Below the pieces are notes generated by a model, which was given only the letters and a program-made list of their open reading frames with translations, did no database searches and was not told the origin of the DNA. A program made the position numbers and the translations under genes. DNA of 52,215 bases from a virus (Duplodnaviria > Caudoviricetes), in IMG/VR virus record IMGVR_UViG_3300027987_000273, positions 1 through 52,215 of that record. One strand, written 5' to 3'. The stretch's first letter is position 1, and each line of letters begins with the position of its first letter. Shown in pieces: positions 1 to 52,215 of the stretch.

Positions 1-144
1 ACTGGGCCTGGGCTGCGCGGTCGATGCCCGCGTAGACGCCAGTCGTGTCCAGCGGACCAGACGTGGAATACATACCCACGATCTGTTCGGCCGCACCTGC
101 GCCGGTCCAGAGATCGGCGTTGATGCCCTTCGCGAGACGTTCGA
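1..144. repeat. Terminal direct repeat (circular assembly overlap), left copy
   Basis: 1-144 is identical to 52072-52215 and falls inside the capsid gene. Confidence 0.95.
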
Positions 145-499
145 CAGCGTCGCCCATCTCGTCGGCGAACAGGTTCTCGAGCTCCTGCGGGTTGCCTGTC
201 GCCATGGCCGCCGCGATGGCCTTACCGGTCATCGAGAACGGCGCGTCGTAGGTCCCGTAATCGAGATTTGCGGGAACCTTCGCGTCGTTCTTGAAGTCCG
301 CCGGGACCAGGTCGGCGCCATCGGCGCGGAAGCTGGAGACGTCGGTACCGAAGCGGGCAGACCATTGGAGGTTCTTGCCCTCTCCGGGTCCGACCTGGAG
401 CAGCTGCAAACCAACCGACGCGCGGTTGATCTGACTGGTGATCTGCTCCTCGAAGATGGTGGCCAGGGTGTTCGCAATGGCCGCGAGATCGACTGCCAT
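1..499 (-). CDS. Major capsid protein, N-terminal part (continues across the join into 52071-51524; 348 aa total)
   Basis: ATG at 499 with AAGGAG SD; reads MAVDLAAIANTLATIFEEQITSQINR...; in frame with ORF 51524..52150 after circularisation; follows the scaffold gene. Missed by the ORF track. Confidence 0.88.
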   Translation of the reverse strand, partial: MAVDLAAIANTLATIFEEQITSQINRASVGLQLLQVGPGEGKNLQWSARFGTDVSSFRADGADLVPADFKNDAKVPANLDYGTYDAPFSMTGKAIAAAMATGNPQELENLFADEMGDAVERLAKGINADLWTGAGAAEQIVGMYSTSGPLDTTGVYAGIDRAAQAQ

Positions 500-504
500 A
501 GAAT

Positions 505-585
505 GGGCTCCTTGTTAGCGCTGGAAACGAGTTGCGTTGTCCGCACTGTGCCGCCCAGTGCTAGGCGTGCGCCCCAGAGGAGCCC
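505..585 (-). promoter_or_regulatory. Structured capsid-gene leader sequestering the SD
   Basis: GGGCTCCT (505-512) and AGGAGCCC (578-585) form an inverted repeat enclosing a GCACTG/CAGTGC hairpin (543-561). Confidence 0.5.
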
Positions 586-643
586 CCCTGGTCGTGACCT
601 CGAGTGGGCCACACCGCTGAACCGATGTCAAACGCGCTGGGCG

Positions 644-1489
644 TTATTTGTCCTCGCCGCCGGTGATTTGCACCTGGCCGCCGCCGCCGATGAGCTGGGC
701 CGCAAGACTGGGGAGCTGGCGCCGTGCTTCGGCAATCCGCTCGGCCTTCGCCTGCTTCGGGTCGACCGGGCGCCCGCCTGGGCGTGGCCCGCCATGGGCC
801 GGGACGGTGCCCGAGCCACCGCCTCCGGGCTTCGGGGCGAGGTAGGCCTTCCCGACCTCGGTCTCCGCCCACTCCTTGACGCCCTCGGCCAGGGGGATCT
901 CCTCGTCGTAGCCCTTGGCCGTCGAGATGTAGACGTAGGAGCCGTCCTTCAGCTGGCGAACGTTCGCCATGACCTCGGCCATCGCGCCGCGGATGCGCCG
1001 TGGCTCGACTCCGGTGGAGTTCAGCGCGTCCTTGAGCGTCCCGTCGCGTTTCGCCTCGAGGCTCTTTTTCTCGTTGTCGAGTCGAATCTGTCGCTCCTGG
1101 TCGAGGGCCTTCTGGAGCCGCTTGACCTCCTCCGACTGGCCGCCCTGGTTCTGCCCCTGGGCGTCTCCTCCGCCGCTCTGCGAGCTTCCGCCGCCCTGGG
1201 CGCCGTCCTGGGTCCTGTGGACGCCCAGGCTCTCGAGGGTCGTTTTGATGGGGCTGAGGGCGGAGTCCAGCTTCCGCTCCATGTGGGTGGCGACCGCCGC
1301 GTTCACGATGCGCGCGATGGTCTTCTCCTGGTCGGCGCTGAAGGCTGAAGGCGACGGGGCCCCTCCTCCTCCGCCGTCTCCCCCGGCGCCACCGTCTCCC
1401 CCTCCAGCGGCGCCGCCTCCGCCTCCCCCGTCTGGGGTGTTGAGGTTAACAGCGTTAGCGAACGAGCGCAGCCATCCCAGTCGATTCAT
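644..1489 (-). CDS. Capsid scaffolding protein
   Basis: Gly-rich N-terminus, coiled coil, low-complexity C-terminus; immediately upstream of the capsid gene; ATG 1489 with AAGGAG SD. Confidence 0.75.
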   Translation of the reverse strand: MNRLGWLRSFANAVNLNTPDGGGGGGAAGGGDGGAGGDGGGGGAPSPSAFSADQEKTIARIVNAAVATHMERKLDSALSPIKTTLESLGVHRTQDGAQGGGSSQSGGGDAQGQNQGGQSEEVKRLQKALDQERQIRLDNEKKSLEAKRDGTLKDALNSTGVEPRRIRGAMAEVMANVRQLKDGSYVYISTAKGYDEEIPLAEGVKEWAETEVGKAYLAPKPGGGGSGTVPAHGGPRPGGRPVDPKQAKAERIAEARRQLPSLAAQLIGGGGQVQITGGEDK

Positions 1490-1558
1490 CCTGTGTCTCC
1501 TTGTCCCACACACCACATCGGGTGGGTTACAGGTCGGAGACTACCCCATCAGGTGGAA

Positions 1559-1753
1559 TCACGGAAGGCCGGCGCCCTCCGCGTCGATGGACGCCCGAAC
1601 GTTCCAGCGCTCTGAGAGCTTGATGAAGGCCTCCGGGTCGTCCTGGAGCATGGCCAGCATCTCCCACTCCTCGGATGTGATCTCGCGGTTCCGGCTCTCG
1701 TAGAACCGCTTCACGGCGCGGAGATCGTTTCTCTCAATAGAACCGATGTTCAT
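1559..1753 (-). CDS. Small acidic protein, candidate immunity partner of the MuF C-terminal domain
   Basis: 64 aa, AAGGA SD, starts 15 nt after the MuF stop. Confidence 0.55.
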   Translation of the reverse strand: MNIGSIERNDLRAVKRFYESRNREITSEEWEMLAMLQDDPEAFIKLSERWNVRASIDAEGAGLP

Positions 1754-1768
1754 GTTGCTGTTTTCCTT

Positions 1769-3892
1769 TTACTTCTTGCCAGGTCTGAACGCCAGGTCGA
1801 ACAGAAGAGATGTAATTTTACCCTGGGCGTGGGTGAGTTCCACGTATTCCCCTTCGACCTTCTCGACCAGGCCCTTGCTGCGCCGGTCCAGGTTCTCGTC
1901 TCCGGTCGGAGGGAAGGACCGCGCGAACTCCGCGGAGATCTCGTTACCCCCCTCCATGGCCCGCCCGATGCGCTTGAACCTGTCGCTCGCCTCCTCGACG
2001 ATCTTCCGGGCCTTCGGCCTGCTGACCTTCCAGACCTTCGCTACCTCGTCGGTCAGGGGGTCGATGAATTCGGAGTAGCTGCCCCCGGTGGCGAAGTGTT
2101 GCGCCGGGACCCCGAACCGCTTCATCATGTCGCGTCGCGCCAGGACCTCGGTGGTTACCTCCTCGACGACCGCGCCCTGGAACCGGTAGCCCCTCATGAC
2201 CACCGGGCCGAACCCGTGGAAGGCCTCATGGTTCACGACCTTCGTGCCCCACACCCCCCGCTTGAGATCATAGTACCCCTTCGCCTTCAGCTGGGCGTGG
2301 ATGGCACTGCGCTCGGCGTCGAGGGTCTCGAATTCCGCCCACAGGGCCCGGTATTTTCGCGCCACCGCCTCGGAGACCGTCACCCCTTCGGGGACTGCGC
2401 CCACGCCGCTCCACTTCTCGAGTGTCAGCTGCTCCTGGAATGGGAGATCTATCGCCGACCGCTTCTCGATGTTCTTCACGACCGCCGCCTGGACCTTGTC
2501 CTGACGCTTGACGAGGGGTGCGGATTCCTTCCAGACCCGCTTCATCTCCGCCGGATTCGGAGCCCATTTTTCGGCGAACTCCTTGGCCATCTTCGCCACG
2601 CGGTTCGTGATGGAGATTGCCCCGTCCCAGTGATGGAGCCCCGCCGCGTCCCCCAGGCTGGGACGTACCCTCATAAGCCGTTTTTTTGCCTCGGTCTCGG
2701 ATGGCGCCCTCTTAATCTGGGCGAACCCCTGGCGGGACAGGTCGGCGTCTAGTACCTGGCGCGCCTTCGACCACTGGCCCTTCGCCAGGTGCGTCTCGTA
2801 GCCCGGTGGCGCCTTTTTCTTCGTCGCCCGGGGCTTCGTGGCCTTCGGCTTCGGCTGGTCCTTGGGCTTCGCCCTGGGCTTCCTGGGCGCGCGAACCGGT
2901 GCGTCCCACTCCGGGTGCCAGGCGACGACCACACACCTACAGTTCGGGTGCCTGGGAGGGTGCTGGACTCCGCCCGGGAACTCCGCCTTCTCGTCGACCA
3001 CGACCCCGTCCAGTTCGCGACACAGGGCACAGAGTCGGAAGTCCGCGCTCGCGTCCCACCGCTTCCTGAACGGGACGTCGCCCTCGGGGAGGTCGTCGTT
3101 CAGCTGCTCGATGGCGTCCAGGTGCTGGGCGTTATAGGCGTTCTGCATCTCCGTCCGGACCAGGCGCTCGCCCCAGTGCTGATATCTGCGGAACAGCCCC
3201 TCGGAGATGTCCTCGACGATGGCGCCGGGTTCGCCGACGACGCCGCGGAGGGCTACGAGCCCGCGCGGGCCGCCCAGGCGCCGGAGGCGACTCGTCATCT
3301 GGGCATAGGTCTCGCCCTTGGCCAGGCCGATCCCGAACTGGAGCCGGATGTCGTCCCGGATGTTCTGGACGTACCGGGCCGCAGACGTTCGGAACCTGGG
3401 CACGAGCTCGCGCTGTCCAGCAGCCACCAGGGCCGCCGTGTCGATCTGGGTGGGCATGATGGCCAGGTTCCCCGGGCCGCCGAACACGTGCGCCAGGCGC
3501 GCGACCTCGCGTTCCACGTGGAAACCGGCCATGATGCCCGCCTCGGTCGCGCCATCGATCATGGCCTCGCCGATGCCAGGCTGGGCCTCGCGGATGGTCC
3601 TGATGGCCGTGTTGACCGACGCGAGGGCCCGATTCATCTGGTAGGCCGTGAATCTCTCATTCCCGCCCGGGATTTGCTGGTACCACTGGAGGAGCCCCTG
3701 GCGGAGCTCGGCCTTCGCCCGGGACAGGACAGGGAGGAGCTTCCTCATGACCTTCGGGTCGAGCTCGGCGACCTCGCGGGCCATGTCCTCCATGACCCGG
3801 GCGACCCTGCGCGCCTTCGACCGCCCTGGGTTGATGGGCGCATGGCGGCCAGGCGGGTCCGCGTCCGTCGTGATGGGCGGGTCAGGGGGCAC
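1769..3892 (-). CDS. MuF/SPP1 gp7-like minor head protein with C-terminal HExxH metallopeptidase-like extension
   Basis: RLVRTE, CALC and HPNCRC MuF motifs; K/P-rich linker; HEAFH at 2216-2230 followed by EEVTTE; located just downstream of the portal. Confidence 0.85.
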   Translation of the reverse strand: MPPDPPITTDADPPGRHAPINPGRSKARRVARVMEDMAREVAELDPKVMRKLLPVLSRAKAELRQGLLQWYQQIPGGNERFTAYQMNRALASVNTAIRTIREAQPGIGEAMIDGATEAGIMAGFHVEREVARLAHVFGGPGNLAIMPTQIDTAALVAAGQRELVPRFRTSAARYVQNIRDDIRLQFGIGLAKGETYAQMTSRLRRLGGPRGLVALRGVVGEPGAIVEDISEGLFRRYQHWGERLVRTEMQNAYNAQHLDAIEQLNDDLPEGDVPFRKRWDASADFRLCALCRELDGVVVDEKAEFPGGVQHPPRHPNCRCVVVAWHPEWDAPVRAPRKPRAKPKDQPKPKATKPRATKKKAPPGYETHLAKGQWSKARQVLDADLSRQGFAQIKRAPSETEAKKRLMRVRPSLGDAAGLHHWDGAISITNRVAKMAKEFAEKWAPNPAEMKRVWKESAPLVKRQDKVQAAVVKNIEKRSAIDLPFQEQLTLEKWSGVGAVPEGVTVSEAVARKYRALWAEFETLDAERSAIHAQLKAKGYYDLKRGVWGTKVVNHEAFHGFGPVVMRGYRFQGAVVEEVTTEVLARRDMMKRFGVPAQHFATGGSYSEFIDPLTDEVAKVWKVSRPKARKIVEEASDRFKRIGRAMEGGNEISAEFARSFPPTGDENLDRRSKGLVEKVEGEYVELTHAQGKITSLLFDLAFRPGKK

Positions 3893-4067
3893 TGCCGATG
3901 GTCCTCCTGGTCGCCGACTGGCTGAACTCGACGACCTCGATCCAATCCCGCTTCGGGTCTACCGGGATGTGCCAGATGATCTCGCCATTCTGGCCCCACC
4001 CGTAATCAAACGCGCTCCACATGGTGTCCTGGCGCGCGAGTCTACCGTTCAGGAAGACCAGGCGCAT
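3882..4067 (-). CDS. Hypothetical protein (61 aa)
   Basis: Fills the portal-MuF gap with coupled start and stop. Confidence 0.55.
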   Translation of the reverse strand: MRLVFLNGRLARQDTMWSAFDYGWGQNGEIIWHIPVDPKRDWIEVVEFSQSATRRTIGSAP

Positions 4068-4070
4068 CGC

Positions 4071-5885
4071 CTACCTGGAGGAGAAGACGCTACGCTGGCC
4101 CTGGGCGACCTGGCGCCGCTGTTCGGCGCGAGGGGGAGGTTCGTCCTCGTCCTCGTCGTCGTCCTCCTCCTCGCCCTCGCCCATGCGCTCGAGGCCCTGC
4201 ATGGCGACGCTCTCCGCCATGAGGATGGACTCCGCCGTGACCATCTCCGTGACCTCCTCGCGGATGGCCGCGCGGTCGTTCTCGGTGAGCTCCCCGCCCA
4301 GGAGCAGGGTGTAGACCTTGATCAGGTACTTCTGGAGGAACGTGTGCGACTTCATGGGGAGGCCGTTCAGGACCTCGACCGCCTCCTCGATGGCCGCCTT
4401 CACGTCGACGTCAGAGAAGTTCTCGGCGCCGCACACCTTCGCGTCGAGCTCCTTGCCCCTGGCCCTCTCGACCAGGACCTTCACGTCGTGGAGGCCTTCG
4501 CGACCGTAGACGCCCAGGGCCGCCAAAACCACGCGAGTGACCGCTTCGTCCGCCTTCTTGCTGTCGCCCGACCTGTTCAGGGCCTTGGAGTCCATATCCG
4601 CAGACAGCGCCATGGAATACATGACCCGAAACATCTCCTGCATGATCTGGGCTGCGGACTCTCGCGACTCCTTGAACGGGGCGACGTCCGGGCCGATGAA
4701 CCTGGCGTCGTCGTCCTTGCCTCGGACCTGGCTGTAGCCCTGGCCGCGAACCTGGGACAGGGCCCTGTTCTCGTCCTCCTGGGCCGCCGAGACTGGCATG
4801 GTGCCCACGTCGTCCTCGGGTCCCAGGAACTCGTAGAGGATGGCGAAAAGGCTCTTGTATTCGGCCCAGGCTGTCGCGCAGCGTTTGTTGAAGTGTTCCC
4901 GGGCCAGGCTCTCGAGCTTCCCCATGGCCCAAAGGCCCTCGGGGATCTCGACGCACACGAACGGTACCTTATTGAACGAATGGGGCCCCTCGGCGAGGAA
5001 CGCCACCGGGGTCTCGGGCTTCGGCGGTTCCTTCGGGTCGTAGGTGATCCGGTACTGGACCCAGCCCACTCGGTCGTAGAACGTGTAAGTGTTCGTCACC
5101 AGACCCCGCTTGTCGCGGAGGCTGTTCCGGCGCTGCTCGCTGTCGCAGATCAGGACCCACTCGAGCTCGCCATTGTTGTCCTTCTGCCAGTCGATGACGT
5201 ATTCGGCTTCCACGCGGACCGCGTAGGGGTCGAGGAGGCCCGCCTTCTCCTGGGCCAGGACGCTGTCGATGGTCACCCCGTCCTCGGGGGTCTGGGGGAG
5301 GTCGACCAGGATCCACGACCGACGACAGATCAGCGCCTCGCGGACGACCTCCATCATCAGGCGCTGGGCCGACTGTCGCTTCCCTTCTGGGGGCGAGACG
5401 TCCTCGAGGAAATCCTTCCACCACTCGTCCAGCGGAGGCGCGTCCTCGCCCTCGGCGTTCGAGCTGGGCTCGATGGTGAGGGGGTCGGAACCCAGGCCAG
5501 CTACCAGGTGATCGACGATGGTGCCCGCATAGGGGAAGTAGAACGCGCGGTCGCAGCGCTCGCGGTAGACCTCCGGCGCCTCGTTCCGGTGCTTCGGGAA
5601 CAGGCGCTTCATCAGTCCTTTATTGCGCAGGAGGCGCGGGCCGCCAGCGTAGAGGGCGCGGAGCTCGGCCCACAGGTCGCTGTCATATTCCGGATGCCGC
5701 TCCATGAACAGCTCGAACGGGACGCTCCGACCTTCGCGCTCGTCGTCGGACAGTGCGCCAGCCCGGACAGTGCCACCGGCCATCATGAGAGCCTGGCGGA
5801 GCTGGTACTTTCGGAGCCCCTCCTCGATGGCAGAACCCGCGAGCTCGCGGTCGACGAGGGTCTGGAGGTCCAGTTCGACGGGCAT
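4071..5885 (-). CDS. Portal protein
   Basis: 604 aa between terL and MuF; YRERCDRA, WILVD and SGDSK motifs typical of portals; acidic tail. Confidence 0.85.
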   Translation of the reverse strand: MPVELDLQTLVDRELAGSAIEEGLRKYQLRQALMMAGGTVRAGALSDDEREGRSVPFELFMERHPEYDSDLWAELRALYAGGPRLLRNKGLMKRLFPKHRNEAPEVYRERCDRAFYFPYAGTIVDHLVAGLGSDPLTIEPSSNAEGEDAPPLDEWWKDFLEDVSPPEGKRQSAQRLMMEVVREALICRRSWILVDLPQTPEDGVTIDSVLAQEKAGLLDPYAVRVEAEYVIDWQKDNNGELEWVLICDSEQRRNSLRDKRGLVTNTYTFYDRVGWVQYRITYDPKEPPKPETPVAFLAEGPHSFNKVPFVCVEIPEGLWAMGKLESLAREHFNKRCATAWAEYKSLFAILYEFLGPEDDVGTMPVSAAQEDENRALSQVRGQGYSQVRGKDDDARFIGPDVAPFKESRESAAQIMQEMFRVMYSMALSADMDSKALNRSGDSKKADEAVTRVVLAALGVYGREGLHDVKVLVERARGKELDAKVCGAENFSDVDVKAAIEEAVEVLNGLPMKSHTFLQKYLIKVYTLLLGGELTENDRAAIREEVTEMVTAESILMAESVAMQGLERMGEGEEEDDDEDEDEPPPRAEQRRQVAQGQRSVFSSR

Positions 5886-5888
5886 GGC

Positions 5889-6137
5889 CTACTCCTTCGG
5901 CGTCTGCTTCCGCTTCCGCCTGGTGTTCTTCTTGGATGTCTTCGGGGGGTCCGGTGGGGTCTCCACCAGGGCGTCTTCGGCCTCCGCCTGGGCCGCCAGG
6001 GGTGGCGCGTCAGTGCGGACCTCCGGCGCAGGTTGAGCGGGCCTGGCCGGAGGCTGAGGTCGAACGCGAGGAGCCCGCCGCGGCGATGGGGCTGTTACAC
6101 CGCCGAAAACAACCGTTTCACGCGGAGGGCGTCTCAT
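5889..6137 (-). CDS. Small basic Pro/Arg-rich protein
   Basis: TAGTCT-N6-ATG leaderless signature; stop abuts the portal start. Confidence 0.5.
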   Translation of the reverse strand: MRRPPRETVVFGGVTAPSPRRAPRVRPQPPARPAQPAPEVRTDAPPLAAQAEAEDALVETPPDPPKTSKKNTRRKRKQTPKE

Positions 6138-6297
6138 GGCGCCAGACTATCACACCATCCGAGACCGGGACACGGACCCGGGTCGTCTTAGTGTGGACGC
6201 TAGTCGGCGCTGGGCGGGTCCGTCGGGGACCTCGCTCCCATTCAGCTCGGGCGGCCAGATGTGCCGCCCACCAGTCGTTCAGCGTTATCGCTTCCAT
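6118..6297 (-). CDS. Possible 59-aa peptide (MEAITLNDWWAAHLAARAEWERG...)
   Basis: GAGGTG SD just upstream, paired in a 10-bp stem; below the ORF-track cutoff. Confidence 0.35.
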   Translation of the reverse strand: MEAITLNDWWAAHLAARAEWERGPRRTRPAPTSVHTKTTRVRVPVSDGVIVWRHETPSA

Positions 6298-6700
6298 GTG
6301 GGCACCTCACACGGGGGATGATGCCCAATCCGGAGACGCGCTGCAACGGGTTTCCGGTGACACAGAGGAAAATTCAGTCAACCGGTGAGGTGCCTTAACA
6401 GACGAACCGCGCCCCCTGGCCAGGCGTTGAATCGACCCAGTGTCTGGCGAAGATCGGGGCCGACGGGACGAGCGACCAGGGGACGCGGAACTTGAAGGAA
6501 CAGGGACCGCATGAATCCCCGCAGGACGCCCTATAACACACCTGGCGCACAGAATTGAGACCCCGCCGCCACCATTGGCGACGGGGCCAGAGGCTTCGCC
6601 GTGGTGCTCCACCGATACAGATACCATAAACCCCGCCCAGGAGGGGATCTTCCCGGGCGGGGCTAACAGTTAGGGGCCTTCGCTGGCCAGGCGGAGGGGT
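6298..6700 (-). ncRNA. Candidate structured ncRNA / tandem small-RNA locus between terL and portal
   Basis: Stems 6631-6662, 6559-6588 (13 bp), 6407-6488 (15 bp) and 6301-6394 (10 bp, multibranch); most imperfect pairs are G-U on the minus strand; no convincing ORF. Confidence 0.55.
6628..6662 (-). terminator. Intrinsic terminator-like hairpin downstream of terL
   Basis: CCCCGCCC...GGGCGGGG stem followed by TTTAT on the minus strand. Confidence 0.5.
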
Positions 6701-6722
6701 ACCATACCGCCGCTCTCGCGGT

Positions 6723-8156
6723 CTACCCGAAGGGATTAGAAGCGACGCCAGGACCTCGGCGTCGGGGCTTCCTGGCCTTGAACAGCGTATTGAAGGCGTG
6801 CGCGATGGCGTCCACCTGGTCGTCGACGTCGGCCTTCGGGGTGAAGGCCGTCAGCTCCGAGATCAGATCCTTCGCCCAGGGCGCATCGATGGGGACGTGG
6901 ATCCGACCTTCGCTCCAGGCCGACCCGACGTTCTGGGCCCGCTGCCATTTGTCCCCTTCGGGCTGAATCTCGAGGACCCGGAGGCGCCTGTCCTCCTTGC
7001 GGAGGAGCTGGGGCACCGACTTGAACGCGCCCACCGCCTCCACCGCTGTCGCCACGCCCCAATATTTCGTCTGCATCTGGAGCAGGACCTCGACCAGCCT
7101 GGGGATCTCCACCTGGTCGCGGAAGACCTCGAGGACCCAGCCCTCCATCTTCTCGGCGTAGCCCTTGGCCGCCATGACCAGGGCGACGCTGTAGTCCGCA
7201 GCCGTCGACTCCGTCGCCGCAGGGTCGCAGGCGATGACCAGGCGATGTCCGTCCAGCTTCCAGTCGGCCAATTTGAACCGCGAGGGGTAGTCGCTGAATA
7301 GCTGCTGGCCCTTCGTGATGGGCGCCTGCTGGTACAGCGAGGAGAACCCGTAAGGCCCCATGATGGAGCGAATTCCATGGAGCTTCTTGGCCGGCCACCT
7401 GTCGGGCCAGAGGGCCTCGCCTGGCTTGCGACCGAGGAGGTCGCCCTTCTCCGCCAGAGCAGGGAGCCGGATGCGCTCGAAGACTACCCTCTCGCCGGTC
7501 TCCGGGTCCTCGAACCCCTTCAGAAGGCGCCCGACCAGGTCGTCCTTGTGCCAGCGCGTCATGATGACGAGGACCGACGCAATCTCCTCCAGGCGGGACC
7601 AGAACGTGTCCGTGAACCAGTCCCAGATATTGTCCCGGATGAGCTTCGACTCCGCCTCCTTGCGGTTCTTGATGGGGTCGTCGACGACCGCCACACCGGT
7701 GATCCCCTTGCCAGTGAGAGGGCCCTCGACACCCGTGGCCAGGAAGCTCCCCCCGAACGTGTTCTCCCAGTGATGGACGTTCTCGGACGTGAGCTCGAGC
7801 CCGCCCTCCTTGACCAGGCGCCGCACTGCGCGCGACTTATTCAGCGACAGGGCGTCGGCATAGGTGATATAGGCGTGATGGAGTGCCGGGTCGAGCTCCA
7901 TGCGCCAGGCGAACCCGTGGATCGCGGTCGTCGTCTTCGCGTGTCTGGGTGGGAGCTCGATGATGGCCCGGACGGGCTCGTAGCGCGTCCGCTCCCAGAC
8001 GTCGATCAGGGGCTTCAGGTGCGGAGGAGGGGGGAGCCTGGGGTTCCGACGACGGATGAACGGGTCGAGGCCCTCGGCGTTCGCGTCGTAGGCGTACAGC
8101 TCGGCGAGACGCTGCTCGTCCTCGACACTGAACACGTCCTGGGCGAGTGCCACCAT
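6723..8156 (-). CDS. terL: Terminase large subunit
   Basis: PPRHAKT Walker A, VVDDP Walker B, MTRWH motif, ACDPA and DDQVDA RNase H-like nuclease motifs. Confidence 0.95.
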   Translation of the reverse strand: MVALAQDVFSVEDEQRLAELYAYDANAEGLDPFIRRRNPRLPPPPHLKPLIDVWERTRYEPVRAIIELPPRHAKTTTAIHGFAWRMELDPALHHAYITYADALSLNKSRAVRRLVKEGGLELTSENVHHWENTFGGSFLATGVEGPLTGKGITGVAVVDDPIKNRKEAESKLIRDNIWDWFTDTFWSRLEEIASVLVIMTRWHKDDLVGRLLKGFEDPETGERVVFERIRLPALAEKGDLLGRKPGEALWPDRWPAKKLHGIRSIMGPYGFSSLYQQAPITKGQQLFSDYPSRFKLADWKLDGHRLVIACDPAATESTAADYSVALVMAAKGYAEKMEGWVLEVFRDQVEIPRLVEVLLQMQTKYWGVATAVEAVGAFKSVPQLLRKEDRRLRVLEIQPEGDKWQRAQNVGSAWSEGRIHVPIDAPWAKDLISELTAFTPKADVDDQVDAIAHAFNTLFKARKPRRRGPGVASNPFG

Positions 8157-8157
8157 C

Positions 8158-8553
8158 TCAGTCCTCGTCGTCGTCGCGCGTCATCTCGACGCGAACAGGG
8201 AGCGACGGGGGCGTCTGGATGGTCGCGCCCTCGGGGCACTTGTGACCGAACAGGATGGTCCCATCAGGCTGGAGGTCGCAGGTGACGCCAGGGAGCCCGC
8301 CGTCCTTGAGCCCGACGCGGATGGCGTTCTCGATGCGCCGGAGGTTCGTGCGCGTGCCAGGGAGCCCCTCGAGAGGCTTCACGGCCTTCGACACGATGCG
8401 CGAGATATACCGACAGAGCCCCTCGTAGCTGTCGACGCCGTACAGGCGACACACCTCGGGGTTCTGGAAGTCGGGGACCGTTGAGACCAGGGGCGCAGGT
8501 GGAGCCGGTTCATCGTCTCGAACGAGTCGCAGAAATGGCGCATCTCCAGCCAC
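8158..8553 (-). CDS. Hypothetical protein
   Basis: Abuts the terL start; TAAGCT -10-like hexamer upstream. Confidence 0.6.
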   Translation of the reverse strand: MAGDAPFLRLVRDDEPAPPAPLVSTVPDFQNPEVCRLYGVDSYEGLCRYISRIVSKAVKPLEGLPGTRTNLRRIENAIRVGLKDGGLPGVTCDLQPDGTILFGHKCPEGATIQTPPSLPVRVEMTRDDDED

Positions 8554-8568
8554 AACGTGGCCAGCTTA

Positions 8569-8760
8569 TCACCTTTTGAAGCCCTGGGCCTCGAGGCCTG
8601 CGGCCATGCCCTCGAGGAGGCCGATCGCGCGGATGTATGCGCCGCGCTCGACACAGTCGAGGACCTCGCGCAGGTTCTCGGGCTGCTTGCATAGGAGCTG
8701 GTAGGCCTCCTCCAGTTTGTAGCGCGGAAGGTCGGAGAGCTGGGCCATCGTGGGCATCAT
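8569..8760 (-). CDS. Hypothetical protein
   Basis: Helical C-terminal part of ORF 8569..8907; start coupled to the upstream stop. Confidence 0.55.
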   Translation of the reverse strand: MMPTMAQLSDLPRYKLEEAYQLLCKQPENLREVLDCVERGAYIRAIGLLEGMAAGLEAQGFKR

Positions 8761-8761
8761 A

Positions 8762-9028
8762 TCACCGGCGCCGTCGGTGCTGGCCCGCCTGGGGGCACGT
8801 CCTGAAATGGACGACGTAGAGGCGCCCCTTCCGCTCGGCCTGGGGCACCACGCGCCCATACCAGGTGGAGCGGTCCAGCTTCCCTGGGCGCCGCTCGACG
8901 TTACCATCGGGGACAGGAACAGGGTCGAGAGGGGTCGGCGCCAGGCTGGGGACCATCTTCACCCAGAGGATGACCTGGCCGCAGGTGCGACACTTGCCCT
9001 CGCCCTCGGGATGGCGCTGGCGGGTCAT
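8762..9028 (-). CDS. Small Zn-binding phage protein
   Basis: CRTCG.I.W...P.D...HFRTCP pattern. Confidence 0.7.
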   Translation of the reverse strand: MTRQRHPEGEGKCRTCGQVILWVKMVPSLAPTPLDPVPVPDGNVERRPGKLDRSTWYGRVVPQAERKGRLYVVHFRTCPQAGQHRRRR

Positions 9029-9387
9029 CGGCCCCCCAGGAGAGGCGCCAGGGCTTCGGCATGGAACAGCGCGGCGTCTGCTCTGGCCAGGTCCTCGGCC
9101 AGGCCATCCAGAACAGGTCTATAGCCCATCAGGGCCATCGCCTTCCCGCAGACCACGACCGTCGCCACCCGGTCCTCGGCGAACAGGTGGAGGGCCGTCT
9201 GGTCTCCGGGAAAGTCCCGCTCCATGGTGTACTGAGACGCCCAGGTCGTCTCCTGGGCGATGAACATGGCGGGGTCGTTGGCGTAGGACAGGAGGAACGG
9301 AAGGTCGTGACGGGGAGGAGGTAGCTTCCTCCGTGCGATGCGCCCCTCGGCCTGGACGACCAGGGGCCGGTAGGGGTGGTCAGTCAC
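9025..9387 (-). CDS. Hypothetical protein
   Basis: GTG start with GAGG SD; overlaps neighbours. Confidence 0.6.
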   Translation of the reverse strand: MTDHPYRPLVVQAEGRIARRKLPPPRHDLPFLLSYANDPAMFIAQETTWASQYTMERDFPGDQTALHLFAEDRVATVVVCGKAMALMGYRPVLDGLAEDLARADAALFHAEALAPLLGGR

Positions 9388-9643
9388 CGCGTTCGTGCCT
9401 AACCGCTGGAGGGGTGTGGTCGTGGAGGGGTTCGGCCCGACAGTGACGGATCGCGAGCCCGTCGATGAGGTCACAGGGCCAGGGGATGTCCGTTTTCCGC
9501 CAGTTCCTGGACATGACCTCGTCTTCTGTGAACCGGTGGGCGCGGTCGAGCTCGCAGGTGTAGCCGGCGCGCCCCTCGGCCCACCACAGGACACAATTCC
9601 CGACGACCTGTCGCCGGTCCTGGACATAGAACATCTTCGCCAT
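9380..9643 (-). CDS. Conserved-looking small phage protein
   Basis: YVQD...GNCVLWW...GYT.ELDRA..FT pattern. Confidence 0.65.
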   Translation of the reverse strand: MAKMFYVQDRRQVVGNCVLWWAEGRAGYTCELDRAHRFTEDEVMSRNWRKTDIPWPCDLIDGLAIRHCRAEPLHDHTPPAVRHERGD

Positions 9644-9777
9644 GGGGCCCATGTAGCACACCTGGACCGCGGACAGGCGGGATCTCTCGACCCCGGTCCG
9701 GTCTTGGCCGCCCTTTCGGGCCTGGGCCTCGAGTCGGTGGGTGTCGAGAGCTCCTCAACGGGACCCGTCGGCCCCGC

Positions 9778-9789
9778 AATTGCGCAATT
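9778..9789. promoter_or_regulatory. Perfect 12-bp palindrome AATTGCGCAATT in the divergent promoter region
   Basis: AT-rich palindrome between divergent transcription units. Confidence 0.45.
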
Positions 9790-9843
9790 ACCCGTTACCC
9801 TACCTGTACCACACCGGAAATCGGTGAACGTCGGTCGCTTTGT

Positions 9844-9875
9844 CCTTGTGGACCTGTGTCTGAATTCGTATACTG
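9844..9875 (+). promoter_or_regulatory. Sigma70-like promoter P1
   Basis: TTGTGG-N17-TATACT, then AACACAGGAGGAC SD; 28/32 identical to 10951-10982. Confidence 0.75.
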
Positions 9876-9898
9876 AATGGGCAACACAGGAGGACGTC

Positions 9899-10090
9899 AT
9901 GGACCGAAACACCGCTATCACCGAGCTCCAGAACGACATCGCCGAGATGGAGGCCTTCATCGCCGAGGAGGGCGACGACTTCGGCCAGTGGACGCGCATC
10001 CTCGACGAGCAGCGCGCATACCTGGCCCGCCTGCTGGCCGGTGGCCCGGTTGAGTTCTTCTCCGGCGCGACGGTCGGGGGTGCGCTGTGA
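9899..10090 (+). CDS. Hypothetical acidic protein (63 aa)
   Basis: AGGAGG SD; first gene after P1. Confidence 0.75.
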   Translation: MDRNTAITELQNDIAEMEAFIAEEGDDFGQWTRILDEQRAYLARLLAGGPVEFFSGATVGGAL

Positions 10091-10443
10091 GTCGGCGCGC
10101 AGCCCCCGGCCCCTGGACGGGTCCGTCGTCGTTCTCGCTCTACCTCGGGGGCGCCACCGCTCCTGGGTGCGTCGTCGTCGAACACTGCCATCTGGAATGG
10201 ACCGGCGAGGAGACCCCGAAGGCGATCCGGGTGACCGGGAAGACCTACACCGGGAAAACGGTCGCCGCCTGGCTTCCGAAGCGTGCCATCGTGTCGGAGC
10301 GGGTCGACAAACTTGGATGTGCGGTCGCCGACGACCAGCCCGCGTTCGCCACGACCTACAGCCTGGCCCGCTGGTTCCGTCCGACCGGATGGACCGCGCG
10401 CTTCCTCGAGCTCACCTCGGACATCTCGGGGGTCTCAGCATGA
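10087..10443 (+). CDS. Hypothetical protein
   Basis: GTGA/ATGA overlaps with neighbours. Confidence 0.65.
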   Translation: MSRRAAPGPWTGPSSFSLYLGGATAPGCVVVEHCHLEWTGEETPKAIRVTGKTYTGKTVAAWLPKRAIVSERVDKLGCAVADDQPAFATTYSLARWFRPTGWTARFLELTSDISGVSA

Positions 10444-10702
10444 ACCGCGTCTCGGCCATCACCCTGGGTTCCCACCGCGGTCGCCCCCGCGTGTACATTC
10501 AGGGCCGCTACCTGCTCGACGCCGGGTTCGCCCCCGGCCAGCGCGTCTCCGCCTCGTTCGAGGACGGTCGCGTCGTCCTGGACCTGTCGGCCCAGGGCGA
10601 GCGTCGCGTCTCCCAGAAGCGGGGAGGGACGCCGGTCGTCGACATCAACTCGGCCGCTCTCGCCGAGGCCTTCGGCGACGCCCGCGACCTGGTCGTCCGG
10701 GT
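10440..10702 (+). pseudogene. 5' fragment of a SymE-like domain gene (as found at the N-terminus of some phage/plasmid C5 DNA methyltransferases)
   Basis: LGSHRGRPRVYIQGRYLLDAGFAPG...TPVVDINS; sequence becomes non-protein-like after about 10702. Confidence 0.55.
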
Positions 10703-10942
10703 ACCGTGGAGCAGGTGTGGGAGTGTATCGCCCAGGCGCCGACCGAGCCCCATCCAGCCTACGCCCTGGGCATGTCCCGGCTCTCCTGCGCCTTCTGCAT
10801 CCTCGCCAGCCGTCGGGACCTCCAGATCGCCGCAGAGCACAATCCCGAACTGCTGGCGGAGTATGTGCGCATAGAGGCGAAGATCGGCCACACCTTCCGC
10901 AAGGATGCCAGCATCGTCCAGCTCACCAGGCGCCCCCGGTGA
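10703..10942 (+). pseudogene. 3' fragment of a PAPS reductase family gene
   Basis: TVEQVW...HPAYALGMSRLSCAFCILAS...IGHTFR in a different frame; no own SD and no N-terminal PP-loop. Confidence 0.7.
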
Positions 10943-10950
10943 ATTTTAGG

Positions 10951-10982
10951 CCTTGCGGTTCTGTGTCTGAATTCCTATACTG
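10951..10982 (+). promoter_or_regulatory. Sigma70-like promoter P2
   Basis: TTGCGG-N17-TATACT; near copy of P1 including the CTGTGTCTGAATTC spacer. Confidence 0.75.
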
Positions 10983-11008
10983 GAGGAGAAGGAACACAGG
11001 AGGACAGC

Positions 11009-11431
11009 ATGAAACAGACCCATCCAGTAACCGCCGCCGCCCGCAACTCGAAAAAGGCCCTCCGGGCCCTCGGGTTCGGCGTCTCCGTCAGGTCGACCCG
11101 CAGCTACCACGGCGACCGCGTCATCGTTCGCGTGGACAGCATCCCGGCCAGGACCGAGGCCATCTGCCTCCGCGAGATGGACACGGCCGACGGTCTCATC
11201 ACCGAGCTCAAAGCCTGGCGGAATGCCGTCGGGTTCGTCGTCCAGGGCGTCATCGCCGACCTGGTCGGCGATGCCTCCATCACGGTCGACGTCCGGGCCG
11301 AGATGCCCGGCGAGGCCGAGGAGGCGCCCTGCTCGGTCTGCATCCTCGATGGCGCGCCCTGCGCCGATTGCGCGGACGCGGAAGCCCATCGCACGTTCGC
11401 CGCGTTCGCCGGCTACGCAGGGGGGCGCTGA
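11009..11431 (+). CDS. Hypothetical protein with C-terminal CxxC-CxxC
   Basis: AGGAGG SD after P2. Confidence 0.75.
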   Translation: MKQTHPVTAAARNSKKALRALGFGVSVRSTRSYHGDRVIVRVDSIPARTEAICLREMDTADGLITELKAWRNAVGFVVQGVIADLVGDASITVDVRAEMPGEAEEAPCSVCILDGAPCADCADAEAHRTFAAFAGYAGGR

Positions 11432-11619
11432 TGAGGAAGCGAGACCCGCGCATCCCGCTGGTGGAGCAGGTCCGGGCGCTGGCCTACGAGCTGGCGCAGC
11501 CCGACGAGGAGCTGGACTTCTACGGGGCCGCCTTGGCCCTGGGCTGCGACGAGCAGAAGGCCGAGGAGCTCGACGAGGAGCTCACCATCCGTACCATGCG
11601 CGCCCGGGGTGCCCTGTGA
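11431..11619 (+). CDS. Hypothetical protein (MRKRDPRIPL...)
   Basis: TGATG coupling. Confidence 0.6.
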   Translation: MRKRDPRIPLVEQVRALAYELAQPDEELDFYGAALALGCDEQKAEELDEELTIRTMRARGAL

Positions 11620-11939
11620 CCCCGCGCCGTCGGTTCCGGTTCGAGGTCGAGTGGTACGAACAGCGCCGCGACATGGAGCCGGTCGTCCACGGAACCAACG
11701 ATGTCGCCGAGGCCTTCCAGTGGGCCCGCGAGATGGACGGGACCGTGTGGGACCGCGACCGCGCCGATCGCCATCACCGCAACGGTCGCGACTTCTCCGC
11801 CGATACCGCCTGCGCCGTGGACTCTGGCGACGTCCCCGGGCGCTGGTTCTGCGACTGCCTGGCCTGCGGCGAGTGGCAGTCGAACCGCGACCCCGACACC
11901 CAGCCCGCGCCCCCACAGGAGTGGCTCCTCGATGATTGA
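11616..11939 (+). CDS. Hypothetical Cys-containing protein
   Basis: GTGA overlap; CDCLAC motif. Confidence 0.6.
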   Translation: MTPRRRFRFEVEWYEQRRDMEPVVHGTNDVAEAFQWAREMDGTVWDRDRADRHHRNGRDFSADTACAVDSGDVPGRWFCDCLACGEWQSNRDPDTQPAPPQEWLLDD

Positions 11940-12129
11940 TCATGGAACCACCAGGGCGCACCGGATCCACCGGTCGCCCTCGCCCTCGGGCCTCAACTAC
12001 CTCGAGACGCGCTCCGAGCGTTACTGCGCGCACTGCGCGACCTGGGTCCCGGTTTACGGAGTGACCGGGGCCCTCCATTGGATGGCCACCCACAGGGATG
12101 GCGATTGCACACAGGAGAACAGCCGATGA
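11932..12129 (+). CDS. Hypothetical protein with CxxC
   Basis: Overlapping start and stop in the operon. Confidence 0.55.
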   Translation: MIDHGTTRAHRIHRSPSPSGLNYLETRSERYCAHCATWVPVYGVTGALHWMATHRDGDCTQENSR

Positions 12130-12332
12130 CATACAGCGAACAGCGGAACACCCGCTTCACCCCCGAACAGGCCGCCGAGGTCGACCGGGTCGCCGAGGAA
12201 GCAGGCCTCAGCGTCTCGGAGCTCGTCCGACTCGCGGTCCTCTCCGCGGTCGAGCGATGCCCCCTCTGCGGCGCCCACAGGGCCCACCACGGCCCGTCCG
12301 TCGCGGGCATGGCGGAAGGGGCCCGCCGATGA
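12126..12332 (+). CDS. Ribbon-helix-helix (CopG/Arc-like) DNA-binding protein with CPLCG tail
   Basis: RNTRFTPEQAAEVDRVAEEAGLSVSELVRLAV; AGGAG SD. Confidence 0.7.
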   Translation: MTYSEQRNTRFTPEQAAEVDRVAEEAGLSVSELVRLAVLSAVERCPLCGAHRAHHGPSVAGMAEGARR

Positions 12333-12616
12333 ACGAGCTCGACAGGGGGCTCCTGAAGCGGGCCGACGAGGAGATCTCGAACACCGCCGGGTCGAGCTTC
12401 CTGGTGGTGCGCCATTGTCACTGGCAAGCCACCAGGGGCGCCATCTTCGCCCGGGACCTCCAGGGCAAGATCAACGGGCTAATCGGGACGCTCGCGGAGG
12501 AGACCCGCGAGGAGCTCCTGGACAGCCTGGCCCAGGTGGCCGACGTCCTCCGTGGGGTCATCCTCGCGACGGTCACCTACGAGGACGGGACCGACCGCAT
12601 GGGAGGAGACCGATGA
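12329..12616 (+). CDS. Hypothetical protein
   Basis: ATGA overlap. Confidence 0.6.
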   Translation: MNELDRGLLKRADEEISNTAGSSFLVVRHCHWQATRGAIFARDLQGKINGLIGTLAEETREELLDSLAQVADVLRGVILATVTYEDGTDRMGGDR

Positions 12617-12789
12617 CCCGGGCGGAGGCGAAGACCGTGGAGATGCTGGTCGACGACGCGACCCGGGCCCTCGAGGACGTTCTCCAGAAGCCCCACTCCA
12701 GCCCGGTCGGGGCCCTCGTTCGGAACGCGCTGGTCGCCCTGGGCCGCCTGGACCTGATCGCCCAGGTCGAGCTCCTGGAGGGCGACTGA
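12613..12789 (+). CDS. Hypothetical protein
   Basis: GGAGG SD, ATGA overlap. Confidence 0.6.
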   Translation: MTRAEAKTVEMLVDDATRALEDVLQKPHSSPVGALVRNALVALGRLDLIAQVELLEGD

Positions 12790-13013
12790 TGGCTGAATAT
12801 GCAGAATACGGACGGACCCACTGTGAGTTCTGCTGCGCGAAGATCCAGGGGGAACACTGGTCCTGGTCTCAGTGCAACAATGGCGGGGTCGGAGTGACCC
12901 TCTGCGAGGGCTGCGCGAGGGCTGCGGAGCACCTTCCCCGAAGGCTGGTCTATGTTCTCCGCTGCGTCGGCGAGACCGCCTGGGAACTCCTACACGAGGA
13001 CCCGGACGTCTGA
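12789..13013 (+). CDS. Small Zn-finger-like protein
   Basis: CEFC...CEGC; TGATG coupling. Confidence 0.6.
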   Translation: MAEYAEYGRTHCEFCCAKIQGEHWSWSQCNNGGVGVTLCEGCARAAEHLPRRLVYVLRCVGETAWELLHEDPDV

Positions 13014-13249
13014 TGGGCCTGAAGCCACGGAAGCCACCGGAGTCCTCCGACTGGGGGTTCGACCCGAAGAACCCGTTACGCGACCCCCAGGACCTCTACC
13101 GGGCCGCCCTGCGGTTCGCGGCGAAGGCCCTGGAATACACGGCCCAGGGCACGGGCGACCAGCTCCAGGCGATGCAGGACGCCCAGAAGGAACTCCGCCA
13201 TCAGGCCCACCGCTACGCCGGGGCCCGCCGCGGCGACTCTGGCATCTGA
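13013..13249 (+). CDS. Hypothetical protein (last gene of the plus cassette)
   Basis: TGATG coupling. Confidence 0.6.
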   Translation: MGLKPRKPPESSDWGFDPKNPLRDPQDLYRAALRFAAKALEYTAQGTGDQLQAMQDAQKELRHQAHRYAGARRGDSGI

Positions 13250-13527
13250 ACCCCCTCCTCGCGGAGGGTGCGAGATAGCACACCCACGGACACGCCCAGC
13301 TCCTCAGCGATGAGGCGCATGGGCGTTGTCTCGTTTCGGAACCTGCGGACCAGGTCGGCCCTGGCCCGGTCGTTCAGGAGGCATCCACCATGGCAGGGAA
13401 GCAGGGACCCAGCGCAGGGCGCCCAGGGCTCGCCACACACCGGACACGGCCTGGTCCAGTGATAGCCGGGGCCCCAGGGTTCGGCGCGCAGGGGGAGCCG
13501 GAAGCTACTCTCGGTGCACCCTGGCAC
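13213..13527 (-). CDS. Cys-rich protein with C-terminal HTH
   Basis: CPVC...MRLIAEELGVSVGVLSRTL; start uncertain. Confidence 0.55.
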   Translation of the reverse strand: MPGCTESSFRLPLRAEPWGPGYHWTRPCPVCGEPWAPCAGSLLPCHGGCLLNDRARADLVRRFRNETTPMRLIAEELGVSVGVLSRTLREEGVQMPESPRRAPA

Positions 13528-13738
13528 GCGGCGCCCTCGGTCTGGTCATCCAGGCGAACCCATATCGCAGACCAGCCCCGACCAGGACGAATAGGAACAG
13601 GGGCCAGGCGATGACCGACGCGGCGCCCACGAACCCGTCCTCCTCCGCCTCGAGGAAGCGAGGCAGGACGAACAGGGCGAACGTGGCGCCGACCGCCCAG
13701 GCGATGCAGAGCCATCCGTGGAGGGGCATCTCACTCAT
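13505..13738 (-). CDS. Small membrane protein
   Basis: Two hydrophobic segments including IAWPLFLFVL. Confidence 0.6.
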   Translation of the reverse strand: MSEMPLHGWLCIAWAVGATFALFVLPRFLEAEEDGFVGAASVIAWPLFLFVLVGAGLRYGFAWMTRPRAPRARVHRE

Positions 13739-13940
13739 GGTCGCCAGGGTACCCCAATCCGGTCTCGAGGACCTGGTCGAAGATCTCCTGGAGCTTTTCC
13801 TTCGTCAGGGGGGAGTTGTCGACCTTCATCCCGGCATAGGTGACCGGGTCGACCCCGCGGTCGATGCCCGCGTAGGACCCCGACTCCGCCCAGGCTCTCG
13901 CCCAGGCCCTCCGTCGCTTCCGGCGCTGGTGGGAGTTCAC
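13731..13940 (-). CDS. Hypothetical protein
   Basis: Coupled overlaps. Confidence 0.55.
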   Translation of the reverse strand: MNSHQRRKRRRAWARAWAESGSYAGIDRGVDPVTYAGMKVDNSPLTKEKLQEIFDQVLETGLGYPGDHE

Positions 13941-14182
13941 AGGGTGTCCATGGCCGCCTCGAACATGACCGTCGTCATGGTCCGCGCCTCAAGAGGGGGG
14001 ATGGCGTTGTCGACCCAGACCGGGACGCCCACCGCGCGAAGCAGGGGGATCGGCCCGAACTCGACGCCCGACTCCTCCGCCATGATCTGGGCTGTTTCGT
14101 AGGACATGGTCACGGCCGCAACGTCTCCGCCCTCGGCGCGAACCGACTCGATCAGCTTCTTGACCATCTCGACCTTGATCAC
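13937..14182 (-). CDS. Hypothetical protein
   Basis: GTG start with GGAG SD. Confidence 0.55.
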   Translation of the reverse strand: MIKVEMVKKLIESVRAEGGDVAAVTMSYETAQIMAEESGVEFGPIPLLRAVGVPVWVDNAIPPLEARTMTTVMFEAAMDTL

Positions 14183-14349
14183 AATCCGTGCTCCAGCTTC
14201 CCCTCTCGGTCCTCGAGGATACACGCCCCACACGTGTCTCCGATACAGGTCGGCCGGAGCGGACTCGCGCAGACGAAGCAGCGCCGCGAGTCGCGGAGCT
14301 CCTGGTAGGTCTGGCGCTGCTTGCGGGCCTTGAACCTAGACCCGGCCAC
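14179..14349 (-). CDS. Small Zn-finger protein (56 aa; not in ORF track)
   Basis: CFVC...CGAC; fills the gap with overlaps on both sides. Confidence 0.5.
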   Translation of the reverse strand: MAGSRFKARKQRQTYQELRDSRRCFVCASPLRPTCIGDTCGACILEDREGKLEHGL

Positions 14350-14602
14350 GGGGCTCCTCCTGGGCGATGCGAACCCAGATTGCAGTATCGAGCTCGCCCA
14401 GGTCGCGAGAATTGAGGAGGCGACCGTGGGCCCAGCGCAGGGCCTCGACGAACCCCTGGCGACGGGACCGTTCCCGCGCCGCGTCGATGGCCGCGTCGCG
14501 TCGCCGTTCGTGGTAGTCGAGGGTCGTCCCGCCGCCCTTGCGGCGACAGGCCTGGTCGACCTGGGCGCCGCAGGAGGGGCATGGGAACTTGATGGGGCTC
14601 AC
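14336..14602 (-). CDS. Zn-finger protein
   Basis: CPSCGA....C...H..R pattern. Confidence 0.65.
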   Translation of the reverse strand: MSPIKFPCPSCGAQVDQACRRKGGGTTLDYHERRRDAAIDAARERSRRQGFVEALRWAHGRLLNSRDLGELDTAIWVRIAQEEPRGRV

Positions 14603-14811
14603 GGCCTGATCTCCTCGTCGCCGATGATCTTCCGGCACTGGACCCAGAAACAGTCCCAATCCCAGCCCGCGGTGTAGACGGCCATGAAGCGATTGAAGCC
14701 TCCCACCATCAGGAAGATGAACACGACCAGGACGAGCGACCCGATGGCGTTGCGAGCCTTCTTGGAGCGCTCGCGCTTCTGGTGCGCGTTCATGACAGGG
14801 TCGATGGACAC
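14599..14811 (-). CDS. Small membrane protein
   Basis: One TM segment; GGAG SD. Confidence 0.55.
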   Translation of the reverse strand: MSIDPVMNAHQKRERSKKARNAIGSLVLVVFIFLMVGGFNRFMAVYTAGWDWDCFWVQCRKIIGDEEIRP

Positions 14812-14812
14812 G

Positions 14813-15784
14813 TCAGCTCCCCTCGTGGTCGTCGGCCCAGTCGCCCTGGCAGTAGACGACGGGACCCGGGTTGAACTCCTTGACCTTCGCCAGCCCGGTC
14901 GAGGGACTGCCATCGGCCTCGGCCATCTCTCCGCCGTTCATGACGGGGCAGGGCTCGAACTCGGGGACGGAGACGGTGCCCTTGATCGTCACCATATCTA
15001 CCGGTGGCGGTAGCCAAGCCCGCTCACGCGCACGCTTCGCCATGGATTCCCTGAACTGATCGGAGATCTCCACCGCGAGCTTCTCTCTGACCAGACCTTT
15101 AACGTCCTCCAGCTGCTTCTCCATGGCCTGGGCGCGGTCGGTCACCGAGATCACGGTGGCGACCTCGGTCTCGAGCTCCTTCTCGAGGCGCTTGACTGTC
15201 CGGTTCGCGGCCATCAGGTCGCGCCCCCGCTGCTCGTAGCTGTTCGCGAGAGCGTCGAACCGCTTCTGGAGCGTCCCTCCGCCAGCCTGCGCCGCGGCGA
15301 GGACCTTCCCGGAGATTCGGCCTTCCATCGAGAACGACATCTCGTCGCTGTACGGGGAGCCGCGCTCGACAGTGACGCTGTCGACCTGGAGTCCCGAGCT
15401 CTCCGCAAGTTCTCGGACAGTGGCCCAGGGGCTCGGTCGCCGCGCGCCCTGGTACCGCGGACCCTTCTCTCGCGACAGGCTGAAGACGAACCGGTCGGGG
15501 TCGTCGTCGGGGTATTGGAGGACCTGGGGGCCGAATCTGCGGGCCATGTCGTCGAGATCGGTGTCCGTATAGAAGACGCTCCCATCCGGGTGTTCAGACA
15601 TCAGACGCTGGTCGATCCACTCCTCCGAGACCGCGTCGCGACGCCCGCAGGCGAAGCACACGGTCCAGAGGTCGCCACCGAACCGGACCGACTCGACGCC
15701 ACAATCTGGATCGTCGCACCCAGTCCGGAAGCGCGCGATCTCGACCGCGATGGTGGCGTGGGCTCTCTTACTTTGTCGGTTCAT
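14813..15784 (-). CDS. Hypothetical protein with N-terminal Cys cluster and coiled coil
   Basis: 323-aa ORF; GGAG SD. Confidence 0.65.
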   Translation of the reverse strand: MNRQSKRAHATIAVEIARFRTGCDDPDCGVESVRFGGDLWTVCFACGRRDAVSEEWIDQRLMSEHPDGSVFYTDTDLDDMARRFGPQVLQYPDDDPDRFVFSLSREKGPRYQGARRPSPWATVRELAESSGLQVDSVTVERGSPYSDEMSFSMEGRISGKVLAAAQAGGGTLQKRFDALANSYEQRGRDLMAANRTVKRLEKELETEVATVISVTDRAQAMEKQLEDVKGLVREKLAVEISDQFRESMAKRARERAWLPPPVDMVTIKGTVSVPEFEPCPVMNGGEMAEADGSPSTGLAKVKEFNPGPVVYCQGDWADDHEGS

Positions 15785-16184
15785 CGGAGGTCTCCTTGAT
15801 CTGGCGCGCGACCCAGGCGCGCATCCACTGCCAGCGCTTCTCCGGGTCGGAGATGTCGTCGTTGAGGAAGGCTATCTCGCGGGCCATGGACTCCGCAATG
15901 TTGAACGCCTTGGCCACCGCTCGGGGGTCCTCGGGGTCCAGGGTGCGCATGTCGACGCCGCGACGCTGTCCCACTGCGCCCATCGCACAGACCTCGCCCT
16001 GGGGCGTCTCGAGCTCGTGCGCGATCAGTCGCTTCTCTGGCATGGCGTCGAGGGCCTCCAGGAGCTCGCGGAGGAACTGCTGACCGCGGCGCCCACCCAG
16101 GGCGCGGTCGACCGACGCGCGATAGAGGTTGAACAGCTGGGGCTCGTCGTAGGCGTAATCGTCGCAGTAGCCGGATCGACTCAT
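15768..16184 (-). CDS. Conserved-looking phage protein
   Basis: MSRSGY.DD...GRRGQQFLRELLEALDAMPEKRLI...GEVCAMG pattern. Confidence 0.75.
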   Translation of the reverse strand: MSRSGYCDDYAYDEPQLFNLYRASVDRALGGRRGQQFLRELLEALDAMPEKRLIAHELETPQGEVCAMGAVGQRRGVDMRTLDPEDPRAVAKAFNIAESMAREIAFLNDDISDPEKRWQWMRAWVARQIKETSDEPTK

Positions 16185-16537
16185 GGGGTCTCCTGGTCCA
16201 GGGGTAGAAGGTCGCGCGTGTCGATGTCGATGGCGACCAGGGGCTTCTCACGCTTCAGGCGCAGTCTGAACTCGTCGGTCCGTCGCTTCCAGTGCACCGA
16301 GCTCGACCAGTAAACGCCCTTTTCAGAGCGACACGGGACGCCTACGGGCATCTTGCACACGGGGCACTCCTGGAACAATACCGAGCCATCGGTGCGCACC
16401 CAGGCGCCGGAGCGGTCGGGATGGGGAACGAACGCGATCAGCGCGCCCCCTGGTCGGGTCCGCAGAAGGAACCCCTTGTAGCACCGCCGACCACGTCGGC
16501 GCATTTTGACCGGGACATGATACGGATCGACCGTCAC
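16181..16537 (-). CDS. Zn-finger protein
   Basis: CPVC....G.PC...H..R. Confidence 0.6.
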   Translation of the reverse strand: MTVDPYHVPVKMRRRGRRCYKGFLLRTRPGGALIAFVPHPDRSGAWVRTDGSVLFQECPVCKMPVGVPCRSEKGVYWSSSVHWKRRTDEFRLRLKREKPLVAIDIDTRDLLPLDQETP

Positions 16538-16695
16538 CGCTTCACTCCTGCGGCCCTACGGATGAACAGCAGGACCTGACGGAACACGTCGGTCACGGTC
16601 TCGGCCTCGAAGACCTTGTCGCCGTCGATGATATGGCACGCCCACCCGTGGGGGGTCCGGTGGACGGTCATCGAGAACAGGTTACGGCTCGCCAT
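16534..16695 (-). CDS. Hypothetical protein (53 aa; not in ORF track)
   Basis: GGAGG SD, coupled overlaps. Confidence 0.5.
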   Translation of the reverse strand: MASRNLFSMTVHRTPHGWACHIIDGDKVFEAETVTDVFRQVLLFIRRAAGVKR

Positions 16696-17107
16696 CGTTG
16701 GCCGCCTCCTCGATCCAGCGCTCGGTCTCGGCGCGCCGGGCTTCCGCTTGGACGTCCTCGGCCTGCTGGCGCTCCTTCGCCTCCTCCTCGGCCTTCCAGA
16801 GGGCCTGGACCATGCGCATCTGTCGGATGTCCTTCGCCTGGAGCTCCAGCATGGTCTCGGCGTATTTCAGGGCCTTCTCGAACCGAGGACCGAAGTCGCC
16901 CGACATGGCCAGGCGCTCGGCGTGTTTAACTGAGAGCCCGCCGATGGCCTGATTGTAAACGGCGCCCCTCTGGCAGTCGCACTCCTTCTCGTGTTCCGTG
17001 CACCATAGTGGGGTCGGACGGAGAACCTGGGCGAGGCCCTCGGAGACGCGCTGCATCTCCGGTGGGCACTCCTCGTGTTTCCGCGGTTGCAGATCTTCGC
17101 CTTCCAT
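16682..17107 (-). CDS. Hypothetical coiled-coil protein
   Basis: ORF track; start uncertain. Confidence 0.6.
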   Translation of the reverse strand: MEGEDLQPRKHEECPPEMQRVSEGLAQVLRPTPLWCTEHEKECDCQRGAVYNQAIGGLSVKHAERLAMSGDFGPRFEKALKYAETMLELQAKDIRQMRMVQALWKAEEEAKERQQAEDVQAEARRAETERWIEEAANDGEP

Positions 17108-17229
17108 GTCCGCATCCCCTACCACCTGGGGGATGACCAGGTCGAGCAGAATCCGGAGGGTGAGCCGAAGTTACCGACAACTCCTTGACACGTGGTCGGC
17201 ACGGGGGATGCTATCGCGCGGTGTCGCGA

Positions 17230-17706
17230 TCACTCGTCGTCGGAACCCGTGGACAGGTGCCCAGCGACGTCGACGACCGGAAGGCGCCCCAGAGCCGCCT
17301 CGCGCTTCGCCTGGAGCCTGTCGATCTCGGCCTGGCGTTCCAGCGGGGTCATCGCCCGGACGTCCACATGACCTGATACCGTGTGCTCCACCTTCGTGGG
17401 GCTGTCGAGCCCGTCGAACTTCTGCCAGGTCTGGAGGACCGTGGCCGCCGCCCGGTAGTCTCCAGCGTCGAGCGACTGGTTCCAGCTGTATTGGAGGCGC
17501 TGGCGATGCTGGGCGCGCCTCTCGGGCCGGTAGCGCTCCTCCTCGGTGGCCCACTGCTTGCGGACCAGGGTGGCCCATTCCCGGACCGTGTACCGCGAGA
17601 TCCCGAACTCCTCGGCGACCTCGCGCCAGAAGTCGGTGACCCGCTCGCCCCGGATTAGCCGGAGCTCCACCGCCCTGAACGCGAGGGGGTCTCGGGGCTT
17701 CCGCAT
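17230..17706 (-). CDS. terS: Probable terminase small subunit
   Basis: N-terminal HTH (EVAEEFGISRYTVREW), helical core, GLDSPTKVEHTVSG...MTPLERQAEI C-terminus typical of TerS; TATACT-N6-ATG. Confidence 0.7.
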   Translation of the reverse strand: MRKPRDPLAFRAVELRLIRGERVTDFWREVAEEFGISRYTVREWATLVRKQWATEEERYRPERRAQHRQRLQYSWNQSLDAGDYRAAATVLQTWQKFDGLDSPTKVEHTVSGHVDVRAMTPLERQAEIDRLQAKREAALGRLPVVDVAGHLSTGSDDE

Positions 17707-17786
17707 GGTCTCAGTATACCCCCGGACAGCGACCTGTGTTCACCTGAATCTCCTCCTGTGTCATAGTGCTGCGTTAGGCCACCTAT

Positions 17787-17827
17787 GAAACGGTGTTTCC
17801 GCGTTTCACAGCGTTTCACTCCGTTGC
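17787..17827. repeat. 10-bp-phased CGTT(T/G)C repeats (iteron-like cluster 2)
   Basis: Copies at 17802, 17812, 17822, plus an inverted GAAACG at 17787. Confidence 0.45.
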
Positions 17828-17997
17828 GCCATTCGGAGGGTCTCCAGGGTCACGTTCTGGTCGAGACATCTGGTGGAGCAGCACCAGCCCTCGGGGTAGG
17901 CCGCGTAACCGCCTCGCAGGGTGAGGCGCTTACAGACTCTGCATCGGATGGCCGCCCGTGAGAGGACGCGACAGAGCGTCAGGGCGAGGTCTGGCAC
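17806..17997 (-). CDS. Small Zn-finger protein
   Basis: CRVC...CCSTRC. Confidence 0.5.
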   Translation of the reverse strand: MPDLALTLCRVLSRAAIRCRVCKRLTLRGGYAAYPEGWCCSTRCLDQNVTLETLRMAQRSETL

Positions 17998-18000
17998 TGG

Positions 18001-18270
18001 TCACTCCGCCGGAGCTTCAACACAGGAGCCTGGGCCGTGGTCGTCCACAGATTGCACAGGTAATCCACAGAGGCCGCACCGCTGGAGGCGCTGGACCCGG
18101 AGCTTCGGGGGACAGACCATGTAGCCCCCGCCCTTGATGGACAGGTGCGGAGCCTTCATCCACTCGCGTCGGACGACGTCGGCGACCTCGACCACCGCCT
18201 CGTCCCAGGGGTGAATCTTCAGGATGTCGCCGGGGACCACGTCGTCGGCGCTGCATTCTTGCCAGTTCAT
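18001..18270 (-). CDS. Hypothetical protein with CxxC
   Basis: GAGGAGG SD before ATG 18270. Confidence 0.55.
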   Translation of the reverse strand: MNWQECSADDVVPGDILKIHPWDEAVVEVADVVRREWMKAPHLSIKGGGYMVCPPKLRVQRLQRCGLCGLPVQSVDDHGPGSCVEAPAE

Positions 18271-18449
18271 TCGCTTCCTCCTCGCCATCGGCCACGCCAC
18301 CAGAACCGCGGGCCTTGCTTCATGGGGTTCGAGATGGGCCCTCTGGCCCGAGCCTTCATCAGGCAGATGCGACAGTAGTCCTCGCCCTCGACGTACAGCG
18401 TCATCGGGCGCCGACAGATGGCGCATCGCTTAACCGGTGTGTCGTTCAC
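18267..18449 (-). CDS. Small Zn-finger protein
   Basis: CAIC...CRIC; GGAG SD. Confidence 0.55.
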   Translation of the reverse strand: MNDTPVKRCAICRRPMTLYVEGEDYCRICLMKARARGPISNPMKQGPRFWWRGRWRGGSE

Positions 18450-18768
18450 GGGTCTCCTCCTGGGCCCCGATACCGATGACGAGCCACGACCAGCGACCAT
18501 CGCGCTGGCGCGCCATGAGGCGCACCTTCCGCCCCTGGAGCGGGCCGGTCTCGGTGATGGTCTCGGTGTGGATGGGGCCTTCGTGGTAGTTGCACTCTGG
18601 ATGGGGACAGGGCCGCCCAGGGACACAGTCGGCGCACGGGGGGCCATGCGCGAACTCCTGGACGTCGGCGCGCTGGAGGGCGTGGCATCGGGAACACCGC
18701 CACCAGGGCGCGCCCAGGAGCTCGACCAGGGCCCACTCCGGGTGGAGGCACTGATTAGCGGCGTTCAT
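18430..18768 (-). CDS. Cys-rich protein
   Basis: CSRC, CADC, CPHPEC; AGGAG SD. Confidence 0.55.
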   Translation of the reverse strand: MNAANQCLHPEWALVELLGAPWWRCSRCHALQRADVQEFAHGPPCADCVPGRPCPHPECNYHEGPIHTETITETGPLQGRKVRLMARQRDGRWSWLVIGIGAQEETRERHTG

Positions 18769-18925
18769 CGTGCTCCTGGAGCCATTCGCGGAGGCGATGG
18801 ACGAAGCCCTCCAGCCATTTCGACTGGAGCCACTGCTTCGCCAGGACGCCGTATACCTCGCGGGCCTCGTCGATGGACAGGTCAACGATCAGGCGGTTGG
18901 ATCGTCCGTTGCGGAACTTTCGCAT
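18755..18925 (-). CDS. Hypothetical protein (56 aa; not in ORF track)
   Basis: AAGGAG SD; MRKFRNGRSNRLIVDLSIDEAREVY... Confidence 0.5.
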   Translation of the reverse strand: MRKFRNGRSNRLIVDLSIDEAREVYGVLAKQWLQSKWLEGFVHRLREWLQEHDERR

Positions 18926-19215
18926 ATAGGCTCCTTGGCCGCAGCCATGGCGCGGAGTGAGAGTAACAGTTCACGGGCCTGGATCTCCGACTCGAGCTGT
19001 CCGACCGTGGCGATGATGTCGATGAGGAGCTGCTTGTAGGCGTCGTGGCATCGGCCACACAGGAGCGTCCACTCCCCGAAGGTGCGCGCGGGGAGCCGGA
19101 ACCCCCGCAGCCAGGGATCAGGAACCGGGCCGGAGAGGATGGCGTCTCCGCCGCAACGGTCACACCGGTGGCCGCAGAGCTGCTCGGCGACCGCGCGTCG
19201 TTCGTCCTGGGTCAT
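18889..19215 (-). CDS. Zn-finger plus coiled-coil protein
   Basis: CDRCG...LCGRC. Confidence 0.6.
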   Translation of the reverse strand: MTQDERRAVAEQLCGHRCDRCGGDAILSGPVPDPWLRGFRLPARTFGEWTLLCGRCHDAYKQLLIDIIATVGQLESEIQARELLLSLRAMAAAKEPICESSATDDPTA

Positions 19216-19460
19216 GTCCTGCTCCCCATGTAGGTGACACAGACGAACAGCTTCGCCGTTCGCCTGGTCTGGTACCGTCGACCCAGGCGCCGACCGAGGC
19301 CCCCAGCAGCGCCGCGGACCGTCGCCCGCGCGACGTAGCCCTCTGCGAGGAAGCAGATGGTCTCGCCGATGTCCATGTCCAGGATGATGGCGGAGCGTCC
19401 GTGCTCCTTGGTTAGGTGTTCGGGTTCAATTACTCGTCGGCCGTGCAGAGGACAGAGCAT
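19212..19460 (-). CDS. Hypothetical protein
   Basis: ORF track; AGGAG SD. Confidence 0.5.
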   Translation of the reverse strand: MLCPLHGRRVIEPEHLTKEHGRSAIILDMDIGETICFLAEGYVARATVRGAAGGLGRRLGRRYQTRRTAKLFVCVTYMGSRT

Positions 19461-19932
19461 GGAGTCTCCTGGCTTGTTCTTTGTTCAGGGCCGCGAGCTG
19501 CTCGTGGAGCTCCTCGCGGGCCTTCCGTTGCGCTGGCGCGGGGAGTGCCGCCAGCCATTTCTCGAGCTTGTCGCGCCCCTCCTGGATGACCATTTTGTCG
19601 CCCTTCGGGTGCTTCACGAGCTCGATGGGGACGTTCGCGCGGAAGGCCTTCTCCCACTTCTCGGCCGCGTATTTCGCCCGCACGTACAGCCTGATCAGTT
19701 CCGTGTCCTGCTTGCGACGTCGAGGGGTTCTCGAATCTTTAGGCGCAGGGCTCGACTCGACCCCCAGAACAGGCGCAGGCGACTCCGCTGGAGCTTCAGC
19801 AGTGCCACCAGCTCCCTGGTCTCCTGGTCGAGTTGTCGGTTCGTCGCCCAGGGCTTGGCCGCCTTGAGCTTTCGGCGGAATCTCCGCCTCGCGAGTGGTC
19901 CCATCGTCTGTTCCTTCGTTTTTCATTTGCAC
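19426..19932 (-). CDS. Hypothetical basic protein
   Basis: Disordered N-terminus, helical C-terminus. Confidence 0.55.
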   Translation of the reverse strand: MQMKNEGTDDGTTREAEIPPKAQGGQALGDEPTTRPGDQGAGGTAEAPAESPAPVLGVESSPAPKDSRTPRRRKQDTELIRLYVRAKYAAEKWEKAFRANVPIELVKHPKGDKMVIQEGRDKLEKWLAALPAPAQRKAREELHEQLAALNKEQARRLHALSSARPTSN

Positions 19933-20228
19933 ACGACCCTAACCCAGCGGACCGGGGTCCCGAGAGGGACCGACCGCAGCCACTGGGGGCCGAGGTCGAT
20001 CCGACGGGTCCGCCGGTTCCACAGGTGCACCATAGCGGCGCTGTCCGTCACCCAGCCGATCTCGGCCCAGGTGCAAAATTTCGGCGACCCGACACAGACC
20101 ACGTCCCCACCCAGGCACTGGTCGATGATGCCCAGTCGGCCGACCGCCGCCTCCTTCCCCTTCATCGAGCGCTCGTCGACGTGGTGGGGCTTGAGCGGGC
20201 TCCAGTCGAGCTCGCCGAACTGTGTCAC
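19923..20228 (-). CDS. Hypothetical protein
   Basis: GTGA overlap with the MTase stop; AGGAGG SD. Confidence 0.55.
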   Translation of the reverse strand: MTQFGELDWSPLKPHHVDERSMKGKEAAVGRLGIIDQCLGGDVVCVGSPKFCTWAEIGWVTDSAAMVHLWNRRTRRIDLGPQWLRSVPLGTPVRWVRVVCK

Positions 20229-20962
20229 AGGAGATCCTCCTGTTTCGCCTTCGCCCCCTGGGGGAGCTCGAGCTCGGCCTGCTCGCTGATATCCGCGATG
20301 CGCCGGTTCGCCGCCTTGGCCCACTCGGGGTTCAGCTCCACGCCCAGGCCCTCACGCCCCCATCGTTTCGCCGCGGCGATGGTGGTGCCCGAACCCGCGA
20401 ACGGGTCCAGGATACGGTCGCCCCGCTCCGTGAAGTCGCGGACCAGGGCCTCCATCAGCTCGAGGGGCTTCTGGGTGGAGTGGATGGCATCGCGGACGAC
20501 CCGGGCCTTCCAGACCGCGGGACGACCGCCGCCGTTCCAGCGCATCCGTCCCGACTCCCTGGGCGCATGGCCGATCACAATGCACTCGTGCCCAATCCCG
20601 GGCCGGTCGCCGGTGAACTGCGGGGTCCCCGCCTCCTTCAGCCAGATCCCACACCGGACATACTCGATGTCCCTGAACGAGAACTCGCGCATCCACTCCG
20701 TGACGCTTTCGGCGTCGCAGAACACGATGATCCACCGCTTCGCGATGCGCGCGAACTCGCGCGTCACGTCCGAGCGGATCTTCGGGGTGATGGGCTCGTA
20801 GCCGAAGTCCTTCATCTCCGAGACCGCGTTCTTCGACCCCTTCCGGCTGTTCCGGTGGACGATGGGCCGATAGGGCGGATCGGTGATCACGTGGTCGATG
20901 GCCCGGTCGGGGATCTTCGCCATGAATTCCCGACAGTCGCCGGCGTACACTCGACAGGTCAC
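20225..20962 (-). CDS. DNA methyltransferase, N6-adenine/N4-cytosine, beta class
   Basis: GDC...ITDPPY...HSTQKP...ILDPFAGSGTT; true start is probably GTG 20962. Confidence 0.92.
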   Translation of the reverse strand: MTCRVYAGDCREFMAKIPDRAIDHVITDPPYRPIVHRNSRKGSKNAVSEMKDFGYEPITPKIRSDVTREFARIAKRWIIVFCDAESVTEWMREFSFRDIEYVRCGIWLKEAGTPQFTGDRPGIGHECIVIGHAPRESGRMRWNGGGRPAVWKARVVRDAIHSTQKPLELMEALVRDFTERGDRILDPFAGSGTTIAAAKRWGREGLGVELNPEWAKAANRRIADISEQAELELPQGAKAKQEDLL

Positions 20963-21636
20963 AGGGCCCTCCTCATGTCGGGATCGGCAATCTGGCGGAA
21001 TTCGCCGTGTTGGCGGAGCCGCGAGATGATGCGCGCCCCGTAGCGCTGGCGGAGCTGGTCGGGGGTGAGGTTCGTCGTGACGATGAGACAGGCCATCCGG
21101 GTCGCGTAGATGTCGAACAGCTCGTCGAGGTCGGCCAGGATGTTCCCCTTCCCGTCGGCGTATTCGGCGCCCAGGTCGTCGAGGACCAGGGCGGAGCAGG
21201 TCTGCCAGCGCTCGCGGAGGCGCCGGTCGTAGCGGCCCGCCGCCTCGAAGGCGTGGGCGCGCATGAAGAACGGGCTCGAGCCCCCGTGGTCGCCAATCCA
21301 CCGGACCGCCGCCCAGGTCTTCCCGGAACCGACCCCGCCCGCGATGATCCGGATGTTCTTCTCGGCGCCGCAGGTGCCCAGGCCCACCAGCGCTCTGAGA
21401 GCCCCTGTGTCGCGTTTGAATTCTGGGGCGTAAATGCTGCGGACTATCTTCTCGGGGGCCTCTCCGGCCAGGAGAACGGCTCTCCGTTCACGCTGGCGCT
21501 TCTCCTCCTCTCGGTCCACGTCGTCGATGAACTTGGCCTTCACCTGGGCATCGTGGGCCGCGCAGGCTTCGGGGTCGTCCAGGTCTACGCCCTGGTTCTC
21601 TAGTATCTTCGCGAATTCATTACCTAACCGTTTCAC
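20959..21636 (-). CDS. DnaC/IstB-like AAA+ helicase loader
   Basis: GGVGSGKT, LVLDDLG, IVTTNL, YGARIISRL. Confidence 0.9.
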   Translation of the reverse strand: MKRLGNEFAKILENQGVDLDDPEACAAHDAQVKAKFIDDVDREEEKRQRERRAVLLAGEAPEKIVRSIYAPEFKRDTGALRALVGLGTCGAEKNIRIIAGGVGSGKTWAAVRWIGDHGGSSPFFMRAHAFEAAGRYDRRLRERWQTCSALVLDDLGAEYADGKGNILADLDELFDIYATRMACLIVTTNLTPDQLRQRYGARIISRLRQHGEFRQIADPDMRRAL

Positions 21637-22880
21637 AGCTTCACCTCGCCCTCGACTTCTGGGCGCTCTTGGGGTTCGACACGGCCGAACCGGACATCAC
21701 TCTCGGGGGTTCCAATCTGCCCCAGGATGCGAAGAAAATTCTCCTCGCGCCAGTGGCTCACCCCGTTGAACCAGCGGGCCTGGCCAGCATCGCGCCGCAC
21801 ACGGTCGGCGATGTGGTCCAGGACGTCGAAGGCGCGCTCCTTGCCATAGGCGCGAATGCAATCCGCGACCCGGGCCAGGGCCTCGGCCTTCGGCTTCAGA
21901 CGCCTCGAGGTCGGGATGATTGCCGCCCGGAGGCTCTCCTGGTAGGCCCAGACCTCGGTCGCCTCGTCGCCCAGCTCCTCCAGGGCCTTCTCGATGCGCG
22001 TCTGCTTCTGGGTCACACACCGGAGCCCGACGACCAGGTCCACGCCCTCGGGGGCGCCGCCGACCCACTCGCCCCGGACGACCACCACGCGGATGTCCGC
22101 CTCGGACTCCTGGAGCTTCGTGACGGCCTTCCCCGTTGGGGTGCGGTTGGAGAACTCCACCGCGACACGGACGCCATCACGGACAGCCAGGGCGCCCAGG
22201 CGCCCGCCGTAGCCGTCCCCCCTGTCGGCGACGGGGATCTGGGTCTCGACCTCGAAGCCCGCCGCCTCCAGCGCACGGACGACCGCAGCCTTCGCCGCTG
22301 TCGCTGTGTCCGCGACCGAACCCTGGAGCCCCTCGAGGACGGCCTGGAGGTCGGTGGCGCCCCCGCCACCCTGGCGGGGGTTAGGGGGTAGGGCTTCTCC
22401 TCTCTTCTCTTCTCCTCTCTTCTCCTCTATGTGCGTTTCACCGTTCCGGGTCGTTCCGTTGCGTTTCGTCCCGTTTCGTACCGTTTCATCCGGTGGGTCT
22501 AAGTCGCCTGATCGCTTACGCTCGCGACACTTCCTGACTCGATCTGTGGATAAGTCCTTCGACAAGGACCATTCAGGTCCCCATCCAGTGATCGAGAAAT
22601 AAGCCCCTTCACGCGCGAGTAAACCCGACCGCTCGGCCCGGTCGAGCGAAAATTCCATGACCTCCTCGGGGGAGATCTTCAGGATGTCGGCCTCGCGGGC
22701 CAGTCCGGTGACCTGGGCCAGGTATGCCGGGTTCGCGTAGCCCACCGGTATCAGCCCGCCGTGGTCGTTGAACCGGTTGATCAGGAGGAGGTCGATGAAG
22801 GTGTTCGTCGCGAAGTAGCCCGCCTGGAGACACTTCGGGTTCTGTCGAATGGATGCGCCTATCTTCTGCCAGCTTGCCAC
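21633..22880 (-). CDS. Phage replication initiator (lambda O/DnaD-like architecture)
   Basis: Upstream of the loader; STDRVRKCRERKR and EEKRGEEKRG linkers; internal short repeats. Confidence 0.75.
   Translation of the reverse strand: MASWQKIGASIRQNPKCLQAGYFATNTFIDLLLINRFNDHGGLIPVGYANPAYLAQVTGLAREADILKISPEEVMEFSLDRAERSGLLAREGAYFSITGWGPEWSLSKDLSTDRVRKCRERKRSGDLDPPDETVRNGTKRNGTTRNGETHIEEKRGEEKRGEALPPNPRQGGGGATDLQAVLEGLQGSVADTATAAKAAVVRALEAAGFEVETQIPVADRGDGYGGRLGALAVRDGVRVAVEFSNRTPTGKAVTKLQESEADIRVVVVRGEWVGGAPEGVDLVVGLRCVTQKQTRIEKALEELGDEATEVWAYQESLRAAIIPTSRRLKPKAEALARVADCIRAYGKERAFDVLDHIADRVRRDAGQARWFNGVSHWREENFLRILGQIGTPESDVRFGRVEPQERPEVEGEVKL
22434..22487. repeat. Iteron-like 10-bp-phased CGTT(T/C)C repeats in the initiator gene (probable origin)
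   Basis: Copies at 22442, 22452, 22462, 22472, 22482; perfect DnaA box TGTGGATAA at 22545-22553. Confidence 0.6.
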
Positions 22881-22940
22881 CTGGGCCCTCCCTGTTCGGA
22901 CTCCGGACTAACGCGAACTCCGGAAGGATGTCCAGGTGGT

Positions 22941-22995
22941 TGAAACTGTTATTTTTCCCATCCACAGGGTGTGCACAGATTGTGCACACAATCTC
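22941..22995. promoter_or_regulatory. AT-rich tract plus three 11-bp-spaced DnaA-box-like 9-mers
   Basis: TGAAACTGTTATTTTT, then CCATCCACA (22958), GTGTGCACA (22969), TTGTGCACA (22980). Confidence 0.45.
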
Positions 22996-23218
22996 AAGGG
23001 GCCCGATCGCACTGGGCCGCGTCGATAAGCTCCTCGAGCTCCTGGGCTTCCGCCTCGGTGAGGTTCTCCGCGGCCCTCTCGAGCCACTCGCGAACTTTTT
23101 TCGAGGCCTCGTTCCCGTCGGCGAGACGGTAGAGGAGGTCCTTCAGGGCGCGCAGCTGCTCGACGTGGTAGCCGGTCGGGGTATCGCCCCACTCGAGCTC
23201 GAGGGTAATCTTCGCCAT
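22994..23218 (-). CDS. Hypothetical helical protein
   Basis: TAGGTT-N6-ATG leaderless start. Confidence 0.65.
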   Translation of the reverse strand: MAKITLELEWGDTPTGYHVEQLRALKDLLYRLADGNEASKKVREWLERAAENLTEAEAQELEELIDAAQCDRAP

Positions 23219-23257
23219 GGGCGGAACCTATCCACAGGGAGGAGGGTTCGTCACCCG

Positions 23258-23298
23258 AAAAATGCAAGGCCCCACCGCCGGGGGGGACGGTGGGGCCT
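23258..23298 (-). terminator. Intrinsic terminator after the recombinase gene
   Basis: 11-bp stem AGGCCCCACCG/CGGTGGGGCCT, then TGCATTTTT. Confidence 0.7.
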
Positions 23299-23343
23299 CA
23301 GAGGATGCAGCGACCCACTCGGAGAGGCGCCGCTGACAGTCTA

Positions 23344-24504
23344 TCAGGAGGAGCCTTCGCGCATCCAGTCAGGGAGGTCCTCGTCGTCGAACACCTCGCC
23401 AGTATTGGGATCGTGCGCAGGCTCCTCGGGGTCCTGGGCCTCCTGGGCTTCCGCCTCGGCGCGCTCCTGGGCGAGGATGGCCGCCTGCTCCTCCTCAGTC
23501 GGAGGGCTGGGCGCCTGCTGGTCGGCCTTCTTCTTGGCCGCCTTCTTCTTCTTGACCGCCTTGGCCTTCTCGCCCAGGCGCTCCGTGACCTTCGGCGTCT
23601 TCTGGGCGAGCTTGTCCTTCACCGCCTGGGCGCCGACGTTGGGCTTCTTGTCGTCCTCGGCCGGGGCTTCCTTCGCGTTGTCCATCACCGCCGCCCAGGA
23701 GGTCTCGCCGTCCCGGATGGCCGCGTAGATCTCGCGCAGGGTCACCAGCTGGGCCGGGCTGCACTTCCCGACCTCATGGCCGAGATACTGCTTCAGGTCG
23801 CCCGGGGTCACGTTCAGCGCGGAGAAGGCGTCGACGATCTTCCGGGCCTCGGCGTCGGGGTCCTTGGCCGCCCTCGAGTGTTTCGTGGCGTCGATGGCAC
23901 GTTCGGACTCTTCCTGGAGCCACCCGGGGATCAGTCGGAGCCCGCAGGTGCGGACAGCCTTCGAGACCAGGGCCGCCTCCTTGTTCAGGATCTCGTCGTC
24001 GGTGGCCTCGACGATGTGGACCAGGTCGCCGTAGCTGTTCCGGCGCGACCCGAGCGACTTCTGGTCCTTCTTGAGGTACCGACGCTCGACGGTCTTCTTG
24101 ACGGTGATCTGCTTGCGATGGCAGACGTTGCGCTGGTAGTCGGTCACCGACACCTCGACGATGCGCTTCTCGTTGTCGTCGTAGATGGTGATCGCCTGGG
24201 TGTCGACGTTCCCCATGGCCTGGAGGGCCTGCTCGACGTACCGGATCGACAGGCCCGAGACGCCGTCGCCGATGGGGAGATGGTACTTCGCGACCTCGGC
24301 GAATGATGGCCGCTGGCACTCGCGGAGCAGGGAGGCGCGGACGTCCTCCATGTCCCGCGGAGCCCGCAGGGCCACAATCCACCGGGCCTCGATGGAGGCC
24401 TTCGCCTGGGCCGCGACAGCGACCGAGCTGGTCTCTTGAACGGTGGCCAGCTGGTGGCCCCCGAAGTGTTCCTGGCGCACCAGGGCGCCGCTTCCGTTTT
24501 CCAT
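23344..24504 (-). CDS. Probable single-strand annealing recombinase (partner of YqaJ)
   Basis: Follows the exonuclease gene; PRD...A.Y.LP...GLSIR...GN core; acidic tail ending HDPNTGEV...LPDW. Confidence 0.7.
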   Translation of the reverse strand: MENGSGALVRQEHFGGHQLATVQETSSVAVAAQAKASIEARWIVALRAPRDMEDVRASLLRECQRPSFAEVAKYHLPIGDGVSGLSIRYVEQALQAMGNVDTQAITIYDDNEKRIVEVSVTDYQRNVCHRKQITVKKTVERRYLKKDQKSLGSRRNSYGDLVHIVEATDDEILNKEAALVSKAVRTCGLRLIPGWLQEESERAIDATKHSRAAKDPDAEARKIVDAFSALNVTPGDLKQYLGHEVGKCSPAQLVTLREIYAAIRDGETSWAAVMDNAKEAPAEDDKKPNVGAQAVKDKLAQKTPKVTERLGEKAKAVKKKKAAKKKADQQAPSPPTEEEQAAILAQERAEAEAQEAQDPEEPAHDPNTGEVFDDEDLPDWMREGSS

Positions 24505-24518
24505 GCGTGTCTCCTGTG

Positions 24519-24677
24519 TCATGACGGGGGACGTGTAGCACGGGCCGGTGACTGGCGCATACCACGGATCGCGGAGTGGTGGACGTGGTGATAGCACCAG
24601 CCACAAAGGAGTCGATTGCACGCCTGGCACCGCCTCCGCCTTCGGCAATCTTCCCCGCAGTCGTCGCAGGGCTTCAT
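24519..24677 (-). CDS. Small Cys/His-rich Zn-finger protein (52 aa)
   Basis: CDDC...CQAC...CGWC..H; ATGA overlap with the YqaJ stop. Confidence 0.55.
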   Translation of the reverse strand: MKPCDDCGEDCRRRRRCQACNRLLCGWCYHHVHHSAIRGMRQSPARATRPPS

Positions 24678-25738
24678 TTCGACCAGGTCCTGGGCACACA
24701 GAACCGCCGCGACCCGGGCTTCTTGGTGGTGCTGAGGCTCACGATATGATTGCACCAGCCCTCGGTCGTCTTCACGTGGTCGTCCGCGTCGGGGAACTGC
24801 GAGACCGCGTTCAGCAGCTGGCCGCGGTACAGCTGCGCGACCTCCTTCCAGTCGACCTTCTGCGAGTCCTTCGACCGACGCCAGGTGATCTCCCCCAGGG
24901 AGCTGGTCACCGCGTCGGCGCCACCGATGAACCCTTTGATCCGCTGTTCCAGTTCGGCCTCGCGCTTCTCGAGCTCCTTTTTCTCCGCGCGCACCTCGCG
25001 GAGCTCGGCGATGTTCTCCTCGATGTCGGGGGTCGCCTCGATGGCCTCCGGTCTCGGATTCGGGAACCTGGAGGCCAGATATTCGGTGTAGAACTTCGAC
25101 CCGTCGGGCTCGGGCTCGACGTTCGCCACCACGTGATTGAACCAGAAGTCGCGACCGACCTCGACCAGCTGGCCCTCGAGCTCCTCGTCTCGGTGGATGG
25201 TGTAGTCGTGGGTCACGTTGTCCATCCACACACAGAGGTCCCAGCGCTCCAGGGGGACGCCGTAGACCGACCGGGCGACGTAGATGTTCCAGGCGCACTG
25301 GATGATCTCCCAGGGCGGGACGTCGTCGGTCCCCTGCTCGCCGTACAGGTGATCCATCCACCCGGTGTGGGTCTTAATCTCGAGACCGCGACAGGGGAGC
25401 TCGGCCTTCATGATGAGGTCTGGCCGGTGCGCGATGGCCAGGGCCTCGAAGCAGATGCCATCGGGTGTGGCGATGGCCCAGGGCTGCTCGCGGTGTCGCA
25501 GGCTCCCAGGGACGTCGACCAGGAGCTCGAACCGCCGCTGGTATCGGTTGCGGATGTAGGGCTCGAGGAGGTCACCGATCTCGCGCCGCTCGTTGTCCTC
25601 CTCGTCGGGGAACTCGAGCCCCTTTTTCAGGCGCCAGACGTTGATCGCCCCCTTGTAGGGCGAGACGCCGCAGATGGCCGCCATGTCAGTCGCAGTGATC
25701 CCGCCTCGCCGAAAGGCGAGCTGTTCCTGTGTCAGCAT
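24674..25738 (-). CDS. YqaJ-like (lambda-exo family) recombination exonuclease
   Basis: RRGGITATD, G..LEP, ATPDG, LEIKT, IQC motifs. Confidence 0.92.
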   Translation of the reverse strand: MLTQEQLAFRRGGITATDMAAICGVSPYKGAINVWRLKKGLEFPDEEDNERREIGDLLEPYIRNRYQRRFELLVDVPGSLRHREQPWAIATPDGICFEALAIAHRPDLIMKAELPCRGLEIKTHTGWMDHLYGEQGTDDVPPWEIIQCAWNIYVARSVYGVPLERWDLCVWMDNVTHDYTIHRDEELEGQLVEVGRDFWFNHVVANVEPEPDGSKFYTEYLASRFPNPRPEAIEATPDIEENIAELREVRAEKKELEKREAELEQRIKGFIGGADAVTSSLGEITWRRSKDSQKVDWKEVAQLYRGQLLNAVSQFPDADDHVKTTEGWCNHIVSLSTTKKPGSRRFCVPRTWSK

Positions 25739-25818
25739 CGGGGGACGCTAACAGACACGGGCCAGGACGACGAGCAGGAACAGAACGGCCGACCACACAG
25801 CGAGCGATCGTTCGGTTC

Positions 25819-26340
25819 TCACACCAGCCCCGTACAGGGGGAGGGCGCCGCCGACGGTGGCCGGTCGTACCGGGCGAACCCGAGGAACTTCGGCTCTTTT
25901 TCTACGTCGTGAGATAGCTGTCGCACCTTGTCGGCCTTTCCGATGTTGCCCTCGATGGTGTGGACCAGGTCGCCGTCCCACTGGACGACGAGCCCGATAT
26001 GTCTCCACCACCAGGTCTTCGGGTCCAGAGGCTTACTCCGATCCCAGAGGGCTACGTCCCCAGGTAGGACGACCGACGGGTCCTTCCCGAGGAACTGACC
26101 GTGTTTCCCCATGCGCCGGAACAGCTTCCGGGCGCCACCGGTGCGCAGCGTCCACTCCACGCCGAAGCTATGGGCCGCCTCCTCGTAGGCGAACGAGACA
26201 AAATGCGCGCACCAGCTCGCGCCCTGGGGGGCGCCGATGAGCTCGATAAAGGGTCCGCGATTGTTGCCAGCGGACGCGAGTCCACCATCGCCCTCGTATC
26301 CCAGGGCGATGTCGACAGCGCGCGGACCCAGGGCTACCAC
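25819..26340 (-). CDS. Endolysin, CHAP domain
   Basis: NNRGP, WCAHFV, PGDV, HIGLV, TIEGN. Confidence 0.85.
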   Translation of the reverse strand: MVALGPRAVDIALGYEGDGGLASAGNNRGPFIELIGAPQGASWCAHFVSFAYEEAAHSFGVEWTLRTGGARKLFRRMGKHGQFLGKDPSVVLPGDVALWDRSKPLDPKTWWWRHIGLVVQWDGDLVHTIEGNIGKADKVRQLSHDVEKEPKFLGFARYDRPPSAAPSPCTGLV

Positions 26341-26347
26341 GAGGAGA

Positions 26348-26908
26348 TCACTCCTCCTGGAGGTCGCTGGGGAACAGTAGCTTCTTGAACACGAGGAACA
26401 CGCCCCCCGCCTCGAAGGCCACCGTCACACCACCGGCCACCAGCTTCGCGCTGAGGGGTGAGCTCGAGAACAGCGCAGTCACCAGCCCGCCCGCGGTAGC
26501 GAGCAGCAGGAGCAGCGTCGCGCCTCCTCTGTCCGATGCCCAGAAGCCTGTCGCCTTCGACTTGCGGAACCAGTTCACGCCGAACATGACCAGCAGGAGA
26601 ACGCCCGCCGCTGCATGGCGCCAGTTCCCTGTCGTGATGTCCTGGATGAGCTTTCCGCCGACGCCCAGGGGGTCGATGGTCTCCGCGTTCGGGGGAGTGC
26701 CCAGATCGGGCTCTGTCGCTGTATCAGCGACAGGAACCGCGACAGCATCGCCAGCGCTTTCCGTGGGCTGATTTTCGCCGTCTGGCGACCCCGCGTCGCG
26801 AGCTTCCTCCTGGGCCGCGTAGGCGACGCCGTCGCCTTCAATAGGCCAAAGATCAGCGGGGGTAGCGAGAGCGGACAATAACAGCAGAGCTGGGAATAGG
26901 TGCTTCAT
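26348..26908 (-). CDS. Holin-like membrane protein with N-terminal signal-like peptide
   Basis: MKHLFPALLLLSALA, acidic linker, three TM segments; in the lysis cassette. Confidence 0.6.
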   Translation of the reverse strand: MKHLFPALLLLSALATPADLWPIEGDGVAYAAQEEARDAGSPDGENQPTESAGDAVAVPVADTATEPDLGTPPNAETIDPLGVGGKLIQDITTGNWRHAAAGVLLLVMFGVNWFRKSKATGFWASDRGGATLLLLLATAGGLVTALFSSSPLSAKLVAGGVTVAFEAGGVFLVFKKLLFPSDLQEE

Positions 26909-27176
26909 GGTCTTCCTCCGTGGTCTCGAGCTTACACCGGGTCTCGGCGTCACGCGCCCAGCGCTGCAACGATTCGAGATACCGGTTCAATTTTGCCGTA
27001 TTAGTGGAATCCAGGCAGACCTCCCACTCGCAGTCCTGGAACTCAATCCAGGCGGGTGGGTTCGGCACTGGGCCGACCGTGTCCAGACAACCGACCTGGA
27101 CCCGCTCAACCTTCAAGAGCTGTCGTTTTGGACAGCAGGCGCTCGAGGCGAGCCCGACGAGCCCCAGGGCTAGCAC
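26853..27176 (-). CDS. Outer-membrane spanin lipoprotein (Rz1-like)
   Basis: VLALGLVGLASSAC lipobox, Pro-rich segment; overlaps the 3' end of the i-spanin; start approximate. Confidence 0.7.
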   Translation of the reverse strand: MLALGLVGLASSACCPKRQLLKVERVQVGCLDTVGPVPNPPAWIEFQDCEWEVCLDSTNTAKLNRYLESLQRWARDAETRCKLETTEEDHEAPIPSSAVIVRSRYPR

Positions 27177-27408
27177 AGTCGCCCAGGTCGTCCTCGAGCG
27201 ACTCGATGTCGGCCTTGAGGTCTGAGATCTGCTTCCGGGTTCGCTTCTTGTAGGCGATGAATTCACGGGATGTCTCCTGGAGCTGCTTCTCGGCGTTGTG
27301 GCGTGCACAGTCGGCCTCGTGGGCATCTTCCCGAGCCCGGTGCCAGAGGATGGCCACGACGATGGTACAGAGCCCGGACAGCGCCGTCGCGATGGCCAGA
27401 AACATCAC
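27106..27408 (-). CDS. Inner-membrane spanin (Rz-like)
   Basis: N-terminal TM followed by coiled coil. Confidence 0.7.
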   Translation of the reverse strand: MMFLAIATALSGLCTIVVAILWHRAREDAHEADCARHNAEKQLQETSREFIAYKKRTRKQISDLKADIESLEDDLGDCASPGARRARLERLLSKTTALEG

Positions 27409-27806
27409 TGGAAGTTCACCGGCGCCTTGACGATGAAGTCGCTCGGCGGGATGGCGTGGTAGCGCTGGCCGCTGGTGAGGGTCACCACCACGTCGTAGCG
27501 GAAGACCCCGACGTTGTCGGGTGCTACCGGCCAGTCCGGGTTCGTCGCCGTGGTGTCGCCAGAGTCGATGGTGATGTCCGCTACGCCCAGGTCATCGCCC
27601 GCCTGGACCCGTTTCACGATGCCCCCCAGGAGGTCCTTGTGGATGAACGCGGGGTCGGCGTCGCCGTCGGCCTTCTTGACCTCGAACTCGATGGCTGTCA
27701 CGTCGGTGTCCAGGTCCAGGGGGAGCCCTGTGGATTGCGAGATGAACTTCACCGCGAGGACCTTCGTGTTGCCCTGGAAAACGGTTGTAGGTTGTTCACA
27801 CGACAT
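27405..27806 (-). CDS. BppU-like beta-sandwich virion protein
   Basis: QG.T..L........PLDL...FEVK...G.A.I.I...DT...G.FRYDV. Confidence 0.6.
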   Translation of the reverse strand: MSCEQPTTVFQGNTKVLAVKFISQSTGLPLDLDTDVTAIEFEVKKADGDADPAFIHKDLLGGIVKRVQAGDDLGVADITIDSGDTTATNPDWPVAPDNVGVFRYDVVVTLTSGQRYHAIPPSDFIVKAPVNFQ

Positions 27807-27808
27807 AG

Positions 27809-28261
27809 TCAGCAGTCCTCCACAAGGGCGTCGACGCCCACCGGCGAGTCTTCCACGAACCCAGACACGCTGTCGTCCGCTACGAGGGCCGAAATGGCCT
27901 GAGGCGCACTGATGACGCCGTCCACCGCGAGGTCGTTCAGGACGCCGGAGACGCCCTGGGCGACGTCCTGGATCTGCCCCACCAGGCCCTCGATCACGAT
28001 GGTGGTGTCCTCGATGGCCGGGTCCCGGTAGAACGCCTGGAGGGTGTCCGAGCCCCAGGGCCCCGACCTGGGCACACAGTCGGGGTCGGTGATGTCGAAG
28101 TCGCCCGCCCCCGGGTCGGTCTCCGAGAACGACGAGAACGGAATCAGCTGGCCGTTCAGGTACACGGCCAGGGTCCCAGGGGCATAGGGGACCGAGGTCG
28201 TGAAGGTCGTGTTCACGCCGTCGATCGTCCCTGTGGGCACCTCGAACCGGTAGAAGCTCAT
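27809..28261 (-). CDS. Putative virion/fibre protein
   Basis: GTIDGVNTTF...GTLAVYLNG module. Confidence 0.65.
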   Translation of the reverse strand: MSFYRFEVPTGTIDGVNTTFTTSVPYAPGTLAVYLNGQLIPFSSFSETDPGAGDFDITDPDCVPRSGPWGSDTLQAFYRDPAIEDTTIVIEGLVGQIQDVAQGVSGVLNDLAVDGVISAPQAISALVADDSVSGFVEDSPVGVDALVEDC

Positions 28262-28473
28262 ACGATGGTCACATAGTACACGGACACGCGCCCCGGAGCC
28301 TTCGGGGGCGCCTGGAGCCGGAACAGCTTCCCACCGAGCTCGGTGGTCCCGAGCTGGGCGATCCCGTTGATGTAGGCCACGACGGTCCCGGCGCTGTAGT
28401 CCTGGGTGGTCTGGAAGGTGTCATTCACGCCGTCGACGACCCCGACCGCCTCCTCCTTGCGGACCTTCGCCAA
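28258..28473 (-). CDS. Small putative virion protein, paralog of the preceding module
   Basis: GVVDGVNDTF...GTVVAYING; TTG start. Confidence 0.6.
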   Translation of the reverse strand: MAKVRKEEAVGVVDGVNDTFQTTQDYSAGTVVAYINGIAQLGTTELGGKLFRLQAPPKAPGRVSVYYVTIV

Positions 28474-28674
28474 TCACCACCACCAGTGCCCCGACAGGAG
28501 CCCGAAGATGTAGCAGATGACCATGATCAGGGGCATGTATTTCTTACCCCACTTACGGAGGACCTCGGAGTAGGTGTCGCCCTTCCGCCGGTTCAGGGCC
28601 AGGCCCAGGTCGATGATCAGGTAGACCAGGGGGAGCCCCAGCATCGCCAGCATAACCCACTCCATGTGGCTCAC
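28474..28674 (-). CDS. Two-TM holin-like protein
   Basis: Two hydrophobic helices, GDTYSE loop, GHWWW end. Confidence 0.6.
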   Translation of the reverse strand: MSHMEWVMLAMLGLPLVYLIIDLGLALNRRKGDTYSEVLRKWGKKYMPLIMVICYIFGLLSGHWWW

Positions 28675-29504
28675 GTGGTCACCGCCCGCGCGAGATTCAG
28701 GTACCAGGCGCACTGGAGGAGGGCGTTCCCGCTGTCGCTGGAGACCTTCGTCCACCAGGTCCACCGGGGATAGATCTTCCGGTCGACGGAGTTCGGGTCG
28801 ATGTAATGTTCGCCCTCGCCCAGCATAGGGGCGCCGCGGACCCAGTGGACCAGGGTGGTCTCGTTCTCGAGGATATGCCAGCCCGCCGCCCCAGGTGCGC
28901 CAGCCGTGACAGTGCCCAGCCCCGTGTCCGCGTCGGCATAGTCCCAGTAGCCGTCCTTATTGGGCGCAGGGACGATCGAGCAGGTCGCCAGGTCGATGTC
29001 GTGGGAGCCGTCTCCAGCGGCTGGGACGACGACGCCGCTCACGACGTTGCAGTTCCCGGCGCCTGGGTTCGGCGTAAGGGTCGGAGCCTTCGCGGAGAGC
29101 CACATGTCGATCCGGTCGCCGATGGTCGCCCCCTTCCACATGAGACCGCCTGCGGCGATGCGAACAGTGTCCAGGAACCCGAACTCGATGGTCTGCGGGG
29201 TCAGTGCCCCGTCGACCTCGAAAGCTGGCCCCTGGCCCCTCAGCTGGTTCGCCAGGTCGTCGCCGACTCCACAGATGTAGGGGTCGATCCCCCTCTCGAA
29301 CTTCGACGGGGTCACGATGGGGCGCCCGTCGGACAGGGTCGGCGCCGCGTCGCCAGCGCGCTCGACGATGGAGGTCAGCGCCGTGTCGATGGTGTGTGCG
29401 CCGTTCGAGGGACACAAGGTCGGGACCGTGTCCTCAGGGAGCCACACGAACTCCCAGACGTTGTCCGTGGTACAGCGGACGCGATACTTCGCGATTATGG
29501 TCAT
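28671..29504 (-). CDS. Putative virion protein
   Basis: 277 aa, beta-rich; in the tail accessory block. Confidence 0.7.
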   Translation of the reverse strand: MTIIAKYRVRCTTDNVWEFVWLPEDTVPTLCPSNGAHTIDTALTSIVERAGDAAPTLSDGRPIVTPSKFERGIDPYICGVGDDLANQLRGQGPAFEVDGALTPQTIEFGFLDTVRIAAGGLMWKGATIGDRIDMWLSAKAPTLTPNPGAGNCNVVSGVVVPAAGDGSHDIDLATCSIVPAPNKDGYWDYADADTGLGTVTAGAPGAAGWHILENETTLVHWVRGAPMLGEGEHYIDPNSVDRKIYPRWTWWTKVSSDSGNALLQCAWYLNLARAVTT

Positions 29505-30253
29505 GATGAGCTCCTTAGTGCCATCGCCGTGACGTGGACGGTCACCGGTGGCCCCGAGGGGCGCTTCGTCTGAAGCTCCCAGATCGCAGCGCCGGTGGGA
29601 ACGTTGCTGATTGTGCCCAGGTTCTGGATGGTCGGGACCTCGTCCGTGATCCCGGTCAGCTCGGCGATGACCAGGCTGTTCGTCACGTCGAAGATTCGGA
29701 CGTCCTGGGGCTTGCCCGCGTCCTCGGTCCAGGCGATGACCTGGATCAGGTCCGGGGTCCCCCAGTCGTCGGAGCCCCCGTAGACGAACTCCTGGAGAGC
29801 CTCGTAGGTGGCTGACGAGCTGGTATCCGTAGCCGGTGGGAACTGCATGATATCAGCGACCGAGCTGGTCCCGACGGGCTGGGCCTCCCACTGGCCTGTC
29901 CCCGCGTTATAGCGGAGGCCGTCGCCATCGTTCGGAGAGATGGCCGCGTCGACCAGGCCGCCGCGAATCTTCGCGACCGTCGGCGAGGGGTACGAGCCCG
30001 CCAGGTCGCCGCTCGCGGCACCATTCGGAGGCCTCGAGCTCGAGGAGTCGTCCAGCGTTGCGTCGGAGACCTTCGTGTTCAGCTGGGCCAGGGTCCCGGC
30101 GCGCATCGTGGCGACAGCTGGCGCCATGTCGAAGACCCCGACGCTGTCCTGGCCTTTGATGACCCCGCCATTCAGGCGAATCTGTCCGACCGCCGCCGGT
30201 GCGTCGTCTTCCTCGAGCTCGATGTTGCCCTGAATGGGGTCCTTGGTTCCCAA
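29501..30253 (-). CDS. Putative tail fibre-associated protein
   Basis: GDLAGSYPSPTV and GDGLRYN...W fibre-type motifs. Confidence 0.65.
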   Translation of the reverse strand: MGTKDPIQGNIELEEDDAPAAVGQIRLNGGVIKGQDSVGVFDMAPAVATMRAGTLAQLNTKVSDATLDDSSSSRPPNGAASGDLAGSYPSPTVAKIRGGLVDAAISPNDGDGLRYNAGTGQWEAQPVGTSSVADIMQFPPATDTSSSATYEALQEFVYGGSDDWGTPDLIQVIAWTEDAGKPQDVRIFDVTNSLVIAELTGITDEVPTIQNLGTISNVPTGAAIWELQTKRPSGPPVTVHVTAMALRSSS

Positions 30254-30775
30254 CTAGGTCGCCTTCCGCTCTGCTGTCTTCTTCTTCCTGGGCGCCGCCT
30301 TCTTCTTCTTGAGGGCGTTTTTCTTCTGGGGCGACTTCCTGGGCGCCGCCTTCCGCTCCTCCTCCAGGCGCGCCTCCTGCTCCTCTCGCTGGCGGATGAT
30401 GCCCCGGTGGACCGCCGCCCCTGCGGAGAGTCGCTTCGCCTCGGCCTTATAGACCCGGACCTCCGCCTCCTTGTCGAGGGCGTCCTTCGCCACGTCCCGG
30501 GCCAGGGCCGTGATGTCGTTCAGGACCAGGATCATGGCCTTCGCTGCGCATTTCTTGCCCGCCAGCTTCTCCTCGTCGTTGAGCTCGGAGCCGTCGATCT
30601 CCTCCTGGATGGCCGTGGACAGCGGAGTGAACCGCTGGCGGAGTCGCTCGAGGATTTCGCGCTTCGCAAGGAGCCGCCCGGTCTCGGCTTCGCAGGCAGC
30701 AGCGCGCGAGAGCTGTTCTGCTGCCTGCTCGTCGAGGGTCCGGGCGACTATCTCCTGGGTCTGGCTGGGGTTCAT
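30254..30775 (-). CDS. Coiled-coil protein with Lys-rich tail
   Basis: TAGGCT-N6-ATG; AAPRKK repeats. Confidence 0.7.
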   Translation of the reverse strand: MNPSQTQEIVARTLDEQAAEQLSRAAACEAETGRLLAKREILERLRQRFTPLSTAIQEEIDGSELNDEEKLAGKKCAAKAMILVLNDITALARDVAKDALDKEAEVRVYKAEAKRLSAGAAVHRGIIRQREEQEARLEEERKAAPRKSPQKKNALKKKKAAPRKKKTAERKAT

Positions 30776-30793
30776 GGCCCGAGCCTATCGGCT

Positions 30794-32362
30794 TTATGCG
30801 ATGTAGTCGACCACCGCGAGGATGTCGCCTGTTTTGAGCTTCCGGTTGAACCGGAGCTGGCCGTTCGCCAGCGAGGTCCCCGGATACACGTCGCCGGTGC
30901 CCGCGTCGGCCGCGTCCAGCTTCAGGTATTGGCCGTTATGGTAGACGTCGTAATCGTCGACGAACGTGCCACCGGACAGGTCGCCCAGGTTCGTGTCCAG
31001 GTTGTTGTCGTTGGCCGGGCCAGACACGTCGACGTCCTCGGCCAGGTCGGCCGTGACGATGGCGAACACGCGCCGACGGTGCGCCGCGTTGTAGGCCTGG
31101 ACCAGGGCGTTGAACAGCGAGACCTCGCCCCCGAACGTGGTCTCGTAGGCCGCGACCTCCGCCGTCGTCTCGGACACCTTGACTCCGGGGCCGGTCCACG
31201 TGCCCTCGTTGATCATGTTGGAGTCTTCGAGGATGAGCTCTCCGGCGCCGGTCGCGGACACGCGCAGGTCTGATGCCCGCTGGATGACCCCTGCGGTCGT
31301 GGCGCCGATGTCGATGCCAGTGGAGCCGCTGTCGACGGTGATACCGTTCAGGAAGTCGACCACCACCGCGTCGATGTCGAACTCGTCGACGTCTGCGGCG
31401 ATGTTCACCTGGCTGGTGCCGCCTGCGGAGCCCTCCACGATGGAGAACAGGGTGGCCTCGAGGTCGTCGCGGATGGCCCACACGAGACCCGCGCCCTCGA
31501 GGTCGAGGGTCGCGTTCGTGAGGAGGTCGACCGGGGTGGTCCCCTGATTGTCGTAGCCCACCTGACGGGTCACGACGGACCCGGCGGGGAGGTCGACGAT
31601 GGCGCCGGTCAGGAAGTCGAACTCGGACAGGTCCTCGAGACGGACGCGCTCGCGAGTACAGTAGTTGATCACTGCGTTCTCGATGTCGGCAACCGGAACC
31701 GCCTCGAGGTCGTCGCCGGTGGCCGTGAGGCGCACGAACGAGATCTGGACCCGCGTGGTGGTCGTGTCGGTGATGGTGCCGCCGTCGACCAGGCCGCTCT
31801 CGCCCTGAAGGAGACCGTAGACCTGGCGCCCGCCCGAGAGAATCGGGTCTCGGGATGCGCCGTCGACGATCAGCATCAGGTTAAGGGGGGAGATGGCGTT
31901 CGGTCCCGACACCTCGGAGAGGGCGTGGGTCCCGAAGGTGCCGCCGTGGGCCGCGACGACCGTGCCCAGGGTCGTGACAGCGCCGACCGCCGCCGTGGTC
32001 TGGGTGGGGAGCTCGCCCGTGCCCAGGATGACGAAGTTGTTCCCAGCGCCGACGGTAACGTCCACGAGACTGTGAACGTCGCGGAGAACGCGCTTCTTTT
32101 CGACCGCGTGGAGCGCGGTGTTCAGGTCGTTCACGCCGCGCTGGATGCCCGTCTCGAGCGTCGACGGGACGATCAGGTCATCGAACCAGGAGCCCGCCTG
32201 GTCCTGAAGAAGGTTGTTCAGCTGAGACCTGATGTTGTTCAGGTCATCGAGCAGCGAGACGGGGTTCGTCTCGAAGTTCGCCTCCGACGGGGCGACGTTG
32301 TCGAGGATGTCGGCGACGAGCGATCGGCGAATTTGCGTTTCTTGCTGGAGCAGCGAACCCAT
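30794..32362 (-). CDS. Acidic virion structural protein (fibre/whisker-like)
   Basis: 522 aa, G/T/D-rich; GGAGG SD. Confidence 0.75.
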   Translation of the reverse strand: MGSLLQQETQIRRSLVADILDNVAPSEANFETNPVSLLDDLNNIRSQLNNLLQDQAGSWFDDLIVPSTLETGIQRGVNDLNTALHAVEKKRVLRDVHSLVDVTVGAGNNFVILGTGELPTQTTAAVGAVTTLGTVVAAHGGTFGTHALSEVSGPNAISPLNLMLIVDGASRDPILSGGRQVYGLLQGESGLVDGGTITDTTTTRVQISFVRLTATGDDLEAVPVADIENAVINYCTRERVRLEDLSEFDFLTGAIVDLPAGSVVTRQVGYDNQGTTPVDLLTNATLDLEGAGLVWAIRDDLEATLFSIVEGSAGGTSQVNIAADVDEFDIDAVVVDFLNGITVDSGSTGIDIGATTAGVIQRASDLRVSATGAGELILEDSNMINEGTWTGPGVKVSETTAEVAAYETTFGGEVSLFNALVQAYNAAHRRRVFAIVTADLAEDVDVSGPANDNNLDTNLGDLSGGTFVDDYDVYHNGQYLKLDAADAGTGDVYPGTSLANGQLRFNRKLKTGDILAVVDYIA

Positions 32363-32435
32363 GAGAGCAGTCCTCCCCCTTCAGAGGTCAGTTCCTCCAG
32401 TGCCCTGACGGGGTCACTGTAGCATCGAACAGCCC

Positions 32436-32942
32436 TCAGCGACGAGAACGGTCGCGCAATTTTCTCCGAGCTTCTCGGAGCTCCTCCTTGAGGTCGTCGA
32501 CCTGCTCCTTCTTGAGCTGCTCGATGCCCTGGGCAATCTTCCGCTGCTGGGCCTCGACCGTGTCGACCTGCTGGCGAATCTGTCGCACCTCCTTGACCGC
32601 CGCGGTGTGCATAGGTAGGGATTCGTGGACCTCGAGCTCGTGGGCGTGTTCCTTCATCGTGTCGTGGACGACCAGGGCCCACGACCCGAGGGCCGCCAGA
32701 CAGCCCAGGACGCCCCAGAACAGGAGTTTTGTCCAGGCGCCGCCGTCCAGGCCGAGGAATGTCTTCGGCGGTTCTCCGCCGCCTCCGCCGCTCTGCTTGG
32801 GTGCCCTGCGGGCCAGCTCGAACGCCAGCTTGTCCAGGAACTCGTCCGGGGAGACGTCAGCGCCGTTCTGGGCGACCGCGTGGAGCTCGATGACAGCCCC
32901 CTCGGTCGTGACCCGCTTCGGCCTGGCGTGGACCTCGGACAT
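32436..32942 (-). CDS. Single-TM coiled-coil protein
   Basis: TAAACT-N6-ATG; TM followed by coiled coil. Confidence 0.65.
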   Translation of the reverse strand: MSEVHARPKRVTTEGAVIELHAVAQNGADVSPDEFLDKLAFELARRAPKQSGGGGGEPPKTFLGLDGGAWTKLLFWGVLGCLAALGSWALVVHDTMKEHAHELEVHESLPMHTAAVKEVRQIRQQVDTVEAQQRKIAQGIEQLKKEQVDDLKEELREARRKLRDRSRR

Positions 32943-32951
32943 GGCTCCAGT

Positions 32952-34211
32952 TTACACGCCGCCCCACCAGGCCAGCCAGGTCGCGAAGATGGTGGAAGGC
33001 CCCCCCGCCGTCGCAGACGTGAATTGCGCTTGCAGGACCGCGGGATAACCGTATTGATCTGGGGAGGAGGTGCTTCCGGTGGCTCTCATTGCCGGCGACC
33101 GGAGACCGTTCGCCCAGATTGGGGGGAAGATTCGGCTCGCGAGAGGGGGATCGCCGTTCTGACCCAGCCCAGGGTCGTCGTCTTCGACCAGGGCTGTCGT
33201 GTTACCGATGATAGACGACAGATCGACTAGGTGGGTGTTGTCGTCGGCGCGATTGAACAGCTGCCACGAGTTGAGGGCGAGGATTTGCCCCGTTGGGGCT
33301 CCGGTGGCCTCTAGCCGGAACCAGGCGAGACGTCGATGGTCCTCGTGCGCGAACTGATCGGGCGCTCCGAAATGGAAGTTTACATGTCCGATGTGCATGG
33401 GGAAACACGCCGCCTGGCGACTCACTCCGGCATCCGTCAGGCGCCAGTTCGTCGCGTCGATGGTCCAGTCTCCGTCCTGGTAAAGCCAGTCCTTCGCCGT
33501 CACCTGTGCCCACTGGTACCCCCAGCCCTTCCGCCAATCCCAGACATCTCGCTGGAGGAGCGCTGTCGAGGTCGGTGGAATTTGGACCGAGCAGAGCTTG
33601 AACCAGCCCGCGTCCGGTGTGGGCTCGTTTGTCACGTCGTCGGCGTCGTTCGCTGTCGCCAGGAGCGCGCTCTGCTTGACCTGGAGCTCGAGCTCGAGAT
33701 TCGAGCGCTTCAGAAGGTTCTGAGACGACAGGGCGCCGGTCACCGCGTCCTTGAAGTCCCGGGGAACGGTCGCTTCGTCGACAGACACGAGACGCGCCTG
33801 GACCATGTCTCGCCGGTATTGCGTCGCGTCCGCCGCCGCGAAGTCCACCGACTGCCCGGGGACGAACGTCACGTGGTGTTCAGGCACCAGTGAGGCGTCG
33901 GACAGGAGCGTCGAGTTGTTGCGCTGGAAGACCACTCCGGCGTCGAATTTGATGTTCAGCGTCGGATTGTTCGTGTCGTCGACCCTGGCGCAGAGGGCGT
34001 TCTTCAGGCACCGGAAGGACGCCGTCGCAGCGCTCCCCAGGGGTGCGGTACCGGTCGAATGGCGAATAGGGACGTCGTTCGGAGCGGCCAGGTGCGAGAC
34101 GATCTCGTCGAACGTGAAGCGACGGAGGAAGTCTTGGAGCCCCTCGATGTCCGTGTCGACGAGTCCTTCGCCGTCGTTGAATCTGTATCTGCTGCTGTGG
34201 CCCGCCATCAT
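32952..34211 (-). CDS. Putative tail fibre/baseplate-attached protein
   Basis: Follows the wedge genes; ADAT.YRRD.V...P.PDAGW.KL N-terminal pattern. Confidence 0.65.
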   Translation of the reverse strand: MMAGHSSRYRFNDGEGLVDTDIEGLQDFLRRFTFDEIVSHLAAPNDVPIRHSTGTAPLGSAATASFRCLKNALCARVDDTNNPTLNIKFDAGVVFQRNNSTLLSDASLVPEHHVTFVPGQSVDFAAADATQYRRDMVQARLVSVDEATVPRDFKDAVTGALSSQNLLKRSNLELELQVKQSALLATANDADDVTNEPTPDAGWFKLCSVQIPPTSTALLQRDVWDWRKGWGYQWAQVTAKDWLYQDGDWTIDATNWRLTDAGVSRQAACFPMHIGHVNFHFGAPDQFAHEDHRRLAWFRLEATGAPTGQILALNSWQLFNRADDNTHLVDLSSIIGNTTALVEDDDPGLGQNGDPPLASRIFPPIWANGLRSPAMRATGSTSSPDQYGYPAVLQAQFTSATAGGPSTIFATWLAWWGGV

Positions 34212-34217
34212 GTCTCC

Positions 34218-35126
34218 TTATGGGTTCAGTCGGCACTCGATGATCCCGAGGACCCCTGCGCCCTTCTTCTGGCGCAGCATCTCACGGACTGAGGCCTCTG
34301 TTCCTGGGGTGCAACCGAAAGGCAGGATCAGGATCAGCTTGCTGGGCCTACTGGAGGCCATTCGGTCGCCCCGGTTGAAGTAGCTATCCTGGAACCCGTC
34401 GAGGAGGTTCCCGTCCCTGTCGAACTTCTGGACGGTCCAGGTGGCGCCAGCGTCGGCCGCCCCCGACCCGGCCGGGTTCTGGTATTCCACCGCGTCTCCG
34501 ACCATGCCCGTGATGGGGAATGTCCCGTCGTTGTTCGCGTCCGCGGCGCCCGAGATGACCAGCTTCGTGTCGACGCGCTCCTCGACCGTCGGGGCCTTGA
34601 AGGGCGGGACGACAACGCCACCGGGACCCAGGGCGAAGCCCGCGTCGGGGACGAAGGTCATGTTCCCGTCGACGTCGGGCGCCGTGAACGTGCCCCCGGT
34701 GCCAGTATCGGAGGTCGAGGTCCTGAAGAACGCCCGGTCGCGGGGGAGCTCGACCATGGCCACGGTCCCTGGGATGGCCTCGGCGTCGATGATGGCCTGG
34801 GCTGCGGCGATGATGGTGTCCCTGGTCAGGGCGTCGGGCACGCTGCGAATCCGAGCCCGGAGGGCGACGTCCAGCTCCCCGTCCTGGCGCGAGGTCCCGC
34901 GGTCGACCGCGTGCTGGTTCAGCCAGTCCGGATCGTTCCCGGTCGGACCGACCGCCGTGGTGATCAGGGTGTTCTTGAACCAGTCGTCGTGCTGCTGGAT
35001 GACCCCGTCGGTCATGACCGCGACCGCCGACAGGTACTCCTGGATCCGCTCGTCGCTGGTGAACCATGAGGGGAGCACCGCGCGGGCAAAATTCAGGAGT
35101 CTCGTCTGTTCCGGTGTGAGAGCCAT
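34218..35126 (-). CDS. Baseplate wedge protein (P2 gpI/Mu gp48 position)
   Basis: WLNQHA.DRG..R..GE.D..LRARI; follows the J-like gene. Confidence 0.7.
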   Translation of the reverse strand: MALTPEQTRLLNFARAVLPSWFTSDERIQEYLSAVAVMTDGVIQQHDDWFKNTLITTAVGPTGNDPDWLNQHAVDRGTSRQDGELDVALRARIRSVPDALTRDTIIAAAQAIIDAEAIPGTVAMVELPRDRAFFRTSTSDTGTGGTFTAPDVDGNMTFVPDAGFALGPGGVVVPPFKAPTVEERVDTKLVISGAADANNDGTFPITGMVGDAVEYQNPAGSGAADAGATWTVQKFDRDGNLLDGFQDSYFNRGDRMASSRPSKLILILPFGCTPGTEASVREMLRQKKGAGVLGIIECRLNP

Positions 35127-35129
35127 GGT

Positions 35130-36251
35130 CTAGACCGTGAACGTGAAGGCGTCTCCTCGGATGACCTGGCTGGACGTCGGAACCAGGTCGGCGATGGGCT
35201 GGGCCCCGCCCGGGTTCGTGGTGATGGTGTCGAACGTGACCTCCAGGATGTCGTCCGGGGCCACCGCGATGATCGCGGCGATGACGCTGTCGAGATACAT
35301 GGTCTCGCCGACCTTGAGCTTCGACAGGCGGTTCGTCACAGCGTCGGAGAGCAGGCTGGAGAAGGCCGCCACGTCGTAGCCCTCGCGGACCACCAGGGTA
35401 AAGTCCATCGAGACAGCGAGCTGGACGCCGCCGACGACCACGACGGTCGACCCGGCACACCGCCAGTCCTCGAGCTCGGCCACGACGTCGGAGATCATCT
35501 GGAGGGTGGAGTTACCATCCTCATCGGACACGCGGACCGTAGCGATCCCCGAGATGACGTCCTCGACCGCCTTGGCCACCCGGACGCTGTCCACCGTGAG
35601 GGCGCCGAACTCCAGCGATGCCAGGGTTCCCCGGCGCAGGGTGAGGAAAAAGTTACGCGCCCTCGTCCGGAGGGCCTCGTCGCTCTCCTCGTCGTTGCCA
35701 CCGCCAGCCCTGGCGGGATTGGTTACCGCGAAGGTCGAGTCGAATCCCGGGACGTCCAGGATCTGGACGATGGAGTCGGCCTCCACGTTCCCGTCGCGCC
35801 CCTCGAGGACCGCTGTCACCTGGACGGTCTTCGGCCCGAGCTCGCCCAGGCCCCAGACGACGTCCGCGTCCGTCGTGAACTGAATCTGCTCGCCATCGGC
35901 GTCGAAGTCGGTGGCGACGATGGTCCCGGTCGGGATGACGCCAGCGGGTTCCCCGCCGCCCTGGGATGGCCGGGTGAACTCGACCTGGGCCTGGGCCTGG
36001 GTCGCCGGGTTGCGCTGGATGTTGTAGTGGTCGTCCACCAGGGTGGTGAGCTCGTCGCCCACTGCGCCGTCGATGAACGTGGCCTTGAAGGCCTGGGCGG
36101 AGAACCGGATGGCCGCGTCGTTCATGGCTGCGGCGCCGTGAATCTGGGCCTGGGCGATGTCGCCGTCGAAGAACTGGAGGCGCGGTCGGAGAGCCTGGGC
36201 CTGAGCGATGCCCTGGTCGACTAGGTCCTCGAATGATGGTGCGACTGGCAT
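35130..36251 (-). CDS. Baseplate J-like protein
   Basis: IPTGT, A...G..GNV, NP..A.GG.DEESDEALR.R, RGT. Confidence 0.9.
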   Translation of the reverse strand: MPVAPSFEDLVDQGIAQAQALRPRLQFFDGDIAQAQIHGAAAMNDAAIRFSAQAFKATFIDGAVGDELTTLVDDHYNIQRNPATQAQAQVEFTRPSQGGGEPAGVIPTGTIVATDFDADGEQIQFTTDADVVWGLGELGPKTVQVTAVLEGRDGNVEADSIVQILDVPGFDSTFAVTNPARAGGGNDEESDEALRTRARNFFLTLRRGTLASLEFGALTVDSVRVAKAVEDVISGIATVRVSDEDGNSTLQMISDVVAELEDWRCAGSTVVVVGGVQLAVSMDFTLVVREGYDVAAFSSLLSDAVTNRLSKLKVGETMYLDSVIAAIIAVAPDDILEVTFDTITTNPGGAQPIADLVPTSSQVIRGDAFTFTV

Positions 36252-36731
36252 CTAACTCACCTCCACGGCCGCCCTCACGGCCTCGTGTTGCAGTTCCCGC
36301 CCGGTCGGGATGACTGTCACCGCGATGCGCACGGAGTCGGACAGGATCTCGACGAACACCTCCTTGACGTCCTCGATCCTGGGGTCGCGCAGGAGCTGCC
36401 CCCGGATGCGCTCCTTGAGCTCGTCGCGGGCCGACGCTGTGTTCCTGTTCTTCACGAACAGGCGCGCACCGACGCCGTAATCGGGCAGGGTGGCCCATTC
36501 GCCTGGGTCCGTGATGATGGTGCGGATGATCCACTGGCGCAGCGCCACGAACCCCTCGGCGACCTTCCAGTCCCCCGCCGGGGTGACCACGTAATCCGCG
36601 CCATCGCCCTGGACCACGTCGAACCAGATGTCGAGGCCTCGGAGCCGGTCGATCTGGAGCTGGGCCTCCGAGCCACCAGCGACCGAGCCACCGACGGAGG
36701 GGGAGATGGTCCACGGCCCGAGGGAACTCAT
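36252..36731 (-). CDS. gp25/gpW-like baseplate protein
   Basis: LRQ.I...I.T.PGE....PDYGVG...DPRI. Confidence 0.85.
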   Translation of the reverse strand: MSSLGPWTISPSVGGSVAGGSEAQLQIDRLRGLDIWFDVVQGDGADYVVTPAGDWKVAEGFVALRQWIIRTIITDPGEWATLPDYGVGARLFVKNRNTASARDELKERIRGQLLRDPRIEDVKEVFVEILSDSVRIAVTVIPTGRELQHEAVRAAVEVS

Positions 36732-38110
36732 GGCAGGGCCCCCAGGTTCCCGTTATCGTCGAGCTTGTACACGAAGATCTCCTCCACCGTTGCGGGCCAT
36801 CCTCCCACAGGGACCACCGAGAACGCGAACCCGTTAGCGATCGGGTTCTTGCCACTCGAGGGGCTGTCGAACGGGGCGACGAACTTGGACCCGTCGTGGA
36901 CGACCAGGGTCTGGCCGGAGTAGGGGATCCCGTAGCGGAGGGTCACGATGACCATCTGAACGCCTGGGTCGACGTCGACGACGTCGAACGTGATGGGCGT
37001 GTCCTGGGCGATGACCCCGGGGAACGCGGGGGAGACGTTCTGGACGACCGGAGGATTCGTGTCCAGGGCAATCCCGGTGAGCCCCAGGGACAGGACCTCG
37101 ATGGAGTCCACCGGCGCGTCGGCCTTCGCGCTGTAGACGCTGAGACCGTCCAGGAAGACCTCCACAGGGTCGCTCTCGACGAACGCCTGGGCTGTCGGGT
37201 TGACCACTGCGCTCTCCGCGAACGCCTCCACGGGGTCGCTCTCGATGAACGCCTGGGCGCTGGGGTTCACCGCCGGAGCGTCGGTGTAGGCCTCGCCGCT
37301 GTCGGGATTGTCGACGTGGTCGGTCCCGAAAAACGTGTAGCCCTGGGGGAACAGCTCGAGCTCGCGGACCGTGTCCTCGCTGTCCGTGAGCCCCGTGGGG
37401 AGCGGCGCGTCGTTGTTGTTCGACGTTCGGTCCAGGACGGTCGCCCCCGAGGCCGAAGGGAACAGGCGCTGGCCTGGCCGCCCTGTCAGCCAGTTCCCGA
37501 CCAGGTTGGCCGCGGTTGGGTCCTGCTCGACGAGATAGTTATTGGCAATCTCCGTGCCAGTTCGCAGGTCCGACCAGAGGCGCACGTCGGCCAGGGCGTA
37601 GCCCTTGAGCTCCTCGACCCCGGTGGCATCGTTGAGCCCGCCGAGGACCAGGTCGCCGTCGCTGTCGAACGTCCCGGCCAGGAGGTTCTCGGTGATGGCT
37701 GAACCGTTCCCCTGGGACACGCTGTCGAGGAACAGCTCCATCTGGGTCCCTGCGGCGCCAGCGGAGCCGTCGAACGTGATGGCGACGTGGTGCCACTCGT
37801 CGGCGTTGTCGGTCGTGAGACCCGTCCACTCGCGCTCGTGGAACGTCCCGCCGCTGGTCTCGTACACTGCCAGCTTGATGGAGTCGCCGTTCGTCTCGTT
37901 GAACCGGACGAGCCACTGGAAGTTCGTCGAGTGGTCCTTCCCGACGATGACCCGGTCCGTGTTGCCACTGTGGGAGCCCACCTTCCGCAGCCAGAACTCG
38001 ACCGTGAAGTCCCCGGTCAGGCTGATGGACGCCGCGTCGGGCACACGTGGAGCCCTCGGATCCGTCGGATCCTGCTGGTCGTTCGGGTATAGGAGGCTCC
38101 ACTGGGACAT
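36728..38110 (-). CDS. LamG/concanavalin-like domain virion protein
   Basis: FTVEFW, WHHVAITFD, LADVRLW, LVGNW; Ig-like C-terminus. Confidence 0.8.
   Translation of the reverse strand: MSQWSLLYPNDQQDPTDPRAPRVPDAASISLTGDFTVEFWLRKVGSHSGNTDRVIVGKDHSTNFQWLVRFNETNGDSIKLAVYETSGGTFHEREWTGLTTDNADEWHHVAITFDGSAGAAGTQMELFLDSVSQGNGSAITENLLAGTFDSDGDLVLGGLNDATGVEELKGYALADVRLWSDLRTGTEIANNYLVEQDPTAANLVGNWLTGRPGQRLFPSASGATVLDRTSNNNDAPLPTGLTDSEDTVRELELFPQGYTFFGTDHVDNPDSGEAYTDAPAVNPSAQAFIESDPVEAFAESAVVNPTAQAFVESDPVEVFLDGLSVYSAKADAPVDSIEVLSLGLTGIALDTNPPVVQNVSPAFPGVIAQDTPITFDVVDVDPGVQMVIVTLRYGIPYSGQTLVVHDGSKFVAPFDSPSSGKNPIANGFAFSVVPVGGWPATVEEIFVYKLDDNGNLGALP
37159..37271. repeat. Intragenic tandem duplication, 66-bp period
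   Basis: Encodes VNP(S/T)AQAF(I/V)ESDPVE twice. Confidence 0.8.
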
Positions 38111-38111
38111 G

Positions 38112-39503
38112 TCAGAAGTCGAACTCGGGGACCGAGGCGCCGTCCCAGGGGACGATAACGTCGCCGAAGCAGATGAACTGTTTCGAGCCGTCCTCGGGGA
38201 ACGTGGTCCCGTGCTGGACGCCGTCGTGGGTAAACCAGATATCTTTCAGCTCCCCGATGCGCGCCTGGGCCAGGGGGAGCGCTGTGTCGATCTGAAGACC
38301 GATCCGATAGAGGGGCTGATTCCCGGTGACGGAGTTCCGTTGTGGGACGTTCTGGCCGCTCGCCGCAGAGATGAACCCCTCCGCTGTCCAGTAGGCCTGG
38401 GCCAGCTGCCAGGGCCTTGTCGGGAACCGGGTCGAGTTGACCTCTGGAACCCGCGCCGCGCGTACGTCGTTCAGGTTCCCGAACTGCGGAACCGGAGCCG
38501 TAAGGCTCTGGGCACTCATGACCCCGGCGACGTAGGGGTATGAGCCCAGGCCGACGGGGTTCTTGACCTCCTCGTCGAACAGGAAAAACTGTGTGATCCC
38601 GTTCGTCCCCATGAACAGGCGGGTGTGCTTCCCATCGCTCGACATCATGAGATGGAGGATGCTGTTTCTGAGGGGCTGGCTCTGGGCCTCGTTCGTGTAC
38701 CAGTACTGACCACCGGAGAGTCGCCCTTCTTCGTCACCGAACCCGAACGTCTGGGCGTCGGTCCCGTCTGGCCGGATGTAGTTCGGCGTAAACGGGACGT
38801 CGGTCTGGGCCTGAAGATTCGCGCGGAGCGCTGGGGTGAGGATGCCGCTCGGGATCACTCGGACCTGCATCCGGTCCGCGCGAGAGGACGTGCTCTCACC
38901 GCGGAACACGAACGTCGTCCCAGTCACCGGGTTGCGGAGAACCTTACAGAACGGGCTGTCATCTGTGGTCTGGCCGAAGTCCAGGTTCGCGGTGTCCGAC
39001 AGGTCAGTGATTCGGTCTACTCCGTCGTCCGCCGCCGCCGCTCCTGCGCTGCGATAGTCCGTGTAAGCCGTGACCCAAGGGTTCGAGAACCCAGCGAACC
39101 CGATGACCTTGACCGAGCCCGCCATCGCCTCGGCCGCTGCGCTGGCGTTGACATAGTGGAGCTCATAGACGCCGCCACCGGAGTCGACCTGGTCGGTGAT
39201 GGCGAAGTCGCCATTATTGGCCGCCGTCGTGGAGCCGCGCAGCTGGATAGTCTTCCCGACGAGGTTTCCGACCTTCGTGGGGTCCAGTGACGTGTCTCCG
39301 GGGTTGAACGAGTAGGTCGACCCGGAGACGTTCGCGATGGTGCCAGTGCCGAAGGAGTGGGTCCCAGGGACCACGTCCTCTAGCAGCTGGAACATGCGGA
39401 CCAGGAGGTTCGCGATCGACTCGCCCAGGTTCGTCACCCCGACGCTCGGCACGTTGACAGCGAATTCCCAAGTCTTCTCTAGTGTCGGCAGTACACTCGG
39501 CAT
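38112..39503 (-). CDS. Putative receptor-binding/virion protein, paralog A
   Basis: LEKTW..AVN start; TFP.DGSKQ...PWDG end. Confidence 0.7.
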   Translation of the reverse strand: MPSVLPTLEKTWEFAVNVPSVGVTNLGESIANLLVRMFQLLEDVVPGTHSFGTGTIANVSGSTYSFNPGDTSLDPTKVGNLVGKTIQLRGSTTAANNGDFAITDQVDSGGGVYELHYVNASAAAEAMAGSVKVIGFAGFSNPWVTAYTDYRSAGAAAADDGVDRITDLSDTANLDFGQTTDDSPFCKVLRNPVTGTTFVFRGESTSSRADRMQVRVIPSGILTPALRANLQAQTDVPFTPNYIRPDGTDAQTFGFGDEEGRLSGGQYWYTNEAQSQPLRNSILHLMMSSDGKHTRLFMGTNGITQFFLFDEEVKNPVGLGSYPYVAGVMSAQSLTAPVPQFGNLNDVRAARVPEVNSTRFPTRPWQLAQAYWTAEGFISAASGQNVPQRNSVTGNQPLYRIGLQIDTALPLAQARIGELKDIWFTHDGVQHGTTFPEDGSKQFICFGDVIVPWDGASVPEFDF

Positions 39504-39504
39504 A

Positions 39505-40857
39505 TCAGTCTCCGTCCCTCTGTCTGTATCGAGTCCCGTCCCATGGGAGGGCCATGGCGTTCAATTTGACCCACTGCTTCGAGCCGTCGGCCGGGAAAGT
39601 CGCTCCGTTCACGACCGGCATATTGCTCTGATCGGTCACCCACCAGAAGTCCGCCAGGCGCCCGATCCGCCCCTTTACCTGCGAGCCGTTCACGAAAAGG
39701 CTGTTCGGATAGAAGGCGTATTCCCCCGACGGAACGTCGGGCAGGAGGTAAAGCTGGCCCATGGCCGACGAAACCGCGAACGGTGCCGTGAGATAGGCGC
39801 GCTCCAAGAACGGACCCCCTGCCACCGCGCCCAGGTCGAAGGCGTGACAGAGCCGATTAATATCGTTCCAGGACCCGTGAGAGAATGGCGTGTCGAAACT
39901 CGTGGCCGCCCACAGCATGACTTGGAGCGTCCCATCCATCGGGTAGGTTCCGTCTGTGTCGTCCACCGGATCGACAATCTCCTTGTCGATGAAGCACCAT
40001 TCTAGAATCCCTTCGCGTCCGCCCCAGAAATGCGTGTCCTTGCCATCCGTCGAGATTTGCAGATGGAGAAACCACTCCGTCAGGGCATAGACGACCGTTG
40101 ACGAACTCCACGTGTTTGCCGTGTCTGCCAGGAATAGGGTCTCGGTCGGGGCTGTGGGGCGAACGTTGAGAGCGCCACCGGTAAAACCGCCGTTAACGCT
40201 GAAGTAGAGTAAATTGCGAACGTGCTGCTGAGCGCTGTCGTTCGAGTTGAAGTACATGAGGAACTGTGTCCCCGTGACCTCGTTTTCCCAGACAACCCAG
40301 CCATCTGTGAACGTGTGGGTGATGTCGCTCTCGACCACCAGCCTGTCGATGAGGTCGCCCGCTGTCCCGACGCCCTTGGTAGACGTCGCGCAGTAGCTGA
40401 CGCGCCACGGGCTCCGGCCGTTCGGGCAGTTCGGAAACGAGCCCTTGAGAAGGCGCATCGAGCCCGCGTGGGCCTCAGCGACGCCCGAGCCGTTCGTGTA
40501 CTCACACCAGAGGCCCGACGGGTCCACCGCCGTGATGGGGAAGTATCCGTCGTTTCCGCCGCTGGTGGCGCCCTGGAAGTTTATGGTCCGCCCGACGTCG
40601 GCCGGGATGAACAGACCATTGCGGAACTCGGTCCAGTTCCGGTTCGCCACGGGCTGCGCCGCGCTGAGGGTGTACCGGAACGTCCCCCCGCCCTGGTCGG
40701 TGAAGGTGCCCTGATAGTCCCCGAGGACCTTGTCCTGGAGGATGTAGTGGAAGGCCAGCTGGAGCTCCCTGGCCGCGAGCTCCTGGTTCGAGCTGGTGAG
40801 GTACACCAGGTTATTCACTGCATGGTCCCAGGTCTTCTCAAGGGCTGGCACGGTCAT
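39505..40857 (-). CDS. Putative receptor-binding/virion protein, paralog B
   Basis: Same terminal motifs as paralog A. Confidence 0.7.
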   Translation of the reverse strand: MTVPALEKTWDHAVNNLVYLTSSNQELAARELQLAFHYILQDKVLGDYQGTFTDQGGGTFRYTLSAAQPVANRNWTEFRNGLFIPADVGRTINFQGATSGGNDGYFPITAVDPSGLWCEYTNGSGVAEAHAGSMRLLKGSFPNCPNGRSPWRVSYCATSTKGVGTAGDLIDRLVVESDITHTFTDGWVVWENEVTGTQFLMYFNSNDSAQQHVRNLLYFSVNGGFTGGALNVRPTAPTETLFLADTANTWSSSTVVYALTEWFLHLQISTDGKDTHFWGGREGILEWCFIDKEIVDPVDDTDGTYPMDGTLQVMLWAATSFDTPFSHGSWNDINRLCHAFDLGAVAGGPFLERAYLTAPFAVSSAMGQLYLLPDVPSGEYAFYPNSLFVNGSQVKGRIGRLADFWWVTDQSNMPVVNGATFPADGSKQWVKLNAMALPWDGTRYRQRDGD

Positions 40858-40888
40858 CGGTGGCTCCTACAGTATCCGGTTCGTCGAT

Positions 40889-41446
40889 TCATTTCGCCTC
40901 CAGGACGGTCGTTCCTGTGATGGCCGCGTTCGGGGTCGTGGTGACGCCGCCACCGCCTGGCGCCGTGTGGACATGCGCCTCGAACTCGCTTTTCTTGACC
41001 AGGGGCTCCGTCCCTCCGTCGCCATCGTGGACCAGGACCTTCCCGTCGGCGATGACGGTCACGTTCTCGGCCAGGCCCGCAGGGACCTCGCCCGTCGAGC
41101 AGACCGCGACGATGATGGGCATCCAGTCGATCTCGCCATCCGGGACCACCACCGCGACCTCGTCCCCCGGATTGGGGATGGTCCAGGCGCCCCGCTTCGC
41201 TCCCCCAGTGCCGCCCAGGCGACAGGTCACGTCGAAGTCCCTGGGCTCGAGGAGCACGTCCACCAGGATGTCGATGGAGCCGTTCTCGCTGATAATCTCG
41301 AAGTGTTTCGAGGCCCCCTCGGGGACATAGACCCGGCCGAACCTGGTGAACAGCCGAGAGTCCTGGAGGACCGCCCGGAGGTCAGTCAGGTCGAGGCGCT
41401 TCGCCCCGCCGCGTCTCCGGCGCAATGGACGGCTGATCTGGGTCAT
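40889..41446 (-). CDS. Baseplate spike (gpV/gp45-like)
   Basis: P..GDEV.V...G OB-fold motif; HVH...T..P tip motif. Confidence 0.8.
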   Translation of the reverse strand: MTQISRPLRRRRGGAKRLDLTDLRAVLQDSRLFTRFGRVYVPEGASKHFEIISENGSIDILVDVLLEPRDFDVTCRLGGTGGAKRGAWTIPNPGDEVAVVVPDGEIDWMPIIVAVCSTGEVPAGLAENVTVIADGKVLVHDGDGGTEPLVKKSEFEAHVHTAPGGGGVTTTPNAAITGTTVLEAK

Positions 41447-43083
41447 GCGCCGCCTCCGTGCTGCTTGCGGAAGGCCTCCTCCTGGGCCTTAGACGGGCCC
41501 AGCTGGGTCCCGTCCTTCTTCGTCTTCCGCTTCTCCTTCCGGGCCTTCTTCGAGGTCGCGTCCCGCTGGTCGCCGATGACCACGAAGTCGAGGGCCTGGA
41601 GCTCGATGGACACGCCGCTGTCCACGTCGTAGTCGTAGGTCGCGTCCCGGACGCGGAGAGGGCGTTTCAGGGCCTGGAGCTGCTTGTACTTCTCGGCGAT
41701 GACCCGGGCGATGGTGGACCCGTAGCCCCTCGAGACCAGGTGATTGTATTTCTCCTCCACGCCGATGTCGTCGTCGGAGAGGAGCGCGCGGTCGATGTTG
41801 AACTCCTTGAAGTCGATGGACAGCGAGTCGCCTGCGCGGACGTCCATCAGGTCGCGGTCGTCGATGTCGGACAGGTCCTCGGTCGACACGGTCACCGTGC
41901 GCTCGGCCTTCCCGAACTGATTGTGGAGCTGCTCGGCGATGTTCTGGAGGACTGCGCGATCGGTCACCCCGAACACCGGGATGATCATATACTCCTCCTG
42001 CTTGCGGATGTTTTGGGCCTTGTCGGCCTTCTTCTTCCGCTTCGGCTTCGTGCTGAACCGTGTGGTCGTGGTGTCCTTCTTCTTGTTCCGGGCGTTGATC
42101 TGCTTGATGCCCTCGTAGGTGCCCCGGGGGTAATCGACCGTGATGGGCTCGCGGAGGCCTGGGTCGTAGGCGCGGACCACGATCTTCGGCGCCGACTCCT
42201 TGCCCATGTGGCGCGTCATCTGGAGGGCCGCGACGTTCTTCCCGACGACCAGGGTCCGGGCCCGTCGCTCCCTGTTCTCGCCCAGGTTCTGCGCCCTGGT
42301 CAGGACGACGCTCAATCCGCGCACGAACAGGATGAACCCGTAGCGGGTCGCGAGCTTGTAGAGGACGTCCCAGTAGCTGGTGTCCTCCTCGATGGGGATG
42401 CCCCGCTTGTTGTTCCGTCGCTCGCGGACGATGGGCATGTCCGCTTTACTCACGTTCTCGAGGACCAGCTTCAGACGCCCCGTCTCGTCGGCCTCGTCGA
42501 GGATGGACGCGAGGAGCTCGTCGAGCTTGCGGCCCACTGGGATGCGCCTGGCGCGCCCTCTGGACGTCGGAGGCCACTGGCGTTGCATGAGGAGCGCGGT
42601 GTAGTCCTGGCCGGAGATGGTCACCCAGCGACCGCCCTCGTCCGCGGAGAGATCGATGTCGTCGATGAGCCCCGCCACCATGGGCTCATTGCCCTGGGTG
42701 AACCGCTCAATCGACCCGGCGCCCGCCTCCTCGAGGACCGCCTGGGTCGCCGACCGGTCGACCTGCTCCGGTGGGGCGTCGAGGGTCGCGAACTGCTTGT
42801 CGATGAGCCTGTCGTCGGTGGGGAGCCCCTTCTGCGACGCGAACAGGAAGATCTCCGCCGCCCCCGCCCGGATGAGGGCTGGGTCGATGGGGAGGTCCTC
42901 GCCGTCGAACGTCATCTCCCAGGAGTCGGCCTGATTGTAGGCGTTCAGATGAACCGTGAGGCTCCTGGGGAGAACCGGAAACACCTGGGGGGGCGTGTCG
43001 GTCTCGGGCCCGCCGAACCCGTCGAAGACCAGGGAGACGATGGCCCTGGCCTGGGGGTAATACATGCGCCCATCGGGGGCCAT
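41443..43083 (-). CDS. Baseplate hub (gpD/gp44-like)
   Basis: ISGQDYT, SYWDVL..LA..YG; position between LysM gene and spike. Confidence 0.75.
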   Translation of the reverse strand: MAPDGRMYYPQARAIVSLVFDGFGGPETDTPPQVFPVLPRSLTVHLNAYNQADSWEMTFDGEDLPIDPALIRAGAAEIFLFASQKGLPTDDRLIDKQFATLDAPPEQVDRSATQAVLEEAGAGSIERFTQGNEPMVAGLIDDIDLSADEGGRWVTISGQDYTALLMQRQWPPTSRGRARRIPVGRKLDELLASILDEADETGRLKLVLENVSKADMPIVRERRNNKRGIPIEEDTSYWDVLYKLATRYGFILFVRGLSVVLTRAQNLGENRERRARTLVVGKNVAALQMTRHMGKESAPKIVVRAYDPGLREPITVDYPRGTYEGIKQINARNKKKDTTTTRFSTKPKRKKKADKAQNIRKQEEYMIIPVFGVTDRAVLQNIAEQLHNQFGKAERTVTVSTEDLSDIDDRDLMDVRAGDSLSIDFKEFNIDRALLSDDDIGVEEKYNHLVSRGYGSTIARVIAEKYKQLQALKRPLRVRDATYDYDVDSGVSIELQALDFVVIGDQRDATSKKARKEKRKTKKDGTQLGPSKAQEEAFRKQHGGGA

Positions 43084-44211
43084 CTAGCCGGTCCCCTTCT
43101 CCGGGATGATGAGGAGCTCGTTCCCGGTGAGCTCGAAGCTGGTGAGGTTGTTGCGGTCGTAGATGAGCCCCCAGCTGTGGGGCGTGCCATAGAACCGCCT
43201 CGAGATCTGGTACAGGCTCTCGCCCGCCTGGGGACGGTAGAGGCGCCGCGCGTCGGGCTTCGCGCGCTCGTCCATGCCATCGCCCGCAGCCTTTCCGATG
43301 CCCGTCAGGAGCCGCCCCTGGAACCGGAGGGTCCGAGACCAGTCCTCGAAGTCGAGGACGGAGAGGGCCGTCTTCACGCCCAGGGAGACGTCGGAGCGGA
43401 CCATGATCAGCTTATCGACGATGTCGAAGGCGCCGTTCCCCACGGTCCTGAACTGTGTGGCCAGGCGCTGAAACGGCGACACAGACGACAGGGCGCCGTC
43501 CACGACCCCGAGCTCCTGCTGGTCCAGCGTGTCGCCCAGGTTGTCCCGGGACTGCGACAGGGCCGCGAGGAGGGCCTTCGTCTCGTCCAGCGCAGGGTCC
43601 GACATCGAGTGTTCCAGCATCCCGGCCGACTTGAGCTTGACCTCCGCCGTCTCCAGGGCCGCCTCGATGATGTCGTTAATCTTATCGAACTGCTCCGACG
43701 GGGTCGGCGTCGTCTCCGGCGACCGTGTGCGCAGGTTGAAGGCGTTCGTCCGGTCGAAGACCTCGCAGACGAACTCATAATCGATATGCCAGCGCCGACG
43801 GTAGGGGAAGTCCCAGTCGACGATCAGGGCCTCGAAGGTCTGCTCCTGGAAGGCGATCCGGACCAGGTTCCCCCGGAAGCACATCTCCTCGAACCGGCGC
43901 ATCTCCTGGACCGCGTAGCCCCCGAAGTTGTAGCGGTCGTCCCAGCGCCCTCGGAACCGGTGCTGCTTGTGTTTCGGGCCCAGGACCTGGATGGAGGGGG
44001 TCTTCGCCCCCATGTAATCCGTCCGCTTGTGGCGCATCTCGCCGCCCATGGTCCAGGCGCCCTTCGGCGTCGCCCTGGCGCCCCCGAGCTCGCTGATGGC
44101 AGTCGGATTGCTGGTCCACTCGAACCGCGCAGGGGTGCCGCCATCGGGCCGCTCGGTGGTCCTGGCGCCGATGCGCCCGAGCTCCTGGATGGTGAACGTC
44201 CCCTCGGCCAT
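43084..44211 (-). CDS. Tail tube initiator with C-terminal LysM
   Basis: GESLYQISRRFYG...W..IY..N...G..LIIP. Confidence 0.8.
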   Translation of the reverse strand: MAEGTFTIQELGRIGARTTERPDGGTPARFEWTSNPTAISELGGARATPKGAWTMGGEMRHKRTDYMGAKTPSIQVLGPKHKQHRFRGRWDDRYNFGGYAVQEMRRFEEMCFRGNLVRIAFQEQTFEALIVDWDFPYRRRWHIDYEFVCEVFDRTNAFNLRTRSPETTPTPSEQFDKINDIIEAALETAEVKLKSAGMLEHSMSDPALDETKALLAALSQSRDNLGDTLDQQELGVVDGALSSVSPFQRLATQFRTVGNGAFDIVDKLIMVRSDVSLGVKTALSVLDFEDWSRTLRFQGRLLTGIGKAAGDGMDERAKPDARRLYRPQAGESLYQISRRFYGTPHSWGLIYDRNNLTSFELTGNELLIIPEKGTG

Positions 44212-46008
44212 CTATGCCATACCTCCTCCGGCCAGGCCTCGGCGGAGCCGGTGGGCGCTGGTGGGATTGCGCGCGACGCGACCCACCGCGCTCTGCATGT
44301 CGAAGACCCACCGGTCGGGATCGTTGGACTGGACCTCGATCCGGTTGATGGTGACGTTGACCTTCGGGCTCTTGGTGGCGTTGTCGCCTGGGCCGACGCC
44401 GTCCAGCATGGGCGCCGTCGGGATGACCCCCGCCGCCTGGAGGGCCGAGATCATGGTCTGCTCCATTGAGGCCGCCAGCTTGTTCGCGGCGACCAGACCC
44501 TTCTCCTGTTCGCGGAGAGACAGCGCCCTGGTCTTCAGGAGAGCCTGTTCAATGCGGAGAATCTCCTGGAAGTCGGAGACGTTGAGGCCTGTACCAGCGA
44601 CGACGTTATAGACCTCATTCCCTCGGGCCCGTCGGAACTCCTCGAGCTTGCTCTGCGACGTGCCGAAGGCCCCCGCCAGCCCGGTGATCTTCCCGCCCGC
44701 CTGCTTGATGCCCGCCTGCTCGGCGAAGAACCCGAGGTCGCGGACGTTCCGGGCGCGCATCTTCCGCCGTAGGGCGACGTCGCCCCCTGGGCCGCCGGTC
44801 ACGGCCTCCTGCTGTTTCGACAGCATGTTTACCGTGCTCACCCTGGCCGCCCGGTCGCGGAGCGTCGCCGTGTCGACCTGACGCTGGATGGTCTTCTCCT
44901 GGTCGGCCAGGATCTTGTCGGCAATCTTCTGGGCCGCGAACGCGAACGCGGCCAGGGCCACCGCCGCGAGGTTCAGCTTCATGGCCAGCCCGACCCCCTC
45001 CTTCTGGATCTGGGCGAACAGGGTTCCCAGGTTGGCCGCGCCCTCGAGCCCCTTCTGGGCCAGCTTGAACGCGACGAACGCCTTGATCAGCTGGAGGATG
45101 GTCTCGCGGTGTCGGACGATGAAGGAGACCGTCGACTTCACGAACTGGAACCCCGACATGATGGCCTCCTTGAAGTTCTGGGCCCACTGTCGGAGGGTGT
45201 CCTGGTTCTTGTCGATCCATTGGTTCCAGCTGCGGATCTCGTCGGTGATGGCCTTGAACAGGGGAAGACCGACGCCTCCGAGGAAGATCTGGAGATTGTC
45301 CTGGAGGGTGGAGAAGACGCCCGAGAAGGAGTTCTCCTGGGCGTTCGCCATGTTGCGGATCGCGTCGCTGGTCAGGGCCGCCTTGAGCTGGGCCGCCCTG
45401 GCCGCCGCCCCCATCTCGTTGAAGCGACGCCTCCCCTCGTCGCCGACGAAGCCCAGGGGCTCGAGGAGGTTCCTGGCGAACCTGTCAACGCTCCTCAGCT
45501 GCCCCATGAGGGCCGACTCGATATCCCGGGCCGCCATGCCCGCCTCAATTCCCATCGCCCTGGAGGCCACGACAGCGCCCACAGTGAAGTCCTCCAGGTC
45601 CTTCATCCCGAGACCCGCTGCGAGGACGGGCCTGGTGATTCGGGTCGACATGTCGACCATGTCCTGGGTGGTGCCGACCGAGGCCTTCGCGCGCTGCTGG
45701 AGACGTCCTACCAGGTCGCCCGCCTCTCGGAGCGATTGCTGCCAATCGCCCTTCGTGGTGAGCTGGATCATCCCGCCCATGGTGATCCGGGCCTGCTCCA
45801 TGGTGGCATTGAACCCGACCAGGGCCTTCGCCCCAGCCCTGGCGCCGAACACTCCGCCCAGGGCGAGCCCCAGGCGGGTGAACGTACCCCCGAGCAGCCC
45901 GCTCGACTTCGACAGCCGAACCATGCGCCGCTCGAGGTTCTTCGTCCCGCTGCTAGCCTTGTCGTCTAGCGAATACTGGAGGCGAATGTCGTAGATCGTG
46001 GATGGCAC
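44212..46008 (-). CDS. Tape measure protein
   Basis: Ala/Gly helical; FNATMEQ, SFSG.FSTL.DN; follows the chaperones. Confidence 0.85.
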   Translation of the reverse strand: MPSTIYDIRLQYSLDDKASSGTKNLERRMVRLSKSSGLLGGTFTRLGLALGGVFGARAGAKALVGFNATMEQARITMGGMIQLTTKGDWQQSLREAGDLVGRLQQRAKASVGTTQDMVDMSTRITRPVLAAGLGMKDLEDFTVGAVVASRAMGIEAGMAARDIESALMGQLRSVDRFARNLLEPLGFVGDEGRRRFNEMGAAARAAQLKAALTSDAIRNMANAQENSFSGVFSTLQDNLQIFLGGVGLPLFKAITDEIRSWNQWIDKNQDTLRQWAQNFKEAIMSGFQFVKSTVSFIVRHRETILQLIKAFVAFKLAQKGLEGAANLGTLFAQIQKEGVGLAMKLNLAAVALAAFAFAAQKIADKILADQEKTIQRQVDTATLRDRAARVSTVNMLSKQQEAVTGGPGGDVALRRKMRARNVRDLGFFAEQAGIKQAGGKITGLAGAFGTSQSKLEEFRRARGNEVYNVVAGTGLNVSDFQEILRIEQALLKTRALSLREQEKGLVAANKLAASMEQTMISALQAAGVIPTAPMLDGVGPGDNATKSPKVNVTINRIEVQSNDPDRWVFDMQSAVGRVARNPTSAHRLRRGLAGGGMA

Positions 46009-46011
46009 TGT

Positions 46012-46658
46012 TCAGCGTCTCAGGTCCTTGGGTTTAGTCGGGATGTCGGCGTTTGTGACCCGGACCAGCTCCGTGATCTCGCCGTGGATTGCGATGGTCT
46101 CCGCGATGCTGAATTCCAGGTAGTCCTCGTAGCCCAGGCCGCCCACGTGCCAGGCGACCCGGACCCACTCCTGGACGAGCTGCGTTCTTATCCGGCGGTA
46201 GCTGCTACGTCCTCCACGTCCTCCTCGCGCGGGCTCTGGTTCGGGGTCCAGATCGTCCCCGCCCGCACTGCCTTTTTTACGTCCTCCTCCTCCACGCCGT
46301 TCATGTCGTCGAAGAACGCCTGGATGTAGCGCATGGTCGCCAGGTCCCAGTCGTCCATCTCGCCGTAGGGGCGCCCGTCCTGGTTCACAGGGTGGCCGTC
46401 GACCTGGACCAGGCTGTAGCGCATGGCCTCGAACTGCTCGGCCTCGAGCTGGGCCTTCAGGTCTGTCTTGTCGACCCGTCGAAGGTCGACCCAGAGGCCG
46501 ATCTCGAGCTTGTCGCGGTTGCGGAGCTCCTTCATGACCACGCTCCGACAGCCGAAGGGTCGCCCGGTCTGAGGGTTCTGCTCGGGCAGACGATACTCGC
46601 GCATCATGCGCGGACGCTCGCTACCGTTCGCGAGCTCTCGGATTCTACGTTGCGCCAT
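46012..46658 (-). CDS. Tail assembly chaperone G-T (-1 frameshift product)
   Basis: In-frame A AAA AAG at 46278-46272; the -1 frame is open to TGA at 46012. Confidence 0.75.
46188..46658 (-). CDS. Tail assembly chaperone G
   Basis: Between tube and TMP; AGGAG SD. Confidence 0.8.
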   Translation of the reverse strand: MAQRRIRELANGSERPRMMREYRLPEQNPQTGRPFGCRSVVMKELRNRDKLEIGLWVDLRRVDKTDLKAQLEAEQFEAMRYSLVQVDGHPVNQDGRPYGEMDDWDLATMRYIQAFFDDMNGVEEEDVKKAVRAGTIWTPNQSPREEDVEDVAATAG

Positions 46659-46723
46659 TCTCTTCTCTCCTGTGTCGGGGTTTTACGGATGGGGGCCGGC
46701 CTCGTGCCGACCCCCTCTGTGGG

Positions 46724-47167
46724 CTAGGCCTGAAGCTGCGAGCGCTTCTTACACTTGCCCTCGAAGCTGGTGGTCACATACTCCTTGCGACCGCCGAAGC
46801 CCATCTCGTTCACCTTGAGGAAAACGTCGTGATAGACCTCGACCTGGTCGTTCCCGAGACCGCCTCGGTAGGCGTAGAAAACGGTCATCGTGATGTCCGG
46901 GTGCGCCTGCTGGTTCTGCTCTCGGGCCACGATGGTCGAGAGGAAGTTCAGCGCCAGCTCGTCGAGGTTGTGGATGGTGAACGCGAAGTCGAACCCGTGG
47001 TGTTGCGGGTCGATGTCGTCCTCGAGCTCGCCCAGGAAGCCCTCCTCGTTGAGGTCGGTCCTCGGAGTGATGGTGAACTCGGAGACCTTGACGAACGACC
47101 CCGCGAGCGTCTGGCCATCTACCGAGAACCGGAGAGTGATCTCCTGACCTCTGATTCTTTGTGACAT
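46724..47167 (-). CDS. Tail tube protein
   Basis: 147 aa, beta-rich, directly after the sheath. Confidence 0.8.
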   Translation of the reverse strand: MSQRIRGQEITLRFSVDGQTLAGSFVKVSEFTITPRTDLNEEGFLGELEDDIDPQHHGFDFAFTIHNLDELALNFLSTIVAREQNQQAHPDITMTVFYAYRGGLGNDQVEVYHDVFLKVNEMGFGGRKEYVTTSFEGKCKKRSQLQA

Positions 47168-47214
47168 GGTGCTTTCCGTCCTTGTGGATGTTCTGGTTCT
47201 GGTTCAGGCCCTCG

Positions 47215-48789
47215 CTATGCCGCGACCGACTCGATGACCACACCGGTCCCGATCTCGGTCTCCAGCTGGAGGTAGAGGATGTGGCCGATGAGCTTGACCC
47301 TCCAGAGGATGCGCTCGATGCCCTGGGCGCGGTCGGCCGCGCTGTTCACGCCGTCCTGGACGATCTCGAACTCCTCGATGATGCGCCCCTGGTCGCGCAG
47401 GGACTGTGAGAAGCCCACCAGCTGGCCCGCGATGAGGGCGCGCCGCTCGACCGTGTTCTTCGCCTTGACGTGCTCTCGGAGCTTGTCCCCGGCGGAGATT
47501 TGCAGGAAGTCGGCCGACCGACGACGGGTGATCTCGGTCTTCCCGGTGGTGAGGTCGGTGGTGACCCCGGACCGGAACTGGAAGGCGCCCGAGACCTTCT
47601 CCATCGTACAGATGCCCGCGTCGCGGAGGGCCTTCAGGTCGGCCCTGGTCAGCGACTCGTTGGCCAGGCGACGGATCCCCGCCGTCTGGGCCGTGGTCTG
47701 GCGAGACCCCGGGTGGATGTCGACGTCGTTGTTCTGGAGGATGGAGTTCATCCACTCGTGAACCGGACGCTGGACCTCCAGCCCCGTCTCCGGGTCCAGG
47801 GTGTAGGCGCTATTAAAGCACCAGATGATCCGGTCGGAACGGGTCGTGATGTCCGTTCCGATGTTGGTGATCTCGGTGGCCACGACCTGGCCGTGTGTGC
47901 CAGACCAGGTGGTGAACACGCGGTCGAACGCCAGGGCCGCCTCGGTGACGATGGTCCCGTTCAGGCCGTTCTGGTCGACGCTGGAGCCGGCCATGGAGAC
48001 GATCCCGACGCCGTCGGTGTTCGCCAGGTCGGTCAGCGCCGTGTTGTAGTCCGCGGCGACCGCCGTGCCATCGTTGCCCACCGTGGTGGTGTAGGCGCCC
48101 AGGGCGAGCCCCAGGTTGATGGAGTCGTCGGCGTTCTTGGCCGCCAGGAAGCCCGCCTCCGTGATGGTGGCGAAGTTCTCGGGCCGACCCAGGGCCAGGA
48201 CCGTACAGGTCACCAGGCGCGCCACGTCGTCGCCGATGATGGCGTCGAGGGCCGCCTGGGCCTCCGCCACGGTCGACCAGTTCGTGGTGTCGATGTTCTC
48301 GTAGGTGAGCCCCTTGCCCAGGTACGAGACGAACAGGTTCCAGTGGTCCGCGTCGCCGTCGGAGGCGTCTTCCACGCGGATGGAGACGCCCTGGCCCCAG
48401 AACCCCTCAGAGCTGGCCGCGATGGTGACCAGCTCGGTCCCAGCGCCGTCGACGCCCGTCTCGACGTTCATCGAGGACGTGATGGCATCGGCCGCCACGA
48501 CGCGCCGAACCCGGAGCTCCCCGATGGGCTTGTTCAGCAGGGACGCCCAGATCTGATTCACCAGGGCGCCGCCGCTGCCATAGTCGCGCCCGCCGTAGAC
48601 CTCGAGGAACCGGGACGCGGAGAAGATGGACTGGACCGTGGTCGGGCCGCGGACGGTCACGCCGCCGATGCCCAGGACCGACAGGTCGGCGCCGCGAATC
48701 TGTCCCGGAGGGTTCCTCTCGCTGATGTAGAGGCCCTCGAGGGCGACGACCTCGGCCGGATTCGTGGTGAAAAAGATATCAGATGCCAT
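47215..48789 (-). CDS. Contractile tail sheath protein
   Basis: GLYI.E, RGP, F...YGG, A.S.G.WG, I..RR..DF motifs. Confidence 0.9.
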   Translation of the reverse strand: MASDIFFTTNPAEVVALEGLYISERNPPGQIRGADLSVLGIGGVTVRGPTTVQSIFSASRFLEVYGGRDYGSGGALVNQIWASLLNKPIGELRVRRVVAADAITSSMNVETGVDGAGTELVTIAASSEGFWGQGVSIRVEDASDGDADHWNLFVSYLGKGLTYENIDTTNWSTVAEAQAALDAIIGDDVARLVTCTVLALGRPENFATITEAGFLAAKNADDSINLGLALGAYTTTVGNDGTAVAADYNTALTDLANTDGVGIVSMAGSSVDQNGLNGTIVTEAALAFDRVFTTWSGTHGQVVATEITNIGTDITTRSDRIIWCFNSAYTLDPETGLEVQRPVHEWMNSILQNNDVDIHPGSRQTTAQTAGIRRLANESLTRADLKALRDAGICTMEKVSGAFQFRSGVTTDLTTGKTEITRRRSADFLQISAGDKLREHVKAKNTVERRALIAGQLVGFSQSLRDQGRIIEEFEIVQDGVNSAADRAQGIERILWRVKLIGHILYLQLETEIGTGVVIESVAA

Positions 48790-48801
48790 GGTGTTCTCCT
48801 G

Positions 48802-49419
48802 CTAGGGCGCCGGGCCGAGAGTCCCGTCCTGGTTGATGGTCACGAGCTCCACCTGCGGATCCGTGATCGCCGGTGGGTCCCCCTCGGTCGAAAAGTCGAG
48901 ACCGAGCTGGAGCTTTGTGATGTCGTAGACGCCGCGTCGCGTCACGAGGGCCGGAATGATGGCCGCGAGAGTGATCTGGCTGTAGAACTGCGCATCGAAC
49001 GCGCCCTCGTCCCTCCACTCGTCGTCCTCGAACTCCCAGGCCGCCGTGAACGGGCCCAGGTTCTCGCAGGCCGTGACCTGTGAGAACAGGACGCCAGGAT
49101 GGAGCGGTGTCTCCAGGAACAGGTCGATGAGGAGCTGCTCGAGGCGTGCGCGCTGGTAGAGGGACGTCGCACCGAGACGGAGATGGAGTTCCCCCTCGTG
49201 TCGCCCGACGTTGAACACAACGCACCCAGGGCCCGGAGAGAAGGACTCGTCGGCCTGGTCCGGGTGATAGACGAACTTCCGGGGGAGCAGCGTTAGGCTC
49301 GGGAACTCGAGCTCGTGAGGCGAGGTAGCCTGGCCGACACAGATCCGCCCCTTGAGCTCGGGGATGCGACAGAGGATTAGGGCCTCGAGCTGGCGCAGTG
49401 CTTCCAGTCGGACGATCAC
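48802..49419 (-). CDS. Probable tail terminator/completion protein
   Basis: Position before the sheath; FPSL motif. Confidence 0.6.
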   Translation of the reverse strand: MIVRLEALRQLEALILCRIPELKGRICVGQATSPHELEFPSLTLLPRKFVYHPDQADESFSPGPGCVVFNVGRHEGELHLRLGATSLYQRARLEQLLIDLFLETPLHPGVLFSQVTACENLGPFTAAWEFEDDEWRDEGAFDAQFYSQITLAAIIPALVTRRGVYDITKLQLGLDFSTEGDPPAITDPQVELVTINQDGTLGPAP

Positions 49420-49998
49420 TTACCTGTCCTCCTTGAGCTTGCGGTTCGCCCGCTTCTTGATCTCGGCCACGATGAGCTCGAACGCCAGTTTCTGGATCTC
49501 CGGGATGGCATCGCGGACGAACCAGGTGGCCGTCTGTCCCTCCCTGCGGAGCTTGTGGACGATGCCCCAGGTGATCTCGCTGTAGACCGGGTCCAGGTCC
49601 CCCGCCTCGTTCCGGGACGGTGCGCGCTGCATCCGTCCCCCTGGGCTGGTCGTGAACCCGAAGTGTCGGCGAACCCACTCGTAGATCGCCATCCAGCCCT
49701 CCTGGTTCACCCTGTGAGGACGTGCCCCGCCCTCGACGATGCCAGCGTGGGGCGCGTCGTTGATGTTCTCGGCGACCATGCCAGTCCCGACCCGGGCTCC
49801 CCCCGACGGCTTGTGGAGCTTCAGCTTCCAGGAGGCCTTCAGCTGGCCCTGGTCGACCGGAGTCTTCCGTACCAGGATCGTGCGACCCCTGGCCGCCGCC
49901 CGGTTGATACCGATGCGAGCCCCCGCCAGGGCAGACCGGTTGCGGGCCCGCACCTGCTTGGGGAGCTTCTTGGCCGTGGTAGGAACGCGCAGGGCCAT
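49420..49998 (-). CDS. HK97 gp10-like neck protein
   Basis: TPVDQGQLKASW...N.APHA.IVE.G. Confidence 0.8.
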   Translation of the reverse strand: MALRVPTTAKKLPKQVRARNRSALAGARIGINRAAARGRTILVRKTPVDQGQLKASWKLKLHKPSGGARVGTGMVAENINDAPHAGIVEGGARPHRVNQEGWMAIYEWVRRHFGFTTSPGGRMQRAPSRNEAGDLDPVYSEITWGIVHKLRREGQTATWFVRDAIPEIQKLAFELIVAEIKKRANRKLKEDR

Positions 49999-50472
49999 TC
50001 ACTTCACCGGCCTCACCCAGACCACCCAGCCCATGTTCTTCTCGCGGTCGATGAACGGTGGTCGATTGTGGACAGTCTCGAAGTCCCGCGACGCCTGGCC
50101 GTGGGCCTCCCCGATGCGAATGAACCACGCCTGGTTCTTGCCCAGGGGGCCGCCGTCGACCTCCGCCTGGGTGTAGGTGAGGCTCCACTCGATGAGCCTG
50201 ATCTCGCCGATCTCGTCGAGCCCGCAGTTCTTCAGGTCCAGGCGGAGAGAATCCCCCCATTCCAGGACCTTCGGCTGGGGTCGAATCTCGGACACGACCT
50301 CGGAGACCGCGCCCTCGCCGACGACTTTCCCGCTCCAGGTCTGCTTCACCGTGTAGACGCGATAGGCCCGCACCCCGAACTGCGGGTGGAGCTCCTCGCG
50401 GAGTCCGTCGATGACGTCGGTCACCAGGGAGTCGACGATGACATCGGGGTCGAGAATTGCACTTCCCGGCAC
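49999..50472 (-). CDS. Probable head closure protein
   Basis: Size and position in the neck module. Confidence 0.55.
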   Translation of the reverse strand: MPGSAILDPDVIVDSLVTDVIDGLREELHPQFGVRAYRVYTVKQTWSGKVVGEGAVSEVVSEIRPQPKVLEWGDSLRLDLKNCGLDEIGEIRLIEWSLTYTQAEVDGGPLGKNQAWFIRIGEAHGQASRDFETVHNRPPFIDREKNMGWVVWVRPVK

Positions 50473-50505
50473 CTATCGCCCCCCCTTCTGGTATCCTGGG
50501 AACGT

Positions 50506-50569
50506 CCAGGCCGGGCCGGGGCCGGAGTGACACTGGAGTAGTAAAGCCCCAGCCCACGGCCCGTCCTGG
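50506..50569 (-). promoter_or_regulatory. Long intergenic hairpin in the neck operon
   Basis: CCAGG-CGGGCCG-GGGCTGGGG pairs with CTCCGGCCC-CGGCCCG-CCTGG. Confidence 0.4.
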
Positions 50570-50579
50570 CGAAAATTCG

Positions 50580-50993
50580 TCATCCGTGCACCTGGTAGTT
50601 CCCCAGGCGCGAGGAACGGACAGTGGGAAGGGTTCCGTCCCACACGTTGTGGATGACCTCGACTCCGAGGGTCCGCGCCATGCGAGACGTGATCCGCTTG
50701 CCCTCCTTGTACAGCTGTTTCGCTTCGCGCCGGTTCAGCTTGATAGACCCGACGACGTCGGCCTTCAGGCGACCATGGGCCGCCAGGATCTTCGCGTCGA
50801 TGTCGCGCAGAACCGCCAGGAAGCCCGGGGGAGACCCAGCGAGGGGGTTCTGGAACAGTGCCAGGGTGTCCGCCTTCGCCGGGTCGTCCAGGGCGTTCAT
50901 GGCCCCTTCCAGCTCGTTGTCGAACTGGTGGAACCGCGCGCTCCATCCCAGATACATGCGGATCTCGGCGCGCTCTGTTTCGGTCAGGGCCAT
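50580..50993 (-). CDS. Probable head-tail adaptor
   Basis: ALTE.E...IR.YLGW N-terminus; position. Confidence 0.6.
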   Translation of the reverse strand: MALTETERAEIRMYLGWSARFHQFDNELEGAMNALDDPAKADTLALFQNPLAGSPPGFLAVLRDIDAKILAAHGRLKADVVGSIKLNRREAKQLYKEGKRITSRMARTLGVEVIHNVWDGTLPTVRSSRLGNYQVHG

Positions 50994-51009
50994 TGACTAC
51001 CGGCCCCCC

Positions 51010-51426
51010 TTATTCCTTCTTGCCCTTGCTGGCCTTGCTTCCGCTTCCGCTTCCGCCGCCGGTCATCAGCTTCGCGCGGAGAGCTGCGTTCTCCGCCTCG
51101 AGGGCTGCGAGATGTTCGGCCGGAGTCTTCTCCTTGGCCGCCGCCGCCGCCTTGAGCTGCCTGTAACGGGCCTCGCCTTCCTTCTGCTCGGCCTTCGGGA
51201 CCAGGGTCGGGATTCCATCCCTCATGGTCTTCCGGGTGAGGATGGGGAGGAGGGGCTCCTTCCCTGCGCCGCGCACGGGGCGACAGTACCCCGCGGGGAA
51301 CTCGCCGACCTCGCCGGGCTTCAGCGTCACCTTGTGGGCGCCGCGGTTCGGGCCGACCGCGATGGACACGACGACATCATGGTCAGACACGTTGACCATC
51401 TTCGCCATTGGGATCTCTTGCTGCAT
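51010..51426 (-). CDS. Hypothetical protein following the capsid gene
   Basis: AGGAG SD; coiled coil with basic tail. Confidence 0.7.
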   Translation of the reverse strand: MQQEIPMAKMVNVSDHDVVVSIAVGPNRGAHKVTLKPGEVGEFPAGYCRPVRGAGKEPLLPILTRKTMRDGIPTLVPKAEQKEGEARYRQLKAAAAAKEKTPAEHLAALEAENAALRAKLMTGGGSGSGSKASKGKKE

Positions 51427-51523
51427 CGAATCTCTTCTCCTATGTCTGAACGGCGGAAGGAAAGCTGGACCGTGGGCCCGGTGGCGCTTCCGCCTACGTC
51501 ACCGGACCCACGATGGAGACGCC

Positions 51524-52215
51524 TTACAGCGTGGCGTCGAGGTCGACGAGGGACCCCTGGGCGTTGCAGCGACGGACCTTGAGCTGCGGGTACAGGATCA
51601 GCTGGAACCGGTAGCTGTCGCCATTGCGACCCAGCGGGTTGATCCTGGCCACCAGGCCGGTCATCTGCGGACCCATGTCCATCTCGGGGGTGCCTTGCAC
51701 GCCGATCATGCCCATGGACTGGTTCACCTCGGAGATCCGGTCGGGCATCTGGCACATCTTGATGTGCCGCGTCGCGAGGAAGGACATCGCCGTCGACGGA
51801 TGGTCGACGTCGCGAACGACGGGGATCCCGTCGAACTCGAGGGCGTTGTGACCACCCTGGAGGGTGATCCGACGTCCGCGGATGGTCACGTCCTGCTGCC
51901 ATCGCCGCTCGTTGCCGAACAGCTTCGAGAACTTCGACCACAGGGCCGGGCCCGTCACGATCAGGTCGGTGTTCTCACCAGACGCGGTGTAGATCGCGTC
52001 CAGGGTGTCGCGCATGAGGTCGAACGTCAGGGCGCGCGGGACGCCGCCGTTCGCCAGCTCATTGGACGCCCACTGGGCCTGGGCTGCGCGGTCGATGCCC
52101 GCGTAGACGCCAGTCGTGTCCAGCGGACCAGACGTGGAATACATACCCACGATCTGTTCGGCCGCACCTGCGCCGGTCCAGAGATCGGCGTTGATGCCCT
52201 TCGCGAGACGTTCGA
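51524..52215 (-). CDS. Major capsid protein, C-terminal part
   Basis: YAGIDR...W...G, DLIVT, F.GIPVV.D, CNAQG motifs; joins 499-1. Confidence 0.88.
   Translation of the reverse strand, partial: ERLAKGINADLWTGAGAAEQIVGMYSTSGPLDTTGVYAGIDRAAQAQWASNELANGGVPRALTFDLMRDTLDAIYTASGENTDLIVTGPALWSKFSKLFGNERRWQQDVTIRGRRITLQGGHNALEFDGIPVVRDVDHPSTAMSFLATRHIKMCQMPDRISEVNQSMGMIGVQGTPEMDMGPQMTGLVARINPLGRNGDSYRFQLILYPQLKVRRCNAQGSLVDLDATL
52072..52215. repeat. Terminal direct repeat, right copy
   Basis: Identical to 1-144. Confidence 0.95.

Follow-up and report, generated by a model that had tools for sequence, protein, structure and literature searches.

A lineage-specific, hairpin-rich non-coding stretch between terL and the head-assembly genes of an environmental phage, tentatively read as transcriptional punctuation

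The pRNA of phage phi29, whose molecules join by loop-loop pairing into a ring on the prohead connector, is an essential part of the packaging motor and is hence kept by phages that share this motor, and a curated covariance model of it is held in Rfam. In phage lambda, the arrangement pR'-6S RNA-tR' represents an antitermination-type leader. Among shorter transcripts, the anti-sRNAs AsxR and AgvB of lambdoid prophages, which were detected by Hfq cross-linking and northern blots, are described as short sRNAs located at moron sites (Tree et al. 2014, PMC4104026), a moron being defined there, and in what follows, as an autonomous insert in a phage operon. Gene-free intergenic regions are also on record: nc_1 to nc_3 of the actinobacteriophage WC1 are reported as highly transcribed and non-coding, and are described in the same report as having an unknown function (PMC10986025). 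In addition, terminators and cis-regulatory candidates are reported in large numbers from a survey of IMG/VR for candidate structured RNAs (PMC10690425). Here, we compare these systems with a stretch located between the terminase and portal genes of an environmental phage, for which a preliminary description made from the sequence had proposed either several small RNAs or one packaging-associated RNA.

The window, i.e., the whole stretch of DNA that was analysed, is a complete IMG/VR virus genome of 52,215 bp with a 144-nt terminal repeat; this repeat appears to lie inside the coding region of the major head protein, and thus looks like an assembly overlap rather than the physical ends. Codon-position GC (typical GC1/GC2/GC3 about 0.65/0.45/0.88) places nearly all genes on the minus strand. 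A scan of 40 ORFs returned baseplate and neck matches farther along, indicating a myovirus-like phage, while neither a phage RNA polymerase nor an antiterminator gene was recognised in the same 40 ORFs, and ARAGORN predicted zero tRNA or tmRNA genes. The local order on the minus strand is a 131-aa ORF (8158-8553), terL coding for the large terminase (6723-8156; Pfam Terminase_6C, E 1.2e-12, and Terminase_6N, E 9.4e-07), the stretch 6298-6722, the small conserved gene p59 (6118-6297), the small Pro/Lys-rich gene p82 (5889-6137), the portal gene (4071-5885; phrog_145 portal protein, E 2.3e-26), and a Mu F-like head protein (1769-3892). The upstream neighbour terL, whose stop codon ends at 6723, has many full-length relatives (55-72% identical). 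The product of p59, directly downstream of the stretch, had no family match in Pfam or PHROG; it has an N-terminal W..H..R motif in common with ORFs in four related loci (L084, L085, L118, and L172).

The sequence was found in no RNA run and in two DNA runs from a hydrothermal-vent-type metagenome, which may be duplicate entries of a single data set and probably represent the source sample; no sequence variants of the region were seen in these two runs. A Logan contig of 683 nt, probably from the same sample as the record, spans 6185-6867 with zero differences, so the junctions of 6298-6722 are not peculiar to one assembly. All terL-related loci in the GTDB genomes were at ≤ 42% identity, and the host was not found among them.

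The 425 nt between terL and p59 lie within the longest stretch of the genome that has no codon periodicity (6016-6480 plus 6466-6735), which bears out the view of the preliminary description that the locus is exceptional in an otherwise overlap-packed genome. [quoted passage not shown]

As a whole, the stretch folds far more stably than its dinucleotide shuffles, the control against which the preliminary description had wanted the structure to be measured: the minus strand reaches -210.6 kcal/mol vs. -179.4 ± 5.7 in 100 shuffles (z -5.45) and the plus strand -197.2 kcal/mol vs. -169.5 ± 6.6 (z -4.24), with 0 of 100 shuffles as good in either case. When all 150-nt segments of the genome were scanned at 50-nt steps with GC correction, 6551-6700 had the second most negative minus-strand folding energy genome-wide (z -3.69). 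The terL-portal interval of a 40% identical relative (L180), taken as a control, folds like its shuffles (z -0.42).

Four consecutive long stems had been described in this stretch, and all of them were recovered in place by folding (H1 to H4, named in minus-strand order); folded singly on the minus strand, each beats 200 of 200 mononucleotide shuffles. H1 (6629-6664; -29.6 kcal/mol, z -5.4, 0 of 200 shuffles as good) is a terminator-like, GC-rich stem-loop of 14 pairs followed by TTTATGGTATCTG, and its core arms (6631-6642/6651-6662) were independently recovered by a repeat search. H2 (6559-6588; -27.4 kcal/mol) consists of a 13-pair stem with a 4-nt loop, and is preceded by a small hairpin carrying the second of two GCGAAG sites (6594-6599); the first (6678-6683) is found in a small 4-bp hairpin, GGCC-AGCGAA-GGCC, predicted by folding at 6675-6688 of the minus strand. 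H3 (6407-6488; -51.5 kcal/mol) is a long hairpin in which a 16-pair outer stem surrounds an inner stem-loop, and is followed by TTCGTCTGTT. Finally, H4 (6301-6394, minus strand), which was identified by folding and by an inverted-repeat search, has a perfect 10-nt closing stem around three sub-hairpins. The minus-strand linker between H2 and H3 (6496-6551) comprises TGTTATAGGG, a weak hairpin, and a CU-rich tract, GUUCCUUCAAGUU, and is not unusually structured (z -0.38).

The strand preference is not the same for all stems. On the minus vs. the plus strand, the energies are -29.6 vs. -27.2 kcal/mol for H1, -27.4 vs. -19.6 for H2, and -51.5 vs. -41.1 for H3, i.e., minus-strand advantages of 2.4, 7.8, and 10.4 kcal/mol, while H4 favours the plus strand by 8.7 kcal/mol (-41.0 vs. 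-49.7). H1-H3 contain G-U pairs that work only on the minus strand; the earlier remark that the G-U positions favour this strand and that one inner stem favours the other is therefore in line with these energies. In the 15 nt that follow the stem, 7 (H1), 5 (H2), and 6 (H3) are T, compared with 15% T on the minus strand of the genome, and the AT skew switches over the region, where the minus strand is T-rich. The U-tracts after the hairpins are short and interrupted, the proximal tail of H2 is U-poor, and both strands of 6298-6722 stayed without a call in a simple terminator scan whose threshold is 5 T in 8.

The last part of the stretch has counterparts in relatives. An alignment with three related loci (L118, L172, and L175) delimits a conserved control region of p59 at 6298-6347 (minus strand), with a predicted promoter (-35 TTGCAG at 6341-6346, a 17-nt spacer, -10 CATCAT at 6318-6323) and the SD sequence GAGGTG at 6303-6308; the block GTGAGGTGCCC, followed by the start codon, is invariant in all four aligned sequences. 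Judged by this alignment, 6298-6347 is the promoter and Shine-Dalgarno (SD) region of p59 and not new sequence. Part of the supposed RNA is thus a conserved promoter with a ribosome-binding site, and the notion of one packaging-associated RNA as a single unit does not fit these last 50 nt. For p82, an extended -10 was found with TG at 6151-6152 and TAGTCT at 6144-6149, 6 nt before the ATG. When the p82 starts of the window and of eight loci (two of them identical) were compared, nine out of nine showed TG-n-TAnnnT, exactly 6 nt, and ATG, an arrangement that we take, from general knowledge, to be an extended -10 promoter for leaderless messages; with the -10 placed 6 nt before the ATG, the p82 mRNA is probably leaderless.

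The 3' arm of H4 (6301-6310) coincides with the conserved SD block of p59, and its 5' arm, GGCACCTCAC (6385-6394, minus strand), lies in the part that is private to this phage. The 5' arm is an anti-SD that pairs perfectly with 6301-6310 (10 of 10 nt), a match that also arose in 46 of 20,000 sequences made by dinucleotide shuffling of the 150 nt upstream; an upstream complement beyond chance is thus present, as in SD-sequestering leader hairpins, where an anti-SD likewise pairs with an SD block (here a perfect 10 nt and the conserved block of p59). Unlike in those leaders, the promoter of the regulated gene sits within the loop of H4, so the stem can form only in RNA that comes from upstream, and the effect is a predicted one: in read-through RNA, the H4 stem would hide the ribosome-binding site of p59.

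To place the remaining part of the stretch, relatives were collected as DNA from JGI metagenomes and IMG/VR, and the comparison was made with 10 loci, representing 7 distinct phages, that extend from the end of terL to the start of the portal gene. In these loci, terL is 57-66% identical, the portal 39-59% (in the best aligned segment), and the terL-portal interval measures 332-1015 nt and contains p59, p82, or a 105-aa gene. None of the 10 carries a counterpart of 6348-6722 (approximately 375 nt), and the look at terL-portal intergenic regions of related phages that had been suggested as a check for a shared RNA therefore speaks against the element being shared. In two loci (L169 and L170), terL leads almost directly into p82, a third (L083) has a different small ORF in the slot, three (L118, L172, and L175) have a spacer of 80-90 nt and then p59, and two pairs (L084/L171 and L085/L177) have the 105-aa gene, one strong hairpin, and p59, while in distant relatives (41-46%) the slot is filled by several small coding genes. 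The window thus has additional DNA where the genes of relatives are direct neighbours, as is expected of a moron. Judging from these sequence arrangements, the terL-portal slot is an insertion hot spot, which in some members has received protein genes and in this phage non-coding DNA, and the insert is private to this phage among the sequences reached. Folds placed a hairpin at or after the terL stop in L118 and L172 and after the extra gene in L084 and L085, and a palindrome after terL was recognised in the sequence of L170; since relatives also have a hairpin there, the unit boundary after terL appears to be ancestral.

Wider searches gave the same picture. The region had no blastn or nhmmer match in 284 loci (1.67 Mb), no blastn homolog among the INPHARED phages, and no second copy within its own record; the records of two relatives, one complete and one half-complete, yielded only a 17-nt chance match (E 0.126). 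Pattern scans of IMG/VR returned 34 matches to TATGGTA..GCGAAG..GCCCCG, none of the 34 with a corresponding hairpin, no match to the H4 arm pair, and three matches to the conserved SD block, of which one is the L172 contig and two are by chance. As no homolog was present in the collections searched, no stem has covariation support. The earlier statement that the stretch matches no RNA family agrees with our scan of the whole window against Rfam 15, in which all families stayed below their gathering scores; sub-threshold noise (E ≤ 10) amounted to 13 matches, none of them pRNA, with the best bit score for RsmW (20.1 vs. a gathering score of 52) and the best E-value, 0.17, for anti-hemB.

We tentatively read the stretch as a non-coding 'punctuation' cassette that is specific to this lineage and occupies a variable slot between terL and the genes for head assembly, and give this reading a probability of roughly 45%. 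Read on the minus strand, it would give the terS-terL message a long and structured 3' UTR, in which H1, H2, and H3 would act as stacked terminator-type hairpins that stop or pause RNA polymerase and would shield the 3' end of this message. The conserved promoter of p59 follows directly and would open a new transcription unit; in read-through RNA, the 5' arm of H4 (GGCACCUCAC) would pair with the SD region of p59, and the only p59 transcripts to be translated would be those that start at its own promoter inside the H4 loop. We infer from this layout three functions, namely termination, 3'-end protection, and translational insulation.

Several observations argue for the cassette. H1-H3 are stable, GC-rich, sense-strand stem-loops past a stop codon, and being stabler on the sense strand and having T-enriched tails, they resemble stacked intrinsic terminators that close the terS-terL unit. 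Furthermore, the promoters of p59 and p82 are conserved, so that new transcripts would start right after the region and a terminator is expected after terL. The likeness to stacked intrinsic terminators and structured 3' UTRs extends to the order of elements, i.e., sense-strand GC-rich stem-loops after a stop codon, T-enriched tails, and the next promoter, whereas usual operon-end terminators differ from the present array of three stem-loops in a row plus a fourth, composite stem over approximately 375 nt, with short U-tracts and with terminator activity that is predicted only. Other operon boundaries of this genome have a single GC-rich hairpin followed by a promoter (e.g., 23267-23298), in agreement with this reading. 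It counts against the terminator reading that one terminator would suffice, three plus 330 nt being more than needed. The empty terminator scan, the short and interrupted U-tracts, and the greater stability of H4 on the plus strand (-49.7 vs. -41.0 kcal/mol) also count against it, as does a pair of TATGGTA boxes 78 nt apart, which pure terminators do not need. Seen as a cassette, the candidate for a large phage RNA or packaging RNA becomes something more ordinary, namely a non-coding insert that evolves fast, is rich in hairpins, has no relatives, and sits at the boundary of transcription units.

The boxes are central to the possible, if rather doubtful, alternative that the stretch holds two, perhaps three, independent sRNA genes, each with its own -10 and terminator, whose products would target host or phage messages in trans. 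Box 1 (6700-6706, minus strand) offers a -10-like TATGGT without a TG extension, as a putative promoter 17 nt past the terL stop; box 2 (6622-6628, minus strand) doubles as the H1 tail and as a -10-like hexamer, and 7 nt farther on there is an A, as would suit a start site of such a gene. In TATGGT, the key A and T of a -10 hexamer are both in place, and TATGGTA, present twice on the sense strand here, occurs in the window three times vs. 0.41 expected (0 of 100 shuffles reach three); a chance origin of two copies 78 nt apart is unlikely. Predicted sRNAs would start from TATGGT at 6701-6706 and 6623-6628, and perhaps from TGTTATAGG near 6530-6538, and would end at the terminators H1, H2, and H3, which gives sizes of about 65-70 nt and, for one of them, ~130 nt. 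A strong hairpin with a T-rich tail does lie within ~70 nt of each box, and the part from the H2-H3 linker onwards has a common sRNA layout, with a small 5' hairpin, a single-stranded CU-rich tract, and a terminator. The slot, which holds other accessory inserts in relatives, follows a moron pattern, and short phage sRNAs are documented at moron insertion sites (PMC4104026).

Other observations count against such sRNA genes. Those promoters of the phage family that can be recognised have a TG (TGnTAnnnT, nine of nine p82 starts), which the TATGGT boxes, otherwise fitting as -10 hexamers, do not have; TGTTATAGGG in the linker resembles the extended -10 of the family but is without the final T. 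The same holds for TGTTA, which was described as preceding the later units: three of its seven minus-strand sites in the genome fall in the region and have the TG, but their hexamers end in C, G, and C instead of T. A generic promoter scan called nothing in the region. TATGGTA, GCGAAG, and TGTTA were all confirmed at the places claimed for them; the architecture said to be shared by the first two units is weak, and the two units are barely alike, their alignment being marginal (score 21 vs. 12.2 ± 4.2 in shuffles, 37 of 1000 as good), and MAFFT did not align them sensibly, so that a covariance model of the units was abandoned. Antisense matches to phage messages are at chance level (17 11-mers vs. 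13.5 ± 6.0 and 5 12-mers vs. 3.5 ± 2.6), the unit pattern was found elsewhere without its hairpin (0 of the 34 IMG/VR matches), and there is no conservation among the relatives.

In its fuller form, this alternative would make the insert a non-coding moron, in which two or three promoter-to-terminator sRNAs (~65-130 nt), acquired behind terL, would act in trans late in infection on host functions, e.g., translation or defence, their CU-rich and CCUCC-containing single strands binding purine-rich ribosome-binding sites; we hold this version to be unlikely, if conceivable. The anti-SD-like tracts to which the preliminary description drew attention are not clearly enriched, with 2 CCTCC vs. 1.1 expected and 3 [CT]CCTC[CT] vs. 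0.9, the latter count being equalled in 51 of 1036 segments. AsxR and AgvB are similar in being small non-coding units that end in terminators in a variable slot of the phage late region, but those two are mutually related and their targets are known, whereas here there is no family and no phage-message target, and the host and phage type differ (as far as described in PMC4104026). Were the sRNA genes real, they would be one more case of an environmental phage carrying accessory cargo that is non-coding.

A head-gene operon leader that is controlled by antitermination or attenuation, as with pR'-6S RNA-tR' of lambda, would make use of the same boxes and is improbable in our view. Constitutive transcripts starting at TATGGT would end at H1-H3 unless an antiterminator, or the translation of a mini-ORF, permitted read-through to p59, p82, and the portal gene, and promoter-like boxes followed by terminator-like hairpins are indeed located directly upstream of structural genes. 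Box 1 contains the start of an 11-codon ORF (ATGGTA...TAA, 6671-6706) that ends 6 nt short of H1, and between units 1 and 2 the distances from ATG to GCGAAG and from GCGAAG to GGCCCC (measured by eye) both change by 6 nt, and thus by a multiple of three; however, in-frame spacing of this kind would arise by chance in roughly 1 of 9 cases, and the mini-ORF is without a clear SD. Moreover, the head genes of relatives have promoters directly before p59 and p82 and no such leader, H4 would block the translation of p59 in read-through RNA, and the 40 ORFs scanned include no recognisable antiterminator gene.

With similarly poor odds, the insert could act, or have acted, at the DNA level and have no RNA function, either as the footprint of a hairpin-bearing mobile element (of the MITE, REP, or IS200-end type) or as an array of protein-binding sites (TATGGTA, CTGTTA). 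An insert present in this lineage only, at an insertion hot spot, with TGTTA and TATGGTA over-represented, would suit such an origin, as would H4, which is stabler on the plus strand, unlike H1-H3. An 11-nt direct repeat, CTGGCCAGGCG (6416-6426 and 6683-6693), together with an 18-nt imperfect inverted repeat, spans most of the insert; nevertheless, this sole long inverted repeat is imperfect, no second copy was found in the genome or in any collection searched, and the G-U bias of H1-H3 indicates that the sense strand is under selection as RNA.

That ORF 6307-6627, or another small ORF of the region, is a real protein gene is very improbable. This ORF (106 aa) stays open for 321 nt and nearly spans the gap from H1 to p59, but its GC1/GC2/GC3 of 0.62/0.69/0.56 departs from the 0.66/0.44/0.88 of terL, which the portal and Mu F-like genes resemble, with a GC3 of 0.56 vs. 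about 0.88 in real genes, and codon periodicity is absent. It had no match in Pfam (0) or PHROG (0) and no homolog at E ≤ 0.01 in 5.8 billion proteins, a set in which it is also absent as a called protein of its own record. The preliminary description, which saw no credible gene here and had named a conserved coding signal in this ORF as evidence to the contrary, is upheld in this respect, as no such signal was found. The other small ORFs of the region were rejected as coding. A decayed copy of the 105-aa gene of L084 and L085 was also considered, and tblastn found no trace of it in the region; tblastx of the terL-portal slot against all loci returned high-GC noise only.

The least likely of all, with hardly any chance left, is a phi29 pRNA-like packaging-associated RNA or some other structural RNA that the terminase-portal machine would require: the stretch is like phi29 pRNA in being a candidate structured phage RNA near packaging genes, and nothing but its strong structure and its location between terL and portal favours this proposal of the preliminary description, but unlike pRNA it is absent from relatives that share the motor proteins (0 of 10 loci from 7 phages with homologous terL and portal), has no blastn or nhmmer match in the 284 loci (1.67 Mb), left nothing but the 17-nt chance match (E 0.126) in the records of two relatives, and matches no Rfam family.

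The spacing seen at the p82 starts recurs elsewhere in the window, where the genes starting at 25738, 23218, and 17706 have TAnnnT at the same 6-nt distance, with the TG at 25738 only. The phage group thus appears to open several operons with an extended -10 located 6 nt before the ATG, which implies leaderless messages and should be of help in annotating uncultured genomes.

The start codon of p82, a small Pro/Lys-rich minus-strand gene (5889-6137) between terL and portal, is preceded by an extended -10 motif, TG-n-TAnnnT (window 6138-6154), followed by 6 nt and then the ATG. The same motif lies exactly 6 nt upstream of the p82 ATG in all nine phages examined, i.e., the window together with eight related loci carrying homologous terL and portal genes (L083, L084, L085, L118, L169, L170, L172, and L175). 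Elsewhere in the window, the ATGs of the operon-first genes at 25738, 23218, and 17706 have a TAnnnT hexamer at the same 6-nt spacing, and the TG extension is found only at 25738. The pattern suggests that these messages are leaderless and that the RNA polymerase of the host uses promoters of this kind.

A textbook-looking terminator and a TAGGTT box occupy 23219-23343 on the minus strand, where stem, tail, box, and ATG follow one another. The hairpin has a perfect 11-bp core (23267-23298), extendable to ~14 pairs, and the tail UUGCAUUUUUC; the TAGGTT box lies 3′ of it, 6 nt ahead of the ATG. This arrangement represents a single-hairpin form of the boundary that follows terL.

Within the post-terL stretch, an 11-codon mini-ORF (ATGGTA...TAA, 6671-6706, minus strand) starts inside the first TATGGTA box and ends 6 nt short of H1, the first terminator-like stem-loop. 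The ATG-GCGAAG-GGCCCC spacings of the first two box-hairpin units differ by 6 nt each and the frame is thus kept between them, which may be due to chance. In the relatives L084 and L085, the slot behind terL holds a conserved gene of 104-105 aa (L084:5409-5721; L085:5418-5736), whose products share the motifs TFV..FTMDDL..W..HP..TGKT..FNG; one strong conserved hairpin is located 3′ of this gene and abuts the start codon of the homolog of p59, another small gene.

Among all 150-nt windows of the genome, structure is strongest (GC-corrected z -4.61) in a 107-nt intergenic gap at 50473-50579 (minus strand), which contains a long GC-rich hairpin and is flanked by two structural genes. The record carries a 144-nt direct terminal repeat (1-144 and 52072-52215) that appears to lie inside coding sequence, and of the major head protein profiles only the C-terminal half is matched by the ORF at 51524-52150. 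Probably, then, the record represents a circularly closed assembly opened within the capsid gene, and it carries no information on the physical genome ends.

Few long ORFs of typical composition occur in 8908-13504, where codon periodicity is strong and frame changes are frequent; this stretch probably holds numerous small genes, including plus-strand ones, rather than non-coding DNA. No Pfam domain was found in the 158-aa ORF at 17230-17706 (minus strand), which matched phrog_645 (E 2.5e-09), labeled 'Rnase E', a candidate identity only.
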